Shown piece by piece: positions 1 through 62,149 of a stretch of DNA of 62,149 nucleotides; the stretch's first letter is position 1, and each line of letters starts with the position of its first letter. A program made the translations under genes and the position numbers. The stretch is from the sequence record SRR31156797_6875; one strand, 5' to 3'. Under the pieces are notes generated by a model. It saw only the letters and a program-made list of their open reading frames with translations. It did not search any database and was not told the DNA's origin.

Positions 1-1
1 G

Positions 2-586
2 ATAGCTATTGCGCCCGGTTTTCTTGTTCTTATGACCTCTTTTACAAGGATTATCATAGTTTTCTCACTGCTTCGTACCGCTATGGGTACACCACAGATG
101 CCACCTTCGCAGGTTATGGTCTCGCTTGCACTGATACTGACACTTTACATTATGAACCCTGTTTTTACAGAGATGTACAACAAGGGCTTCGGGCCGTATT
201 TTGAAGAGAAGATAACATTTCTTGAGATGGCTGCCGAAGTGAAGAAGCCAATTCGCAAGTTTATGCTGTATAATACAAGAAAGAAGGATGTTCGTACATT
301 CTTAGAGATAAGCGGGGCTGAGCGCCCGAAGACAGCGGAGGATATCCCTGATTTCGTGTTGCTTTCGTCCTTTGTGGTTAGCGAACTTTCCACAGCGTTC
401 CAGATGGGATTTCTGCTATTTTTGCCGTTCCTCATCATAGATTTTGTTGTGGCGAGTGTACTTCTATCAATGGGTATGATGATGCTGCCTCCCGTGATGA
501 TATCTGTTCCATTCAAGATCATGCTATTTGTTCTTGTGGACGGCTGGGGGCTTATTGTCACATCCGTAGTAAAGAGTTTCGGGTGA
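2..586 (+). CDS. fliP: Flagellar export apparatus protein FliP (5'-truncated by window edge)
   Basis: Frame is open from the window start (IAIAPGFLVLMTSFTRIIIVFSLLRTAMGTPQMPP); C-terminal MGMMMLPPVMISVPFKIMLFVLVDGW signature; followed by fliQ. Confidence 0.97.
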   Translation: MAIAPGFLVLMTSFTRIIIVFSLLRTAMGTPQMPPSQVMVSLALILTLYIMNPVFTEMYNKGFGPYFEEKITFLEMAAEVKKPIRKFMLYNTRKKDVRTFLEISGAERPKTAEDIPDFVLLSSFVVSELSTAFQMGFLLFLPFLIIDFVVASVLLSMGMMMLPPVMISVPFKIMLFVLVDGWGLIVTSVVKSFG

Positions 587-589
587 CGT

Positions 590-862
590 ATGACAGCTGA
601 TTTAGTTATTGATATGTTGGTTCACGCATTACAGCTTACTCTTCTGATCGCCGCACCTATGCTTGGTGTAGGTCTTATAATCGGTCTTGCTATCAGTATC
701 TTCCAGTCGGTTACACAGATTCAGGAGATGACCCTTACATTTATTCCGAAGATCGTCGGTGTAGTCGCTGCGATTATGGTTTTTGCGCCTTGGATGGTGG
801 ACAAGATGATGGGGTATACTATTAATCTTTTCAGCAACCTCGGACAATACATAGGTAAGTGA
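590..862 (+). CDS. fliQ: Flagellar export protein FliQ
   Basis: 90 aa, FQSVTQIQEMTLTFIPK motif, directly after fliP. Confidence 0.97.
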   Translation: MTADLVIDMLVHALQLTLLIAAPMLGVGLIIGLAISIFQSVTQIQEMTLTFIPKIVGVVAAIMVFAPWMVDKMMGYTINLFSNLGQYIGK

Positions 863-2226
863 TGCTTAGACTTTTCTTAATACTCCTTCTGATAATCAAC
901 AGTACAGCTCTGTTCGCTGCGGAGCGAGCTATTAAAAGCGCAAAAGATATTGCAGATATGACTGCTGATGAGCTTTTCAGTAAGAGTGTCGCATTTGTCG
1001 GCGGAGTATTTGACTATTCTAACGGCTGGTCTGATCTTCCAGGTGTTAAAGACGATCTTAACGAAGTCGCTAATATCCTTAATGCGAGAGGGTTCGAAGT
1101 TCAGATCAAAGCTAATCTAACTAAAAATGAATATATAAATAGCCTCGAAAATTTCCTATATGAATACGGAGGCGATAGAAGAGCGAGAATACTTGTTTAC
1201 TACGCTGGTCACGGACACTCACTCACTGAAAGGGGTAAAAAAACTGGCTATATAGTCCTTAAGGATGCCGCTAATCCATCAAAAGGGTTGAAAGGATTTA
1301 AGGAGGGGAGCATCCCTATGACATTTTTTTCTGAAAAGGCAAAAGGTGTCAGGTCTAATCAAGTTCTGTTCGTTTTTGACAGTTGCTTTTCCGGTACGGT
1401 CTTCTCTGCGATGCGCTCTATACCGGAGCTGATAGTCGAACTCCTGAGAAAGCCAGTGCGCCAGTTTATATCATCCGGAACAGAGAACCAGCTTGTACCT
1501 GATGATTCTGTTTTTAAGCGCAGGTTTATCGATGGGCTTAAAGGCGATGCTGATATTGACGGCGATACGGTTATCACAGGCTCAGAGCTTGGAGAGTTTC
1601 TCCGTGAGACAGTATCGACCTATTCATCAGGAACCCAAACGCCTGTCCACGGTAAGATGACAGGGTATGATGGTGAATTTATCTTTTTCAATAAAGGTAG
1701 TGAGGTCGCTAAGACAACTTTAAAATTAGATAACAGTAAGATGCTCGACGAGAAATCACAGCTGATAGCATTTATAAGTAAAAATCCACACCACCCTGAC
1801 TCGCAGAAAGCTATGGCAAGACTGCGTGAGATTGATGAATCGATAAATAAGCTTCCGCCGCTTGAGCAGAATAGAAAGAATTTTAAGATGAGTGCAAAGT
1901 CTGTTGTTATAACAAAAAAGAAGCATATCAGTCCGGAGTATCCATATATCCTGATCGCTCCGGTCGTTATAAAAACAAAAGGGAAGAATTATAAGGCAGC
2001 ATTCAAGATTAAGGCGAAAGATAAGCTGAGTTTCAAAAAGCTTAGAGATAGAAAAGCGATGCTTAGATCAGTCATAAGCCGCAGACTGGATTTCTCCAGC
2101 CAGCAGCCTCAGGATATTTCACTCTTAAGAGACAGTATTAAAGCGAAAGCTTACGATGCCTCAAATTGGGTTTGTCCGGATTGTGTTACTGAAAAGCCCG
2201 CTATTGCAGGTCTAATGGGTTTATAA
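862..2226 (+). CDS. Secreted caspase-family (peptidase C14) protein with C-terminal extension, possibly FliL-like
   Basis: Signal peptide (MLRLFLILLLIINSTALFA); His motif YYAGHG and Cys motif VFDSCFSG; DADIDGDTVITGSELGEFL..QTP end of domain; ATG overlaps the fliQ stop (TGATG). Confidence 0.85.
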   Translation: MLRLFLILLLIINSTALFAAERAIKSAKDIADMTADELFSKSVAFVGGVFDYSNGWSDLPGVKDDLNEVANILNARGFEVQIKANLTKNEYINSLENFLYEYGGDRRARILVYYAGHGHSLTERGKKTGYIVLKDAANPSKGLKGFKEGSIPMTFFSEKAKGVRSNQVLFVFDSCFSGTVFSAMRSIPELIVELLRKPVRQFISSGTENQLVPDDSVFKRRFIDGLKGDADIDGDTVITGSELGEFLRETVSTYSSGTQTPVHGKMTGYDGEFIFFNKGSEVAKTTLKLDNSKMLDEKSQLIAFISKNPHHPDSQKAMARLREIDESINKLPPLEQNRKNFKMSAKSVVITKKKHISPEYPYILIAPVVIKTKGKNYKAAFKIKAKDKLSFKKLRDRKAMLRSVISRRLDFSSQQPQDISLLRDSIKAKAYDASNWVCPDCVTEKPAIAGLMGL

Positions 2227-2728
2227 CAAGCTGTTCGTGCATAGTTTCGATCTCGCCTATGTACATCCTGTGATAGTCTTTGTTCGGATATTTTTCATGT
2301 ATAAAATCAGCGAGAAAATTATCAGGCTCAAGATCCTGAAAGTATAGTTTCTTACAAACCATAGATATAGTCGCTTCCTCATACCAGATACCATTCCCAT
2401 CGAAAACAGGGGTTAGGCCGCACTCTTTTATCTTGTCAGTGTCTCTGCCGGATTTTGCACCGCAGAGGGCGAGCGCATCTCTGTGTTCTTCGTTGAAAAA
2501 AGAGAGTGTGTAGTGGTCGTGCTTCTCCATGAATTCATAGGTGTATCTGTTTGGGCGTACAACGATAAATGTAACATTTTTAAACCACATAACACCAAAT
2601 CCGCCCCAGCTTGCGGTCATCATATTATAATTGTCTTTGTCTCCGGCAGTGACGAGCATCCAGTCGTCGCCTATCATTTTGAAAGGATTACCGAGCAGTT
2701 TTCCCGGTTCTAACTCTTTGAACCTCAT
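2201..2728 (-). CDS. Flavin reductase-like FMN-binding protein
   Basis: DWMLVTAG, NMMTASWGG, VRPNRYT, CGAKSGRDTDK and HRMYIGEI motifs; likely start is ATG 2728 after GGAGG. Confidence 0.88.
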   Translation of the reverse strand: MRFKELEPGKLLGNPFKMIGDDWMLVTAGDKDNYNMMTASWGGFGVMWFKNVTFIVVRPNRYTYEFMEKHDHYTLSFFNEEHRDALALCGAKSGRDTDKIKECGLTPVFDGNGIWYEEATISMVCKKLYFQDLEPDNFLADFIHEKYPNKDYHRMYIGEIETMHEQLVINPLDLQ

Positions 2729-2729
2729 A

Positions 2730-2969
2730 TTATTTTCCTCCAGACAGAAAGTTTGCGATGGACCTTGATTCGGATGAAGAGGCGGAAACACCGTGCTTCT
2801 TCATCCTTTCGATGGTCTGAATCCAGCCCTGCATAGACCTCTGCTTCTTCAATGAAAGTGATGAGCCGTGGCACTGTGTGCATTTACTATAGAAAAGATC
2901 CTCACCGCTCTCTGCAGCAAAGGCAGTTACGACCAGAAGAAACGATATAACAGCTACGACAGATTTCAT
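2730..2969 (-). CDS. Small periplasmic monoheme cytochrome c
   Basis: Signal peptide ending AFA, single CTQCH, W..TIERM distal-Met pattern; AGGAGG RBS before ATG 2969. Confidence 0.85.
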   Translation of the reverse strand: MKSVVAVISFLLVVTAFAAESGEDLFYSKCTQCHGSSLSLKKQRSMQGWIQTIERMKKHGVSASSSESRSIANFLSGGK

Positions 2970-2981
2970 CTTGCTCACCTC

Positions 2982-3545
2982 CTATTTAATTGTTTTTATA
3001 TGCCCGATGGTATCTTTTGCCACCTCGGGTGAAACTACTCTAACGGTTAGCTCTCGGTTGTATTTAAGAGCGCTGTTAGTGTAGTTATGGCTTCCAATAT
3101 AGCTAATTTTTTCGTCGATAACAGCACATTTAGAGTGCATACGCACATCAGGACTGTCATAGATTACTATAATATTATGTTTACGGAGTTCTTTGCCAGT
3201 CTTTTTATTCGCCTTGTCCAAAAAACCGCCGTCACCGGAAAAATCCATAGCAACATACACTTTGACACCTTTCTTCGCAGCTTTTATGAGCGAGCTTTTA
3301 AGCATCCCGGCACCGTTCTTTATGTTGTCATAATTTTTAAACATGTATACGGCTATATAAATGCTATTAGATGCTGAGTTGATGTCTTTGACAATCTCAG
3401 GCAGTAGTTCTTTATCTTGCAGTACAGTAACTTCGGCGTTATGGGCTGTTTCAGCTGTGACGTTTGCGTATATGAAAAAACAAACAACACACAAGGCAGA
3501 GATGATAAATTTAACTTGTGATCTCTTTGATTTTATCCCAAACAT
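2982..3545 (-). CDS. Phospholipase D-like (single HKD, Nuc-type) exported protein
   Basis: MHSKCAVIDEKISYIGSHNYT..A...NRE motif; N-terminal hydrophobic segment; start uncertain. Confidence 0.85.
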   Translation of the reverse strand: MFGIKSKRSQVKFIISALCVVCFFIYANVTAETAHNAEVTVLQDKELLPEIVKDINSASNSIYIAVYMFKNYDNIKNGAGMLKSSLIKAAKKGVKVYVAMDFSGDGGFLDKANKKTGKELRKHNIIVIYDSPDVRMHSKCAVIDEKISYIGSHNYTNSALKYNRELTVRVVSPEVAKDTIGHIKTIK

Positions 3546-4083
3546 CTTCTTTCCCTTTACGTGTGAGAGAAGAGAAGAGTATGATGTCCTCTCTTGCAAT
3601 ACTTATCTGCTTGCTGATTTTTGCAAGCCTCGATATCTGCTGATTATTAGAGAGCTTATCGCACTTAGTGAGTACGACCACCGGTCTGACGTTATAGTGC
3701 TGAAACCAGAAGAGCATGCTCAGGTCGTCGTCGTTCGGGTCTCGGCGTATATCTAAGATGAGAACGCACGCTGTGAGCTGTTCGCGCTCGGTAAAATAGT
3801 TTTCGATTGTTTCGCCCCACTGAGCTTTTTCCGCTTTAGAAACCTTAGCAAAGCCGTATCCCGGCAGATCAACAAGCATAAGCTTATCATCAACGGTAAA
3901 GAAGTTTACAAGCCTTGTCTTACCGGGTGTTTTACCAACTTTTACTAGTTTTTTTGTGCCGAGTAAGGTGTTTATCATACTCGATTTGCCAACATTGCTT
4001 CGTCCGGCGAATGCAATTTCAGGCAGGTCTGTCTCAGGGTAGCCCTTAGGCTCCTTAGCAGATGTTAAAAATTCAGCTTTCAT
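3511..4083 (-). CDS. engB: Ribosome biogenesis GTPase EngB/YihA/YsxC
   Basis: GRSNVGKSSMIN, TPGKTR, DLPGYG and TKCDK motifs. Confidence 0.96.
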   Translation of the reverse strand: MKAEFLTSAKEPKGYPETDLPEIAFAGRSNVGKSSMINTLLGTKKLVKVGKTPGKTRLVNFFTVDDKLMLVDLPGYGFAKVSKAEKAQWGETIENYFTEREQLTACVLILDIRRDPNDDDLSMLFWFQHYNVRPVVVLTKCDKLSNNQQISRLAKISKQISIAREDIILFSSLTRKGKEDVWDKIKEITS

Positions 4084-4927
4084 CTAAAATTCCTGCTTCC
4101 TTAAGGAAGTCGATAGTATTAAATTCAAAATTTATGGCAAAACCGGAAGCGTTTTTATGTCCGCCGCCGCCGTTAGCCTCAGCTATCCCTCTGATATTTA
4201 TGTCTTTACGTGAACGGAGGGAAACTTTTTGTCTTTGCATATTTATCATAACAACGTAATCTGCGCCTAGCTCCTGAATGATGTGGTTACCAAGCTCAGA
4301 GTTATACTCTTCAGCGAAAACAACAAAGACCTCAAGCCCTTCGGAGTCTGTCATCATCTCGCCAGATTTCGCAGCAGAGAAGATGTATTTATCCCTGCGC
4401 TCAGTTTCAAGATCAACTATAAGCCTCTGGTCTTTTGTAAAACCTGTAAACGGTTCACTTGAGAACAGCTCAAAGTAACGCTCAACACCGAGCTTCATAA
4501 AGAGCATGTTCATCTCAAGCGAGTCCTCACGCTTAAGGTGCCACATGTCGTAGTCGTTGACGCATTCGGCTAGATTTCTGTAAGGTTCAGCGTCATACCC
4601 TTGTTCAAGAAGCCACTCAAAGGTGAGCATGGTCGCACTTTTGGTTATGTCGTGTACCGTTGGCATCATCTCAGTAAGCCAGCTTGATGTTTCGTGGTGA
4701 TCGATCATGAGGACTTCTATCTCGCCCATGATCTGCTGTAAGCCACGTTTGCCCGGTGACATGTCGGTTATCAGAATCTGGTCGTAATCACGGAGCGATA
4801 TGTCTTCGAGGATAGGGTCTATCTCATTGTAGTTACAGAAGAGATTGTCCACATCCTTAAGGAGGTGTTTTGTCATTGCCCCGCAGGTTACTCCGTCTAA
4901 ATCATTATGTGAAATGTGTAAAATCAT
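4073..4927 (-). CDS. DHH/DHHA1 phosphoesterase (NrnB-like nanoRNase family)
   Basis: HNDLDG, ITD, IDHH and C-terminal GGGGHKNASG motifs. Confidence 0.88.
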   Translation of the reverse strand: MILHISHNDLDGVTCGAMTKHLLKDVDNLFCNYNEIDPILEDISLRDYDQILITDMSPGKRGLQQIMGEIEVLMIDHHETSSWLTEMMPTVHDITKSATMLTFEWLLEQGYDAEPYRNLAECVNDYDMWHLKREDSLEMNMLFMKLGVERYFELFSSEPFTGFTKDQRLIVDLETERRDKYIFSAAKSGEMMTDSEGLEVFVVFAEEYNSELGNHIIQELGADYVVMINMQRQKVSLRSRKDINIRGIAEANGGGGHKNASGFAINFEFNTIDFLKEAGILDES

Positions 4928-5027
4928 CTACATTACTCTCCAGTCTATATAAGCATCATATCGTGATGCGTAAAACGTGATAGCACAAATTGTGTTTTCA
5001 GTATAGTGATTCGCCTCTAGGTGCTAC

Positions 5028-5447
5028 CTAGCTTCCTATAATTTTAACTAAAACTCTTTTGCGTCTGCGCCCGTCAAACTCGCCATAAAAGATGCATTCC
5101 CATGGACCGAAATCCAGCTCGCCCTCTGTTATGGCAACCGTCACTTCACGCCCCATAATCTGGCGTTTGTGGTGTGCGTCACCATTATCCTCACCTGTGA
5201 GGTTGTGGCGGTAACGTGAAAGAGGCTCGTGGGGAGCAAGCTCCTCCAGCCACTCTTTATAGTCCTGATGCAGACCGCTTTCGTTATCGTTTATGAACAC
5301 AGATGCAGTGATGTGCATGGCGTTAACAAGGCATAAGCCTTCTTTGATTCCGCTCTCTCTGATGCACTCTTCAACGTCCGGTGTTATGTTTATGAATTCC
5401 ATCCGCTGGGTTGTGTTAAACCACAGCTCTTTACGATAAGATTTCAT
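5028..5447 (-). CDS. yjbQ: YjbQ/UPF0047 family protein
   Basis: [23 protein letters not shown] and [12 protein letters not shown] motifs. Confidence 0.92.
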
Positions 5448-5598
5448 ATCAGGCTCCTCTTAATAAAAAGATATTAGACCAGATGCTCCATAGATGCAAG
5501 TAACGCTACTTACGAAAGAAGATATTTAATATCACAGTTAGGATGATGCTGACAATGATAGATGTGACTATAGGGAAATGAAAGGAGTATTTGTGTTG

Positions 5599-5716
5599 GT
5601 CATCCAGAGGCTTTAGCCGAAGGACTTATCCCGCTAGCATGAACTAACAAGCTTATAGACTTGCACGAGGCGATAGAGGTATCAGATTGCCACGTCACTC
5701 CGTTCCTCGCAATGAC
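5599..5716. repeat. Pair of inverted REP-like palindromic elements (GTCAT family)
   Basis: 5599-5627 GTCATCCAGAGGCTTTAGCCGAAGGACTT (+) and 5684-5716 rc GTCATTGCGAGGAACGGAGTGACGTGGCAATCT; related copies at 11985-12074 and 58503-58581. Confidence 0.8.
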
Positions 5717-5725
5717 GGTACTATT

Positions 5726-6301
5726 TTATACAAAACCGACGATATCTTTCCCTTCAGCGAGCCTTTTAGATAGCTGTTTACGGTAACGGTCTTCCTCGGA
5801 GTAGATACAACCGCAGTACTGCTGGCGATACATACCCATCTCTTTCGATTTGTCGATACCTTCCTGCCAGCCTTCACGGTAGTCCTCATAATGGAAAGGT
5901 ACGCCGTATTTCTTTGATGCGAGCTCGCAAAACTCTTTCATCATCTCGTGGTCTTGCCATCTGCTGTACATTAGCGTGGTGGTGAAAGCGTCAAAGTTAC
6001 CTTTTTTAGCTATCTGTGCGGCCTTTTCTATACGCATCTGATAGCAGAAACGGCAACGCTCACTCTCACGGAAAGCGGCATCACGGACAAACTGAACCAG
6101 ACCGTAATCTTCGTCTATGATAGTCTTGATCTCATTTCCATCGTTGAACTTCTTGAGGGTCTCAAGGCGCTTATAGAATTCTGTGACAGGGTGGATGTTC
6201 GGGTTATACCAGTAACCCATAACAGTGTGCCCCTGCTCTGTCAGCATCCTTACCGGATAGACAGAACAAGGACCACAACATTGATGTAAAAGTATGTTCA
6301 T
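5726..6301 (-). CDS. queH: Epoxyqueuosine reductase QueH (DUF208)
   Basis: LLHQCCGPCS, YNPNIHP..E..KR, RCRFCY..R and YRQQYCGCIYS motifs. Confidence 0.93.
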   Translation of the reverse strand: MNILLHQCCGPCSVYPVRMLTEQGHTVMGYWYNPNIHPVTEFYKRLETLKKFNDGNEIKTIIDEDYGLVQFVRDAAFRESERCRFCYQMRIEKAAQIAKKGNFDAFTTTLMYSRWQDHEMMKEFCELASKKYGVPFHYEDYREGWQEGIDKSKEMGMYRQQYCGCIYSEEDRYRKQLSKRLAEGKDIVGFV

Positions 6302-6376
6302 GTTATATGTTTAGCTTAAGCTGTCTGAGGGAGCTTTGCTCCTGATAACAGCAATTTGCCTGTCGCTGCTAAGCGA

Positions 6377-7726
6377 CTATAATTCCACTTTCGGTACGTT
6401 TTTAAGTGACTCTTTGATAGCCTCTTCAGGGTATGCGTAGTCTTCGAGCTTGCCTTCATAATATGAATCGTATGAAGCCATATCGAAGTGACCGTGACCT
6501 GAAAGACAGAACAGAAGTGACTTTGACTCACCACGCTTATCACACTCAAGAGCCTCTTTAGCAACACCAGCTATGGCGTGTGAAGACTCCGGAGCCGGGA
6601 TAATCCCTTCTGTTTTAGCGAACATCGTACCATACTTGAAGATATCAGTCTGACCAACGCCTCTTGCGCCAACGAGTCCTTCCTGATAGAGCTTGCTTAC
6701 GATAGGGCTGTCGCCGTGATATCTGAGACCGCCAGCGTGGATAGCCGGTGGCATAAAGTCGTGTCCGAGGGTGTACATCTGCATGATAGGTGTCATCTTA
6801 GCAACATCGCCATAGTCAAATGTGAACTCACCTTTTGTGAGAGTAGGGCAGGAGATAGGCTCCATAGCCACACACTCAACCTTTTTTCCGTCCATCTTAT
6901 CCTTAACAAATGCTGATGCTATACCGCCAAAGTTTGAACCGCCGCCGCATGATGCAAATACCATGTCCGGATAATCTCCGCCGATCTCCATCTGTTTCTT
7001 AGCCTCAAGTCCGATGATGGATTGGTGCAGGATAACGTGGTTGAGAACTGAACCTAGAGCGTAGTTAGTGTCAGGGCTTGTAGCCGCTTCTTCGACCGCT
7101 TCACTGATCGCCAGCCCGAGTGAACCGTTTGATTCTGGGTCACGCTCAAGCTCAGTGCGTCCTGCATTAGTGTTTGTTGATGGTGACGGGATAACTTCTG
7201 CTCCGAACATGTTCATGAAAGATTTTCTGTAAGGTTTCTGGAAGTAACTAACTTTAACCATGTAAACTCTGAGCGCCATTTCAAAGATATTTGTAGCGAA
7301 AGAGAGTGCGCTACCCCACTGTCCGGCACCTGTTTCTGTTGTAAGTTTATTAATTCCGCTTATTTTATTGTAGTAAGCCTGTGGAACGGCTGTATTAGTC
7401 TTATGGCTGCCTGAAGGTGAAACGCCTTCGTGCTTATAGTAGATACGGCAGTTTGTGCCGAGTGCTTTTTCGAGTCTTTCAGCTCTGACAACAGGAGTTG
7501 GTCTCCAGAGAGCGAGGATCTCCATAACTTCGTCAGGGATGCCGATGTGTCTCTCAGCGCTCATCTCCTGCTCGAGGATTGGTCCAGGGAAGATGGCTAG
7601 CATCTCTTCCGGTGTCGCAGGTTTGCCTGTCTGCGGGCTTATAGGCGGAGCGAGCTGAGGCATGTCAGCTAATATGTTATACCACTGTGTTGGCATTTCA
7701 CTTGGGTTCAGATAGATCTTTTTCAT
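6377..7726 (-). CDS. trpB2: TrpB2-type tryptophan synthase beta-like PLP enzyme
   Basis: WYNI.AD N-terminus, GSHKTN, TETGAGQWG, GGGSNFGG, HAGGLRYHG and LSGHGHFD motifs; no trpA adjacent. Confidence 0.93.
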   Translation of the reverse strand: MKKIYLNPSEMPTQWYNILADMPQLAPPISPQTGKPATPEEMLAIFPGPILEQEMSAERHIGIPDEVMEILALWRPTPVVRAERLEKALGTNCRIYYKHEGVSPSGSHKTNTAVPQAYYNKISGINKLTTETGAGQWGSALSFATNIFEMALRVYMVKVSYFQKPYRKSFMNMFGAEVIPSPSTNTNAGRTELERDPESNGSLGLAISEAVEEAATSPDTNYALGSVLNHVILHQSIIGLEAKKQMEIGGDYPDMVFASCGGGSNFGGIASAFVKDKMDGKKVECVAMEPISCPTLTKGEFTFDYGDVAKMTPIMQMYTLGHDFMPPAIHAGGLRYHGDSPIVSKLYQEGLVGARGVGQTDIFKYGTMFAKTEGIIPAPESSHAIAGVAKEALECDKRGESKSLLFCLSGHGHFDMASYDSYYEGKLEDYAYPEEAIKESLKNVPKVEL

Positions 7727-7838
7727 AGCGTACCTTCTTTAGTTTATTAGTCATATGGCTGAATTTTATAATAATTATGATGTATTTTCAACTATGTTTG
7801 GGTATCTTCTATATATATAGGTATAAACGAGGTGGTTC

Positions 7839-8390
7839 ATGGCTAAAGTTATTGTTATTATGGCAGACGGATTCGAAGAGATTGAGGCTGTAACAGTTAT
7901 CGATATACTGCGCAGGGCAAACGTAGATGTTTGTGTTGCTGGTGTGGTTAAAGGTGATATTAGCGGGGCACACGACCTTGTTATCAAACCTGACGCTTAT
8001 CTTGGCGATGTTTTAGACGATGAATATGATATGGTTGTTCTCCCTGGCGGGACAAAAGGTGCTGTTAACATTAATGAAAGCGCCGAAGCTTCCAAGCTTA
8101 TTAAGAGACTCGCGAAAGAAGAGAAATATGTGGCTGCTATATGCGCCGCTCCGTATGTTTTGGTTGAGAAAGGTGTTCTCGAAGGTAAGATGGCGACAAG
8201 CTACCCTTCCTTTCAGGAGAAGATTGAGTACGGATGTGAGTATCAGCACGCTATAGTTGTTGTTGATGAAAATATTATTACCAGCAGAGGACCGGGAACA
8301 GCGGCGGAGTTCGCTTTCACTCTGGTTGAGCTTCTGGTTGAGGAAGATACAGCGGAAAGTCTTAGAGAGGGGATGCTATTTAATGATTAA
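7839..8390 (+). CDS. DJ-1/ThiJ/YajL family glyoxalase/deglycase
   Basis: GFEEIEA..DILRRA, LPGG, AICAAP and ITSRGPGTA motifs. Confidence 0.93.
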   Translation: MAKVIVIMADGFEEIEAVTVIDILRRANVDVCVAGVVKGDISGAHDLVIKPDAYLGDVLDDEYDMVVLPGGTKGAVNINESAEASKLIKRLAKEEKYVAAICAAPYVLVEKGVLEGKMATSYPSFQEKIEYGCEYQHAIVVVDENIITSRGPGTAAEFAFTLVELLVEEDTAESLREGMLFND

Positions 8391-9069
8391 AGTCGCACAG
8401 ATAACGGACGAAGACAGAGAGATTTTTTCAGCTATTGAATATGTGAGGATGAACATTATCAAAGCTGATATTGAACTGAGATATCTTGATTACGGAGCGG
8501 GAAATCCGGAAGACCGCAGAACAGAGGAAGATATGCTTAAAGGTGTGGAGGTTGTTTCTTCTACATCAAAGGTTTGCGGGATAGGGCTTAAAAGCGAGTG
8601 GGCTGAGTATATGTATTCGCTGGTGAAAGAGAACAGGCCGGAAAAAGTTCTGGAGCTTGGAACCTGCTGCGGATTTTCATCTATATACATGGCAAAGGCG
8701 AGCCCTGCATCTGATATACATACCCTTGACGGGGCGAAGGCTGTTTCTGAGATAGCCGGACAAAATATGAGGAAACTCGGCTGTGATAATATCACAAGGC
8801 ACGTCGGACGCTTTGCTGACATTCTCGATGATGTGCTTAGTCAGCTAAAGAGTATCGATCTTATATTTATTGACGGCCACCACGACAAAGAAGCCACTAT
8901 CAACTATTTTGAAAAGGTTAAAAACTTCTCCCCTTCTGGCGGGATAATAGTTTTCGATGACATAAGCTGGTCTGAACCTATGCGTGAGGCTTGGGAAACA
9001 GTTATTGCTGACGATTCAATAGCCTATTTCGAGGATAAAAAGAAACTTGGTGTTGTCATAATGAAGTAA
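8383..9069 (+). CDS. Class I SAM-dependent methyltransferase (O-methyltransferase-like)
   Basis: VLELGTCCGFS, DLIFIDGHH and GGIIVFDDI.W motifs; ATG 8383 overlaps the end of the DJ-1 gene. Confidence 0.87.
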   Translation: MIKVAQITDEDREIFSAIEYVRMNIIKADIELRYLDYGAGNPEDRRTEEDMLKGVEVVSSTSKVCGIGLKSEWAEYMYSLVKENRPEKVLELGTCCGFSSIYMAKASPASDIHTLDGAKAVSEIAGQNMRKLGCDNITRHVGRFADILDDVLSQLKSIDLIFIDGHHDKEATINYFEKVKNFSPSGGIIVFDDISWSEPMREAWETVIADDSIAYFEDKKKLGVVIMK

Positions 9070-9083
9070 TTGCGTTTTTTTCA

Positions 9084-9099
9084 TGGTTTCTTTCTTGCT
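9084..9099 (+). promoter_or_regulatory. Putative sigma54 (-24/-12) promoter of the paralog array
   Basis: TGGTTTCTTTCTTGCT = GG-N10-GC with TTGC, shortly upstream of the AGGAGG RBS of ORF 9123. Confidence 0.55.
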
Positions 9100-9122
9100 A
9101 CTGAAATGTGAGGAGGTGAACC

Positions 9123-10094
9123 ATGATGAATGATTATATGGTCGGCAGTACGCATTCGCCTTCGACGCAAACAAGTGGCTACAGCTATCAAAGTGTAGTT
9201 ACTACAGTGACTTATCAGAGAACTGAGATAGAGGTGTCGGACAGCACTTCTGTGGAAAGTGACTCTGAAATTGATGCCGTAGAGGGCGGGAGTCTGCTAG
9301 ACAGAGAGCTTATTTTACCTACCCCTGAAAATCTGATGGAAAAAACTTCCCAGCTTTATGAGAGGCTGGACAGTTTTTTTGAAGAGAACGGGATCAAAAA
9401 AGACCCGCCTATTAATATCGACTATTCATACGCAAGTAATAAGGTAGAAATCACCAGCACAAGGGAAGACGCTGAAGAGATCGAAAAGCTCATCAACGAA
9501 GACCCTGAGCTTAAGGAAGAGGTGCGCACAGTTTTAGCTATTGCAAGTCATGTGATGGCTATGTCTGAGAGCATGGCATTTCAGGAAGCTTACCGCAACA
9601 GTAGCAACCCAGAAGCGGTTGTAGATGAGTATTCACACCTATTCAATGACAACAGGAAATATGATGAATTCTCCTTAGCCTACAGTGGAAATGTGACCGA
9701 AGAGTATGAAAAAGCTCAGGAAGAGATGAAGGATGCTGAGACAGAAGAGCTTTATGACAAGATCCACTATCTGCTGCTCTTAGCCTACATTCAGGAAGAC
9801 CCTGAAGAGGAAGAGGAAGAATCTCAGGTTGACGCTGAGACAGGTGTGGCGGAAGACGGCAAGATACTTGATCAGAATGACCCTAAGTATGAATATATGA
9901 AACTTATGAGGGATATCAAGCGTGTTCAGGATGAAGCTCTTGAGAAGTATGGCAATGATAAGAACAAATACGCTATGGCTATCGAAAGCTACAGCATGAT
10001 GCTTAAAAGAGATGAGACTGGTCATACCGAAAAGATTCACACAAACGGAGCTGTGAGTCAGGAAGATAATGATGAAGAGACTGAAGAAGCATAA
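9123..10094 (+). CDS. Uncharacterised acidic protein, paralog 1 of tandem family
   Basis: Strong RBS; S/T-rich N-terminus; shared core LYERLDSFFEENGIKKDPP...REDAEEIEKLINEDPE...FQEAYRNSSNPEAVVDEYSHLF; extra acidic C-terminal part. Confidence 0.8.
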   Translation: MMNDYMVGSTHSPSTQTSGYSYQSVVTTVTYQRTEIEVSDSTSVESDSEIDAVEGGSLLDRELILPTPENLMEKTSQLYERLDSFFEENGIKKDPPINIDYSYASNKVEITSTREDAEEIEKLINEDPELKEEVRTVLAIASHVMAMSESMAFQEAYRNSSNPEAVVDEYSHLFNDNRKYDEFSLAYSGNVTEEYEKAQEEMKDAETEELYDKIHYLLLLAYIQEDPEEEEEESQVDAETGVAEDGKILDQNDPKYEYMKLMRDIKRVQDEALEKYGNDKNKYAMAIESYSMMLKRDETGHTEKIHTNGAVSQEDNDEETEEA

Positions 10095-10105
10095 GGGTAT
10101 AGATC

Positions 10106-10750
10106 ATGAATAGTGTTAATTCAGCTAGTGCAGCTTACATAGCTTACGATATTTCGAGTTCCAACGAACAGCGTAAAACCACTACATGTTGCGCTTATCA
10201 GAGCACAACAGAAGAGGTTGACGCTGGTAAAGAGGCGACCACTTCAGGGACTATTTTAAAGGGAGAAGATCTCAATTTCCCAACGCCTAAAAGCCTTATG
10301 GAAGATACAGCGGTTATTTACAATCGACTTGACGAGTTATTCGAAGAGAATGGTTTTGAAAAGAACCCGCCTGTAAGCTTTGATGTTAAAGAGAATGGCG
10401 AGATAATAGTAACTGGTGACAGAGATGATTTGGAAGATATAGAGAAGTTGGTAAATGAAGATCCAGAGATTAAGAGGCAGATCCAAAATGTAATCGCCTC
10501 CTCTGAGTTGATAACTAAATTAGCAAGGAGCGTCGAATACAGTAATGCCATTGCTAACAGCGACGACCCAAACTCTATTGCTGCAAAGTATTCTCGTCAG
10601 GTTGGTGTCAGCAGCGAAGCCATAGATTATCTACTAAATTATGGCGAAGGATACAGTGATAAGGCGGCTAGTTATCTTGAAGATTCAGAAATCTTCAGTC
10701 AGAACGGAACAGACTTTGAAAGCTACGGCTTTATGGTAAAGAAAAGCTAA
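10106..10750 (+). CDS. Uncharacterised protein, paralog 2
   Basis: Core IYNRLDELFEENGFEKNPP...RDDLEDIEKLVNEDPE...NSDDPNSIAAKYS. Confidence 0.8.
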   Translation: MNSVNSASAAYIAYDISSSNEQRKTTTCCAYQSTTEEVDAGKEATTSGTILKGEDLNFPTPKSLMEDTAVIYNRLDELFEENGFEKNPPVSFDVKENGEIIVTGDRDDLEDIEKLVNEDPEIKRQIQNVIASSELITKLARSVEYSNAIANSDDPNSIAAKYSRQVGVSSEAIDYLLNYGEGYSDKAASYLEDSEIFSQNGTDFESYGFMVKKS

Positions 10751-10783
10751 AATATATATCCGAGTCAGAGAAGGAGATAAGCG

Positions 10784-11389
10784 ATGAATAACGGACTTAT
10801 GGTCGATAACTTATTTAATGCTTCCACGCAGAAGGGTGAGTGCAAGAGTAAAGATTCAGAATTATCAGATAAGTTTCAGAGTGCGCTAGCTGAACTTATG
10901 GGCGGCGAAAATGTGAGTATTTCTGTTAAGCAGACAACTGTGACAGGTACATCCTTTTGCAGTGAGGGACTCAGACCGCAAGAAGCGAGCTTGAAAGATT
11001 TAACCTCACAGCTTTACGAGATGCTGGATGCACTTTTCGAAAAGCACGGGATAAGGAAAGACCCGCCTGTCAGGGTAGAATACTCGTACACAAAGACAGA
11101 GGTGCAGATTATCGGTGACAGGGAAGATGTGGAAGAGATTCAAAGGCTTATCAATGAAGACCCTGATATAAAAGGTAAAATTCAAAAAGTTATGGCAATA
11201 GCCAGCAGTGTTATCAACATGGCTGAAACTCTCGCTTTTCAAAGTGAATATCGAGGCTCTGATGATCCTAAAGCTATTGTGGACAAGTTCAGCCATCTCT
11301 TTAAAGAAGAGAGAGGAATGCACAGACCAACCCTTGAGTATGGAGAGGAACCTTTCCTCTTATCGGACGGAAAAAAGTATCATTTATAG
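10784..11389 (+). CDS. Uncharacterised protein, paralog 3
   Basis: AGGAG RBS; core LYEMLDALFEKHGIRKDPP...REDVEEIQRLINEDPD...FQSEYRGSDDPKAIVDKFSHLF. Confidence 0.8.
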   Translation: MNNGLMVDNLFNASTQKGECKSKDSELSDKFQSALAELMGGENVSISVKQTTVTGTSFCSEGLRPQEASLKDLTSQLYEMLDALFEKHGIRKDPPVRVEYSYTKTEVQIIGDREDVEEIQRLINEDPDIKGKIQKVMAIASSVINMAETLAFQSEYRGSDDPKAIVDKFSHLFKEERGMHRPTLEYGEEPFLLSDGKKYHL

Positions 11390-11401
11390 ACATTTAAAAA
11401 C

Positions 11402-11417
11402 TGGCGCACCTCTTGCT
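11402..11417 (+). promoter_or_regulatory. Putative sigma54 promoter of paralog 4
   Basis: TGGCGCACCTCTTGCT, close to the TGGCAC-N5-TTGC consensus, upstream of a GAGGTG RBS. Confidence 0.7.
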
Positions 11418-11440
11418 TTATACAGGGTGAGAGGTGCGTT

Positions 11441-11971
11441 ATGGACAGTAAAGTATCTAATTCGACAGTAGATATCAATAAACACAGAGCAAATTTAAGC
11501 ATCGTTCAAAATATTGATGCATCAGCGCTTTTGCTCGACACTTTAAACGGTTTTGACGATGTGGAGAAACTTGAAAACATAGCAGTAAATGAAGAGGAAG
11601 CATTAAGTATTGCTGAGTCTTTTCTGCCGAGTTTAGAGAACATCATGGTATTCTCTTCCTATCTGAAAGACAGAATCCAATTTATATTAAACATGAACGG
11701 TATAGCTAACGATCCAGCTTTTGAGATCGACCTCAGCCGCAGCAGAAAGAAGCTGCAGATAAGCGGCAGGAAAGAATCGAGAAAGATTAGCCGCCTGCTT
11801 AACTCTGATGAAGAGGTTAGGGATGGGATGGTGACACTTCTCAGCATAGCAGAGCAGACATACAGCCTGCTTATGGCTTTGGATGAGAAAACATCTGACT
11901 TTACCACCAGAGGGAAAGTTTTCTACCTCTATGGCGACGGCTATCTAAGCCTTTACAAAGAAGAAGTATAG
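11441..11971 (+). CDS. Uncharacterised protein, divergent paralog 4
   Basis: LPSLEN..YLKDRIQFILNMNGIANDPAF...ISRLLNSDEEVR...LLSIA aligns by eye with the core of paralogs 1-3. Confidence 0.72.
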   Translation: MDSKVSNSTVDINKHRANLSIVQNIDASALLLDTLNGFDDVEKLENIAVNEEEALSIAESFLPSLENIMVFSSYLKDRIQFILNMNGIANDPAFEIDLSRSRKKLQISGRKESRKISRLLNSDEEVRDGMVTLLSIAEQTYSLLMALDEKTSDFTTRGKVFYLYGDGYLSLYKEEV

Positions 11972-11984
11972 CAGTTTTTAACCA

Positions 11985-12074
11985 GTCATTCTGAGGGAGT
12001 GAAGCGACCGTAAGAATCTAAGCCCATTGATTATTCGACGGCTTTAGATCCTTCAGCTAAAGCTTCTGGATGAC
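11985..12074. repeat. Pair of inverted REP-like elements (GTCAT family)
   Basis: 11985-12019 GTCATTCTGAGGGAGTGAAGCGACCGTAAGAATCT; 12046-12074 rc GTCATCCAGAAGCTTTAGCTGAAGGATCT, nearly identical to 5599-5627. Confidence 0.8.
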
Positions 12075-12084
12075 AGAAAGAAAC

Positions 12085-12112
12085 AAAAAAGGCTCCCGAA
12101 AGAGGGAGCCTT
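12085..12112 (-). terminator. Rho-independent terminator downstream of glyQ
   Basis: Minus strand GGCTCCC-TCTTTC-GGGAGCC followed by TTTTTT. Confidence 0.8.
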
Positions 12113-12118
12113 AATATT

Positions 12119-12224
12119 ATCAACTGTGTATCATTTTATACTGCCTAGCTTTACACTCCCTATGGTCGTTTGATGTAATTATCAGCCGACTAGCAGGAGA
12201 CGTAAAAGTGGCGGCACAAAAGAT
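12119..12224. ncRNA. Candidate rod-shaped structured RNA (6S-like end motifs on + strand)
   Basis: Nested complementary segments TGAT/ATCA, GTCG/CGAC, CTCC/GGAG, TTTAC/GTAAA, TGTGT/GCACA; ends in GGCGGCACA. Confidence 0.35.
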
Positions 12225-12228
12225 TTCT

Positions 12229-13116
12229 CTATTTCGCCTCTGGCTGCTTAGCCAGCAGGGGAAAGCCGAGCTCTTCTCTGTGTGCGAGATAGTTTTCAGC
12301 ACACATCTTAGCGAGGTTACGCACACGTGCGATGTAACCTGTACGCTCAGTTACAGAGATAGCGTTCCTAGCATCGAGCAGGTTGAAAGTGTGGCTGCAT
12401 TTCAGGCAATAGTCGTACGCCGGAAGCGGAAGCCCCTTATCGTTAATGCTTATGCACTCCTTCTCATACATTTCGAAAAGTTTGAAAAGCATATCAACGT
12501 CAGCATGCTCAAAGTTGTGAGCGGAGAATTGAACCTCGTTAGCGTGGTAAACGTCGCCGTAAGTCACGCCCTCTTTGTTCCACTTAAGGTCGTAAACAGA
12601 CTCAACTCCCTGAAGGTACATACAGATACGCTCAAGCCCGTATGTGATTTCACCGGAGACAGGTTTAAGGTCTATACCACCCGCCTGCTGGAAGTATGTG
12701 AACTGAGTGATCTCCATTCCGTCGAGCCAGACTTCCCATCCGAGTCCCCATGCGCCTAGGGTTGGTGATTCCCAGTCGTCCTCGACAAATCTGATGTCGT
12801 GGTCTTTAGGGTCAACGCCGAGCTCTTTCAGCGACTCAAGGTAGAGCTCCTGAATGTTGTCCGGTGACGGCTTCAGGATAACCTGAAACTGGTAGTAGTG
12901 CTGGAGCCTGTTAGGGTTTTCACCGTAGCGACCGTCAGTAGGGCGGCGGCTAGGCTCAACATAGGCAACATTCCAAGGCTCAGGACCGAGGCATCTGAGG
13001 AAGGTTGCAGGGTTAAATGTTCCCGCACCCACCTCTATATCGTAAGGCTGATAGATTATGCATCCTCTGTCAGCCCAAAATTGCTGAAGTTTCAGTATTA
13101 CATCCTGAAAATACAT
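12229..13116 (-). CDS. glyQ: Glycine-tRNA ligase alpha subunit
   Basis: [44 protein letters not shown] and EITYGLER motifs; AAGGAG RBS before ATG 13116. Confidence 0.98.
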
Positions 13117-13264
13117 TTTATTGTTGCTCCTTTGATTTAATAAAGTTATGTACCTTCGCAAAGCCCCGTTGGGCTTTGACTATTAATATCTAGTAAGCGA
13201 CCGAATGGAGCGTACAAACTAGGTACGATATGTACGGTCACAGTCTAGTGTTTTACCACAAGTG

Positions 13265-14485
13265 CTACTTGTTATTCAATTTTACTCTGTTGGCGTGTGC
13301 TCTGAGCGGCAGTGCGTGAAGTTTAATAAATCCTTCTGCATCCGTCTGATCGTAAGCGCCGTCATCATCTTCCATAGAAGCTATCTGCTCATCATAGAGA
13401 GAGAAGGTAGACTGGCGTCCGATGCATGTGATGTTGCCTTTATAAAGCTCAAGCTTAACTGTACCGTTAACATACTGCTGTGTGTTTTCGAGAAGTGCAA
13501 GCATAGCGTCCATCTCAGGGCAGTACCAGTAGCCGTTGTAAGTCATAGTAGCGAACCTAGGCATAAGTGACTCTTTCAGGTTGATGGTTCCGCCGTCGAG
13601 AGTTAGTGCTTCGAGGTCTCTGTGCGCAGCGTAAAGTATTGTTCCGCCTGGTGTCTCGTAAACACCACGGGATTTCATACCAACATATCTGCTCTCTACC
13701 ATATCTATACGTCCGACACCGTGCTTACCGCCGATTTCGTTCAGCTTGCGGAGCATTTCAGCAGGTGAAAGAGCCTCGCCGTTAAGCTTAACAGCCTCAC
13801 CTTTGTTGAATTCAATCTCTACAATTTCTGATTCATCAGGAGCATCTTTCGGATCAACTGAATACTCAAACATATCCTTTGGAGGTCTTACGTTCGGGTC
13901 TTCAAGGATACCAGCTTCGAAGCTGATGTGGAGAAGATTGTCATCAGAGCTCCAAGGCTGTGAAACAGTAGCCTTAACAGGGATGCCGTGCTCTTCTGCG
14001 AAGTCCATAGCTTCCTTACGTCCTTTGATCTTGTTAAAGAACTCCGGGATACGCCAAGGAACGATTGTTTTAAGCGCAGGGTCGAGTGCGGCAGCGGAAA
14101 GCTCGAATCTTACCTGATCGTTACCTTTGCCTGTTGCACCGTGAGCGAGGAATTTCGCCCCTACTTTATTAGCAACTTCAACCATACCTTTTGTGATAAT
14201 AGGTCTGGCGAGTGAAGTGCCTAGAAGGTATCGCCCTTCGTAAAGAGCGTTGAATTTTACAGCCGGGAAGACGTAATCTTTTACGAATTCTTCTTTAAGG
14301 TCGAGTGCGAAGAAATCCACCGCACCGGAAGCCATAGCTTTTTCACGGATAGCGTCCACGTCTGGGAGCTGACCGAGGTCTGCTACGTATGCTACTACAT
14401 CGTACCCCTTGAGTTGGAGCCACTTCAGGATAACTGATGTGTCCAGACCGCCGGAATAAGCTAATACTACTTTATCTTTTGCCAT
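13265..14485 (-). CDS. argG: Argininosuccinate synthase
   Basis: LAYSGGLDTS, HGATGKGNDQVRFE and KSRGVYETPG motifs. Confidence 0.98.
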   Translation of the reverse strand: MAKDKVVLAYSGGLDTSVILKWLQLKGYDVVAYVADLGQLPDVDAIREKAMASGAVDFFALDLKEEFVKDYVFPAVKFNALYEGRYLLGTSLARPIITKGMVEVANKVGAKFLAHGATGKGNDQVRFELSAAALDPALKTIVPWRIPEFFNKIKGRKEAMDFAEEHGIPVKATVSQPWSSDDNLLHISFEAGILEDPNVRPPKDMFEYSVDPKDAPDESEIVEIEFNKGEAVKLNGEALSPAEMLRKLNEIGGKHGVGRIDMVESRYVGMKSRGVYETPGGTILYAAHRDLEALTLDGGTINLKESLMPRFATMTYNGYWYCPEMDAMLALLENTQQYVNGTVKLELYKGNITCIGRQSTFSLYDEQIASMEDDDGAYDQTDAEGFIKLHALPLRAHANRVKLNNK

Positions 14486-14558
14486 TTATTTGGTCCTCCG
14501 AAAATCATTGATTATGTATTATATGTCACTCTAAGTGCTCCTCAGCATGACTATATTG

Positions 14559-15476
14559 TTATTTCAATACTTTTAGCATTACTGCTTTCTGAGCGTGGAG
14601 CCTGTTTTCCGCCTCGTCCCAGATGATAGAAGCGTCAGATTCGTAAACTTCCTCTGTAACTTCCTGACCTATATATGCAGGGAGGCAGTGCATAAAATAT
14701 GACTTCTTCCCAGTGGCATCCATAAGTTTTTTGTCCACCTGATAACCTTGGAAAACTTTCTGGCGTTCAGCCTTCTCCTCTTCCTGACCCATGCTTGCCC
14801 ATGTGTCTGTGATGATAATATCAGTACCTCGAACAGCTTCGTGAGGCTCACGTACAAGTTCGATCTTTGCCCCTGTCTCCTTGGCTACTTTCACTGCACC
14901 TTCGACAACGCGCGGTTTGCACTCGTACCCTTCAGGTGAAGCGACTGTTATGTCCATACCGAACTTAGCCGCTCCGTAAAGCCAGCTCTGCGCCATGTTA
15001 TTTCCGTCACCAATGAAAGCGACTTTAACATCGTAAGTGCCTGTGTGCTCATATATTGTCTGCACATCAGCCATTACCTGACACGGGTGGAAATCGTCAG
15101 TGAGTCCGTTAATAACAGGAACATCTGCATACTCTGCAAGCTCCTCTATTATATCATGCCCTTTTGTTCTTATCATTATTCCGTCTACATATCTTGAGAG
15201 TGTGCGTGCAGTGTCTTTAACTGTTTCACCACGTCCGAGCTGGATGTCGTTAGAGCTTAAGTAAAGCGGATAACCGCCAAGCTCATACATGCCGACCTCG
15301 AAAGAAACTCTTGTTCTTGTGGACGGTTTCTCAAAGATCATCGCCAGCTTTTTACCTTCTAGCAGGTGATGTCTCACGTTATTTTTATTCTCTTTCTTGA
15401 GCCTGATAGCTGTGTCGATCATCTCTTTCAGCTCGTCTGTGCTCCAGTCTTTGAGTGTTAAAAAATCTCTCTTCAT
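14559..15476 (-). CDS. argF: Ornithine carbamoyltransferase
   Basis: FEKPSTRTRVSFE, HPCQ, DTWASMG, HCLP and EAENRLH motifs. Confidence 0.97.
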   Translation of the reverse strand: MKRDFLTLKDWSTDELKEMIDTAIRLKKENKNNVRHHLLEGKKLAMIFEKPSTRTRVSFEVGMYELGGYPLYLSSNDIQLGRGETVKDTARTLSRYVDGIMIRTKGHDIIEELAEYADVPVINGLTDDFHPCQVMADVQTIYEHTGTYDVKVAFIGDGNNMAQSWLYGAAKFGMDITVASPEGYECKPRVVEGAVKVAKETGAKIELVREPHEAVRGTDIIITDTWASMGQEEEKAERQKVFQGYQVDKKLMDATGKKSYFMHCLPAYIGQEVTEEVYESDASIIWDEAENRLHAQKAVMLKVLK

Positions 15477-15478
15477 AA

Positions 15479-16648
15479 TTAGCCTCCAAGCCCTAGTTCT
15501 GCGGCTGTTCTGCTGATTATCTCAAGACCTGCATCCAGATCTTCCTGTGAGATAGTTAGTGAAGGATAAATCCTCACAACATCGTTGCCAGCCGGAACCA
15601 GCAGGAGCTTATTGTCTATCGCCTTAGAGATAAACTCCTTCTGCTTATTCGGAACTTTTATCCCGAGCATCATGCCCATACCGAGCACGGTTACGTCAGA
15701 ATTTTCAAATATATTTTCTAGGGCTTCGCTCATATAAGCGCCCTTGTCTCTAACATCTTCTAAGAAGCTCTCTTCGTCCATGATGTCAAACACAGCCTCA
15801 GCAGCGGCACATGCGAGAAAATTCCCGCCGAAAGTCGTACCGTGTGTACCCGGTGTGAAATACTTGGAGAATTCAGGCTTAGCTATCACAGCTCCCATAG
15901 GGAAGCCGTTCGCTATACCTTTCGCCAGTGTCATCACGTCAGGCTCAACGCTGAAATGCTCGTATGCGAAGAACTCACCCGTTCTGCAAAAAGCTGTCTG
16001 TATCTCATCCATGATGAGGAGTACGTCATTATCTTTGCAAAGGTTTGCGCACTTTTTCAGGTACTCGCCGTCTATCATAGATAGTCCGCCTTCCCCCTGA
16101 ACAAGCTCAACCATAAAAGCAACAACGTCACCCTTAGCTATCTCCGCTTCAAGGGCGGAGAAATCGTTCACAGGTATATGGGTGAAGAAGTCTGCCACAG
16201 GCTCGAACCCCTTCTTTATCTTTTCCTGCCCAGTTGCGGACAGTGTCATAAATGATCTGCCGTGGAAAGAGTTTTCAAGGGTGACAACCCTCAGCTTCTT
16301 ACCCTTATGCTTCTCATTTCCGTATATCCTTGCGAGTTTAAGAGCGGCTTCGTTCGCCTCCAGCCCTGAGTTGCAAAAGAATACGTCACCACCAAAGGAT
16401 CGTCGGCTAAGTTTATCCGCAATTCGCTCCTGTACAGGGATGCTGTATAGGTTAGATGTGTGGATAAGCGTGCCTGCCTGCTTGCTGATCGCCTCAGTTA
16501 CAGCCGGATGACTGTGACCTAGATTAACAACAGATATGCCGCTTCCAAAGTCGAAGTAAACTTCGCCCTTGTCGTCTGTAAGTCTGCACCCTTCGCCTTT
16601 CACAAATGTGAGCGGATAGCGTGCATAGTTTTGAAATACTGCGGACAT
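15479..16648 (-). CDS. argD: Acetylornithine aminotransferase
   Basis: FCNSGLEANEAALKLAR, SFHGR, DEIQT, AKGIANGFP and HGTTFGGN motifs; in an operon with argF and argG. Confidence 0.95.
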   Translation of the reverse strand: MSAVFQNYARYPLTFVKGEGCRLTDDKGEVYFDFGSGISVVNLGHSHPAVTEAISKQAGTLIHTSNLYSIPVQERIADKLSRRSFGGDVFFCNSGLEANEAALKLARIYGNEKHKGKKLRVVTLENSFHGRSFMTLSATGQEKIKKGFEPVADFFTHIPVNDFSALEAEIAKGDVVAFMVELVQGEGGLSMIDGEYLKKCANLCKDNDVLLIMDEIQTAFCRTGEFFAYEHFSVEPDVMTLAKGIANGFPMGAVIAKPEFSKYFTPGTHGTTFGGNFLACAAAEAVFDIMDEESFLEDVRDKGAYMSEALENIFENSDVTVLGMGMMLGIKVPNKQKEFISKAIDNKLLLVPAGNDVVRIYPSLTISQEDLDAGLEIISRTAAELGLGG

Positions 16649-16840
16649 ATACCACCTTTATAATGTTAGTTACGCATTAATCGTTTCCGATATGCCTGTG
16701 CTGCTAGCACCTGTGAAACTATTATTAAAAGCACAATCCATCCTTTTGTTCAAGTTTTTTCTAGGAGTATATATATTTTACATCTTTACGATTAATTGAA
16801 GTTCGTCGATAATTGATATAAAATTATTAATGGGGGCATT

Positions 16841-17005
16841 ATGAATTTTTTAGCTAAGACGCCGGTTGACAGATATGCGGGGGCTCACGAGCATTTCAGC
16901 TCCTCCGGTTTTGACATCAAAAAGGTGATCGTTATCCTTGTGGGAGTTGCTATCCTCAGCTTTCTGATTTACTACGCTGTGAAAGATAATGATAAAGATA
17001 GCTAA
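16841..17005 (+). CDS. Small single-pass membrane protein (54 aa), not in ORF track
   Basis: MNFLAKTPVDRYAGAHEHFSSSGFDIKKVIVILVGVAILSFLIYYAVKDNDKDS; GGGGG RBS; overlaps the start of the next gene. Confidence 0.65.
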   Translation: MNFLAKTPVDRYAGAHEHFSSSGFDIKKVIVILVGVAILSFLIYYAVKDNDKDS

Positions 17006-17729
17006 CAGGTTTGCGTTAAACATTATTCTTATTATTACCCTCACTTATTTTTCGTTAATGACGGGCTGGTTCGCATCCTATTCTAACTATTTCTTCTTCC
17101 CTGTTATCTATCAGCTTGAGGATGTGCATGGGCATGTTTTGGAATATGCTCCTAAGAATACTGAAGACAGAGATGATTTTGTCTTTGTAGCACCGAGTAA
17201 ACAGCTAAAAATATTTGGTGAAATAATGCGCTCTGTTGATAGCGAAGGAGAGGGGTTATCTGATATCACCTATCCTGTTAAGGGCGGGCAAAAGAAATTT
17301 CTGACCACTGATGAGATAGTGCATCTTCAGGATATCTCTGATCTTATAAGCAGACTGAAATCACTTGGAAGCCTTATGGCGGTTGCTGGTGTGATCGTAA
17401 TAGGTGTTATAGGGTATAGAAGGATTTTGCCTTATTATATGACAACGCTAATCTGGTATTTCGCTGCTTTATCCGGTGCATTCTGGCTTTGGGTTCAAAA
17501 ATACGGCGTAGTTGAAGTATATTCCAAATTTCACGGCTTAATATTGCCTGTTGATCATAAATGCATGTTCAGCTATGAAGAATCTCTGCTCAGGACGTTT
17601 TTGAAAACGCCTGACGTATTAATGGATTTTGCTATTTTAATGTTTTTTTTGTCTGCTGGTGCTTTTGTAGTTTATTATAAGATGACGCAGGCTGTAATAA
17701 GCCTTATCAGGAATAAATCCCGCTTATAA
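16989..17729 (+). CDS. DUF1461 / Lit-like integral membrane protein
   Basis: About four TM segments with E..HLQD and FH.LI motifs resembling the two conserved His of the lipoprotein intramolecular transacylase family. Confidence 0.65.
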   Translation: MIKIANRFALNIILIITLTYFSLMTGWFASYSNYFFFPVIYQLEDVHGHVLEYAPKNTEDRDDFVFVAPSKQLKIFGEIMRSVDSEGEGLSDITYPVKGGQKKFLTTDEIVHLQDISDLISRLKSLGSLMAVAGVIVIGVIGYRRILPYYMTTLIWYFAALSGAFWLWVQKYGVVEVYSKFHGLILPVDHKCMFSYEESLLRTFLKTPDVLMDFAILMFFLSAGAFVVYYKMTQAVISLIRNKSRL

Positions 17730-18579
17730 ATTTCCCTTCTTCGTCAGCCAGTCTTTTAAATCGCTTATGAATAAGATACCACTGGTCAGGGTATTCTCTG
17801 ATAACTTCTTCGTATATTTTGTTAATCCTGAGTGCGAGGTCTTGTGCTCTCTCTTTCGGCTTAAGCTCTTTGTTAGGGTATACGAGCGGATAGATAATCA
17901 GTTTATATCCTTTCTTTTTACGAACTATGAAGCCTGGCAGAACAGGATAGTTTCTACGCACGGCTAGAAGGGGCACGCCTTTGATAAAGGTTGTGTCCAA
18001 TCCGAAAAATGGTACAGCCATGCTGTCTTTCGGCATGGAGCTGTGGTCGAGAAGCACACCCACAGAAAGCCCTCTGTCCATATATCCCTTAATAGTTTCT
18101 GCTGCTCCTCTGTGGTGGATGTATGCCATATCAGAATTTTTACGCTGTCTTTTTATGAATTCATCTACCTTTTTGTCTTTTATCTTTCTGGCGACCGCTG
18201 CGCCTTTCAGACCGATTTTACCTGTCATAATGTATGGAAGGAGTTCCCACGCACCAAAGTGAGCAGATACGAAGAAACAACCGGCAGGTTCAGGCTTTTC
18301 GCCGATGTATTCTATCTCTATCATTTCGTCGAGAAATTTCTGGTCTATATTCTTGGTGTAAAAAGATTCTATGTATGAGCAGAAGGTGTGTCTGAATGAG
18401 CTTTTTGCCACAGCTTTCGGGTTTGCTACGCCTATGACTTCGCAGTTTTTAATAGCAACCCTGCGCCTTGAACCGAGCAGGTAATACATTATCGAACCGG
18501 TATTTCTGCCTATGAACTGAAGGGTCGATAGTGGCAGTCGGCTAAAGATGGCATAGAATAGCCTAATTAGCGGATACAC
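17707..18579 (-). CDS. Lipid A late acyltransferase (LpxL/HtrB family)
   Basis: SAHFGAWE, LLDH, VPFFG and YPDQWYLIHKRFK motifs. Confidence 0.9.
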   Translation of the reverse strand: MYPLIRLFYAIFSRLPLSTLQFIGRNTGSIMYYLLGSRRRVAIKNCEVIGVANPKAVAKSSFRHTFCSYIESFYTKNIDQKFLDEMIEIEYIGEKPEPAGCFFVSAHFGAWELLPYIMTGKIGLKGAAVARKIKDKKVDEFIKRQRKNSDMAYIHHRGAAETIKGYMDRGLSVGVLLDHSSMPKDSMAVPFFGLDTTFIKGVPLLAVRRNYPVLPGFIVRKKKGYKLIIYPLVYPNKELKPKERAQDLALRINKIYEEVIREYPDQWYLIHKRFKRLADEEGKFISGIYS

Positions 18580-19786
18580 TTTTCAGGACCTCTTCAAGGT
18601 TGGCAAGTTTTCTATCTCGCTCACTGTCGAGAGCTGTAAAAAAGCTTGAGAAATCTTTTCCGCAGAGAGGAGCTTCGAGGAACTCTTTCATATCGTTTTC
18701 GTCTGAGACTTCGGCGATTACTTCGTGCTTTTTAGCAAGGTCGTATATCTCCTGAAAATTGCGCATGTTACTGCCTGTGGCTACGCATTTCTCGAACTGA
18801 AGTGCCTCGAATATATTATGTCCGCCGGTGTTATTGAGTGAACCGCCGATAAAAATCTTTTCTGATGACTGATAAAGCTCTTCCAGAGTGCCGAATCTGT
18901 CTACGACAACCACGTCAGATGAACCATCCCGCTCAGCGAGGATGCTCACAGAGAGACCGTTATCCTTCACAAGCTTGACAACATCGTCCACTCTGTTTAT
19001 ATGTCTTGGAGCTATGACAAGCCTGTCACAGGTTTCATTAGCGATAAATGCTTTGATAGCTGTCTCTTCTTCACCTGAGTGAGTGCTTGCAGCGGCAAAT
19101 GTTTTATGGTTTTTTATGAAATTGAAAATTCCGCTGTTGATACTCTCCGCTCTCGATTGGAATTTGATATTGCCCAGTGTGATAATTCCTTCGGAGCTAC
19201 CTTTCACTTTAGAAAATTTTACTGTGTCCTCTTCGCTCTTGGTGAAGATCGTTTCGAATTTACGCAGGAGGTGCCCGAAAAGGAAATTCAGTTTCATGTA
19301 GCTGTTGAATGTTTTGTCTGATATGCGCCCGTTGAGCAGATAGAGCTTGCTCATCTTAGATGCGATTCGTATGAGGTTAGGCCAAAGCTCTGTGTCTATG
19401 ATGAAAACCGCTTTGACGTTCATATAGTCGATTATATGCGCTATCGACATAGAATTTTCTATCGGGAGGAGGAATGCGAAATAAGGCTCAAGCTCAGCAT
19501 CAGCCATCTTTTTACCTGTGGCAGTTGTGGTGCTGATGATCACTTTGAGTTCCGGATGGTCATTTTTTATGTATTCCATCACAGCTTTAAGTGACCGCAC
19601 CTCGCCTACGCTCGCACAGTGAAACCAGATCGTTTTATCAACCGGCTCAGGGAATGTGATAACCCCGTATCTCTGAAAATAGTCCTCGTCTTCCTTACGC
19701 TTAAGTGCGACAAGGTAGCCCACAGGGACTGCTATCGGTACAATCACCGCAATGAAGAGGTTATATAATATCTTTAGAATAAACAC
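18563..19786 (-). CDS. waaA: Kdo transferase
   Basis: IWFHCASVGE, TELWPN, NGRISD, ASTHSGEE, APRH..R and GGHNIFE motifs. Confidence 0.95.
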   Translation of the reverse strand: MFILKILYNLFIAVIVPIAVPVGYLVALKRKEDEDYFQRYGVITFPEPVDKTIWFHCASVGEVRSLKAVMEYIKNDHPELKVIISTTTATGKKMADAELEPYFAFLLPIENSMSIAHIIDYMNVKAVFIIDTELWPNLIRIASKMSKLYLLNGRISDKTFNSYMKLNFLFGHLLRKFETIFTKSEEDTVKFSKVKGSSEGIITLGNIKFQSRAESINSGIFNFIKNHKTFAAASTHSGEEETAIKAFIANETCDRLVIAPRHINRVDDVVKLVKDNGLSVSILAERDGSSDVVVVDRFGTLEELYQSSEKIFIGGSLNNTGGHNIFEALQFEKCVATGSNMRNFQEIYDLAKKHEVIAEVSDENDMKEFLEAPLCGKDFSSFFTALDSERDRKLANLEEVLKSVSAN

Positions 19787-20384
19787 GTGTAAGTTCCATC
19801 ATTTTATTTTCCACTCCCTTCGCTTCACGCTCGACATCCTCTTTCTCAACAGAATCTTCGAGCATTATAACCTCAGGAAGATAGACATCTATTTTTGCAA
19901 AAGGCTTAGGCAGCATGAATTTATCCCAGCTGTTAAACCTGAAAAATCTTTTACAGTTGCATATGATCGGGACAATAGCTTTATCTGTTTTTTTAGCGAG
20001 ATAAAGTGTGCCGGGCTTGACCTCGTAAACTGGACCTTTCGGTCCGTCCACAGCCATTATAGCGTGGTATCCTCTCTCCATATATTCCAGCATCTCCATA
20101 GTTCCGGCACTAGCTCCTCTTGAGGAGGATGCCCTGACAACAGCGACTCCCATACTTTCAACAATATTTGCGAGTATCTCGCCGTCTTTGCTTCTGGAGA
20201 TCATTGTTACGGATTGATATGTATTGCATTTACCTACTGAAAGCCCGAGCTGGTTGTGCCAGCTGCAAAGAACTATCCTTTTACCCTCGTCGATGAGCTT
20301 TATAACATCGTCTCCGATGGTTACACTATATCTGAAGGTGGATATATACATCTTTAAAATTAACTTAATCAGAAAGGCTTTCAT
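19761..20384 (-). CDS. DUF374 / LpxJ-type lipid A acyltransferase
   Basis: WHNQ, SRSKDGE, SSSRG, DGPKGP and SWDKFMLPKPF motifs; next to waaA. Confidence 0.88.
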   Translation of the reverse strand: MKAFLIKLILKMYISTFRYSVTIGDDVIKLIDEGKRIVLCSWHNQLGLSVGKCNTYQSVTMISRSKDGEILANIVESMGVAVVRASSSRGASAGTMEMLEYMERGYHAIMAVDGPKGPVYEVKPGTLYLAKKTDKAIVPIICNCKRFFRFNSWDKFMLPKPFAKIDVYLPEVIMLEDSVEKEDVEREAKGVENKMMELTRVYSKDII

Positions 20385-20572
20385 TTACTATAAATCCGCC
20401 AAGTGTTTTTGTTCAACTTTTTACAATATCGCATTATTTCTTGCGATGCAAACATTATCGGGTAATTTGAACATATATACTATAGAAGCATTAAAATGAT
20501 ATTAAGGTTATTTTTGAGATGGATTAAATATGTCTTGCGCCAGTATAGGCTTGAATGGTAAAAAAATCGGAT

Positions 20573-21100
20573 ATGATGAAAGGTACTACTGTAGTCGCAG
20601 TTAAAAAAGACGGAAAAACAGCAATTGGTGCTGACGGACAGGTCACTTTTGGCAATACGGTGCTTAAGCATAATGCCAAGAAAGTGAGAAAAGTTTATAA
20701 TAACAAGGTTATATGCGGATTCGCAGGTTCTACTGCGGACGCTTTTACACTTATGGAACGCTTCGAGGCGAAGCTTGAACAGCACGGCGGGCAACTGCTT
20801 AGAGCCGCTGTAGAGCTTGCTAAGGACTGGCGCACTGACAGGTATCTCCGAAAGCTTGAGGCTATGATGATCGTAGCTGATGAGGACGAGTTATATATAA
20901 TGACAGGTAACGGAGATGTTGTCGAACCGCAGAACGGTGTGGCGGCTATCGGTTCCGGAGGTCCATTCGCTCAGGCATCTGCCATAGCTTTGGCTGAAAA
21001 TACCGAACTTTCGCCAGCGGAGATTGTCAAGAAATCGCTGAACATTGCAGCGGATATCTGCATATATACTAATAATAATATTATTGTTGAGGAGATGTGA
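20573..21100 (+). CDS. hslV: ATP-dependent protease peptidase subunit HslV
   Basis: GTTVVAV, GDGQVT-like, [21 protein letters not shown] and IGSGG motifs; start could also be 20555 or 20576. Confidence 0.97.
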
Positions 21101-21109
21101 TAGCCACTC

Positions 21110-22429
21110 ATGGAAGAATACACCCCTAAGAAAATAGTCGAAGAACTAGATAAATATGTAGTAGGACAGAACAACGCTAAAAAGGCTGTAGCTGTCGCTA
21201 TGAGAAACAGATACAGAAGATTACAGCTTCCGAAGTATCTTCAGGACGAGATAGCCCCTAAAAACATTATACTTATCGGACCTACCGGTGTTGGTAAAAC
21301 CGAAGTAGCGAGGAGACTCGCCAAGCTTGCTAAATCACCTTTCATTAAAGTTGAGGCTAGTAAGTATACTGAGGTTGGGTACGTTGGGCGTGATGTTGAG
21401 AGCATGGTTCGTGATCTCGTTGAGATAGCTATCGGCATGGTTCGTGAAGAGAAGAAGACAAGCGTTATCGATAAAGCGAAAGAGAATACTGTTGAAAAAC
21501 TTCTGGACCTGCTCCTTCCGCCGACAACAGGATACGCTGAGCAGGAGACAGGAACACGTGACAAGCTTAGGGTTAAGCTTGAAAACGGAGAGCTTGACGA
21601 ACGTGAGGTTGAGGTAGAAATTGAGGATTCTACTCCGCAGGTTGAGGTTTTCTCTAACCTTGGTATGGAGGATATGAATTCCGGTCTGTCTGATATGATG
21701 AAGGGGATGTTCCCCGCTAAGAAACGTAAACGGAAGATGAAGATTTTAGAAGCGAGACCTATACTCGAGCAGGAAGAGACTAACAGGCTTATAGATATGG
21801 ACGATGTTAAGGATGTTGCCACTGAGCGGGTTGAGCAGAGCGGTATCATCTTTTTAGACGAGATAGATAAGATATGTGTGTCACACTCATCAGGAACAAA
21901 GGGGGGCGATGTCTCCCGAGAGGGTGTTCAGCGTGATCTTCTCCCTATTGTAGAGGGATCCACTGTGAATACTAAGTATGGTATGGTGCGCACTGATCAT
22001 ATATTATTTATAGCTGCGGGTGCTTTCCATATGGCGAAGCCGACTGATCTTATCCCTGAGCTTCAGGGTAGATTCCCTATCAGAGTTGAGCTTGAAAGCC
22101 TTACAGCGGAAGAGTTCGAGCGCATTCTTAAGGAACCTGAGAACTCTCTGACACGGCAGTATATGGCGCTCCTCGGTGCTGACGGAGTGGATGTGACTTT
22201 CACTGACGAAGGGATAAGCCGTATCGCTCAGATGGCGGATGAGCTTAATAAAACCCTTGAGAATATAGGCGCAAGAAGGCTTCATACTATAGTTGAAAAA
22301 CTTCTGGAAGAGATTTCATACGAAGCGCCTGAAGTGGATGAGAAGAAAATTTTGGTGGATGCGGCTTATGTCGATGACCACCTGAAAGATATAGTTGAAG
22401 ATCGTGACCTTAGTAGATATGTACTATAA
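21110..22429 (+). CDS. hslU: ATP-dependent protease ATPase subunit HslU
   Basis: [40 protein letters not shown] and NIGARRLHT motifs. Confidence 0.98.
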
Positions 22430-22453
22430 ATATTTCCAACCTGGAGTAAATAT

Positions 22454-24085
22454 ATGAAAAAGTTTCTTTTATTGATGCTGATTATGATCCCTGCGATAGC
22501 TTTTGCAAGATTTGAAAAGCTCACTAATGACATAGATAATATGTTCGCCAGATTCACTGGTATTGTCGTTAGTGCTGAGGATAGCAGCCTAATTACTGAT
22601 CTCGGTCGAGAGAAGGGTGTTTATCCGGGGATGATGCTTAAGGTTTACCGTAAAAACGAGCCTATTATTCATCCTATTACTAAGCAGGTTCTTGGTAATA
22701 AAAAGATATTCATCGGCGATATTGAAATAAAGGAAGTGTTTGACGGATACTCCAACGCTAAGATAACTAAACTCGCAAGATCTGTAAAGCCGGGCGATGT
22801 TGTGGCTATGAACCCACCTGTCGAGGTTGCTGTTAAGGTTGTGCAGGTCCCTGTTAGGCTTGAACTTCTCCTTAAGGAAGAACTCAGCGATGCGAGGAAT
22901 ATCCTCATTAAAGACAATTCGGCGATCACCATGACTTTTACACAGAAGGAAGAGGGCGGTATCGGCTATACAGTGAAGGACACTGTCGGCGGCAACCTTA
23001 TATATTCTAAATATTTCTCAGATCAGGATCTCGGTCAGGGTGTGGGTGTTATGGCGACTAAGGATATCTTCCGCAGTCAGCCTATAGAGGAGCAGTATAA
23101 ATCTATGTCTGTTGGGCATGTTAAACCTGACGGGAAGATATATATAGCTGCTGCTACAGATGAGAAAGTTGATTTCTTTATATTTACCGGTAATGCTTTT
23201 GAGCCGGCCGGAACAATGGGTATTGAGTTTGATAACATCCAGAACGTAGAGCTTGCTGACTTAGACGAAGACGGTACGGACGAGATATTTGTCTCTGAGG
23301 TGAAGTATGAGACGACTGTCCGTTCATCTATATATGAGTACGATGGTAAAGAATTCAAGATGCTTGATAGCGAGATGCCTTACATCTTCCGTACTGCACA
23401 CACAAAAGGTGTTAAAAAGGTTGTGGCTCAGAAGCTCTCAACTGATGGCTCATACGTGGGGATGGTGCACAAATTTATCAGCATAGGTGATGGCAAGTAT
23501 GACCGTGGATCAAGGATTTCTGGAAATAGAGATATAGGTATATACGGTTTTGGCTACTCAGATATTGATAAAGATGGTGTAAATGAAGTTTTTAGCATCG
23601 ATAAGGAATATAAGCTAAACGTTTACAACGGGAGCAGCTTAAGGTTTACCAGTGTTGATGAGTTTGGTCAGACACCATATTATTTTATACTAAAGAACGA
23701 AGTTATTGACGAAGTCGCTCTATCTGCTCAGCCTAAAGGGTATAAGAGTGGTGATGAGGATCCATTTACATTTGAGGACGTGAAGAAATATATAAAAGGT
23801 CGTGTTTTTGTTAACTCTGATAACAATATATATGTAGTGCAGAATGAGCAGAAGTATAAAGTGTTTTCAAACACCAAAGTATTCGGCGCTTCGAGGTTCG
23901 CTGTTTATTCATGGGATGGACGCAGGCTTCGCAGTATGTGGCAGTCAGATGTATTCGAGCCTACAATCGCAGATTACTATATGTATGAAGAGTTCGGGAG
24001 AACGTATCTCTTTATGTTGAGGAACTATAGAGATAGCCTGTTTAAAAATGATAAATCTCAGTTTATATATATAGAAACAAAGTAG
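22454..24085 (+). CDS. Exported FG-GAP/VCBS-repeat protein with N-terminal small beta domain
   Basis: Signal peptide ending AFA; DLG...G...G....VYR....IIHPITKQVLG motif; ADLDEDGTDEI and SDIDKDGVNEV repeats. Confidence 0.7.
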   Translation: MKKFLLLMLIMIPAIAFARFEKLTNDIDNMFARFTGIVVSAEDSSLITDLGREKGVYPGMMLKVYRKNEPIIHPITKQVLGNKKIFIGDIEIKEVFDGYSNAKITKLARSVKPGDVVAMNPPVEVAVKVVQVPVRLELLLKEELSDARNILIKDNSAITMTFTQKEEGGIGYTVKDTVGGNLIYSKYFSDQDLGQGVGVMATKDIFRSQPIEEQYKSMSVGHVKPDGKIYIAAATDEKVDFFIFTGNAFEPAGTMGIEFDNIQNVELADLDEDGTDEIFVSEVKYETTVRSSIYEYDGKEFKMLDSEMPYIFRTAHTKGVKKVVAQKLSTDGSYVGMVHKFISIGDGKYDRGSRISGNRDIGIYGFGYSDIDKDGVNEVFSIDKEYKLNVYNGSSLRFTSVDEFGQTPYYFILKNEVIDEVALSAQPKGYKSGDEDPFTFEDVKKYIKGRVFVNSDNNIYVVQNEQKYKVFSNTKVFGASRFAVYSWDGRRLRSMWQSDVFEPTIADYYMYEEFGRTYLFMLRNYRDSLFKNDKSQFIYIETK

Positions 24086-24163
24086 AAATATTATTAGCCT
24101 AATATAATATAAAGGGTGTGGTGCGGAAAGCATTATGCCCTTTTTTCACGTAATAGGACAAAC

Positions 24164-24179
24164 TGGCATAGTATGTGCT
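24164..24179 (+). promoter_or_regulatory. Putative sigma54 promoter upstream of porin
   Basis: TGGCATAGTATGTGCT (GG-N10-GC). Confidence 0.5.
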
Positions 24180-24430
24180 CTATATTACATGTGAATTAAC
24201 TGGTTAAATAGTCAGTTAAATACAATAAGAGAGTGCCTGACATTATAAAAACTTCTAAAGTATTATAAATAAAGGGCGATACTCTTTTGGGAACGATGTT
24301 GTTAGAAAGCTAAGTACTTGATATGACACTTTAGTTAAAAACTGAAAACTGTTAAAAAAAGTATACACTGTATACAGCGGGATTCATATAAGTGTATGTC
24401 ATAAAGAATAAAAAAAAGTACGTTTTGATG

Positions 24431-24459
24431 TTGACACGAGTAAATACAAATGGTAGCAT
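24431..24459 (+). promoter_or_regulatory. Sigma70 promoter of porin gene
   Basis: TTGACA-17 bp-TAGCAT with extended TG. Confidence 0.7.
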
Positions 24460-24552
24460 CTTAACGATTATAAATGTGTGACAGAGTCATACATAAAAAA
24501 AGAAAAAAAGGTATAAACCTTTAAATGTAAAAACCTACAGGAGGAAGAGAAT

Positions 24553-25764
24553 ATGAGAAAGCTTCTTGTTGCTCTCATGATCGTAGCATTTGCTGCAACA
24601 GCATTTGCTGATGTTAAACTTTCAGGATCTTACAAAGTACGTGGTAACTACATGACGAATGTAACTGACACTGATGATGATTCTGATGACAAAAACATGT
24701 TTTATGACCACGACCTTGACGTATGGCTCAAGGCTCAGACAGACAAAGACACTTACTTCAAAGCTAAGCTTGAGCTTGCTGACGAGCAGTGGGGTACAAA
24801 AAATGGTGCAGACGTTACTTCTAACGAGCAGTCTTCTAACGAAGGCGAGCAAGGTAACGAAATCGAGCTTGAAAGAGCTTACCTTGGTCACAACTTCGGT
24901 GTAACAACTCTTGAAGTTGGTATCATGGATGCTGGTGGCTGGTCTTACGCATTTGGTAACGATGTTTCCGGTGCTTTCAGAGTTAAGACTATCACTCCTG
25001 CTGGTCCTGGTAAACTTATCGCTTTCGTACAGAAAGCTAAAGAAGCTAACTTCGATGCTACTTACGAAGATGCTGATAAAGATGACAAAGACGTTTACTT
25101 TGTTGGTTACAAAGGTAAATTCGGTGGAATCACACTTACTCCATCTGTAAAATACGTAGCTGACGGTTCTGTTGACGGTACTGACGGTGAAGTAGACCAA
25201 ACAACAACTAACTTCGATATGGGTATCGGTGGTTCTTTCGGAGCTATCGGATTCGAGTCTGAGTTTATCTACAACTCTGTAGACAGAGGCGATGTTGCTG
25301 CTGGTGGCGATGACTACACTACATATGGTGTTTACGCTAACGTTTACGGTAAAGTAGCTGGTGCTAAAATTGGTTTTATCACTGCTTACTCATCTGTTGA
25401 TGATGATACAAACAAAGCTCAGGACATGGGTGCTGACTTTGATGATAACTACTTCCTCGTTCTTGGTGACTACGATGTTTATGGCGAAGGCCTTCCAGGT
25501 CTCTGGGCTAACGGTCTTTACGCTGAATACGCTGTTAACAAGAAACTCGGTGTAGAAGGTTCTTTCTTCTATGCTGTTTCTAACTACGATGAAGGCGCTT
25601 ACGAAGACATGAAAGCTTACGAGCTTGGTCTTGGTCTTACATACAAGATCACTGGCGCTCTTAAGTACGGTGTAGACTTCGGTTATGCTAAAATAGACAT
25701 GGATTCTGGAACTGATCCAGATGCTGCTATGATTCTTCAGCACTACCTCAAAATCAGCTTCTAA
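24553..25764 (+). CDS. Major outer-membrane porin (beta-barrel)
   Basis: Signal peptide ending AFA, alternating beta-strand pattern, C-terminal HYLKISF, visibly biased codon usage, strong RBS and its own terminator. Confidence 0.85.
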   Translation: MRKLLVALMIVAFAATAFADVKLSGSYKVRGNYMTNVTDTDDDSDDKNMFYDHDLDVWLKAQTDKDTYFKAKLELADEQWGTKNGADVTSNEQSSNEGEQGNEIELERAYLGHNFGVTTLEVGIMDAGGWSYAFGNDVSGAFRVKTITPAGPGKLIAFVQKAKEANFDATYEDADKDDKDVYFVGYKGKFGGITLTPSVKYVADGSVDGTDGEVDQTTTNFDMGIGGSFGAIGFESEFIYNSVDRGDVAAGGDDYTTYGVYANVYGKVAGAKIGFITAYSSVDDDTNKAQDMGADFDDNYFLVLGDYDVYGEGLPGLWANGLYAEYAVNKKLGVEGSFFYAVSNYDEGAYEDMKAYELGLGLTYKITGALKYGVDFGYAKIDMDSGTDPDAAMILQHYLKISF

Positions 25765-25796
25765 TCTAATTACTAGCTAATTTTTGATAAAAAATT

Positions 25797-25828
25797 AAAG
25801 GGTTACCTTCGGGTAGCCCTTTTTTTTT
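25797..25828 (+). terminator. Rho-independent terminator after porin
   Basis: AAAGGGTTACC-TTCG-GGTAGCCCTTT followed by a T run. Confidence 0.9.
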
Positions 25829-25876
25829 GTTTAAATATATGATTTACTCATAGCTATATTTGTTCTAATCTTAATT

Positions 25877-27013
25877 ATGGATAGAGCTAAGTTATCAATT
25901 ATTGTATTTGCAACAATACTCACTTTTTCAGCACTTTACGCACCTCAGCCGATACAGCCAATAATTATGGATTACTTTAATGTAAGTAAAGGTGAGGCAG
26001 CGCTTTTGACTACTGTTACCATGCTTCCACTTAGTCTGTCCCCGTTAATTTATGGATATATTCTTGAGGCAGTTTCTGCCAAAACAATTCTTTTGATATC
26101 TCTGTTTGTTTTAGGTATTTGCCAGATAATTTTCTTTTTATCAGATTCATTTAACCTTCTGATACTCCTTAGGGCTGTGGAGGGGCTAGCTATACCAGCG
26201 ATACTTACCGGAATAATGACTTACATCTCCACAATGACGAATAAAGATAACGTACAGCGTGTTATGGCGATATATATATCATCAACGATAATGGGTGGTT
26301 TTGCAGGACGTTTCTTTTCAGGAGTGATTTCTTACTATGCTAACTGGCGTGTGATGTTTCTTATACTCGGGGTTAGTTTATTTATTTCGTTAGTTTTTGT
26401 ACTCAGATTAGAGCACAACAAAGCAGCGGTTAATAAACTGAATATAAAGGCTGCTGGCGAAGTTCTTAAACAGAAAGGCTTTTTACCTATATATATGATG
26501 ATATTCAGTATGTTTTTTATGTTTGCCGGAATGCTTAACTTTATCCCGTTCAGGTTGAAAGAGATCAATCCAGACTCGAATGCACTGCTGCTAGGTGGTG
26601 TATACACGGGCTATATAATGGGAATTGTGACCTCACTCACCTCACTAAAAATTATAAGGTTAGTAAAAGGCGAAGTGAACGGCATGTTTGTGGGGTTGGC
26701 AATTTTCATCTGCTCGATGGCGTTGTTTATCTCAAAAGATAATTATCTGCTTTTTATAGGTATGTTTGTATTCTGCGCCGGTATGTTTATGACCCATACT
26801 ATTGCGTCCGGTTACTTAAATAAAATATCAGATAGTAACAAAGGGGTTACAAACGGGCTCTACGTCTCTTTCTATTACTCAGGCGGAACATTAGGCTCAA
26901 TTCTACCTGGATACATTTACGAAAATTACGGTTGGAACAGCTTTCTGGTTGTTCTTACAAGTATAATGGTAATATCTGTAATACTTGCAAGAAGAGCACT
27001 AAGAAGCTATTAA
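25877..27013 (+). CDS. MFS transporter (YnfM-like)
   Basis: FSALYAPQP, MAIYISSTIMGGFAGR and GLYVSFYYSGG motifs; about 12 TM. Confidence 0.88.
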   Translation: MDRAKLSIIVFATILTFSALYAPQPIQPIIMDYFNVSKGEAALLTTVTMLPLSLSPLIYGYILEAVSAKTILLISLFVLGICQIIFFLSDSFNLLILLRAVEGLAIPAILTGIMTYISTMTNKDNVQRVMAIYISSTIMGGFAGRFFSGVISYYANWRVMFLILGVSLFISLVFVLRLEHNKAAVNKLNIKAAGEVLKQKGFLPIYMMIFSMFFMFAGMLNFIPFRLKEINPDSNALLLGGVYTGYIMGIVTSLTSLKIIRLVKGEVNGMFVGLAIFICSMALFISKDNYLLFIGMFVFCAGMFMTHTIASGYLNKISDSNKGVTNGLYVSFYYSGGTLGSILPGYIYENYGWNSFLVVLTSIMVISVILARRALRSY

Positions 27014-27141
27014 TCTTCTGATGAAAGTGCGTCTACACGCTTTTCAAGATCAGAAACTTTAGAACCGAGAACAACAAAATAAAATCCTAATAGTACAAAA
27101 ATAACTGTGTAACCAGCGAAAAGGTAGTTAAAGCTCTGCAT
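27010..27141 (-). CDS. ccmD: CcmD-family small membrane protein (43 aa), not in ORF track
   Basis: MQSFNYLFAGYTVIFVLLGFYFVVLGSKVSDLEKRVDALSSED; starts immediately after the ccmC stop; TM helix plus charged tail. Confidence 0.75.
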   Translation of the reverse strand: MQSFNYLFAGYTVIFVLLGFYFVVLGSKVSDLEKRVDALSSED

Positions 27142-27142
27142 A

Positions 27143-27799
27143 TTAACCCTCCAGAGAGTCTATCTTTCTTGTAAGTGATGCTAAACGTGTACGCTTTAAA
27201 AGCATTGCGGCGTATAAAAGTGAAAAAGCGAATATTGAAACAAGAAGCGCTTTAGTCATGTCGGGGTGCAGCCCGCCTCCGCCTTCCTGAACAACATTAG
27301 GGTGTATTGTTCTCCACCAGCGGATAGAGAAAAACACAATAGGTACGTCAATAAAGCCTATGATACCTACAGCAGCGGCAAATTTAGCACGCTTATCAGG
27401 CTCATCTATGAATTTGCGAAGCATAAGATAGCCCGCATATATAAACCATAAAATAGTAGTAGTTGTAAGTCTTGGATCCCATGTCCACCATATTCCCCAT
27501 GCAGGTCTAGCCCATATAGGACCTGTGATAAGGACTATTGTACAGAAAAGAATACCTATCTCAGCACTGCTTTCTGCGATATCGTCAAATATAAAATTCT
27601 GCTTAATTAAGAATAGAATACTGAAGGTGAAAGTGATGAAGAAAGCGAAAAATGCTATCCATGCCGATGATACGTGAAAGTAAAATATACGCTGAACAGC
27701 ACCCATTACTTTCTCAGTAGGTGCGAAGATAAAGGCGAAATAAAGTGCAACGCATATGGCGAGCACGGCAGCAATGTCTAGAACTTTTTGTAATTTCAT
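27143..27799 (-). CDS. ccmC: Heme exporter CcmC
   Basis: QRIFYFHV, WWD motif GPIWARPAWGIWWTWDPRLT, and WWRTIHP. Confidence 0.93.
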   Translation of the reverse strand: MKLQKVLDIAAVLAICVALYFAFIFAPTEKVMGAVQRIFYFHVSSAWIAFFAFFITFTFSILFLIKQNFIFDDIAESSAEIGILFCTIVLITGPIWARPAWGIWWTWDPRLTTTTILWFIYAGYLMLRKFIDEPDKRAKFAAAVGIIGFIDVPIVFFSIRWWRTIHPNVVQEGGGGLHPDMTKALLVSIFAFSLLYAAMLLKRTRLASLTRKIDSLEG

Positions 27800-27800
27800 A

Positions 27801-28478
27801 TCAATCCTCTACGATGAAATCGAATACTGCAAAAACAACAACTGTAAATATAATATCGAAAACAGCGAGAAGCTTCAACCATTTATAAGATGAAGCGATA
27901 TCGTCGCCAAGTATAAATATATTCAATGCCTGCACAGAGGCAAGTATAACGGGCACCATCACTGGTAGAAGCAGAAGCGGAAGCATAACTTCCCTCGTTC
28001 TGGTGTTTACAGAGATGATAGAAAAGAGAGTACCGAGAATAGCAAAGCCGTAGGTTCCCATGAAGAAAACAGAAAGAGGCATAGCACCTGTCTGAAAAAT
28101 CTGAATATTGTATAACACTGTGAAGAGTGGAATAGTTATTGCCTCAACCATTATCATAAATAGGAAATTACTGATAGCCTTGCCGAAAAATATAGCTGAT
28201 CTATCAACAGGAGCGAGCATCAGTGCAGAAAAGTTGCCACCGTCAATCTCACTCATCATAGACTTATTAAGCCCGAGAATGCCGGCAAAAGTTACAGACA
28301 TCCATAAGATACCGCCGACAACTCTATTCTTAAATTCTGAGCCCGGTTCGAAAATAAAACTGAACACAACAACCGTCAGTATAGAGAAGAGAAGCATAGA
28401 GACTACTATCTCCCTCGATTTAAGCTCATGCAGGAGGTCTTTACGGACTATAGCCGTAACAGTCTTGAGATAGCTCAT
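27801..28478 (-). CDS. ccmB: Heme exporter CcmB
   Basis: KDL..E.KSRE, IFFGKA and REVMLPLLLLP motifs; ccm context. Confidence 0.92.
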   Translation of the reverse strand: MSYLKTVTAIVRKDLLHELKSREIVVSMLLFSILTVVVFSFIFEPGSEFKNRVVGGILWMSVTFAGILGLNKSMMSEIDGGNFSALMLAPVDRSAIFFGKAISNFLFMIMVEAITIPLFTVLYNIQIFQTGAMPLSVFFMGTYGFAILGTLFSIISVNTRTREVMLPLLLLPVMVPVILASVQALNIFILGDDIASSYKWLKLLAVFDIIFTVVVFAVFDFIVED

Positions 28479-29185
28479 CCGCTCACCGCCTCTGTGTAGA
28501 CGTGCTCAAAATTCTCAAGTGTTGTACCTGATGTCGGGTTATTAAAAACAAGCTTACCACCTTTGATGATGCCAAGTCTCGAAGAGGCGTCGTACCCCTG
28601 CTTAATGTTATGTGTGACCATAATTATGGTATGTTTGTTATCGAAAAGCTCAGTAAGTATATTAGTAAGGATGCTGGATGCGTGTGTATCAAGCCCGGTA
28701 TAAGGCTCATCAAGGACAACAATGTCGGGGCTATGAAGGAGAGCTCTGGTTATTGAGAGCCTCTGAAGCATACCACGTGAATAACCTCTCACCTTGTCGT
28801 TGCGCCTTTTATAAAGCTCAACTTTGCTCATAAGCTCCTTGATGCGCTCATCTATATTCTTTACTCCGTAAAGGCTTGCGTAGAAACGTAAGTTCTCCAT
28901 GGCTGTCAGTTCAGAGTAAAGGAAGGGCTGATGAGAGATAACGCCGAATCTGCTGCGAAAATCGTCTTTGAGCTTTTTAAGCGGAATTCCTTCATACTTT
29001 ATTTCACCGGACGAAGGTGACGTCATAGTACATAAGAGTTTTAGAAAGGTTGATTTACCAGCACCATTGGGTCCAAAAATGCTGATGAATTCACCCTTGT
29101 CAAAAGTAACGGACACATCCTTAAGTGCGTGGATGTGTCCGTATTTTTTATTTACTTTGCTGAACTGAATAAGTGGTTCAGGCAT
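28475..29185 (-). CDS. ccmA: Heme exporter ATP-binding CcmA
   Basis: GPNGAGKST, YSRGMLQR and LDEPYTGLD motifs; between ccmF and ccmB. Confidence 0.9.
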   Translation of the reverse strand: MPEPLIQFSKVNKKYGHIHALKDVSVTFDKGEFISIFGPNGAGKSTFLKLLCTMTSPSSGEIKYEGIPLKKLKDDFRSRFGVISHQPFLYSELTAMENLRFYASLYGVKNIDERIKELMSKVELYKRRNDKVRGYSRGMLQRLSITRALLHSPDIVVLDEPYTGLDTHASSILTNILTELFDNKHTIIMVTHNIKQGYDASSRLGIIKGGKLVFNNPTSGTTLENFEHVYTEAVSG

Positions 29186-31088
29186 CTTTCTTTTTCCGTC
29201 CTGAGATGGCAAAGCCGCCACCTAATACCATTATAATACAGCCGAGCCAAATCCATGAGATGAGCGGCTGATAGACAACCTGTAGTCCTACATAGTTCTC
29301 CTGCTTGGAATAAGAGGAGAGGATGAGGTAGAGGTCGCCTTTGAGTGATGAGCTTATCGCCACCTCAGCAAAAGCCTCTTTATTCTTAGCGTAGAATCTT
29401 CTCTCAGGTCCGAGTGTGAAGAGTTTTTTGCCATCTTTAAAGACCTTTACAGGTGCGTACGCTGAGACATAGTTTTCTCTCTCAGTAAATCTAACTTCGG
29501 AAACTTCAAGTGTATAGTCTTTAAATTTAAAGCTCTCACCTGGAGCCACAACTTTATCAAGCTGAGAGTTATAGAAGGATGAAGCGATTATTCCGTATGC
29601 CATAAGCACAACACCTATGTGGACGAACATACCGCCGTAAAGTCTTCTGTTTTTAAGTATGAGTGACATACCGCCATTTTTAAAAGCTTTGAAATACTGA
29701 AGCTTAATAGTTACAAGCGAAAATGTTGTCATACCAGCGAGAACCATAGCCAGCGGGTTTTTAAAGCCGAGCACAAACATGCCAGCCATCATAAGCACAC
29801 AGAAGACCAGAGGAAGAAGAAGCTTCTTAGACAGGTCATTTGTCTTGCCGAATGAGAGCAGAGGCCCCATACCGCTTGCAAGGAGGATCAGCATGAAGAA
29901 AGGTGCTGAAACTTTATTGTAATAAGGGATACCAACTGTGATCTTATCAGGAAGGAAAATACCAGAGATAATAGGCATCATAGTTCCGATGATAATAACG
30001 AGTGTGAGCCCTACGAAAAGCCAGTTAGCGAGGAAGAACATACCCTCTCTTGAGGTGTAGTTAAATTCCTGATCGTCGTTCTCAGATAGCTTCTTGACCA
30101 TAGGTGCAATGTAGGCTAGGAAAACGATCGATGTGCCCACCATGAATACCAGAAAGAAGTATCCGAGTGAAGATTTCGAAAATGTGTGAACCGAGTCGAG
30201 GACACCACTTCTAGTGATGAAAGTACCGAACAGACACATCTGAAATGAGAGAAGTATAAGTATGTGCGACCATATCTTAAGCTTACCCTTACGCTCATAT
30301 ATAATAATAGAGTGAAGGAATGCTGTGGATGTGAGCCAAGGGAGCAGAGAAGCATTCTCTACAGGGTCCCAAGCCCAGTAACCGCCCCAGCCGAGCTCAA
30401 CATAAGCCCACTCACCGCCGAGTACAATACCGATAGTGAGGAATATCCACGTTATCATGGTCCATCTGCGAGTGTCAGTTGCCCAGAATACAGAAGTATC
30501 TTTGCTGACTAGAGCCGCAAAAGCGTGACCAACAACAACTGTGAAGCCCACGTACCCAAGGAAGAGTGTAGGCGGGTGATAGAGCATACCAGGGTTCTGG
30601 AGGAGCGGGTTCATACCCATTCCGTCCTGCGGGAAGAAGTCCAGCTCTTTGAAAGGACTAGTGACAAACACTGTAAGCACAAGGAAGAATGTAGCTGTTA
30701 AAGCAACAACTAAAAGAACTGCCGAGCGCTGTTTTGTGTCATAATTTTTTATACGGAAAATCTCAACAACTCCATACATGGTAACCAGCCAACCCCAGAA
30801 GAGGAGCGAACCAGCTTGTCCTGCCCACCAACCGCTGATCTTATAGATCATAGGGAGAGCTGTGTCTGTGTATTGAGCTACATATTCCATTTTGAAATAT
30901 CCGGTGGCAAGGGCGTAGATAAGCACCACTGATGCTAAACTCGCGAATGCCGCCTGAGCGATAAGAAACCAATCCGCCATCCTGCTATAAGATTTAGAAT
31001 TTGTCTGCATTGAATATAGATACATTGCAAATGCTGCCAGACCTGTAAAAAGTCCGAGCATCTGAAAAAGATTACCAACCTGTCCCAT
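29178..31088 (-). CDS. ccmF: Cytochrome c heme lyase CcmF
   Basis: WAGQAGSLLFW, GMNPLLQNPGMLYHPP, WAYVELGWGGYWAWDPVENAS and TRSGVLDSVH motifs. Confidence 0.97.
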   Translation of the reverse strand: MGQVGNLFQMLGLFTGLAAFAMYLYSMQTNSKSYSRMADWFLIAQAAFASLASVVLIYALATGYFKMEYVAQYTDTALPMIYKISGWWAGQAGSLLFWGWLVTMYGVVEIFRIKNYDTKQRSAVLLVVALTATFFLVLTVFVTSPFKELDFFPQDGMGMNPLLQNPGMLYHPPTLFLGYVGFTVVVGHAFAALVSKDTSVFWATDTRRWTMITWIFLTIGIVLGGEWAYVELGWGGYWAWDPVENASLLPWLTSTAFLHSIIIYERKGKLKIWSHILILLSFQMCLFGTFITRSGVLDSVHTFSKSSLGYFFLVFMVGTSIVFLAYIAPMVKKLSENDDQEFNYTSREGMFFLANWLFVGLTLVIIIGTMMPIISGIFLPDKITVGIPYYNKVSAPFFMLILLASGMGPLLSFGKTNDLSKKLLLPLVFCVLMMAGMFVLGFKNPLAMVLAGMTTFSLVTIKLQYFKAFKNGGMSLILKNRRLYGGMFVHIGVVLMAYGIIASSFYNSQLDKVVAPGESFKFKDYTLEVSEVRFTERENYVSAYAPVKVFKDGKKLFTLGPERRFYAKNKEAFAEVAISSSLKGDLYLILSSYSKQENYVGLQVVYQPLISWIWLGCIIMVLGGGFAISGRKKKDA

Positions 31089-31127
31089 CTTTTCTCCTAG
31101 ATAATAAAATTAAATACTGATATACAA

Positions 31128-31532
31128 TTAGCCTTCATCAACTTCTGTTTCATATTTTGACGGGCACTTAGTAAGAACCGTCGCAGCGTTAAAAACCTGT
31201 GCAGTCTGGTCGTAGCGACCTTCAACAATGACTTGTACATCTTCTTTGAAAGTATCAGGGATGATACCATTGTATATGACCTTCATGGATTCTCCATCAG
31301 TATCGGATATGTTGAATTCGAGGTACTGCTTTTTAAAATCCTTTACGATAGTACCTGTAACAACGTCACCACTGACACGCATGCCTTTTTTGTTAAACTT
31401 AACCGGGTCGTCAAGAACCTCAGAAACTTCAAGATAGTAAACAGACTCTTCACTGAAACCGGAAACCATGAGGTAGCCGATAGCGCCTGCGAATACAACC
31501 GCAGCTAATAAAATCTTCCAGGATTTACCCAT
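31128..31532 (-). CDS. ccmE: Heme chaperone CcmE, CxxxY (System I*) variant
   Basis: TM anchor, Y.GIIPDTF.E, and LTKCPSKY with Cys in place of the His of HxxxY. Confidence 0.93.
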   Translation of the reverse strand: MGKSWKILLAAVVFAGAIGYLMVSGFSEESVYYLEVSEVLDDPVKFNKKGMRVSGDVVTGTIVKDFKKQYLEFNISDTDGESMKVIYNGIIPDTFKEDVQVIVEGRYDQTAQVFNAATVLTKCPSKYETEVDEG

Positions 31533-31743
31533 AATTAATTACTCCTTCTCTACTGAGACATTTACAACCGAGTAAAGTTTTATGACACAGTAAAAATATT
31601 CTACAGTATCAAAAAAAAATGACAACTAGAAAAAATATCTTTTGATAATTATTTTCTTTAATGTTGGCAATTTAAAAGCATCACTAGAACTATGATGTAA
31701 AAAAATGATTGCTTTATCAAGAAAAAATTTATAAAGAATGTAA

Positions 31744-32484
31744 ATGGAAAATATATCAATACTAACAGCTCTGCTTGCCGGAGTACTATCATTTCTATCA
31801 CCTTGTGTGTTGCCGCTTCTGCCGGGATACCTTTCATTCATGTCCGGAGAGTCCATAGAGACGCTCTCCAAAGGGGATGTAAAGGCGGCGAGGCTTAAAG
31901 TTTTTCTCGGTGCGGTCTTTTTCGGGCTGGGGTTTATGCTCGTTTTTACTGCGCTTGGAGCATCCGCTACGCAGGTGGGAGCACTGCTGAAAAGTTATAA
32001 ACTTATTATTGGAAAAGTTGCAGGAGTTGTAATAATTATCCTCGGGCTACACATGATGGGGATTTTCCGCATTAATAAACTTCTCGTACAGAAGAAGTGG
32101 AACTATACTAACAAATCAGGAAAACCTTTCTATATTAACGCATTTCTTTTAGGGATAGCTTTTGTGTTCGGTTGGACGCCTTGCCTTGGACCTGTTCTCG
32201 CAGGTATTTTTGCACTCGCTGCTAGCGAGGATACTGTTTGGCAGGGGATAAAGCTTCTGCTTGCGTTTGGATTTGGTCTCTGGATACCATTTCTACTTTC
32301 AGCACTTGCTGTCGGCTTTGTTTTCAAGGCTATGCGTAAGGCTGGTAAGATCGTTATGGTTGTTGAGAAGACATCCGGACTTCTGCTTGTTGCTATCGGT
32401 TTGCTGATGACGACTAATAGCCTACAGACAGTTAGTGCTTACCTCGTTATGTGGTTCCCTTTCCTCGGCTCCATCAACTTCTGA
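31744..32484 (+). CDS. ccdA: CcdA-type thiol-disulfide membrane transporter
   Basis: GVLSFLSPCVLPL and FGWTPCLGP motifs; divergent from the ccm operon. Confidence 0.92.
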   Translation: MENISILTALLAGVLSFLSPCVLPLLPGYLSFMSGESIETLSKGDVKAARLKVFLGAVFFGLGFMLVFTALGASATQVGALLKSYKLIIGKVAGVVIIILGLHMMGIFRINKLLVQKKWNYTNKSGKPFYINAFLLGIAFVFGWTPCLGPVLAGIFALAASEDTVWQGIKLLLAFGFGLWIPFLLSALAVGFVFKAMRKAGKIVMVVEKTSGLLLVAIGLLMTTNSLQTVSAYLVMWFPFLGSINF

Positions 32485-32660
32485 TGCCAGCGGCATCTGG
32501 CGAGATGCAATGCTGGGATTATGTTCTGTAGCGCCTTGTTTGGCGCCTCGTTGTACTCGGCTGATGTTGTTGCTATAAAATTACATTAGGCGAATGAAAT
32601 GAGCCGCAAAACGAGGGACTAGGGGTTATTATCACAGTATAGTGATAAGCCGCTACGTGC

Positions 32661-33869
32661 TTACGTAGGCATGTTGGTGATGAGAGAGAAGATAGGTCCC
32701 ATAAGTCCGAGCATGATGATCAGCATGAATATACCTATGAAGCCGATGATGAGTGGTTCGATCATTTTCGAGATATTTGTGGCGATGTAGTCGACCTTGT
32801 AATAGTAGTAGTTTGCTACATTATCAAGCTGGGCATCGAGGTTACCTGTTTGCTCGCCTATGTTTACCATTCTCAGGATGACGCTTGGGTACATCTTTTG
32901 TTCGGCTAGAGCGGCGGAAAAAGACTTACCTACTGAGATCAGTTCACGTGAGTTTTCTATAGATTTCCTGTAAACAGAATTGGTTAGCGAATCTTCCATG
33001 ATGGATAGCGCCATGTATAGAGGTAGACCTGCGGATATCATAAGTCTGATGTATTCAGCTATAAAAGCGTAGTTGAAGTTCTTCACAATCGAGCCGAAAA
33101 TAGGGAGCTTTATAAGTAGTTTGTCGGTGAAGTATTTGTATTTCACATTAGATTTACGCAGTGCCTTGTGGGTTACAAAGCCTATTATCATTCCTGCTAG
33201 CATCTGAAACAGATAAGCCTGCATAAAGTTTGACATGCCCATAATAAAGCGAGTTGTAGGCGGAAGCTCTATCTGAAAAGATTTAAAAGCATCAATCATT
33301 TTAGGCATCACAACGACCAACCAGAAGATCATTGTAGCCATCATACCTACAAGAGCGAAAGATGGATATATGAGTGCTGACTTCGTTTTTGCAACAAGGT
33401 CTGTGATTTTCTTAAGATTGATCGCCGCATCGTTCAGTGTCTGGTCCAGCTGTCCTGTCTCTTCACCAATCCGCACAAGGTTAACCGTTATCGGTGAGAA
33501 CACTTTTTCGTGTTTTCCCATCGCTTTAGAAAGAGTTAGACCACTTTGCAGCCTGTGAGCAATATCCTCAAGAATAGCTTTAAGCTGCGGGTTGTCGGCA
33601 TCTTTTGCAAGGTCGTTAAGCGCAGTATTAATCGGAAGTCCGGCTTTAACAACCATATGCATGTTTTCTATTACTTCTATAATTTCCTGAGATTTTATCT
33701 TGGTCTTAGGTTTGAAGAAACGTGCGTAGGGTGGTAATTTTCTGATTGAAATAATATTTGCACCAAGTGCATTAAGATAATCGGCTACATCTTCATTGTC
33801 GTCAACCTCGACAGTCTTTTTAACTTTCTTACCATTTTCATCTATAACGGTTACTGAGTATATCTGCAT
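32661..33869 (-). CDS. Type IV pilus/T2SS inner-membrane platform protein (PilC/GspF/MshG)
   Basis: Two GE.TG.LD repeats, ALIYP, EPLII. Confidence 0.92.
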   Translation of the reverse strand: MQIYSVTVIDENGKKVKKTVEVDDNEDVADYLNALGANIISIRKLPPYARFFKPKTKIKSQEIIEVIENMHMVVKAGLPINTALNDLAKDADNPQLKAILEDIAHRLQSGLTLSKAMGKHEKVFSPITVNLVRIGEETGQLDQTLNDAAINLKKITDLVAKTKSALIYPSFALVGMMATMIFWLVVVMPKMIDAFKSFQIELPPTTRFIMGMSNFMQAYLFQMLAGMIIGFVTHKALRKSNVKYKYFTDKLLIKLPIFGSIVKNFNYAFIAEYIRLMISAGLPLYMALSIMEDSLTNSVYRKSIENSRELISVGKSFSAALAEQKMYPSVILRMVNIGEQTGNLDAQLDNVANYYYYKVDYIATNISKMIEPLIIGFIGIFMLIIMLGLMGPIFSLITNMPT

Positions 33870-33870
33870 A

Positions 33871-35541
33871 TTAAATAGCCACTCTAAGTATCTCTTCCGG
33901 TGTGGTTATTCCATTTATAATCTTTATGAGACCAGATTCAAGAATGGGTATCATCCCATTATTAACTGCTTTGTTGAATATTGTGAGAGGTGTGGCGCCT
34001 GTGACTATTAGCTCGCCGATTTCCTGATCTATGTCTAGGAGTTCGCTGATGACCCCCCTGCCTGAGTAGCCGGTATTTTTGCAGAGGTCGCACCCCTTCC
34101 CTTTCTGATAGGTGATTTCACCTGTAGGAGAGTAGCCGTGCTTGACGAACATCTCTTCAGGTATCCCTTTGTCTATAAGCTCCGGAATGCTGTCGGTCGC
34201 TTCCTCACGGCAGAAGAGGCAGGTTTTGCGTATAAGTCTCTGAGCGAGGATTCCGCCGACACCAGATGCGATCATATAGTCCTTGATATTCATCTCCATA
34301 AGCCTTGGAATAGCTGTCACAGCGTCGTTAGTGTGCAGTGTGGAGAGCACAAGGTGCCCGGTGATCGCTGCACGCAGAGCCATCTCAGAGGTCTCCTCGT
34401 CACGCATCTCGCCAAGGAGGATAACATCCGGGTCTTGTCTGAGGAACGCCCTCATGGCACGTGCAAATGTGTAACCCGCTTTAGTATTAAGCTGTGTCTG
34501 CTTGATGAAAGGGAACTTATATTCTATAGGGTCCTCCGCTGTAAGTATCTTACGTTGGAGTGAATTTATCTTTCTAAGTGAGGCGTAGAGTGTTGTTGTT
34601 TTACCTGAGCCGGTAGGACCTGTCACAAGCAGTATCCCGTGCGGTTTTTTTAGCTGTTTGGCAAGTCTGGCTTCAGTATCAGACTCGAAGCCGAGGCTCT
34701 CAAGGTTAAATAATGACACGTTTTTGGTGAGGATACGAAGGACTATACCCTCGCCGTAGGAAGTCGGGATTGTAGATACCCTGATGTCAAAGTCCTCATC
34801 GAAAAAAGTGTGACTCATAGATCCGTCCTGCGGTAGCCTCTGCTCCGCTATATCCATGCTGGATAAGATTTTTATCCTTGATGAGAGAGCGGAGTGCACT
34901 TCCTGAGGGAAGGCGTAATAGTGGCGCAGGATGCCGTCGATTCTGAAAAATATATGCGTTGCAATATCTTCCGGTGAGATGTGGATATCTGTAGCACGGT
35001 TGATGATCGCACTGTTCATAAGCAGTTCTAAAAGCTGTGGCAGGTCATTTGTGAGACCGGAAGCCATAGCCTTTTCGACCATTTTATTTATCTCATCATC
35101 TATAGGTTTCTCAAGTAAAAAGTAGTTGATTTCGATGTTTTTAAGTATCGTTTCCTTGTCAGAAACATAAACCTCAACAGGCTTGCCAGCTTTGCGCTGT
35201 AGAATGTCTATAGTATTGATGTTAAACGGGTCTGCTAGTGCCACAACAAGCTTTTCCGGTTTGTTTTTGATAGGTATCATCTCGAGCTGTTTCGCAACGT
35301 GCCTGTCGAAAAGCTTCAGAGCCTCTTTGCTCGGCGGCTGTTCGTTAATATCGAGGAAAGGTTTGCCTGACTGTTTCGCAACAACCAGGGCTATCTCCCT
35401 CGGTGAAACGAAAGAAAGCTCAATGAGAATCTCGCCGAGAAGCATGTTTTTAATCTTTTTAACTTCGAGCGCAACCTGAATCTGCTCTTCTGTTACGTAT
35501 CCCGACTCTTTTAGTAGTTGACCAACTGTCTTTTTTGCCAT
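33871..35541 (-). CDS. Pilus/T2SS extension ATPase (PilB/GspE/MshE) with degenerate MshEN N-terminus
   Basis: GPTGSGKTTTLY, EDPIEY, LRQDPD, TGHLVLSTLHTN, two CxxC motifs, and GYSGR. Confidence 0.94.
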   Translation of the reverse strand: MAKKTVGQLLKESGYVTEEQIQVALEVKKIKNMLLGEILIELSFVSPREIALVVAKQSGKPFLDINEQPPSKEALKLFDRHVAKQLEMIPIKNKPEKLVVALADPFNINTIDILQRKAGKPVEVYVSDKETILKNIEINYFLLEKPIDDEINKMVEKAMASGLTNDLPQLLELLMNSAIINRATDIHISPEDIATHIFFRIDGILRHYYAFPQEVHSALSSRIKILSSMDIAEQRLPQDGSMSHTFFDEDFDIRVSTIPTSYGEGIVLRILTKNVSLFNLESLGFESDTEARLAKQLKKPHGILLVTGPTGSGKTTTLYASLRKINSLQRKILTAEDPIEYKFPFIKQTQLNTKAGYTFARAMRAFLRQDPDVILLGEMRDEETSEMALRAAITGHLVLSTLHTNDAVTAIPRLMEMNIKDYMIASGVGGILAQRLIRKTCLFCREEATDSIPELIDKGIPEEMFVKHGYSPTGEITYQKGKGCDLCKNTGYSGRGVISELLDIDQEIGELIVTGATPLTIFNKAVNNGMIPILESGLIKIINGITTPEEILRVAI

Positions 35542-35677
35542 TGTTTGCCTTGAATATTAACTTGTTTGATAAAATGTTAGCGTAAATCTCCCTAAGTTTA
35601 AAGCTAAATATATTCATTATTTGCGCAGGTCATTTATATAGTGTAAGATTATCAAAAATGCGTGAAGGGCAGGGCAG

Positions 35678-37483
35678 ATGGAGATCAGCAAGAATATCTA
35701 TCTTTTATTGGACAATATTATCAAGGTCACAATCTTTGTTCTCAAAGAGCTGACAGACTATATCCGCACTGACCCGATCTCTTTCTTTTTAACTCTCAGT
35801 GTGGCTTTTATCGGCTATATCATTCTGAATGTTTATAAAATGATAGTCTCCAGAAAGGCGGTCAGTCTTAAAATGGAGATTATAATTTATGTTTTGTCAC
35901 CATTTATCTTCATCCTTTTCACTTATTATGCCGTTCAGATAGACAGCAGGAATCCGCTTTTTATCTTATTGAATTATCTAGGTTTTTTCTGGCTGGCTGG
36001 TGCGCTTATGCGTGTGCCTTCCAAGTATTTTGATATAAAGACTAAGCTGCAGTACGCTCCGGCACTGCTTTTCATATCTATCGCACTTGTGCTGTCTGTT
36101 TATGTGGACGTTTCTACAATATATTCCGGTACTTACGTGAAAGAGCTTAAGGGAGTTTTTACTCTCGCACAGGGTACATCCAAAGTTCTGATGGTGCTGG
36201 GTATATTTATCTATATGAAAGGTGTGCTCCCGCAGGCTGTAAAAATGCTTATGGAGCATTACCCACGTTTTGCCATGTTTGCGACCCTGGCTAGGATGAT
36301 GATGCTCGCCTATCTTGCAGTATCATGCCTTTGGGTATTTAACATTATCACTCTGGATTTCAGGGCTGTGATGGCTATGGCGCTTCTTGTTATGCTGGTG
36401 GCTCTCCTCTCATACACTCAGCATAAGGCGAAGTCACGTATGGAGTTCATATATAATAAGAATCTTTACACTGAGCTTGAGTGGGCACAGCTTACTAAAT
36501 ATATGTCTCGTTTTGTTTTTGTAGTGTTTGTTTATCTGTATTATATACTTGTTTATAACGCTCTTAATATGAGTGATGTACTTGAAAAGCTGGATCATAT
36601 ATATCTGTTTGAGACTAAATTATTTTCACTATCAGTATTAAGCCTGATATCTGCATTCTTTATATTTGTTTTCCTGAAAAGTTTACTCTTTCTTTTTACT
36701 AAATACCTGCGTGCAATGTTTGAGGATAAGGCTCTTGCGGATGATACAGATTCACTTGAGATCATAGTTTATAATCTTGGGCTACTGCTCGTTTTTATGG
36801 CTACGATGCTTCAGATAGGTATTACGTGGCAGATAGTTGTACCTATAGCTGGTGCGCTCGGTATAGGTATAGGTTTCGGCTTACAGTCGGTTATCAATAA
36901 TTATATATGCGGATTTATCCTGTTGTTTTCAAAAAAGATCAGGATAGGCGATTTTGTGGAGCTTCCCGGTTCAGCCGGCGGGATTGTTGGCGTAGAATCT
37001 AACACAGTCTTCGGGCGGGTGGTTTCGATAGATATGTTTGCGACGACCGTGCAGACCTACGACAATATTGAGATAATGGTTCCGAATTCTGTTTTCATAT
37101 CTGATACAATTATTAATTATACCAGAAGTGATAAATATATACGTGTGCGTGTCCCGATTGGGATAGCCTATTCTTCTGATATAGAACTAGCACAGAAGCT
37201 TATGCGTGAGGCGATAGATGAGTGCGATCATGTTGTTAAGTGGAAGGGGAATGATATCTGGTTTATGGGCTATGGCGACAGCTCTCTCGATTTTACTGTA
37301 CTCTTCTGGCTGAACATGTCAAAAGGGCTGCAGATAGCTTCTGTTAAGAATGTTTTTTTAACGTCCCTCTGGCATAAATTTCAAGAACATGGTATAGAAA
37401 TCCCGTTTCCACAACAAGATGTATGGTTCAGAAACGAACTTCATACGGCTGATAAACAGGACATTAAGGAGAATAATAAATGA
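35678..37483 (+). CDS. MscS-family mechanosensitive channel with extended TM N-terminus
   Basis: GALGIGIGFGLQ..INN, IRIGD, VPNS, GIAYSSD and GIEIPFPQQD motifs. Confidence 0.9.
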   Translation: MEISKNIYLLLDNIIKVTIFVLKELTDYIRTDPISFFLTLSVAFIGYIILNVYKMIVSRKAVSLKMEIIIYVLSPFIFILFTYYAVQIDSRNPLFILLNYLGFFWLAGALMRVPSKYFDIKTKLQYAPALLFISIALVLSVYVDVSTIYSGTYVKELKGVFTLAQGTSKVLMVLGIFIYMKGVLPQAVKMLMEHYPRFAMFATLARMMMLAYLAVSCLWVFNIITLDFRAVMAMALLVMLVALLSYTQHKAKSRMEFIYNKNLYTELEWAQLTKYMSRFVFVVFVYLYYILVYNALNMSDVLEKLDHIYLFETKLFSLSVLSLISAFFIFVFLKSLLFLFTKYLRAMFEDKALADDTDSLEIIVYNLGLLLVFMATMLQIGITWQIVVPIAGALGIGIGFGLQSVINNYICGFILLFSKKIRIGDFVELPGSAGGIVGVESNTVFGRVVSIDMFATTVQTYDNIEIMVPNSVFISDTIINYTRSDKYIRVRVPIGIAYSSDIELAQKLMREAIDECDHVVKWKGNDIWFMGYGDSSLDFTVLFWLNMSKGLQIASVKNVFLTSLWHKFQEHGIEIPFPQQDVWFRNELHTADKQDIKENNK

Positions 37484-39195
37484 GATATAGCAAGTATTTT
37501 ATCCCGACACTTAGAGAAGTTCCGGCGGATGCAGAGGTTGTAAGCCACCAGCTTATGGCTAGAGCGGGGATGATCAAAAAGCTCGCATCAGGAATTTACA
37601 GCTACCTCCCTTTAGGGGTTGTAATGATCAGAAAAGTGGAGGAGATAGTACGCAAATGCCTTAACGAAGCTGACGCTATAGAGCTTACAATGCCGTCTAT
37701 CCAGCCTGCTGAACTGTGGCAGGAATCAGGAAGATGGGATTTTTACGGAAAGGAGCTTCTTAGGATAAAAGACAGACACAACAGAGATTTCTGTTACGGT
37801 CCCACACACGAAGAGGTTATCACTGACATCATTAAGAGCTACATAACATCATATAAAGCACTCCCGATAAACCTTTATCAGATACAGACAAAATTCCGTG
37901 ACGAAGTTCGCCCTAGGTTTGGTCTTATGCGTGGGCGTGAGTTTGTTATGAAGGATGCTTACTCATTTGATATGGACGATGCCGGAGCGAACATCAGCTA
38001 TCAGAAGATGTACGATGCTTACTGTAATATTTTCGAGACACTCGGTCTTAAATATAAAACTGTCGAGGCGGATAGTGGCGCAATCGGCGGATCATACTCC
38101 CACGAGTTTATGGTTCTCGCTGAAACCGGCGAAGATTTTGTGATCAGTTGTGACAGCTGTGATTACTCGGCAAACGTTGAGAAGGCGCCTGTAAAGGTTG
38201 ATACTGTCGCATATGACGGTGAGATGAAAGATAACGAGGATGTTGAAACGCCAAATGCTAAATCTGTTGATGATGTAGCGAAAATGCTCGACATACCTTC
38301 TGATACTGTGCTTAAGACGATGGTTCTCAACGTTGATGATAAGTTTGTAGCTATCTGCGTGAGAGGTAACCATGAGCTGAACCTTGCTAAGGTGAAGAAC
38401 TTTTTCGATGCATCAGTTGTTGATTTCGCCACACCGGCAGAAATCTATGACAATACTGGCGGCGGAACAGCCGGTTCAATAGGTCCTGTTGGTCTTGAGA
38501 TCCCTGTTTACGCTGATCACGCTGTTGAAGCTATGGGTAATTATTGTGCAGGTGCGAATAAAAAAGGTATGCACAAGATAAATGTTAACCATGGAAAAGA
38601 CTACACTTTTGAAGCTGTAAGTGATTTCAGAAACGCAGAAATAGGCGACACTTGCTGTGCATGCGGAGGAAAATATGAAATTACTAAAGGAATCGAGGTT
38701 GGACATATTTTCAAGCTTGGTACAAAATATTCATCATCAATGAATGCAATGTATCTCGATAAAGATGGAAAGAGAAAGCCTTTTGTGATGGGATGTTACG
38801 GCATCGGTATCACAAGAGTTGTCGCTGCTGCGATCGAACAGAACCACGACGAAAAGGGAATTAAATGGCCTGTGGATCTCGCTCCATTTCAAATTTCTGT
38901 CCTTCCACTTGCAATGAAGGATAAAGATGTTGTGGAAACTGCCGAAAGTATATATAAGAGCCTTTCAGAAAAGGGAATTGAGGTTCTGCTTGACGACAGG
39001 GACGAAAGAGCCGGAGTCAAGTTTAACGATGCTGAGCTTATTGGTATTCCATTGCGTGTCGTAGTGGGCAAAAAGGCTCTTGCACAAGGGAAAATTGAAG
39101 TTGTTTGCAGGGCAACAGGTGAGTCTTCAGAGATAGACATCGACGGTGCAGTTGATTCTATAGTTGAAAAACTTAATGAAATGGCTGGTAAATAA
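37480..39195 (+). CDS. proS: Proline-tRNA ligase (bacterial type with editing domain)
   Basis: GPTHEE, KFRDEVRPRFGLMRGREF.MKDAYSF, GIEVGHIFKLG and MGCYGIG motifs. Confidence 0.98.
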   Translation: MRYSKYFIPTLREVPADAEVVSHQLMARAGMIKKLASGIYSYLPLGVVMIRKVEEIVRKCLNEADAIELTMPSIQPAELWQESGRWDFYGKELLRIKDRHNRDFCYGPTHEEVITDIIKSYITSYKALPINLYQIQTKFRDEVRPRFGLMRGREFVMKDAYSFDMDDAGANISYQKMYDAYCNIFETLGLKYKTVEADSGAIGGSYSHEFMVLAETGEDFVISCDSCDYSANVEKAPVKVDTVAYDGEMKDNEDVETPNAKSVDDVAKMLDIPSDTVLKTMVLNVDDKFVAICVRGNHELNLAKVKNFFDASVVDFATPAEIYDNTGGGTAGSIGPVGLEIPVYADHAVEAMGNYCAGANKKGMHKINVNHGKDYTFEAVSDFRNAEIGDTCCACGGKYEITKGIEVGHIFKLGTKYSSSMNAMYLDKDGKRKPFVMGCYGIGITRVVAAAIEQNHDEKGIKWPVDLAPFQISVLPLAMKDKDVVETAESIYKSLSEKGIEVLLDDRDERAGVKFNDAELIGIPLRVVVGKKALAQGKIEVVCRATGESSEIDIDGAVDSIVEKLNEMAGK

Positions 39196-39274
39196 CTAAA
39201 AATCCCTTGAAAAGAGAATTTTTTTCGTGTAGACTACTGCAAAATTTCCATATAGGCAGCACGTCGGAGGTTGT

Positions 39275-40192
39275 ATGAAGAAGAAATATACGGTAATGAT
39301 TTTTGACGAATCCCGTATGGGTGAGGTCAAAACCCGGAAGATCAGCAGCAGGACAATCCGTTTCCTGATGATGAGCCTTATGCTTTATGTATTTGTTTCC
39401 GGTGCGGGTTTCTATTACCTTAATAATCTCTATAAAGAGCGTACTGTCCTTTCAAAATATCAAGTTGAAAATCTCGAGCTTAAAGATCAGATCGCAGGAT
39501 ATGAATCTCAGCTTGTTGACATGAACGAGAAAATCGCAGGTGTCCTTGAGCTTGAGAACAAAGTCAGACTCCTTGCAAAATATGGAGAGACGCAGAAAGA
39601 GAACAGACAGCTGGCTGTCGGTGGTAAGGAAGTTGATGTGCTTCAGGATCTTTCAAAAGTTTCTGAGCGTAAAGATAAAAGATTTTTCGAAGAGCTTAAT
39701 ACAAGCCTGACAAGCCTCGGCATGGAGATTGAGAAGAGATCAGTAAGCCTTTCTGAGCTTGCGGACTTCCTCGAAGAGCAGAAGCTTATGCTCAGCTCCA
39801 CTCCAACTATCTGGCCTGTTAAGGGTTGGATTTCAAGTGGCTTCGGATACAGAATCTCACCTTTTACAGGTAGAAGAGTATTCCACGAAGGTCTTGATAT
39901 AGCTACTAAATACAACACTCCACTAAAGGCAACAGCCAAAGGTATAGTTGTATTTTCCGGTAGAAAAGCTGGTTATGGTAAAACTGTTATAGTTGACCAC
40001 GGCTATGGCTACATCACTAAATACGGCCACAACAACAAGCTCCTTGTTAAAGCTGGCGATAAAGTGAACAAGGGTGATATCATCGCTGAAATAGGAAGCA
40101 CAGGGCGCAGTACTGGTCCTCACGTACACTATGAAGTGCTCGTGAACGGTATTCCTGTTAATCCGCTCAAGTTCATCGTTGGTTCCAACTAA
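39275..40192 (+). CDS. M23 family metallopeptidase with TM and coiled coil
   Basis: HEGLDIA, YGH and GRSTGPHVHYEV motifs. Confidence 0.93.
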   Translation: MKKKYTVMIFDESRMGEVKTRKISSRTIRFLMMSLMLYVFVSGAGFYYLNNLYKERTVLSKYQVENLELKDQIAGYESQLVDMNEKIAGVLELENKVRLLAKYGETQKENRQLAVGGKEVDVLQDLSKVSERKDKRFFEELNTSLTSLGMEIEKRSVSLSELADFLEEQKLMLSSTPTIWPVKGWISSGFGYRISPFTGRRVFHEGLDIATKYNTPLKATAKGIVVFSGRKAGYGKTVIVDHGYGYITKYGHNNKLLVKAGDKVNKGDIIAEIGSTGRSTGPHVHYEVLVNGIPVNPLKFIVGSN

Positions 40193-40215
40193 TAAGCTAA
40201 CAAAATAACTCATAC

Positions 40216-40243
40216 AGCCCGTCAGAGATGGCGGGCTTTTTTT
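40216..40243 (+). terminator. Rho-independent terminator
   Basis: AGCCCGTCA-GAGA-TGGCGGGCT followed by a T run. Confidence 0.88.
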
Positions 40244-40371
40244 ACGTCCACACTTCGGTATAACTACCACAAAATTGACACATCTATGATGATTTTATGC
40301 CCATTTAGACTTTGAAATAAGCACTTAATGATGTAAACTTATTAATCTATAAAAATTCTATGGGGGATCCA

Positions 40372-42414
40372 ATGCTTAGCAAATCTAGTAACAGGATAAC
40401 TAACTTACTTAAATATGCTTTTATTGCAGTTTTTGTAGTTAGTGCTCTTTCCGCATGCGTTACGGGTGAGGACGAGGCTTTTTATACGTCAAGCATGTTA
40501 ATGGCGCAAAAAGGGCAGAAGGAACAAGCTTACACAAACATGAAGAGGCTTTGTGCAAAATTTCCAGGAGATAAGAGGTTTTGTGCTGAGGTTAAAACAC
40601 TCGGAAGTGAGCTTTACAATGATAATATGAAGGTTGTTAAGTCTAAACTAGATGCTAAATCACCTGTTCCCAGAGCAGATATTAATGCGGCAGAGACTAG
40701 CCTTAGTAAAGCTTCCCAGTATGGAAGATCATCTGAGCTTTCAACATATCAGGCGAGACTGAGACAGTATAAATCTGACACTGAGAACGCTATTTCAAGC
40801 GCTAAGAGCAAAGCAGAAGCAGCCGCTTCGGAAAAGAGCTACTTTATAGCTTATGAAGCTGTTGTAAATGTTAAAAACTTGGCTCCGGCTGAGATAGGAC
40901 CTCTCGTTAATAAATACGGTTACAGTGCGGTTCAGTTTTACATGCCGGTCGCTGAGAAACTTATCGCAGAAGATAACCTGAAAGATGCTAAATCAATTCT
41001 GAATAACCTCGCTGTGATCGACCCAGGTAATGCTAAAGTTAAGCAGTATCAGTCTATTGTAGATAGTAATGACAATGCCGAATATTATCTTGCTAAAGGT
41101 GATGAAGCTAGAGAAGCTGGAGAGTTCAACCGTGCGATGAACTACTATAAGAAAGCCCTCGCATTCCCTGATGCCAGACAACAAGCGCAGAAGGCTATCG
41201 ACAACACACGTGTTCAGGTTGTTGAGGTTAGCTTTTTAAAGGGTGTTGAGTTTGCTGATCAGGAGCTTAATAAGCAGGCTTATGACAGCTTCGTAGAAGC
41301 ATTTACCACAATGAAAAATCTCCCGCTTGAGCTTAGAACTATGGTAGCTATACCGAAAGATGAGCTCGAAGCTTACTATGATAATATGTATTTCAACGGA
41401 CAGAAGGCTATGGATGAAGGTGCTTTCGGGCAGTCATACCTTTATTTCAAGATGCTTTCAGACCTCTCCCCGTCTTATCACGGGCTTAGAGAGATCAAGA
41501 AAACTGTAGAGGATAAAGTTATGGCGAGAGCTCTTAAAAGTATCGCTGTAATTCCGTTCAAGAGCCCGGCAAATGAGCCTGAGCTCGGACTTCAGGTTAC
41601 GTCTAATATCATGCAGATCCTTCAGAAAAGTCTTAATAAAGACGTAAAGATCATCGAAAGGGGAGCTCTTGAGATTCTCCTTAGAGAGTATGAGCTTGCT
41701 GTAGCTGGTAATGTTGGTGAAGAGCAGACAGAAGCTGACGCTTTCAAAATTAAGTCCGCTGATTATCTTCTTATGGGTGAGGTTCTCGACTCAAGAACAG
41801 AGACAAATATCCAAAACAGTAAGAAGAAAGTCAGAGTAAAAGTTGACGAAGAGAAGATCAGAAACATCGAGTGGGAAGACTGGTCGAAAGAACGTTCACG
41901 TGCGCTCGCAGCTAAGAGACCTTTCTACAGACGTGAGCCTACCAGATATTCTATGAAGCCTATATATGACTATGCTGAGTATGATGTAGCTTTCCATGAG
42001 AAAGTAAGCTACCTATCTATCAGCTACCGTGTGGTTGAGACATCACAGGGGCGTATCACATACAGCAACACTGTTAGATCAAAGAAAGAGGCTAGAGACG
42101 ACGCTACTAGCGGTATCGACCTTGGTACTTACAGGGTTGAGATGAAGTCTGCTAAGCTGCCTACTGATATCGAACTTAGCAACTCAGTTCGTAAAGAGAG
42201 CATCGATAATATCTCTGGTCAGGTTAGAGACCTCTTCAAAGAGCAGGACGAAAAATATTTGGCTGAAGCTGTGAAGTTTGAATCTAATAACAATCTTCAG
42301 GAAGCTGTTGAGATGTATGTTAACTCAATACTTCTTAAAATCAAGAAAGGTAAAGATGTTGCCGAGTTAGAAGATAAAGCGGGTAAATATCTTGATGTAC
42401 TTTCACTCTATTAA
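40372..42414 (+). CDS. TPR-repeat lipoprotein with CsgG/TolB-N-like C-terminal domain
   Basis: Lipobox ALSAC; TPR-like helices (YYLAKGDEAREAGEFNRAMNYYKKAL); IAVIPF...IIERGALEILLRE...ADYLLMGEV...YRVVETSQGRI. Confidence 0.75.
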   Translation: MLSKSSNRITNLLKYAFIAVFVVSALSACVTGEDEAFYTSSMLMAQKGQKEQAYTNMKRLCAKFPGDKRFCAEVKTLGSELYNDNMKVVKSKLDAKSPVPRADINAAETSLSKASQYGRSSELSTYQARLRQYKSDTENAISSAKSKAEAAASEKSYFIAYEAVVNVKNLAPAEIGPLVNKYGYSAVQFYMPVAEKLIAEDNLKDAKSILNNLAVIDPGNAKVKQYQSIVDSNDNAEYYLAKGDEAREAGEFNRAMNYYKKALAFPDARQQAQKAIDNTRVQVVEVSFLKGVEFADQELNKQAYDSFVEAFTTMKNLPLELRTMVAIPKDELEAYYDNMYFNGQKAMDEGAFGQSYLYFKMLSDLSPSYHGLREIKKTVEDKVMARALKSIAVIPFKSPANEPELGLQVTSNIMQILQKSLNKDVKIIERGALEILLREYELAVAGNVGEEQTEADAFKIKSADYLLMGEVLDSRTETNIQNSKKKVRVKVDEEKIRNIEWEDWSKERSRALAAKRPFYRREPTRYSMKPIYDYAEYDVAFHEKVSYLSISYRVVETSQGRITYSNTVRSKKEARDDATSGIDLGTYRVEMKSAKLPTDIELSNSVRKESIDNISGQVRDLFKEQDEKYLAEAVKFESNNNLQEAVEMYVNSILLKIKKGKDVAELEDKAGKYLDVLSLY

Positions 42415-45400
42415 TAAACAACTTATAAAGGTCGCACTTTTTGCGGCCTTTTTTTGCCTCCTGCTTACAACACAGGCGAGTGCCGCTCTTCCTGAGCATA
42501 TAGCCGTCCTGCCTATCGAGGGTAAGGGTAAGCCGGAGGATATGAAGGAACTTAGAGTCACTTTTTTCAACCATATAGGTTCGAAGAACTACCGTGATAT
42601 GGAACTTGAGGATGTTGATTCTAAGCTGTTTCTGCTTGAGCAGCAGACAGGAAAGAAATGGCGTGAGCTTCCTAATAAACAAGTTGCTGATCACCTCGGA
42701 GTTCAGGGACTCATATTTCTGAATGTTACCGGTATTGAAAAGATTTATGCCGGTATCTACGGAAGCCTCACTGTAAAGCTTGAAGTGACATTCGTTGAAG
42801 CGTCTACTGGGCGCATCATCTGGAAGAAAGAGAGCAAAGTTGACAGGAAGGCGGGCGGTGTTCCGCTATCACCCTGGTCGGCAATATCTACTGCGGTTCA
42901 GTCCGCACTTGTTCTTCGTGATTCGGTTAAGATTGAGCTTTTCGACAAGCTCTGTCGTAACATAGCGAAAGAACTCCCTGAGCCTGCCAGCCTGACGGTG
43001 GTGCGTGCTCCTACGATTTTTTCAGTAGTTACAAATACTCTCGACAGTCCGTTCAAAGCTCACGAGGAGATACTCGTATCCCTTAAAGGTGATGAGGGGA
43101 TGAAGGCATATTTCAATGTCATTGGTCAGACTGATGCGATATCTCTTAATGAGATGAAACCTGGGCTGTACCTTGGTAAGTATGTTATTCCTGAGGGTAC
43201 TAATTATAAATCTCAGCTTATGGAAGTTTTTCTGGTTAATTCGGAGAAGCGTAAGGTCTCTAAATATCAGGTTCCATACCTTGTGACAGTGGATACGATC
43301 CCGCCGGGTGAGCCTGCTAACTTCGAAACAGGGCTTTCTGAAAACGGCTTTAAGCTTAGCTGGGATAAACCTGAAGACGACGATATTAAAGAATTTGTAA
43401 TTGAGAAAGCTGTAACAGGGCAGACAGAATATGAGCAGCTTGCTACGACTGAGCTTAATGAATTTATCGACGATAAAGTTGCCTTTGGTCAGAAGGTTTT
43501 CTATAAAATATTTACTAATGACCTCGCTGATAACCTCAGTAAGCCTGTTGAGATTTCCCGTGTGGCAGTTAAGCCGGGACCGACAGATGTTACTGGTGAA
43601 CTGAAAGAAGATACAATTTTCTACAGCCATGGTAGTCCTTACATAGTACGTGATGAGCTGATTGTTCCTAAGGGGATAAAGCTTGTTATCGAGGCTGGTT
43701 CGGTTATCCGGTTTGAGGATGGTGCCTCACTTAAAGTTTTAGGAAGTCTCGAAAGTATTGGAACTAAAGAGAAAGGTATTACCTATAAAGGTAAAGGCTA
43801 CAATATTTTGTTGGATGATACTGGCGCTGAAGGCGGCGTTTTTAAAAATTCATTTTTTAGAAATGGCGGTGTTTTAGAGCTTTCGAACTCAGAAGCTGAA
43901 TTTGATGGTTGCAGGTTTGAGTCGTTTGAGATAGCGCTCAAAGTTACGCAAAGTTCAAAAGTTAAGATTGCTAACTCCATCTTCGGATATAATAAAACGG
44001 CACTTCTAGTGGAGTCCGGTGAGCTTGATATTGACGGAGCAGAGTTTGCACATAACAAAGAAGGGATCTCGCTACTTGCTGACATAAAAGCAACAATCGG
44101 TTCGTTAATTATGAAAAATAACGAAGTTGATGTAACCACTGAATCGGAGATTATGATCTCCAAAGTAGACGTTGCGAAGAAGGAATCTTACGAAGTGCTC
44201 AGAAGTTTCAGGGGACCGATAGTGATTACACGAGTGAAACCTTTTAATAAGACACTCAGGCTCCTTAAACACGACTCGGGTGATGACCTTATTGTTAAGA
44301 TCGCTGATAGTTTGATAGATGAAAAATACGAAGATTCACTTAAATTTATAGAGGTTCTTAAGGAACTTTTTCCTGCTAAATATTCAAAATCAAAAGCTAT
44401 TGAAGGTTACGCTCTCTTTAAAACTGGCAAGCAGAAAGAGGGGAAAGACCTCATTATGTCGGCTGAAGAAGCTTATGCGCCTAAGATAGCTGTTGCTCTC
44501 GGTCTTAGTGATCAAACGGGAGTACCTGCTAAATTAAGGTTTGTAAAGGTACGCATACCTGTGATAGGCAAAGGCGAAGGGATAGGGAAAATCGCTGTGA
44601 GTAAAGCTGTTAAGCAGTCTGTAAAAGACCATGTGACAAGCATTACAGGAAAGCTCCCTAGAAAGAAATCATTTCTGGTGAAGGGTAAAATTTTATCCAA
44701 ATCAGGCAAATATTCAACAGGTGCTTATCCGGTTGGAACAAGGGTTACAGGTTCTAAGTTTGAGGGGCTTTATCTAGTATTCCTCAATGTTAACCTTGTG
44801 CTCGCTGACCTTCAGGACTTACGCATTATAGGTAATAAGAAGCGTGAGCTGAGGATAGGAATAGCCTCATGCGGTTCTGGAGACCTTGTGCGTCCTGAGC
44901 TTGCGAAAGAGCTTAATACACTTCTCTTCCCTGTGGTGGAGCTTCCGTCGAAAGGTTGTGCACATTCGGGATATGCAAAAGATATAGCGATGAATAAGAT
45001 AGATATCCTCACTATTGTTAAGGAGACAGCGGACACTTCGAAAAGCCGTGTCAGCCAGAACCTTAAGATGATCAGTGCGGATATGGGTATAGTTACATTT
45101 GATGCTAAGACAGGTATGCAGCTTCACGACACATCAAAAGGTGTTGTCGTTTATCATATGAACGAGAGCATGGGTACAAAGGCAGCGATGAAGCAGGCTT
45201 TTGATAACGTAGGGCAGTCTGTCCTCGATAAGCTTGTTGAGATTGAGCGGAAGCGTGCTCCGGCTCCGGCGCCTGTTACCGAGGCTCCTAAGAAGAAGGG
45301 TAAACAGCAGAAAACAGCAAAGGCTGAGAGTAAGAAGCCAGCGAAAGCTCCGGCAAAAGCACCAGATAAAAAAGCGGATGACAGTGATAAGGGGATAATC

Positions 45401-46414
45401 CTCTCTGTCGCTGGGGTGGAACCTGTTTTTGCTAATATGCCTGATGCATTCACTAACAGACCATTTATGACACTCGTTATCGAAAATGAGTCGAGTGAGA
45501 ATATAAGAAAATCTGAGCTTACGCTTGATGTGCCGGGGTATTTCCCTTCGCCTATCGCTGCTGAGCTTGAGAGTATCCCAGCCCTTGAAAGGGTGAGGTT
45601 GCAGCTTTATGCTGAGTTTACCGATGCTCTGAAAAAGGTGAGTAAAACTAAGCGTACGGACGCTGTAATCAGCATTAAGTACGGTAAGAAGAAGACGCAG
45701 ATAAAATATCCTGTTGTTATCTTTGATGCTCATACAACCCGCTGGAATACAGGTGAGAAGATCGGACTTTACATCGACGACGAAGACCCGGGGATAGCTG
45801 AAATCTCAAAAGGTGTGAGTGCTGAGGCTGACAGGCTGACAACCGATAAGCAGCTTAAAAAACTGTATAAAGGTATGGTCGCATTTAACTATCTGAATGG
45901 ATTCGGCGTTAGCTTTGTCGCTGATACAAAAAGACCTTTTGCGACTGTTTACGGCAGTAATACCAAGGTAGATACGGCTAAATACCCAGCGGAGCTCCTC
46001 GCTTCTATGAAGGGTGACAGCGACGACATACTTATCGCACTTGGGTCTATACTCAAAGGAGCAGGTGTGGATATGGCTTACGCTGTTGTTGACGGCAAAA
46101 CCATGGCGATGTTTGATACATCTATACCTGAGGAACTGATGGAGAAGCTCGGCTTCAAGAAAGAGCAGGTTGTTATATATGATGAGAATATCTGGCTTCC
46201 GCTTGATGTAAGCATGGTTGGCGCTGGTGCTGTGAAAGCTTGGGAGAGCGGTGCAAAGATAGCATCAACCCTTGGCGAAAACAGTAAGCTTATTGTGCTC
46301 TCGAAAGCTGTGAAGAAGTATAAGCCGGTTAAGCTTTTCAGAAATGGAAAGAAGTTTATCCCGGTATCAACATTCCAGTCTAAATATGACGAACTGAAAT
46401 CTCAGTTTAAATAA
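42392..46414 (+). CDS. 1340-aa exported multidomain protein (DUF799/GNA1162-like, FN3, beta-helix, TPR-like, degenerate transglutaminase-like C-terminus)
   Basis: Signal peptide; IAVLP...VEASTGRIIWK..GGVPLSPW; VDTIPPGEP..LSWDKP (FN3); GSPYIV...VPKGIKLVIEAGSVIRF (beta-helix lead-in); KYPAELL..KGDSDD. Confidence 0.7.
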   Translation: MMYFHSINKQLIKVALFAAFFCLLLTTQASAALPEHIAVLPIEGKGKPEDMKELRVTFFNHIGSKNYRDMELEDVDSKLFLLEQQTGKKWRELPNKQVADHLGVQGLIFLNVTGIEKIYAGIYGSLTVKLEVTFVEASTGRIIWKKESKVDRKAGGVPLSPWSAISTAVQSALVLRDSVKIELFDKLCRNIAKELPEPASLTVVRAPTIFSVVTNTLDSPFKAHEEILVSLKGDEGMKAYFNVIGQTDAISLNEMKPGLYLGKYVIPEGTNYKSQLMEVFLVNSEKRKVSKYQVPYLVTVDTIPPGEPANFETGLSENGFKLSWDKPEDDDIKEFVIEKAVTGQTEYEQLATTELNEFIDDKVAFGQKVFYKIFTNDLADNLSKPVEISRVAVKPGPTDVTGELKEDTIFYSHGSPYIVRDELIVPKGIKLVIEAGSVIRFEDGASLKVLGSLESIGTKEKGITYKGKGYNILLDDTGAEGGVFKNSFFRNGGVLELSNSEAEFDGCRFESFEIALKVTQSSKVKIANSIFGYNKTALLVESGELDIDGAEFAHNKEGISLLADIKATIGSLIMKNNEVDVTTESEIMISKVDVAKKESYEVLRSFRGPIVITRVKPFNKTLRLLKHDSGDDLIVKIADSLIDEKYEDSLKFIEVLKELFPAKYSKSKAIEGYALFKTGKQKEGKDLIMSAEEAYAPKIAVALGLSDQTGVPAKLRFVKVRIPVIGKGEGIGKIAVSKAVKQSVKDHVTSITGKLPRKKSFLVKGKILSKSGKYSTGAYPVGTRVTGSKFEGLYLVFLNVNLVLADLQDLRIIGNKKRELRIGIASCGSGDLVRPELAKELNTLLFPVVELPSKGCAHSGYAKDIAMNKIDILTIVKETADTSKSRVSQNLKMISADMGIVTFDAKTGMQLHDTSKGVVVYHMNESMGTKAAMKQAFDNVGQSVLDKLVEIERKRAPAPAPVTEAPKKKGKQQKTAKAESKKPAKAPAKAPDKKADDSDKGIILSVAGVEPVFANMPDAFTNRPFMTLVIENESSENIRKSELTLDVPGYFPSPIAAELESIPALERVRLQLYAEFTDALKKVSKTKRTDAVISIKYGKKKTQIKYPVVIFDAHTTRWNTGEKIGLYIDDEDPGIAEISKGVSAEADRLTTDKQLKKLYKGMVAFNYLNGFGVSFVADTKRPFATVYGSNTKVDTAKYPAELLASMKGDSDDILIALGSILKGAGVDMAYAVVDGKTMAMFDTSIPEELMEKLGFKKEQVVIYDENIWLPLDVSMVGAGAVKAWESGAKIASTLGENSKLIVLSKAVKKYKPVKLFRNGKKFIPVSTFQSKYDELKSQFK

Positions 46415-46423
46415 TATCTTACG

Positions 46424-46449
46424 GGGGAGAGTGGTCTCCCCTTTTTTTT
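46424..46449 (+). terminator. Rho-independent terminator
   Basis: GGGGAGA-GTGG-TCTCCCC followed by a T run. Confidence 0.8.
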
Positions 46450-47506
46450 ATCCGTTCTCTTTTAAACTAAGCTTAAAGCTGGGACCGTTTGGAGTATTTT
46501 CAGCCCAGATTTTACCGTTCATATTGGTTATGATATTTCTGCAATGATAGAGCCCAATGCCGAGACCACCTTTTTTTTCGGTGAAGAAAGGTTCAAAGAT
46601 TCGCTCAGTGTTAGGTATGGGCGAGCCGTTGTCAGTGAAAGAGACATTTATGTAGCCGTCAGCATGAGAAACGTCCATGCTGAGTGTTATATCAGGCTCA
46701 ATCAGACTTTTCTCGTAAAAATTCTTGATAATATTTTCGAAAATTATGATGAGCAGTTTTTTGTCTGCGTACACCTCAACACTGTTACACGAGAGATTTA
46801 TTTTTACATTTAGAATGTTGGCAATATCTTGTGCCAGTTGGCAAGGGGCGATAGGTTCGAAGTTTGGTGTGTGTTCCTCAGCGTTTTTGTTGAGAGCGAA
46901 TATTACTCTGTCAGAGCGCATTTTGATAGATGGTGCTGTATCCCGCAGGTATTCGATCAGTTTATCTTTCTTCTCTGGTGTTAATGATTTAGAGAGGTTA
47001 TGTTCCATCACGTTTATAAACTGGGCGAGATTTTTTATGTCGTGGCTGAGGAAGGTATTTATCTTGTGATACTCTGAAAGAGCCTTGGATGTCGCTTTGA
47101 GCTGCAGGTTAACGTCAATTTTTAGAAGCAGAAAAATAGTCTCAACAAGGAGAATGGCCAGATAAGAACGTTCAAGTCGGAGCTTACCTGGAGATACTTC
47201 AACATAAATCGTAAAGTCTTGTGCACAAGCGAATTTTTTTATTGAATTTTTAGCATGTTTGGCGGATTTACTATACTCTGTCTCTTGATAAAAGATGTAA
47301 TATGAGTAGTCTTCAACCCCGAGCTTATCCATGAGTGGCGGCAGATTTTCAATAAAATGAACAGGGTCATAGTCTGACATTTCATTCATTCTGATAATCT
47401 CAGTGAGAATTTTCAGGAAGTTAGACACTGTATATTTCATGTAATAAATCACAAGCAGGATTATTACACCTGTAAAAATCAGTGTCTGATAAAGCAGATC
47501 AAGCAT
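46448..47506 (-). CDS. Sensor histidine kinase (PrsK-like H-box)
   Basis: FLSHDIKNL H-box; ENIIKN, DNGSP, FEPFFTEK.GGLGIGLY.CR. Confidence 0.88.
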   Translation of the reverse strand: MLDLLYQTLIFTGVIILLVIYYMKYTVSNFLKILTEIIRMNEMSDYDPVHFIENLPPLMDKLGVEDYSYYIFYQETEYSKSAKHAKNSIKKFACAQDFTIYVEVSPGKLRLERSYLAILLVETIFLLLKIDVNLQLKATSKALSEYHKINTFLSHDIKNLAQFINVMEHNLSKSLTPEKKDKLIEYLRDTAPSIKMRSDRVIFALNKNAEEHTPNFEPIAPCQLAQDIANILNVKINLSCNSVEVYADKKLLIIIFENIIKNFYEKSLIEPDITLSMDVSHADGYINVSFTDNGSPIPNTERIFEPFFTEKKGGLGIGLYHCRNIITNMNGKIWAENTPNGPSFKLSLKENG

Positions 47507-48104
47507 TCTTGTCTCTTTCGAGATTAAACTTCTTTATGAAGTAGTAGAGGCTTTCGCGTTTAACACCTAGTATCTGGGCAGATTTGTAAACGTTGAAGCC
47601 GGTTTCGTTCAGTATTCGTATTATGATGTTTTTCTCTGCCTTCTCTCTAATGTCCTGAAGACCTTTGCCGACTTCTACCTGCATTTCAATCTTTTCGACA
47701 CCTCTGCTTTTGAGCTCCATCTCAGCCTCTAAAAAGAGTTTAGCCCGCTCAATGGAAAACAGGAGCTGGTCGATGTTCATCGGTTTCACAAGATAGTCGA
47801 AACACCCGGTTTCAAGGCTTTTAACTGCCGTATCTTTCGTTAGCTGACCGGTCAGGACAATGACCTTTGCAGGGTAGTTTTCGCCTATATGACCGATTAT
47901 AAACAGACCTTCATCGGGTGTGTTCTCACACGGAGGGAGCCCAAGGTCTATGATCGCTATGTCGATCGGCTCAGCTTTAAGGGCAGCGAGTGCCTCATTT
48001 CTGTTAGAAGCCTCAAAGACTTCATAGTCGGATTCAAGAGTAAAACATAGCTGTTTTCTCAGTGCTTCGTCATCTTCTACAAGTAATATCTTTTTTATAG
48101 TCAT
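47499..48104 (-). CDS. Response regulator, REC plus Fis-type HTH (PrsR-like, no AAA+ domain)
   Basis: LLVEDD, IDLGLPP..TP.EG, IVLTG, DYLVKP; C-terminal FNVYKSAQILGVKRESLYY HTH; only 201 aa. Confidence 0.88.
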   Translation of the reverse strand: MTIKKILLVEDDEALRKQLCFTLESDYEVFEASNRNEALAALKAEPIDIAIIDLGLPPCENTPDEGLFIIGHIGENYPAKVIVLTGQLTKDTAVKSLETGCFDYLVKPMNIDQLLFSIERAKLFLEAEMELKSRGVEKIEMQVEVGKGLQDIREKAEKNIIIRILNETGFNVYKSAQILGVKRESLYYFIKKFNLERDKNA

Positions 48105-48148
48105 TCAAAAAACCTTGAACGGAGTGGCTCCGCATAGTATTGTTGATT

Positions 48149-49537
48149 ATGAAACTATTTAGCTCAGAAATATCTATTGCCAGCGGTGAAGAGACAGCAA
48201 AAGCTGTCATAATGAATAAATCACGCAACGGCTATGAGCTTTTAAATTATTATAACACAGAACCGGAGAATCTAAAGGCGCTTTCAGGTGACAAGACAAT
48301 TCATTTCGCTATCAACTACTTTGATACAATTATTGAGACTTTGAACGTACCCAACATAAAAGACCCGAAAACTTTTAAAATACTTGCGGAAAACAAGCTT
48401 AAAGAGCGTATGGAAGAGGGCATCGACTATCTCATGGCTTATAAAGCTAAAGATGGTGCAGTGCCAGGCAAAAGTGGGAATATAGAGCATAAGGTCTACC
48501 TTATCCCGTCTTCGCTCTATACAAAGTCTGATATTTTTACTGAGCGGCAGAAAGCGCGAACCAGTGTTTTTACACTCTCTGATTTCGGTCTATGCGGGAT
48601 ATCCGCCAAAGCTTTCCCTGATGATATAGTATTTCACTGTTTTGCTGACGGTGAGAAGATCATAATTAACGTAAGTCATGGTAAAACAATAATATATACC
48701 AGAGCTATGGACTATGAAGCCTCTGGTGACATGCTGATGGATAGTGTTTTTTACGAAAGTATTAACCTTACTTACATGTTTGTTACTAAAAATCTGAAAG
48801 TTGATGTACAGAGGATTGTTTTGTCCGGTAAGATGGTTGACAGACCTGAACTTTCGAAGATGCTTTTTGATTTTAACACCATACCGCAGACAGTAGCTCT
48901 GCCGGGTGAGTTTGTGAAGGGGTGCAGCAGAGAGGTCTTTCACGATTTCCTCATACCTATATCTTTATGCATGATTGATGACGCTTACGACTTTACCCCT
49001 GTGGAATACAAAGAGTTACGTGGTTTTAATATACTCAAGACGATAGTGAATTCTATACTCATTCTGCTTGCGGTTCTGATTTTCTATTTTAATATCAACT
49101 CTTTTCAACAGCTGGGATTTGCGAATGAGAGGTATAATGCGGAATCAAACGTTATTAAGCTTAAACTCGACAGAAATGTAAATAATTTCAAAGATACTGA
49201 AGACCAGAAATACGGTTTCTACTACCTTAATCAGATAAAAAAGTACAATAGAAGTGCTTTCGACCTGTACGCTGATACTGCAGACATTTTAGATTCTGGT
49301 GATTACGACAGAATAATTTATCTCCTTGATGAGAAGAGTAAATCAGCGATACTTAATATCAGGGGAAATCTTAAATTTGACAGTCTCAAAGAGATAGACA
49401 GCCATAAGCAGAAGCTTGAAAAAAAGCTTGCATTTCTTAGCAGTAAGAAAAAGATGAAAATAGAGAATAGGTCTAGATATAATATGGACTTACAGAAGGC
49501 AGAAATCAGGATATCCATCGAGAAGGTGAGACGATGA
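48149..49537 (+). CDS. Pilus alignment protein, PilM/PilN (MshI)-like fusion
   Basis: Large cytoplasmic part, one TM near residue 300, coiled coil plus C-terminal alpha/beta part; first gene of the secretin operon. Assigned mainly from position. Confidence 0.55.
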   Translation: MKLFSSEISIASGEETAKAVIMNKSRNGYELLNYYNTEPENLKALSGDKTIHFAINYFDTIIETLNVPNIKDPKTFKILAENKLKERMEEGIDYLMAYKAKDGAVPGKSGNIEHKVYLIPSSLYTKSDIFTERQKARTSVFTLSDFGLCGISAKAFPDDIVFHCFADGEKIIINVSHGKTIIYTRAMDYEASGDMLMDSVFYESINLTYMFVTKNLKVDVQRIVLSGKMVDRPELSKMLFDFNTIPQTVALPGEFVKGCSREVFHDFLIPISLCMIDDAYDFTPVEYKELRGFNILKTIVNSILILLAVLIFYFNINSFQQLGFANERYNAESNVIKLKLDRNVNNFKDTEDQKYGFYYLNQIKKYNRSAFDLYADTADILDSGDYDRIIYLLDEKSKSAILNIRGNLKFDSLKEIDSHKQKLEKKLAFLSSKKKMKIENRSRYNMDLQKAEIRISIEKVRR

Positions 49538-50052
49538 TAAGATTTTTTGCCAGCTATAGAGTGCTGATATTATTAAGCGTAATCGTAACTATATTCACTG
49601 CGGAGCTTATTGTGATGGGCTCAGTGGTAAACGAAGTTGATAACGCAACGACTGATCTCAAAAAGCGACTTAGCAAATTAAGGATTTCCGAGACTGAAAG
49701 GCTTCTCAGAGACCTTGATAAAGAGCTTGAAAAGCATAAATTACCTACATTTAACAGTGCTGAAGCGCGAAACTGGCTGTTAGAGGTTTTAGGAGAATTT
49801 CGCACTTTATACGGCGCAAAAATAAACAAAGCTGTGACCGAGAGCGGAAGCAGTTACCTTTCCGAGATATCTTTTAGGTATCTTCCGGATAAGCCAGATG
49901 ATCTTCTGAAACTTTTAAAATATATGAAAACCAGCAATGCACCGATATATAATGTTAAGAGTGTACGCTTCTCAGTAGATAAATCTGAGAGGGCGGTCGA
50001 GATTAATGTTGAGCTAATCCAGCCCTTCAAAGGTGGTAAGTATGATTATTAA
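49534..50052 (+). CDS. PilO/MshJ-like protein
   Basis: N-terminal TM, coiled coil and alpha/beta C-terminus; operon position. Confidence 0.5.
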   Translation: MIRFFASYRVLILLSVIVTIFTAELIVMGSVVNEVDNATTDLKKRLSKLRISETERLLRDLDKELEKHKLPTFNSAEARNWLLEVLGEFRTLYGAKINKAVTESGSSYLSEISFRYLPDKPDDLLKLLKYMKTSNAPIYNVKSVRFSVDKSERAVEINVELIQPFKGGKYDY

Positions 50053-50599
50053 ATACTTACGCTACCTCACTCCGGGGCACTATACAAAGGTTCTTCTGCC
50101 GGTATTTTGTCTTCTTGTGCTTTTTATTATAAAAGGTGCGATCATAGGTCAGGTAGAGAACTTTCTATCCTCAAAGGTGGTAAAGAATGTACAGCTTTTT
50201 AACGTTCAGCTCGGTGCGGACAATGCTGATTTCGCCAGAGCTCTAGCGAAAAAGAATGGCGAATATGTTTCAGAACCGGACTACAGAACCTATAGAAATA
50301 GAGAGTTTATAAAGAAACAGAAAAATGATATAAGGATAATAGAGAAAGCTAGTGATATAGCTGTTATTATTAAAGAAACAGAAGAAAGGGCAGAAGTTGT
50401 ACCTGCGCTTCCTCCCGCTCCGGTTTACGAACTTAGCAGTATTTTCATTGGCAAGGTTAAACGCTTTGCCGTTATAAACAAAAATGTAGTAAAGATAGGC
50501 GAGGTTCTCTCGACTGGTGAAAAGGTTACAGCTATACAAGATGGAAAGGTTCTTCTGAAAGGACGTTGGGGAGATAGATGGATTTACGTAAACTACTGA
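50042..50599 (+). CDS. MshK/PilP-like protein
   Basis: TM, Pro-rich linker, then YELSSIFIG...FAVINKNVVKIGE.....KVTAIQDGKVLL. Confidence 0.6.
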   Translation: MIIKYLRYLTPGHYTKVLLPVFCLLVLFIIKGAIIGQVENFLSSKVVKNVQLFNVQLGADNADFARALAKKNGEYVSEPDYRTYRNREFIKKQKNDIRIIEKASDIAVIIKETEERAEVVPALPPAPVYELSSIFIGKVKRFAVINKNVVKIGEVLSTGEKVTAIQDGKVLLKGRWGDRWIYVNY

Positions 50600-52104
50600 T
50601 ATCGATAGTTTTGATAATAGCTGTGGGGTGTTCTTCATCCACACAGGAAGCGAAAAAGGCTGCTGTTCAGCCGGATTTTAGTAAGGTTAAACCTGCTAGG
50701 CTCCTCCCACCTCCACCCCCTGTGGTTAAGGTCGAGGTTATTGAGGAAGACCCTCTGACCGATGTCTTTGTCACTATTGATGCTATCGAAGCGAAACTTT
50801 CATCGATACTTTACATGATAGCCTCTGAAGCCGGACTTAATCTTATCATCAGTCCGGGGATTGATACGGCGAGATTATTCACTCTGACAGTAAATAATAT
50901 GCCTGCAAGAGATGCTCTCGATATAATCTCTGAGAGTACGGGTGTGCATTATACAGTTGAAGGGAACTCTCTTAAAATGCTCGCAACAGTGACTAAAACT
51001 TTCAAATTTCCTTATGTACGTATGCAGACAACTCAGAAATCTGATATCGGCGGCGACGTTTTCGGATCATCTGAAGCAAATTTGCGTGGCGACTACTCTA
51101 TATCTTATAACAACGACCCTGTGTCAAACGATGTGCAGGCACAGATAATCAAAGGTGTTCACGCTATCATATTCCCTGATGATGCAAGTATATCCGGTAG
51201 CGGTTCTGCTGCTGCGTCAGGTGGAGCAGAGTCTAGTAACGGTTATTTCAGAGGCACAGAAGGGTATATATATAATAAATTTACTGGCATTCTAAAGGTG
51301 ACAACAGCACCACCGAAGATGAAGATGGTAGAGAGCTATATGGTTGATGTTCTGGCGGAACTCGGCAAGCAGGTACTCATAGAGGCGAAGCTTGTTGAGG
51401 TTATATTGAATGATAACAGTGCCTACGGTATCAACTGGTCTGGTGCGCTGGGCAGAGGGAGTAGCGGCTCGATATCACTCGGTACATCAGGCGGTGTAAA
51501 TTCTCTCGCTGGCGGTCTTACCCCGCTCGGTATAATTGCTAGTGGTTCAGGTAACGACTGGTTCTCCTTCATGGCTTCCCACGGCAGGGTAGAGTCAGTA
51601 GGTAATCCTCGGATAAGGGTTATGAACGGGCAGAGTGCTATGATCTCGTCCGGTCAGCTCATCCCTTACTGGGAGATGAACAGAGAGACAGACGACGAGA
51701 CAAACGACACTACTGTGAGCTATGACCGAGTGACTGTCCTTGATGGTGTTGTGATGGGTGTTACCCCGCACATTAAAAGTGATAAAACAATAACGCTTAA
51801 CATAGTTCCGGTATTTTCAGATGTGGAGTCAGTTAAAACTCTATATGACGAATCAGGAGTAATAGTAGCGAGTTATCCTGTTATTAACCTGAAAGAAGCG
51901 GGGACTGTTCTTAATGTTAAGAGCGGGAACACAATTATCATGGGCGGTCTCATCAGTAATGTCGAAACAGATGTAGAAGAGAAGGTTCCGCTCCTCGGTG
52001 ATATACCTCTCCTCGGTTATCTCTTTAAAGGTAAGGCGAAGATAGTTGAGAAACGGGAACTGGTAATTTTTCTCACCACAACAATAATAGACGGTAGTTT
52101 ATGA
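50578..52104 (+). CDS. Secretin, MshL-type lipoprotein
   Basis: Lipobox IAVGC; QVLIEAKLVEV.L......GINW; NPRIRVMNGQSA; GNTIIMGGLI; VPLLGDIPLLGYLFK; KRELVIFL. Confidence 0.92.
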   Translation: MDLRKLLISIVLIIAVGCSSSTQEAKKAAVQPDFSKVKPARLLPPPPPVVKVEVIEEDPLTDVFVTIDAIEAKLSSILYMIASEAGLNLIISPGIDTARLFTLTVNNMPARDALDIISESTGVHYTVEGNSLKMLATVTKTFKFPYVRMQTTQKSDIGGDVFGSSEANLRGDYSISYNNDPVSNDVQAQIIKGVHAIIFPDDASISGSGSAAASGGAESSNGYFRGTEGYIYNKFTGILKVTTAPPKMKMVESYMVDVLAELGKQVLIEAKLVEVILNDNSAYGINWSGALGRGSSGSISLGTSGGVNSLAGGLTPLGIIASGSGNDWFSFMASHGRVESVGNPRIRVMNGQSAMISSGQLIPYWEMNRETDDETNDTTVSYDRVTVLDGVVMGVTPHIKSDKTITLNIVPVFSDVESVKTLYDESGVIVASYPVINLKEAGTVLNVKSGNTIIMGGLISNVETDVEEKVPLLGDIPLLGYLFKGKAKIVEKRELVIFLTTTIIDGSL

Positions 52105-53369
52105 GCCTTGTCCATAAAACATTGCAGAAGCTAAACAAACAAACAAAATCCTCTTCCGTTCCGCCGGGCATGATAAACCTTGCACCCAGGAAGAAATCTA
52201 ATAAACCGAGCAAAGGTCTGCTCGCACTCCTTGTAGTTGCGGTTGCAGGATTTGCTATTACTATGTACCTCGAGAGCAACATCAGGAAATTTACAGTTTC
52301 CCCTCCGGCGCCTGAAAGGATTTCAAAAGCTGATAAAACACAGACTGAGCCTGCTCCGGTGCGTACTGCCCCGGTTGTGCAAGCCCCTGAGGCTAAAGAA
52401 GCTGATATCCAGAAGAGGATAGAGGTCGCAGTTCAAAAGGCACTTGAGAGCGCTGACCGGAATGTTATGAGCAGGGTCACATCAACAATAAAAGAGACGG
52501 TGAAGAGGTCGCTTATAGCTGATGCTCTGCCTGAACCCGCAAAAGCAAAGATTGTGCCTGCTGAAGAGGTCGAAATAGAGAGAGAGCCTGTAGCTAGAGC
52601 GGAGATTCAAAAGAGAGCTAAAATAACGAAGAATGAACCTAAAGGGATGTTGGCTCAGGTGAAAAATATCACTGATATGCAGAAGGGGATAGCTCCCGCT
52701 TCTGGCGGTGGAGATTATGCTGAGGCAGATGTTCCTGATAGATCAGGTGCGCCTGTACTAACAAAAAAGCAGAGAGCTGAGTTTAACAGAAAGATTAGTT
52801 ACAATACCACTCTTGCCCTCGCTGAGCGTGCATATAAAAGAGGAGACTACCCCCGTGCGGTTAGTAAATATACCGAAGCACTTGAGATAAAGCGTACACC
52901 TGCCAGCCTGGCAAACCTTTCAAAAGCGCTGATCGCCATTGGTGATGTTGATGGTGTAATGAACCTTCTTAACAGATATAAGGAAGCTGTAACGGATAAG
53001 GTTGTGGCTACAGTGGCTCTTGATATGGACACTTCCGGCTTCGACAGAGACGGTCTCAGGCTTCTCGCCGCTCATAACGGGTCACTTCAAAATGATAGTA
53101 TCGCCTATTACACTGCCGGACAGATACATGAAAGGCATAAAAGATATCTCAGGGCTGAGGCTGCATATAAAAAAGCTACTGACCTGCTCCCTTCCGATTC
53201 GTATTACAGGTATGCCCTTGCGAGAATGCTGGATACAAACGGAAGCTATAAGAATGCTGTGCTGATCTATAAGCAGATTGCGGATACGGCATCTGATAAA
53301 ACTATCAAAGACCATTCTGAGTCGAGAGCGAAAGTTCTCGAGGACTATATCAAAAAACTACCTGAATAA
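52101..53369 (+). CDS. MshN-like TPR protein
   Basis: MSLVHKTLQKL start (MshN-like), one TM, Pro/Ala-rich linker, C-terminal TPRs (YRYALARMLD). Confidence 0.65.
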   Translation: MSLVHKTLQKLNKQTKSSSVPPGMINLAPRKKSNKPSKGLLALLVVAVAGFAITMYLESNIRKFTVSPPAPERISKADKTQTEPAPVRTAPVVQAPEAKEADIQKRIEVAVQKALESADRNVMSRVTSTIKETVKRSLIADALPEPAKAKIVPAEEVEIEREPVARAEIQKRAKITKNEPKGMLAQVKNITDMQKGIAPASGGGDYAEADVPDRSGAPVLTKKQRAEFNRKISYNTTLALAERAYKRGDYPRAVSKYTEALEIKRTPASLANLSKALIAIGDVDGVMNLLNRYKEAVTDKVVATVALDMDTSGFDRDGLRLLAAHNGSLQNDSIAYYTAGQIHERHKRYLRAEAAYKKATDLLPSDSYYRYALARMLDTNGSYKNAVLIYKQIADTASDKTIKDHSESRAKVLEDYIKKLPE

Positions 53370-54497
53370 CCTTTTCATCCCGATGTACAGAAGTGCAGCA
53401 GATGAACCGACAGCTACTATCTGAAAGCTGTGAGCAGGGTTCAGGCTGCCTGTTATCTTAGCAACTCCATCAAGAATGATAGGGGAGAAAAACTGCCCTA
53501 TAAATATTGCGGTGGTGACAAGTGATGTCGCTGCGACATTATTACCTTTAGAGGTTTCAGTCGCTTTGTGCATAACGTAAGGGAGCGCCATGCTGAGAGT
53601 GTATCCATTTGCTACCATTGCGATATTTATTGATATAATCGAGTGGGTAAAGCCGAGTAGAGCGTGGCAAAGCAACATAGCGAAAGCTATGGACGGGATA
53701 AATAACCGACCTGTAATACGCTTTATCTCAGCAGTTTTAAGTGCGAGAACCATCGCTGTTCCTGTGGAGAAAGCGAGAGCATATCCAGCCTGTGCAGGGC
53801 CGCCCAGACCACTTTCGATAAGGTAAACAGCTATATTTGTTGGAATACAGTAAAATCCTAAAAATATAAGAAACATTGGAAAAGCTGCATAGTAAGTGGC
53901 AATCGGGAGTTTGCTCTTCTGAATATTACCGGTAATATTTCTCTCCGGGTCTTTTATGAAAAGCAGACCTAAGATAAATACAGGGATGCCCGTAGCATAT
54001 ACCAGAAATGCGTATCTCCAGTCTATCGTAGTGAGAAGCCCTGAAGAAAAGGTCGAAACTATTCCTCCAAAATTTGCGAGAGAGCTGTAGTACCCCATCA
54101 TTTTTAATCTTCTTTCGCCATCAAAGAAGTCAGCAATAAGTGACGCCGCAACAGGCATGATTATCCCTACTGCAACACCGAGAACAGCTCTGGAAGCGAG
54201 AAGCATATATATATCATTAGCGACAAAAGCCCAGCATCCAGCCACCGTATAGATGAAAACACCAAAAAGAGCGAGTCTTTTCTTAGAAGTTTTTCTCCCG
54301 ATACGACCTATAGCCATTGATGTAGGTATAATAAATAGAGCGGGGATTGTAAGTATCATTTTAACGAGGGTAGGGCTTGCGCCTGCAAGGTTTTTCTGAA
54401 TATCGGCAAGTGCAGGTGAAACAGCAGCACCAGCCATGATGGTGAGTATAGATAAAGGAAGTATCCCTAGTGCTATCAGTTTGTTACTGTTAAGCAT
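53358..54497 (-). CDS. MFS transporter
   Basis: VSPAL..I, SRAVLGVAVG, LIADFFDGERR and GQFFSP motifs; about 12 TM. Confidence 0.88.
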   Translation of the reverse strand: MLNSNKLIALGILPLSILTIMAGAAVSPALADIQKNLAGASPTLVKMILTIPALFIIPTSMAIGRIGRKTSKKRLALFGVFIYTVAGCWAFVANDIYMLLASRAVLGVAVGIIMPVAASLIADFFDGERRLKMMGYYSSLANFGGIVSTFSSGLLTTIDWRYAFLVYATGIPVFILGLLFIKDPERNITGNIQKSKLPIATYYAAFPMFLIFLGFYCIPTNIAVYLIESGLGGPAQAGYALAFSTGTAMVLALKTAEIKRITGRLFIPSIAFAMLLCHALLGFTHSIISINIAMVANGYTLSMALPYVMHKATETSKGNNVAATSLVTTAIFIGQFFSPIILDGVAKITGSLNPAHSFQIVAVGSSAALLYIGMKRLFR

Positions 54498-54894
54498 TTT
54501 CTTTAAGGAAGGCCGCAAGTCGGATGTCGTGCCCCATAATATGATCTACAAACCAGGTTTGAAGAAGGAGTTGGAGTTCTTTATTGATACTTTCGGTATT
54601 ACCGTCTGAGATTAGTCTTTTATAGCAATCCATTAAATTATCTACAATGTTTCTGTGCGCAGATAAATGATCTTTAAAATCAGGATAGTCGCTTTCCCTC
54701 ATGAACTCCTCTTCTGTGCTGAAGTGGAAACGGACATATTTTACAAGGTAGTTAAGCGTTCGGACAGTTATTTCATGGTTAAAGTTTTGATTTACGCTGT
54801 TGTAAAAAGAGTTTATATGCTCAAACAGCTCTTTGTGTTGTGAGTCTATCGTTTCATTTCCACTCTCGAGTGAGCTAGACCATTCGACTTTCAT
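54490..54894 (-). CDS. Single-domain bacteriohemerythrin
   Basis: W....ESGNETIDSQHKELF, HFSTEE, HLSAH and W..DHIMGHD iron-ligand pattern. Confidence 0.93.
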   Translation of the reverse strand: MKVEWSSSLESGNETIDSQHKELFEHINSFYNSVNQNFNHEITVRTLNYLVKYVRFHFSTEEEFMRESDYPDFKDHLSAHRNIVDNLMDCYKRLISDGNTESINKELQLLLQTWFVDHIMGHDIRLAAFLKENA

Positions 54895-54903
54895 ATATTC
54901 TCC

Positions 54904-55230
54904 TTACTTCTCGTGGCAGTTCTGGCATGTATTAAGCGGTGCGTGGTTGCCGTCAGCCGGCCATTTATTATGACATTGAAAGCAGTCATTTCCGCACTCT
55001 TCTGCCCCTCCGCCCCCGAGCTTGAACATCTGCTGATTACTTGGAGTGTGGCAGTTTATACATGTTTTAAGTGAGAGGTGATCAGTATCTCCTTCGAGTT
55101 TTGGGTGGCATGTCATGCAGTCTCCTGCGCATCCGGCGAAAGCTATGTAAGCTGTTCCCATAATGATAATTGCACAGAGTCCAGCAACAACTCTCCCTGC
55201 CTGCTTAAACGCACCTTCGAACCGTTCCAT
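54904..55230 (-). CDS. Small tetraheme c-type cytochrome
   Basis: Signal peptide ending AFA; CMTCH, CINCH, CFQCH and CQNCH; 5' end overlaps the 3' end of hemW. Confidence 0.85.
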   Translation of the reverse strand: MERFEGAFKQAGRVVAGLCAIIIMGTAYIAFAGCAGDCMTCHPKLEGDTDHLSLKTCINCHTPSNQQMFKLGGGGAEECGNDCFQCHNKWPADGNHAPLNTCQNCHEK

Positions 55231-56231
55231 TCCAGAAGCTCCTTTTCCACAAGTTTTTCAAGACTAGTATATATTCTTTTTCGTAACTTTTCATCTATTG
55301 TAGAGCATTTATTAACAATGTCCACTCCGTCGATCATTCTGAGACCAAAAACGATGTTTTCTATTATCTTATCAGGGCTTTTTGTTGTTTGTACTTCAGA
55401 AAATGAAGTTGGTGCTTTTATATAGTTTTTTATATCAGAAGGCTTACCTTTAAGTGTTCGTGTGTCACCATCGTTAATGAGCGACCATGCAGATGCACCT
55501 ATACCGTCGTAATCTCCAAGCTGCCAGTAGTTTATGTTGTGTTTACTCTCATGCCCGGGTTTTGCGAAGTTTGATATTTCATACTTAATATATCCGGCAT
55601 CCTCAAGAAAATCCTTAACCCGCATGAAGTCCGTATCATCTTCACGCTCATGGAGAAAATTGTTATCATTGCTGTATGTATATGCGGATATATGTGCAGG
55701 CTCGAGTGAGATGATATCTTTCATCGACTGTAATGTTGAGGAGTAGTCGACGTCTGGAATGTCGTATATAAGGTCGAGATTAATGTCTGTGTCTGGGGCA
55801 TACCCCTTCATCAGCTCGACAGAGCGGAATATGTCTGAAGCGTCATGAATTCTAGTAAGCTTAGTCAGCACTTCATTTGACGTGCTCTGACAGCCTATGC
55901 TCACACGGCTGAATTTGTAAGTGTTTACCAGCTCACAGAATTGCTCGTCAATGCTCTCAGGATTTGCCTCTATGGTGGTCTCTTTATACCAGCCGATATT
56001 AAGCACTGAGATTATATCCAGAAATGAAGCGAGCATCTTTCTGTCTACGCTGGAAGGCGTTCCACCGCCGACATAAAGAGTGTCATATCTTCGCTTGTTA
56101 CGTGAACGCAAATCAGTGACTACAGCCTTAAAATACTCCATCTGAAGGTCGAAGCAATCAGTATCTGAGTAGAATCCGCAGTAGGAACACTTATTTTTGC
56201 AAAAAGGCAGATGTACGTATAATCCTTTCAC
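55143..56231 (-). CDS. hemW: Radical SAM heme chaperone HemW (HemN-like)
   Basis: LYVHLPFCKNKCSYC, GGGTPS, EANP, YEISNFAK and HNINYW (HemW-type HNxxYW) motifs. Confidence 0.88.
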   Translation of the reverse strand: MKGLYVHLPFCKNKCSYCGFYSDTDCFDLQMEYFKAVVTDLRSRNKRRYDTLYVGGGTPSSVDRKMLASFLDIISVLNIGWYKETTIEANPESIDEQFCELVNTYKFSRVSIGCQSTSNEVLTKLTRIHDASDIFRSVELMKGYAPDTDINLDLIYDIPDVDYSSTLQSMKDIISLEPAHISAYTYSNDNNFLHEREDDTDFMRVKDFLEDAGYIKYEISNFAKPGHESKHNINYWQLGDYDGIGASAWSLINDGDTRTLKGKPSDIKNYIKAPTSFSEVQTTKSPDKIIENIVFGLRMIDGVDIVNKCSTIDEKLRKRIYTSLEKLVEKELLEWNGSKVRLSRQGELLLDSVQLSLWEQLT

Positions 56232-56377
56232 TACTTCTTATTAGATTTTTTGTTTTTTTTGTTTCGATCCTCGAGACTGCAGCTATCTGCACCAGGACCT
56301 CAGCCAGAACCCGGCTTAAGCCTTGTGAGCACAATGACAAAAACAATAAAAATGATCAACCCTATGTAATCTTCCAT
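56231..56377 (-). CDS. Candidate 48-aa membrane-anchored selenoprotein (UGA = Sec at codon 26)
   Basis: MEDYIGLIIFIVFVIVLTRLKPGSG-U-GPGADSCSLEDRNKKNKKSNKK*; GGGG RBS; TGA at 56302-56300; the readthrough TAG overlaps the hemW GTG (TAGTG). Confidence 0.65.
56266..56299 (-). promoter_or_regulatory. Putative bacterial SECIS hairpin
   Basis: Directly 3' of the UGA: GGUCCU-GG-UGCAG-AUAG-CUGCA-GUCUCG-AGGAUC (lower and upper stems). Confidence 0.5.
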
Positions 56378-56390
56378 TTTTTCCCCAAAA

Positions 56391-58475
56391 TTACTGTAAA
56401 ATTCCTTCTACAGGTTTTCCATCTATATAATATTTATATGAAATCTTATCAGTCATCTTAGGCACATATGAGCCGTTGATGCATATATTCACTTTTTCAG
56501 ATGAACGTTCAAACGGAAGGGTAAGTTTCCCTTTTGAGCTGTTCATCAGCCTACCATCTCTAATTATTGCCACAAGAGGGTAAATGTCAAGGGGATTGGT
56601 ATTGTATTTCCTTTTGATATCGCCCTTTATCTCAAGCTCAAAGCTGGTCAGTTTTTTACCGGGATAAGAGAAAACAGCGTCATAGCAGTAGTCTGCACGA
56701 CCGTCTTTCCCAGGTCTGTTCCTGTCGCCTATGAGGTCGGCTGATTTTTTCGGTTTATTTATAAAAACAAACGGTCTTTCGGTAACGACCTTTTGTGCAG
56801 ATTTTGAGTATTCTGTAATAATAATATAAGGCTTAAGTGTGTCGTATTGGGATGAAGCGGGAGAGAAGACGTGATTAGCTCTGGAACCGGCTTCCGGTAC
56901 GCCCCCGAGAACAATCGAGCCGTCGCCCTCTGTCAGCATGTCAGTTATATCTATCTCCATATGGTAAGGCTCTTCGTTAGGTCTCACCTGGCCTGCGTAG
57001 CTGCTTTTATCGAGGAAAGCTTGGGCGCCTTTGTGTTTTAAGCTGTACTTGAATAGCGAAAGGCTGCCGGATTGGTTATCCGGGAGGTGTGTCAGCACCA
57101 GTTTCGCTGAGATATTTTTAACAGGGTCGAGGTTAAGTGCTTCTCTGTTCGGCTTGATATAAACCATAGCGTTAGAGTCGTACCCTGCTCCTATATTTAG
57201 TAAGTTTTCGGATGATTTCAGCAGCTTCCCTTCGAAGTCCACAGCGAAGGTTTTTGTGAGTGCAGATTTATCTGTGAGGATAACCTTACGCTCCACAGGC
57301 TTGTATCCGCCGCTGTCAGCTTTGAAAACTCCACCGCCGCCAGTCCCTGACCATACACCCTCAATGGTTTCGCCTTTAAGTTCGCCTTTGAAGACCTGCT
57401 CACAGCCGAAGTCAGAGCCAACTCTTTTGCAGTCGAGTGTCAGTTCAAATTCGCTTTTGTTCACTTCACCTTTTAATGGGTAGCCTTTGTAACCTTTTGA
57501 TGTGTTTACATAAGCCGTTCCAAAAATACGATTACCTGCGGTCTCTATATTCCATATCTGGTTTCGTGTTTTGCCATTTGTGTTATACTTCAGCCCGCTT
57601 TCGAAAAAGCCGCCCTTAAACCTAGCCATCTCTGTGAGCTTATCCGGCTTCATATAAAATACGTCAGCCAGCTCAATGTCTTTTATGCCGTCTAACAGGA
57701 TTGTGTGTGAGAATTTCCCCTCACTGTCGGTCAGAAGACTGTCACCAGTCTCTAAGATATTTACCGTAGCTACAGGTAGCGGGTCTAAGTCTTTTGTGAA
57801 AACTTTACCGCTCACTGTTATGCTCGCCGGAAATTCTGTGGTGAACTCCAGCTGTTTTGTCTGCACCTCATACCCCTCTGCGGATATCTCCAGAGTGAGT
57901 CTTTTTATAAGGTACATTTCTGTATTGTTTACTATGTAACTGTCCAGCGCACCGTTAATAGGGTTCGCTATGTCCATAAGGGCGAAGCCGTCGTTAGCGT
58001 GCATCCAGACCACGAATGTTTTATTTATGTATACAAGGAAGAAGTCAGCGTCATTAATGTAGCCAGATTTCGGATAGAGGTAGAATAACCCACGCTCGCC
58101 GAAACGAACCTGCTGACTGCGGTTTTTCGGTGCGTCTTTTGTCAGCTCTCGGAAATACATCGATGCATCTACGAAGTTGTCAAAGGAGTATAGAGCTATA
58201 TTTGTCTCATATTGACCTTTGCGGATTATATTCATCATCTTCTTTGCACGACCGGAGTAGTATGAATATGTAGTTGAGAAAACAGTGTGGTTCGCCTCTC
58301 TCTTCGAGCGGATCCCTGTGTTTAACCAAAGCTCCGCTCCGCCCTCAAGCTGTGACACTTTTGGGAAGAATGATTTCACCTGCATCTCTGATATCTGCGC
58401 ATGTGCTGTATTTGTTATTAATAAAAAGAGCAGAAGGGCAAAAGCCCCTCTGCTGAAATATGATACTAGTTTCAT
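56391..58475 (-). CDS. Large exported hypothetical protein (beta-rich, includes a carboxypeptidase-regulatory-like segment)
   Basis: Signal peptide ending AHA; VSGKV....DPLPVATVNI......TDSEGKFS; ATG 58475 preferred because the longer start lies inside a repeat. Confidence 0.7.
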   Translation of the reverse strand: MKLVSYFSRGAFALLLFLLITNTAHAQISEMQVKSFFPKVSQLEGGAELWLNTGIRSKREANHTVFSTTYSYYSGRAKKMMNIIRKGQYETNIALYSFDNFVDASMYFRELTKDAPKNRSQQVRFGERGLFYLYPKSGYINDADFFLVYINKTFVVWMHANDGFALMDIANPINGALDSYIVNNTEMYLIKRLTLEISAEGYEVQTKQLEFTTEFPASITVSGKVFTKDLDPLPVATVNILETGDSLLTDSEGKFSHTILLDGIKDIELADVFYMKPDKLTEMARFKGGFFESGLKYNTNGKTRNQIWNIETAGNRIFGTAYVNTSKGYKGYPLKGEVNKSEFELTLDCKRVGSDFGCEQVFKGELKGETIEGVWSGTGGGGVFKADSGGYKPVERKVILTDKSALTKTFAVDFEGKLLKSSENLLNIGAGYDSNAMVYIKPNREALNLDPVKNISAKLVLTHLPDNQSGSLSLFKYSLKHKGAQAFLDKSSYAGQVRPNEEPYHMEIDITDMLTEGDGSIVLGGVPEAGSRANHVFSPASSQYDTLKPYIIITEYSKSAQKVVTERPFVFINKPKKSADLIGDRNRPGKDGRADYCYDAVFSYPGKKLTSFELEIKGDIKRKYNTNPLDIYPLVAIIRDGRLMNSSKGKLTLPFERSSEKVNICINGSYVPKMTDKISYKYYIDGKPVEGILQ

Positions 58476-58502
58476 TTGATTCCTTGTTACTAACGTGAGC
58501 AA

Positions 58503-58581
58503 AGATTGCTTCGTCACTTCGTTCCTCGCAATGACAGTTACTTGGCTGAGATTCTTACGTCGATAAGCTCCTCAGAATGAC
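58503..58581 (-). repeat. Two tandem REP-like elements (GTCAT family)
   Basis: rc GTCATTGCGAGGAACGAAGTGACGAAGCAATCT (near-identical to 5684-5716) and rc GTCATTCTGAGGAGCTTATCGACGTAAGAATCTC (related to 11985-12019). Confidence 0.82.
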
Positions 58582-58595
58582 TGTTTCTTACGCTT

Positions 58596-58738
58596 AAAGT
58601 TCACAAGTAACACGGATGTTGCTCACGGAGCGAACCAGAGGCGGCTGTGCCGTCCGAAGGTTTCAGCAGAGTGTAAGCGAAGCCTGTACTTGTTCAGGCG
58701 TAGCGTTAATAAAAAAATACATGGAAGTATTTTTTTAT
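58596..58738 (+). repeat. Four-hairpin structured element with GGA loops, copy 1
   Basis: Same ordered hairpin skeleton as 60693-60846, with different stem sequences. Confidence 0.6.
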
Positions 58739-58742
58739 ATAC

Positions 58743-60161
58743 TTAATTCAAGTTGAACATGACAGTTTTAAGTTCAGTCATCTCTTCAACTGCAAATTTC
58801 GGACCCTCACGACCAGTACCGGAGAGCTTCAGCCCGCCGTACGGCATCTGGTCAACTCTGAATGTAGGCATATCATTAACCATAACACCGCCAACCTCAA
58901 GCTCGTCAATAGCCTTGTAAGCGTTCTGGATGTTATTAGTGAATATACCCGCCTGAAGACCAAACTGTGAGTCGTTAACCCTTGCGATAACTTCGTCGAG
59001 AGTTTTGTATTTCATTATACATACGAGAGGCGCAAAAGCTTCCTCACGGATGATTGTCATTTTTTCTGTAGTATCTTCGAGCACTGTCGGCTCAAGCATT
59101 GTCCCGTTTCTGTTACCACCAACGGCAACAGTTGCGCCATCAGCCACAGCTTCTTTGATCCAGCTTTCGGCACGTGTCGCTTCCTTCTCGTCTATCATAG
59201 GACCTACGAGTGTTTTTTCGCTCTCAGGGTCGCCGAATGCACTAGCTTTTACAGCATCTACGAACATGTCACGGAATTCGTCGTATCTGTCTTCGTGGAT
59301 ATAAATTCTCTGGATAGAGATACATACCTGACCTGAGTTTGCAAAGCCGCCTACAACACACTTAGGCACAGCGTAGTTAATGTCTGCATCGTCGTGTATT
59401 ATAGCTGCGGAGTTTGAGCCTAGCTCAAGTGTAACCTTTTTGATGCCCGCTTTAGATTTGATGCCGAGACCAACGCCAGGTGAGCCTGTGAATGTCACCA
59501 TGTTGATAAGGTCAGACTCCACCATGCAGTTACCTACTGTTGAGCCGGGACCAACCACAAGGTTTATGCCCTCTTTCGGAAGTCCGGCTTCAAGCAGAAG
59601 CTCAACAAGCTTTACGGATGTGAGCGGTGTGCTTGATGCAGGTTTGAGTACAATAGAGTTACCAGCCGCTATCGCAGGGCCTACCTTGTGAGCGACAAGG
59701 TTAAGCGGGAAGTTAAAAGGTGTGATAGCACCCACAACCCCGATAGGGTAGCGCTTAAAATATCCGAATCTATTAGCACCAGATGCTGATGCATCGTAAG
59801 GGACAAGTTCTCCGCCTAGCCTGCGTGCCTCGTCCGCTGCAAATTTAAAGTTTTCTGCCGTTCTGCCCGCCTCACCACGTGAGAAAGCTAGACCTTTACC
59901 CGCTTCAGCTGTGATTATCTGAGCGATCTCTTCCTGATCTCTCTTTATAAGAGCTGAGACATTATCGAGTATCTCGCTTCTTTCAGATGCGGTTAGTTTT
60001 TTCATAACGTTTTTAGCTTTATAAGCCGCTTCGATAGCTTTTTCAGTGTCTGCGATACTCGCCTCACAAATGGTGTCTACCACAGAGCCGTCGAAAGGTC
60101 TGGTCACGTCAATAACCTTTCCAGTATCAGTCCACTTGCCGTCGATGAACAATTTCTTCAT
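58743..60161 (-). CDS. NAD(P)-dependent aldehyde dehydrogenase
   Basis: ITPFNFPLNL, FTGS, TLELGSN, GQVCIS, EEAFAP and PYGGLKLSG motifs. Confidence 0.95.
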   Translation of the reverse strand: MKKLFIDGKWTDTGKVIDVTRPFDGSVVDTICEASIADTEKAIEAAYKAKNVMKKLTASERSEILDNVSALIKRDQEEIAQIITAEAGKGLAFSRGEAGRTAENFKFAADEARRLGGELVPYDASASGANRFGYFKRYPIGVVGAITPFNFPLNLVAHKVGPAIAAGNSIVLKPASSTPLTSVKLVELLLEAGLPKEGINLVVGPGSTVGNCMVESDLINMVTFTGSPGVGLGIKSKAGIKKVTLELGSNSAAIIHDDADINYAVPKCVVGGFANSGQVCISIQRIYIHEDRYDEFRDMFVDAVKASAFGDPESEKTLVGPMIDEKEATRAESWIKEAVADGATVAVGGNRNGTMLEPTVLEDTTEKMTIIREEAFAPLVCIMKYKTLDEVIARVNDSQFGLQAGIFTNNIQNAYKAIDELEVGGVMVNDMPTFRVDQMPYGGLKLSGTGREGPKFAVEEMTELKTVMFNLN

Positions 60162-60251
60162 GCCACCCTCCTGAGTATGAACTTATGTTTGATACAGATT
60201 ATCAGAAAAAGCCTTTAACAGCAAGTTTAGACGAGGTTTATATGATAATTA

Positions 60252-60297
60252 TTGACAGTGTTTAGATGGATATATATGATGGCTGAACAACTGTACA
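60252..60297 (+). promoter_or_regulatory. Sigma70 promoter plus ArsR/SmtB-type operator
   Basis: TTGACA (60252)-17 bp-TATGAT (60275), then imperfect palindrome TGAACA-AC-TGTACA (60284-60297). Confidence 0.7.
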
Positions 60298-60311
60298 TGT
60301 GAGGATATATT

Positions 60312-60662
60312 ATGACTGATGATATTTTCCAAATTTCTGAACCGCACGAGGATCTGCTCTCTGAGCTTAGAGGGAAGATGCTCGCAGATGATTCATTAAA
60401 AGATTTAGCTGACACCTTCAAGCTGCTTTCAGATTTTACAAGGGTGAAGATATTATATGTCCTTTCGCTCTCTGAGCTTTGTGTTCAGGATATATCTGAG
60501 CTTACGGGTGTTTCTCAGTCCGCTGTTTCACACCAGCTCCGCATATTGCGTAACTCACGTCTGGTTAGCTGGAAAAAAGCTGGAAAGCAGGTTTTCTACA
60601 GTCTCGATAGTGACGCAGTTCGCGCCCTCATAGAAAAAGGTATGGAGCATTCAGACAGGTAA
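60312..60662 (+). CDS. ArsR/SmtB-family transcriptional repressor
   Basis: LADTFKLLSD.TRVKIL, ELCV.DI, SQSAVSHQLRILR and GKQVFYSL motifs. Confidence 0.93.
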   Translation: MTDDIFQISEPHEDLLSELRGKMLADDSLKDLADTFKLLSDFTRVKILYVLSLSELCVQDISELTGVSQSAVSHQLRILRNSRLVSWKKAGKQVFYSLDSDAVRALIEKGMEHSDR

Positions 60663-60692
60663 TGAACCTTGCTGTAGTTAGCTTGTCATATA

Positions 60693-60846
60693 AAAGTTCG
60701 TGTGTTATCAAATCAAGACATAGGATGTGTCTCGTGGAGTGAGCCGAAGTAAAGTTTATTTTGCTGAGGGTTAAACAAAGCGGGAGTGAAGCCGGACTTG
60801 TTCGGCGTAACGAGTGAGAAAATTCTCTAGGAGTGAGAATTTTCTA
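60693..60846 (+). repeat. Four-hairpin structured element with GGA loops, copy 2
   Basis: Matches 58596-58738 in motif order: AAAGTTC, CAAG..GGATG..CTC, GCC..ACTTGTT..GGCGTA, terminal hairpin with GGA loop. Confidence 0.6.
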
Positions 60847-60856
60847 AGGAGAAATA

Positions 60857-61993
60857 ATGCAATTTTGTAATCTTAAACAACAGTATCAGGAACTTAAACC
60901 TGAAATAGATAACGCTATCGCACAGGTGCTTGAGCACGGAATGTATGTCGGTGGTCCTGAAGTTAGTGAGCTTGAAAAAAGATGTACAGAGTACACTGGT
61001 GCAGAGTACGCGAAGGCTTGCAGCTCTGGAACTGATGCTCTTGTTCTCGCTCTTATGGCTTACGATGTTGGTCCTGGTGATTATGTGATCACAACACCTT
61101 TTACATTTATAGCGACTGCTGAGTGTATCGCACTTGTTAACGCTAAGCCGGTATTTGTTGATATCGATCCTGATACATATAATATATGCCCGAAGAAACT
61201 GAAAGAGCTGCTCGACAGCACGGATATACCAAAAGATAAGCTGAAAGGTGTTATCGCTGTTGACCTTTACGGTCAGTGTGCGGACTATGATGCTATACGT
61301 GAGGCTATGAAGGGGCACGAGCTATTCCTTATCCAGGATGCGGCTCAGTCTTTCGGTGCTCAGTACAAAGGTAAGCAGGCTGGTTCACAGGGTGATATAG
61401 GTACAACATCGTTCTTCCCTGCAAAGCCTTTCGGCTGTTACGGTGACGGCGGGATGGTCTTTACCAGCGACAAAGATATCGATCTTAAGCTTAACTGGTT
61501 GAGAAATCACGGTCAGAACGAAAGATATAACCATAAGATAATAGGTATGAACGGAAGACTAGACACAATGCAGTGTGGTGTACTCAACGCTAAATTTGAC
61601 AGATTTAGATACGTTGAAGTTATAAATAGAAATAAAGCAGCAGATAAATATATGGAACTTCTTAAGCCTCTAGTTGATGCGGGCAAGATTGTTTTACCAT
61701 ATGTAATGCCTGATTCAGTGCACGTTTGGGCTCAGTTTACTCTCCAGGCTGACCACAGGGATGAGCTTATGCTGTACCTTCAGGAGAACAATATCCCATG
61801 TGCTATCCACTACCCTAAGCCTCTTCATATGCAGGAAGCTTTCAGCGACCTAGGTTATAAAGATGGAGACTTCCCTATATGCGAAGATATGGGCAAAAAA
61901 GTGATTAGCCTACCTATGTGTGCATATAAGACTGATGATGAGATAGAAGAAGTGTGCGATGTTATTAGCAGTTTCTACAGGAAGATGGGCTAA
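60857..61993 (+). CDS. DegT/DnrJ/EryC1/StrS sugar aminotransferase (WbpE-like)
   Basis: SSGTDAL, PFTFIAT, DAAQSFGA, SFFPAKPFGCYGDGG and GMNGRLD motifs. Confidence 0.93.
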   Translation: MQFCNLKQQYQELKPEIDNAIAQVLEHGMYVGGPEVSELEKRCTEYTGAEYAKACSSGTDALVLALMAYDVGPGDYVITTPFTFIATAECIALVNAKPVFVDIDPDTYNICPKKLKELLDSTDIPKDKLKGVIAVDLYGQCADYDAIREAMKGHELFLIQDAAQSFGAQYKGKQAGSQGDIGTTSFFPAKPFGCYGDGGMVFTSDKDIDLKLNWLRNHGQNERYNHKIIGMNGRLDTMQCGVLNAKFDRFRYVEVINRNKAADKYMELLKPLVDAGKIVLPYVMPDSVHVWAQFTLQADHRDELMLYLQENNIPCAIHYPKPLHMQEAFSDLGYKDGDFPICEDMGKKVISLPMCAYKTDDEIEEVCDVISSFYRKMG

Positions 61994-62048
61994 TATCAAG
62001 GGTTCGGATAATACATTAAAAAGTTTAAAAAAAAATGTAACAAAAAGC

Positions 62049-62077
62049 TTGACATCTTTCTTGTTAGGTTATAATAT
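62049..62077 (+). promoter_or_regulatory. Sigma70 promoter of tRNA gene
   Basis: TTGACA at 62049 with overlapping TATAAT/TAATAT -10 candidates and an A-rich upstream tract. Confidence 0.7.
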
Positions 62078-62104
62078 TTGCCTCCCTTGAAAGAGGGAAC
62101 ATAA

Positions 62105-62149
62105 GCTGATGTAGCTCAACTGGTAGAGCAACTGACTTGTAATCAGTAG
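62105..62149 (+). tRNA. tRNA-Thr(UGU), truncated by window end
   Basis: GCTGATGTAGCTCAACTGGTAGAGCAACTGACTTGTAATCAGTAG: D-arm and anticodon arm with TGT. Confidence 0.93.

Follow-up and report, generated by a model that had tools for sequence, protein, structure and literature searches.

A conserved mini-gene upstream of hemW that probably encodes a small membrane-anchored selenoprotein

The 159-bp gap between a 708-residue gene and hemW in the window (the whole stretch of 62,149 nucleotides that was analyzed, record SRR31156797_6875) contains an unannotated mini-ORF that is interrupted by an in-frame TGA, and the locus raises the question of whether this codon ends a short peptide or is read as selenocysteine (Sec). 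The initial annotation had described a hidden ORF with a ribosome binding site, an ATG, a transmembrane (TM) helix, a TGA followed by 22 open codons and a stop overlapping the hemW start, and each of these elements was located on the minus strand (Table 1). Codons 1–25 read MEDYIGLIIFIVFVIVLTRLKPGSG and the next codon is TGA; the frame then stays open for 22 further codons, GPGADSCSLEDRNKKNKKSNKK, until a TAG (56233–56231), which shares its G (56231) with the GTG start of hemW (56231–56229). The motif upstream of hemW that resembles a Shine-Dalgarno sequence is weak (AAGAAG). An acidic N-terminus (MEDY) precedes the TM helix and basic residues (R19 and K21) flank it on the C-terminal side, and U26 and C33 give the U-x6-C pair that had been described. 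Of the 47 large ORFs in the window, 12 end with TGA as an ordinary stop codon, and the codon is therefore not recoded globally. The evidence presented below shows that the mini-ORF is a genuine gene that annotation missed and that it belongs to a widespread family, and makes it very likely that its UGA is read as selenocysteine within a membrane-anchored protein of 48 residues.

Table 1. Features of the mini-ORF and its neighbors in the window.
Feature	Position	Strand	Description and evidence
Putative mini-selenoprotein ORF	56231..56377	minus	48 codons + TAG; UGA is codon 26; translation and orthologues with the same in-frame TGA
Shine-Dalgarno-like GGGGA	56382..56386	minus	5 nt 5' of the ATG; read directly
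Start ATG	56377–56375	minus	
UGA codon (U26)	56300..56302	minus	TGA in 38/38 aligned sequences and 44/44 second-phylum matches
Cys33 codon TGC	56279..56281	minus	Partner of U26 (U-x6-C)
TM helix IGLIIFIVFVIVL	56327..56365	minus	Codons 5–17; hydrophobic segment in 37/37 aligned members, with many synonymous changes
Lys-rich C-terminal tail NKKNKKSNKK	56234..56263	minus	K-rich tail with D/E in most members; sequence varies, character kept
Family-conserved SECIS-type hairpin GUCUCGA-GGA-UCGAAAC	56261..56277	minus	Consensus fold, 73-member survey, covariation
Two-part hairpin of the initial annotation	56266..56299	minus	GGUCCU (56299–56294) with AGGAUC (56271–56266); UGCAG (56291–56287), AUAG, CUGCA (56282–56278)
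hemW-like radical SAM gene	55143..56231	minus	Pfam Radical_SAM and HemN_C; orthologues 49–62% identical
Upstream 708-aa gene	56391..58517	minus	Signal-peptide-like N-terminus; weak CarboxypepD_reg-like stretch (Pfam)

Relatives were reached through ArgG and whole-genome searches. A word-index protein search with the 48-residue peptide returned no candidate, and pattern-based scans for loci with hemW, run on genome and metagenome contigs, returned only relatives of 36% identity or less, without synteny. A read-through search, with a query that carried Cys at the U position, detected full-length matches with exactly one in-frame TGA each in 29 of 68 Deferribacterota genomes (E-values of 7.6e-20 to 5.7e-5). 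A profile search found the family in all nine genomes of one order and, in a second phylum, in 44 of the 401 sampled genomes, with an in-frame TGA in every match. A motif resembling a ribosome binding site (AGGAG, GGAGG or GAGG type) preceded an ATG, TTG or GTG start at a similar distance in 37 of 37 relatives. The titles of the matching records name the genera Denitrovibrio, Seleniivibrio, Deferribacter and Calditerrivibrio, all of which include cultured species. An exact match to a 21-nt motif at locus L174 (Cytophagales) was rejected as a member of the family; it sits in an HlyD-like ORF without a TGA and was treated as a chance match, of which about 0.5 would be expected by our estimate.

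The Sec column was invariant. No TGC, TGT, TAA or TAG variant of the codon occurred among the 68 Deferribacterota and 401 second-phylum genomes, and homologues that end at this position with another stop codon, which would have spoken against read-through, were thus absent from both sets. The initial annotation had also proposed a search for Cys aligned to the TGA. A Cys homologue, which is the classical supporting, though not defining, criterion for a Sec position, was not detected in the 68 and 401 genomes or among 1.84 billion database representatives, and this result counts against the Sec reading; given the Cys in its query, the read-through search would have scored such a form no lower than the TGA form. 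The 1.84 billion representatives yielded only three matches, all with W at the Sec column, which probably reflects TGA read under a Trp-reading code.

The sequence downstream of the TGA was conserved in the manner of a protein. The Cys was invariant and its codon varied only between TGC and TGT (19 and 10 of 29 Deferribacterota sequences; 34 and 9 of 43 sequences of the second-phylum type). Serines were encoded by both codon families: in the second-phylum type, the Ser at U+2 (36 of 43 sequences) was AGY in 24 and TCN in 12, and that at C-1 (28 of 43) was AGY in 14 and TCN in 14, while in Deferribacterota the Ser at C-1 (22 of 29) was AGY in 13 and TCA in nine. The four codons after the TGA differed at third positions only among eight close sequences (0, 0 and 0.43 differences per codon pair), and the same eight sequences had 41 synonymous vs. 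seven non-synonymous codon differences. U and C were separated by 4 or 6 codons in 71 of the 72 relatives and by 5 codons in the remaining one, indels downstream of the TGA were multiples of three, and the frame was open through the Lys-rich tail in every member. As judged from these codon comparisons, the frame after the TGA is under selection at the amino-acid level. The window copy itself carries changes at two residues that are otherwise invariant in the family (I35L and Y39N).

Sec decoding occurs in related genomes, and selA, selB, selD and tRNA-Sec, which the initial annotation had proposed to look for, were all found in relatives. Within Deferribacterota, selA scored over the cut-off in 27 of 29 genomes with the mini-ORF vs. 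1 of 39 others, and selB in 25 of 29 vs. 2 of 39, a pattern that tracks clades and is confounded with phylogeny. The selA gene was present in 369 of 401 second-phylum genomes and, being nearly universal there, has no discriminating power in that phylum. A tRNA-Sec with anticodon TCA was detected in all five genomes tested. A 92.8-kb contig from the same run as the window, a run of about 1.5 million contigs that looks mixed, carried a tRNA-Sec that shared 91% identity with its counterpart in the nearest relative and had the same upstream neighbor, which is indirect evidence of Sec machinery in the organism of the window. The selD gene had an in-frame TGA in five of five related genomes, four of which had a predicted downstream hairpin with a 7-bp stem and a GGC or GGA triloop; the Fdh-alpha matches in five related genomes contained no in-frame TGA. 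In all four Sec-lacking relatives examined, the 708-residue homologue was followed directly by a KdsA-like gene, without the mini-ORF.

A hairpin of the SECIS type was conserved downstream of the UGA. The automatic hairpin finder detected a stem of 6–8 bp in 68 of 73 members, with the triloop GGA in 56, GGU in four and GGC in two, and the conserved form is GUAUCGA-GGA-UCGAUAC. The loop started at nt 27 from the U of the UGA in 45 members, at nt 33 in 12 and at nt 25 in nine, which, with a G in the apical loop, is the placement of a SECIS stem-loop; the bSECIS model of Zhang and Gladyshev reportedly allows a loop range of 16–37 nt. Double compensatory changes were found in seven of eight pairs and the covariation score was reached in none of 500 shuffles, in an analysis where the stem never varied within Deferribacterota, all covariation came from the second phylum and the second-phylum registers were assigned with the help of the hairpin finder. 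Stem cells were paired in 90.5% of cases, vs. 19–38% when the partners were slid, and a second register had double changes in five of eight pairs. Among 30 Deferribacterota sequences, 28 had the same 18 nucleotides in the core of the hairpin, without a synonymous change. The hairpin also encodes part of the peptide (S-L-E-D-R-N in the window), and changes that kept the stem altered residues (S to R together with Y to S; R to Q). Rfam gave no match to the hairpin, either in the window or in the four relatives scanned.

The window copy of this hairpin has its loop at 56270–56268, nt 33–35 from the U, and contains a C·A mismatch in place of the third pair, which is A-U elsewhere; no other pair is broken in any of the 38 aligned copies that share the stem. 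The window retains the GGA loop and the upper four pairs without change. Folded alone, the window hairpin had a free energy of -3.1 kcal/mol (z = -0.70). The initial annotation had proposed a different, two-part hairpin directly 3' of the UGA as the SECIS. That structure is indeed the predicted minimum free energy (MFE) fold when the 66 nt that follow the TGA are folded (-14.8 kcal/mol, z = -2.26; 5 of 200 shuffles folded equally well), and it would sequester the GGA loop in free RNA, but it is not the conserved element of the family, which lies further 3'. Its lower stem is not kept in the nearest relatives, G001 and G002, because synonymous third-position changes break the pairs, and its upper stem occurs only in the closest clade.

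The conserved neighbor of the mini-ORF in Deferribacterota is the upstream 708-residue gene; in 23 of 29 related loci the gene directly before the mini-ORF was a homologue of it. Its family appears in databases only as 'hypothetical protein', and the ESM Atlas gave no usable match to the 708-residue protein; a 746-residue ORF upstream at L179 was rejected as a relative and is unrelated. The overlap with hemW, which had been thought to make sense only if ribosomes read through the UGA, does not carry that weight: hemW directly followed the mini-ORF only in the window and in three of the 29 related loci (L121, L122 and L124), and the overlap is peculiar to the window and its closest relatives rather than a design of the family. 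The neighbors in the second phylum were varied and offer no firm functional lead: a 335-residue gene of unassigned function was present in nine of the 21 loci and adjoined a SIS-domain gene in seven of these, a PBP5-like gene occurred in five loci and DsbD_TM/CcdA-like genes in four.

Other readings of the locus account for parts of these results. The window by itself, with 22 open codons in A-rich DNA and one hairpin, is weak evidence: by our own estimate, (61/64)^22, about a third of random sequences would keep 22 codons open, and the z-score of the window fold was only -2.26. A chance ORF in an A-rich spacer is nevertheless refuted by the conservation of the mini-ORF in two phyla (29 and 44 genomes), in each case with the TGA. 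It is also improbable that the peptide ends at the UGA after 25 residues and that the hairpin is an untranslated cis-element, for example one that binds SelB or affects mRNA stability. TGA does serve as a normal stop for other ORFs of the window and a hairpin core without synonymous change behaves as an RNA element would, but the stretch between the UGA and the hairpin evolves like protein-coding sequence, with its Ser codon switches, TGC/TGT-only Cys, third-position changes and spacers of 4 or 6 codons, and the frame does not close before the end of the Lys-rich tail in any member. Slightly less probable still is a selenium-sensing leader whose peptide has no function of its own and whose UGA read-through brings ribosomes to the hemW start, so that hemW translation depends on the supply of Sec-tRNA. 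Such a leader would fit the TAG/GTG overlap in the window, the weak AAGAAG of hemW and two relatives in which the mini-ORF stop adjoins the hemW start or lies 3 nt before it. The downstream gene is not conserved, however, being hemW in 4 of 30 loci, KdsA-like in about nine and on the opposite strand or unrelated in the rest, and both the TM helix and the U-x4/6-C pair are under protein-level selection in two phyla.

The family could also be real and the copy in the window inefficient or decaying, which we consider unlikely, if less so than the readings above. The window holds the only unpaired hairpin cell among the aligned copies, both of its unusual residues fall at family-invariant positions, and its hairpin is weak on its own and faces an alternative MFE fold that covers the GGA loop. 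Against decay, the window copy retains its ribosome binding site, start codon, TM helix, UGA and Cys, its frame is open as far as the stop, and the mismatch leaves the apical part of the hairpin unaltered. Ribosome footprints imply that a stem beginning right after the UGA lies inside the ribosome during decoding, and the lower stem of the competing fold, which begins there, would be so placed when the UGA is decoded.

The preferred reading remains a single-pass membrane selenoprotein of about 48 residues, as the initial annotation had suggested, now with a conserved TGA, a conserved downstream frame, a SECIS-type hairpin and Sec machinery in relatives in its favor; the internal UGA is very probably a selenocysteine codon, as far as comparative sequence data can tell. 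Ribosomes would start at the ATG (56377) and reach the UGA (56302), where the 7-bp hairpin with its GGA triloop, 33–35 nt from the U, would recruit SelB with Sec-tRNA(Sec) through a putative SelB binding site. Sec would be inserted and the ribosomes would go on through the hairpin to the TAG (56233). The positive-inside rule predicts an N-out/C-in topology, in which the acidic, four-residue N-terminus would lie outside, a single TM helix would follow and the basic C-terminal part would be cytoplasmic. U26 and Cys33 would then lie near the membrane on its cytoplasmic side, ahead of the Lys-rich tail, and may form a membrane-proximal selenenylsulfide redox center or a center that binds a metal or metalloid.

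We lean, with some reserve, toward a broader view: that the mini-genes, which occur in two or more phyla, form a previously undescribed, Sec-only family of minimal membrane proteins with a single TM pass and about 45–60 residues, in which hairpin and peptide motif are one co-evolving stretch, and that the protein may do something specific to selenium at the inner face of the membrane. A selenium-only role may be indicated by the lack of a Cys form together with the missing gene at the syntenic site in Sec-lacking relatives. If so, the protein could relay a selenenylsulfide to a partner in the membrane or handle selenium or a soft metal. The family is invisible in protein databases because gene-calling programs end the ORF at the UGA or pass over an ORF of 25 codons. 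The dual constraint on RNA and protein is embodied in an 18-nt stretch that is identical across two phyla, and the short natural SECIS (7 bp with a GGA loop, at two or three spacings) would be suited to recoding experiments. Knock-outs and 75Se labeling should be feasible in the genera with cultured species.

The mini-gene resembles known bacterial genes with a SECIS inside the ORF, such as E. coli fdhF, in having a UGA followed at a fixed, short distance by a stem-loop whose apical loop begins with G residues. In fdhF the loop reads GGUC and an A-U pair closes it, and the CGA-GGA-UCG of the mini-gene resembles this arrangement. The selD genes of the related genomes have the same build, an in-frame UGA and, in four of the five, a predicted 7-bp stem topped by a GGC or GGA triloop. 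The spacing differs, with the loop at nt 25–35 from the U in the mini-gene and at nt 21–23 in selD of the same genomes. The mini-gene differs from known genes of this kind in its size of about 45–60 residues, in its single TM helix and in that its SECIS encodes the most conserved peptide (CSIEDRY).

Among small proteins, the FeoB-associated Cys-rich membrane proteins (PF12669) are alike in length (about 45–60 residues), N-terminal TM helix and basic residues, and have a G-C-G-x-x-C motif. Proteins of this type occur in Deferribacterota (L151–L157), with sub-threshold scores of 22.7 and 25.7 bits vs. a cut-off of 27. Unlike the mini-gene, they have several Cys and no TGA and lie away from the 708-residue homologue. 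PF12669 did not match the mini-proteins at E-values up to 10 for four members and up to 1 for three more, and profile-profile alignment with hhalign aligned eight columns with a probability of 52%. Cys-rich small proteins of Sec-lacking relatives were rejected as Cys forms; they too lie away from the 708-residue homologue and their homology is unconvincing.

The eukaryotic selenoproteins K and S are analogous in design, being small, single-pass membrane proteins with Sec in a flexible, charged cytosolic tail, and the Sec of selenoprotein S pairs with a nearby Cys; they have no sequence relation to the mini-protein and, unlike it, have a SECIS in the 3'-UTR and Sec at the extreme C-terminus. 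Pfam and NCBIfam gave no relevant match for four members (E up to 10), and Pfam gave none for P0002–P0004 (E up to 1). Table 1 of PMC13188914 lists 119 catalogued prokaryotic selenoprotein families, and that table has no entry for a TM protein of about 50 residues with U-x4/6-C. The mini-gene family is thus absent from this table of the selenoprotein catalogue and from the domain libraries Pfam and NCBIfam, in a comparison that covered the families with a Pfam, NCBIfam or TIGR model, as opposed to those with a cd or PTHR model alone. If the UGA is decoded as proposed, the family would extend the selenoprotein catalogue, which consists mostly of soluble, thioredoxin-fold enzymes, by a tiny, membrane-anchored type.

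The initial annotation proposed that a short ORF ahead of hemW in the window encodes a hidden membrane selenoprotein read through an in-frame TGA, and the RBS-like run, the ATG, the TGA, the 22 further codons and the TAG/GTG overlap that it described were all present on the minus strand (see table). TGA is also the normal stop of 12 of the 47 large ORFs in the window. The MFE fold predicted for the 66 nt past the TGA is the two-part hairpin of the initial annotation (-14.8 kcal/mol, z -2.26; equalled by 5 of 200 shuffles). Taken alone, these features of the window are weak, and the proposal was tested by comparison with relatives.

Features of the mini-ORF and of other genes in the window
Feature	Position	Strand	Remarks
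Shine-Dalgarno-like GGGGA	56386-56382	-	precedes the ATG
Start ATG	56377	-	opens 25 codons, MEDYIGLIIFIVFVIVLTRLKPGSG, up to the TGA
In-frame TGA	56302-56300	-	follows MEDYIGLIIFIVFVIVLTRLKPGSG
Post-TGA open frame	ends at TAG 56233-56231	-	22 codons, translation GPGADSCSLEDRNKKNKKSNKK
Stop TAG	56233-56231	-	overlaps the GTG of the hemW-like radical SAM gene
708-aa protein	56391-58517	-	exported; appears phylum-specific; weak CarboxypepD_reg-like stretch alone
108-aa ORF	54904-55230	-	four CxxCH motifs; small multihaem cytochrome c-like; just downstream of hemW
Caspase/CHAT-domain protein (Peptidase_C14)	859-2226	+	unrelated to the mini-gene
tRNA gene, 5' part	62105-62149	+	cut by the window end

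Argininosuccinate synthase placed the window in the Deferribacterales, with 87% identity to the metagenome-assembled genome G001. Pattern-based scans for hemW returned distant relatives only, and whole-genome searches recovered orthologues at 49-62% identity. G001 and a second related genome, G002, carried the same mini-ORF ahead of hemW, in which the TGA and the frame after it are kept. A read-through search, whose query carried Cys at the U position, gave a full-length match containing a single in-frame TGA in 29 of 68 Deferribacterota genomes; of the weaker matches, 11 were examined, and seven of these were Cys-rich small membrane proteins and four were spurious. A 21-nt motif taken from the conserved stretch had exact matches at 26 loci in species-representative genomes, 25 of them mini-ORFs with a TGA. 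One exact match, in a Cytophagales MAG (L174, 2476-2496), lay within an HlyD-like ORF with no TGA upstream and is probably due to chance. Eight of the 25 belonged to a second type, MDSDLLWLIIIFGVWFVLNRFVFPKLGVST-U-MSEACSIEDRYKKKK, from genomes that include Thermodesulfobacteriota-labelled ones. A 37-sequence profile detected the family in all nine genomes of the order with the second type and, across this second phylum, in 44 of the 401 genomes sampled, each of the 44 with an in-frame TGA. All 37 relatives had an RBS-like motif ahead of a start codon that was ATG, TTG or GTG. The conservation past the TGA anticipated by the initial annotation was thus borne out, with the frame kept and the TGA invariant in the matches. 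Neither TAA nor TAG was seen at the U codon in any relative found, and no Cys form was seen at this position in the 68 Deferribacterota and 401 second-phylum genomes or among 1.84 billion protein representatives. In these representatives the profile matched three proteins only, each with W at the U column, from which we infer that TGA was read under a Trp-reading code.

Codon usage past the UGA resembled that of a translated frame. In the second-phylum type, Ser occupied U+2 in 36 of 43 sequences (AGY 24, TCN 12) and the position just before Cys in 28 of 43 (AGY 14, TCN 14); in Deferribacterota, Ser preceded Cys in 22 of 29 (AGY 13, TCA 9). The Cys codon varied between TGC and TGT only, and all but one of 72 relatives had a U-to-C spacer of 4 or 6 codons, the exception having 5. 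Among eight close sequences, the four codons past the TGA changed at third positions alone (0, 0 and 0.43 differences per codon pair), and 41 codon differences were synonymous and 7 non-synonymous. Judged from these sequence patterns, amino-acid selection in the post-UGA frame is the only simple reading.

The Sec machinery that the proposal presupposes was found in relatives with the mini-ORF. selA exceeded the cut-off in 28 of 68 Deferribacterota genomes (27 of 29 with the mini-ORF, 1 of 39 without) and selB in 27 (25 of 29 and 2 of 39, respectively), a pattern that follows clades and represents a few events rather than 68 independent ones. The two mini-ORF genomes missing selA are small assemblies. 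A tRNA-Sec with anticodon TCA was present in all five genomes tested, and a 92.8-kb contig from the window's run matched both the tRNA-Sec of G001, with 9 differences in 98 nt, and the upstream neighbour of this tRNA gene, with 32 in 198 nt, a match at the level of the run only. Nearly every second-phylum genome (369 of 401) carries selA, which therefore provides no test there. Sec-using relatives had the order 708-aa gene, mini-ORF, KdsA-like gene, hemW; in all four Sec-lacking relatives retaining the 708-aa gene, about 20 nt and then the KdsA-like gene (PF00793) followed it, with no mini-ORF.

The reading of the two-part hairpin as the SECIS did not hold, because third-position changes past the TGA break its lower stem in G001 and G002. 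The comparisons point to a different element, AGT ATC GAG GAT CGA TAC, which was nucleotide-identical in 28 of 30 Deferribacterota sequences with zero synonymous change, compared with 0.60 third-position differences per codon pair in the TM part. Its consensus fold is GUAUCGA-GGA-UCGAUAC. The Deferribacterota alignment is uninformative on pairing because this stretch never varies there, yet divergent second-phylum members vary the stem and keep the pairing: for example, C-G is replaced by U-A (residue change R to Q), U-A by G-C (S to R and Y to S) and A-U by C-G. An automatic finder chose a stem of 6-8 bp in 68 of 73 members, with the loop GGA in 56, GGU in 4 and GGC in 2, starting, counted from U, at nt 27 in 45, nt 33 in 12 and nt 25 in 9. 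Among 21 distinct sequences, with registers assigned with the help of this finder, double changes occurred in 7 of 8 pairs, 90.5% of cells were paired compared with 19-38% with partners slid, and the covariation score was reached by none of 500 shuffles; in a second register, double changes occurred in 5 of 8 pairs. Rfam gave no match at the hairpin site. The selD genes of five related genomes (L201-L205; G001, G024, G033, G002 and G011) encode selenoproteins themselves, each with an in-frame TGA near the N-terminus, and in four a downstream hairpin was predicted with a 7-bp stem and a GGC or GGA triloop. This is the same build as the mini-gene hairpin, although it sits 4-12 nt nearer the UGA. 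Fdh-alpha matches in these five genomes had no TGA; the known selenoproteome of Deferribacterota may thus be small.

The window's own copy is an orthologue of the six-codon-spacer clade, hence its loop at nt 33-35. Of the 38 aligned copies sharing this stem, it alone has a broken pair (A-U to C·A, accompanied by I35L and Y39N), and its hairpin is weak on its own (-3.1 kcal/mol, z -0.70). Including an adjoining small hairpin brings the folding energy of the 41-nt stretch to -8.1 kcal/mol, compared with -12.4 in G001, and in the MFE fold of the free RNA the lower stem of the initial annotation pairs with the GGA loop. As this lower stem begins directly 3' of the UGA, it should lie within the ribosome during decoding. 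The window copy could be inefficient or decaying, but the rest of the gene is intact and we regard this as unlikely; a working selenoprotein gene is the preferred reading.

In 23 of 29 related loci the gene directly upstream is a homologue of the 708-aa gene, with identity from 73% down to about 22%; database names for this family are hypothetical proteins of Deferribacterota only. The gene persists without the mini-gene in Sec-lacking genomes. A KdsA-like gene came next after the mini-ORF in about nine loci. The argument of the initial annotation from the hemW overlap did not hold: direct adjacency to hemW is confined to the window and three loci. As listed, the 108-aa CxxCH ORF shares about 88 nt with the 3' end of hemW, its real start probably being further downstream; it had no Pfam match and may form a functional pair with the haem chaperone-like hemW gene. 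Second-phylum neighbours differ from those in Deferribacterota. Genes for DsbD_TM/CcdA-like thiol-disulfide transporters adjoin the mini-gene in four second-phylum loci (L162, L220, L223 and L224), directly upstream on the same strand in L162, which may hint at a redox partner. Among the loci examined in both phyla, no neighbour pattern fixes a partner.

Conserved features of the protein are a TM helix, small residues ahead of U, U-x4/6-C and a basic tail. The positive-inside rule, the basis of our topology call, places the U/C pair on the cytoplasmic face near the membrane, where it would form a selenenylsulfide redox centre or a soft-metal/selenium-binding centre.

The main proposal of the initial annotation, a hidden small membrane selenoprotein, was right: the TGA and downstream frame are conserved in relatives, and the finding is real. 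Searches of Pfam and NCBIfam with four members (E up to 10) gave no relevant match. Small Cys-rich membrane proteins of the same phylum (L151-L157; a TM helix, KK, then GSCGCG..C..C) are found alongside the mini-selenoprotein in G021-G023 and also occur in Sec-lacking G029-G032; they have sub-threshold matches to PF12669 (FeoB-associated), and profile comparison with the mini-gene family aligned 8 columns only. Table 1 of a 2026 review (PMC13188914) gives 119 prokaryotic selenoprotein families, and no entry for a TM protein of about 50 residues with U-x4/6-C was seen in that table; recent large-scale candidate lists may contain the family. The mechanism of decoding is already known, and the family, which appears new to catalogues, is unusual in its very small size, in having no Cys form found and in a single stretch that doubles as SECIS and conserved peptide motif.
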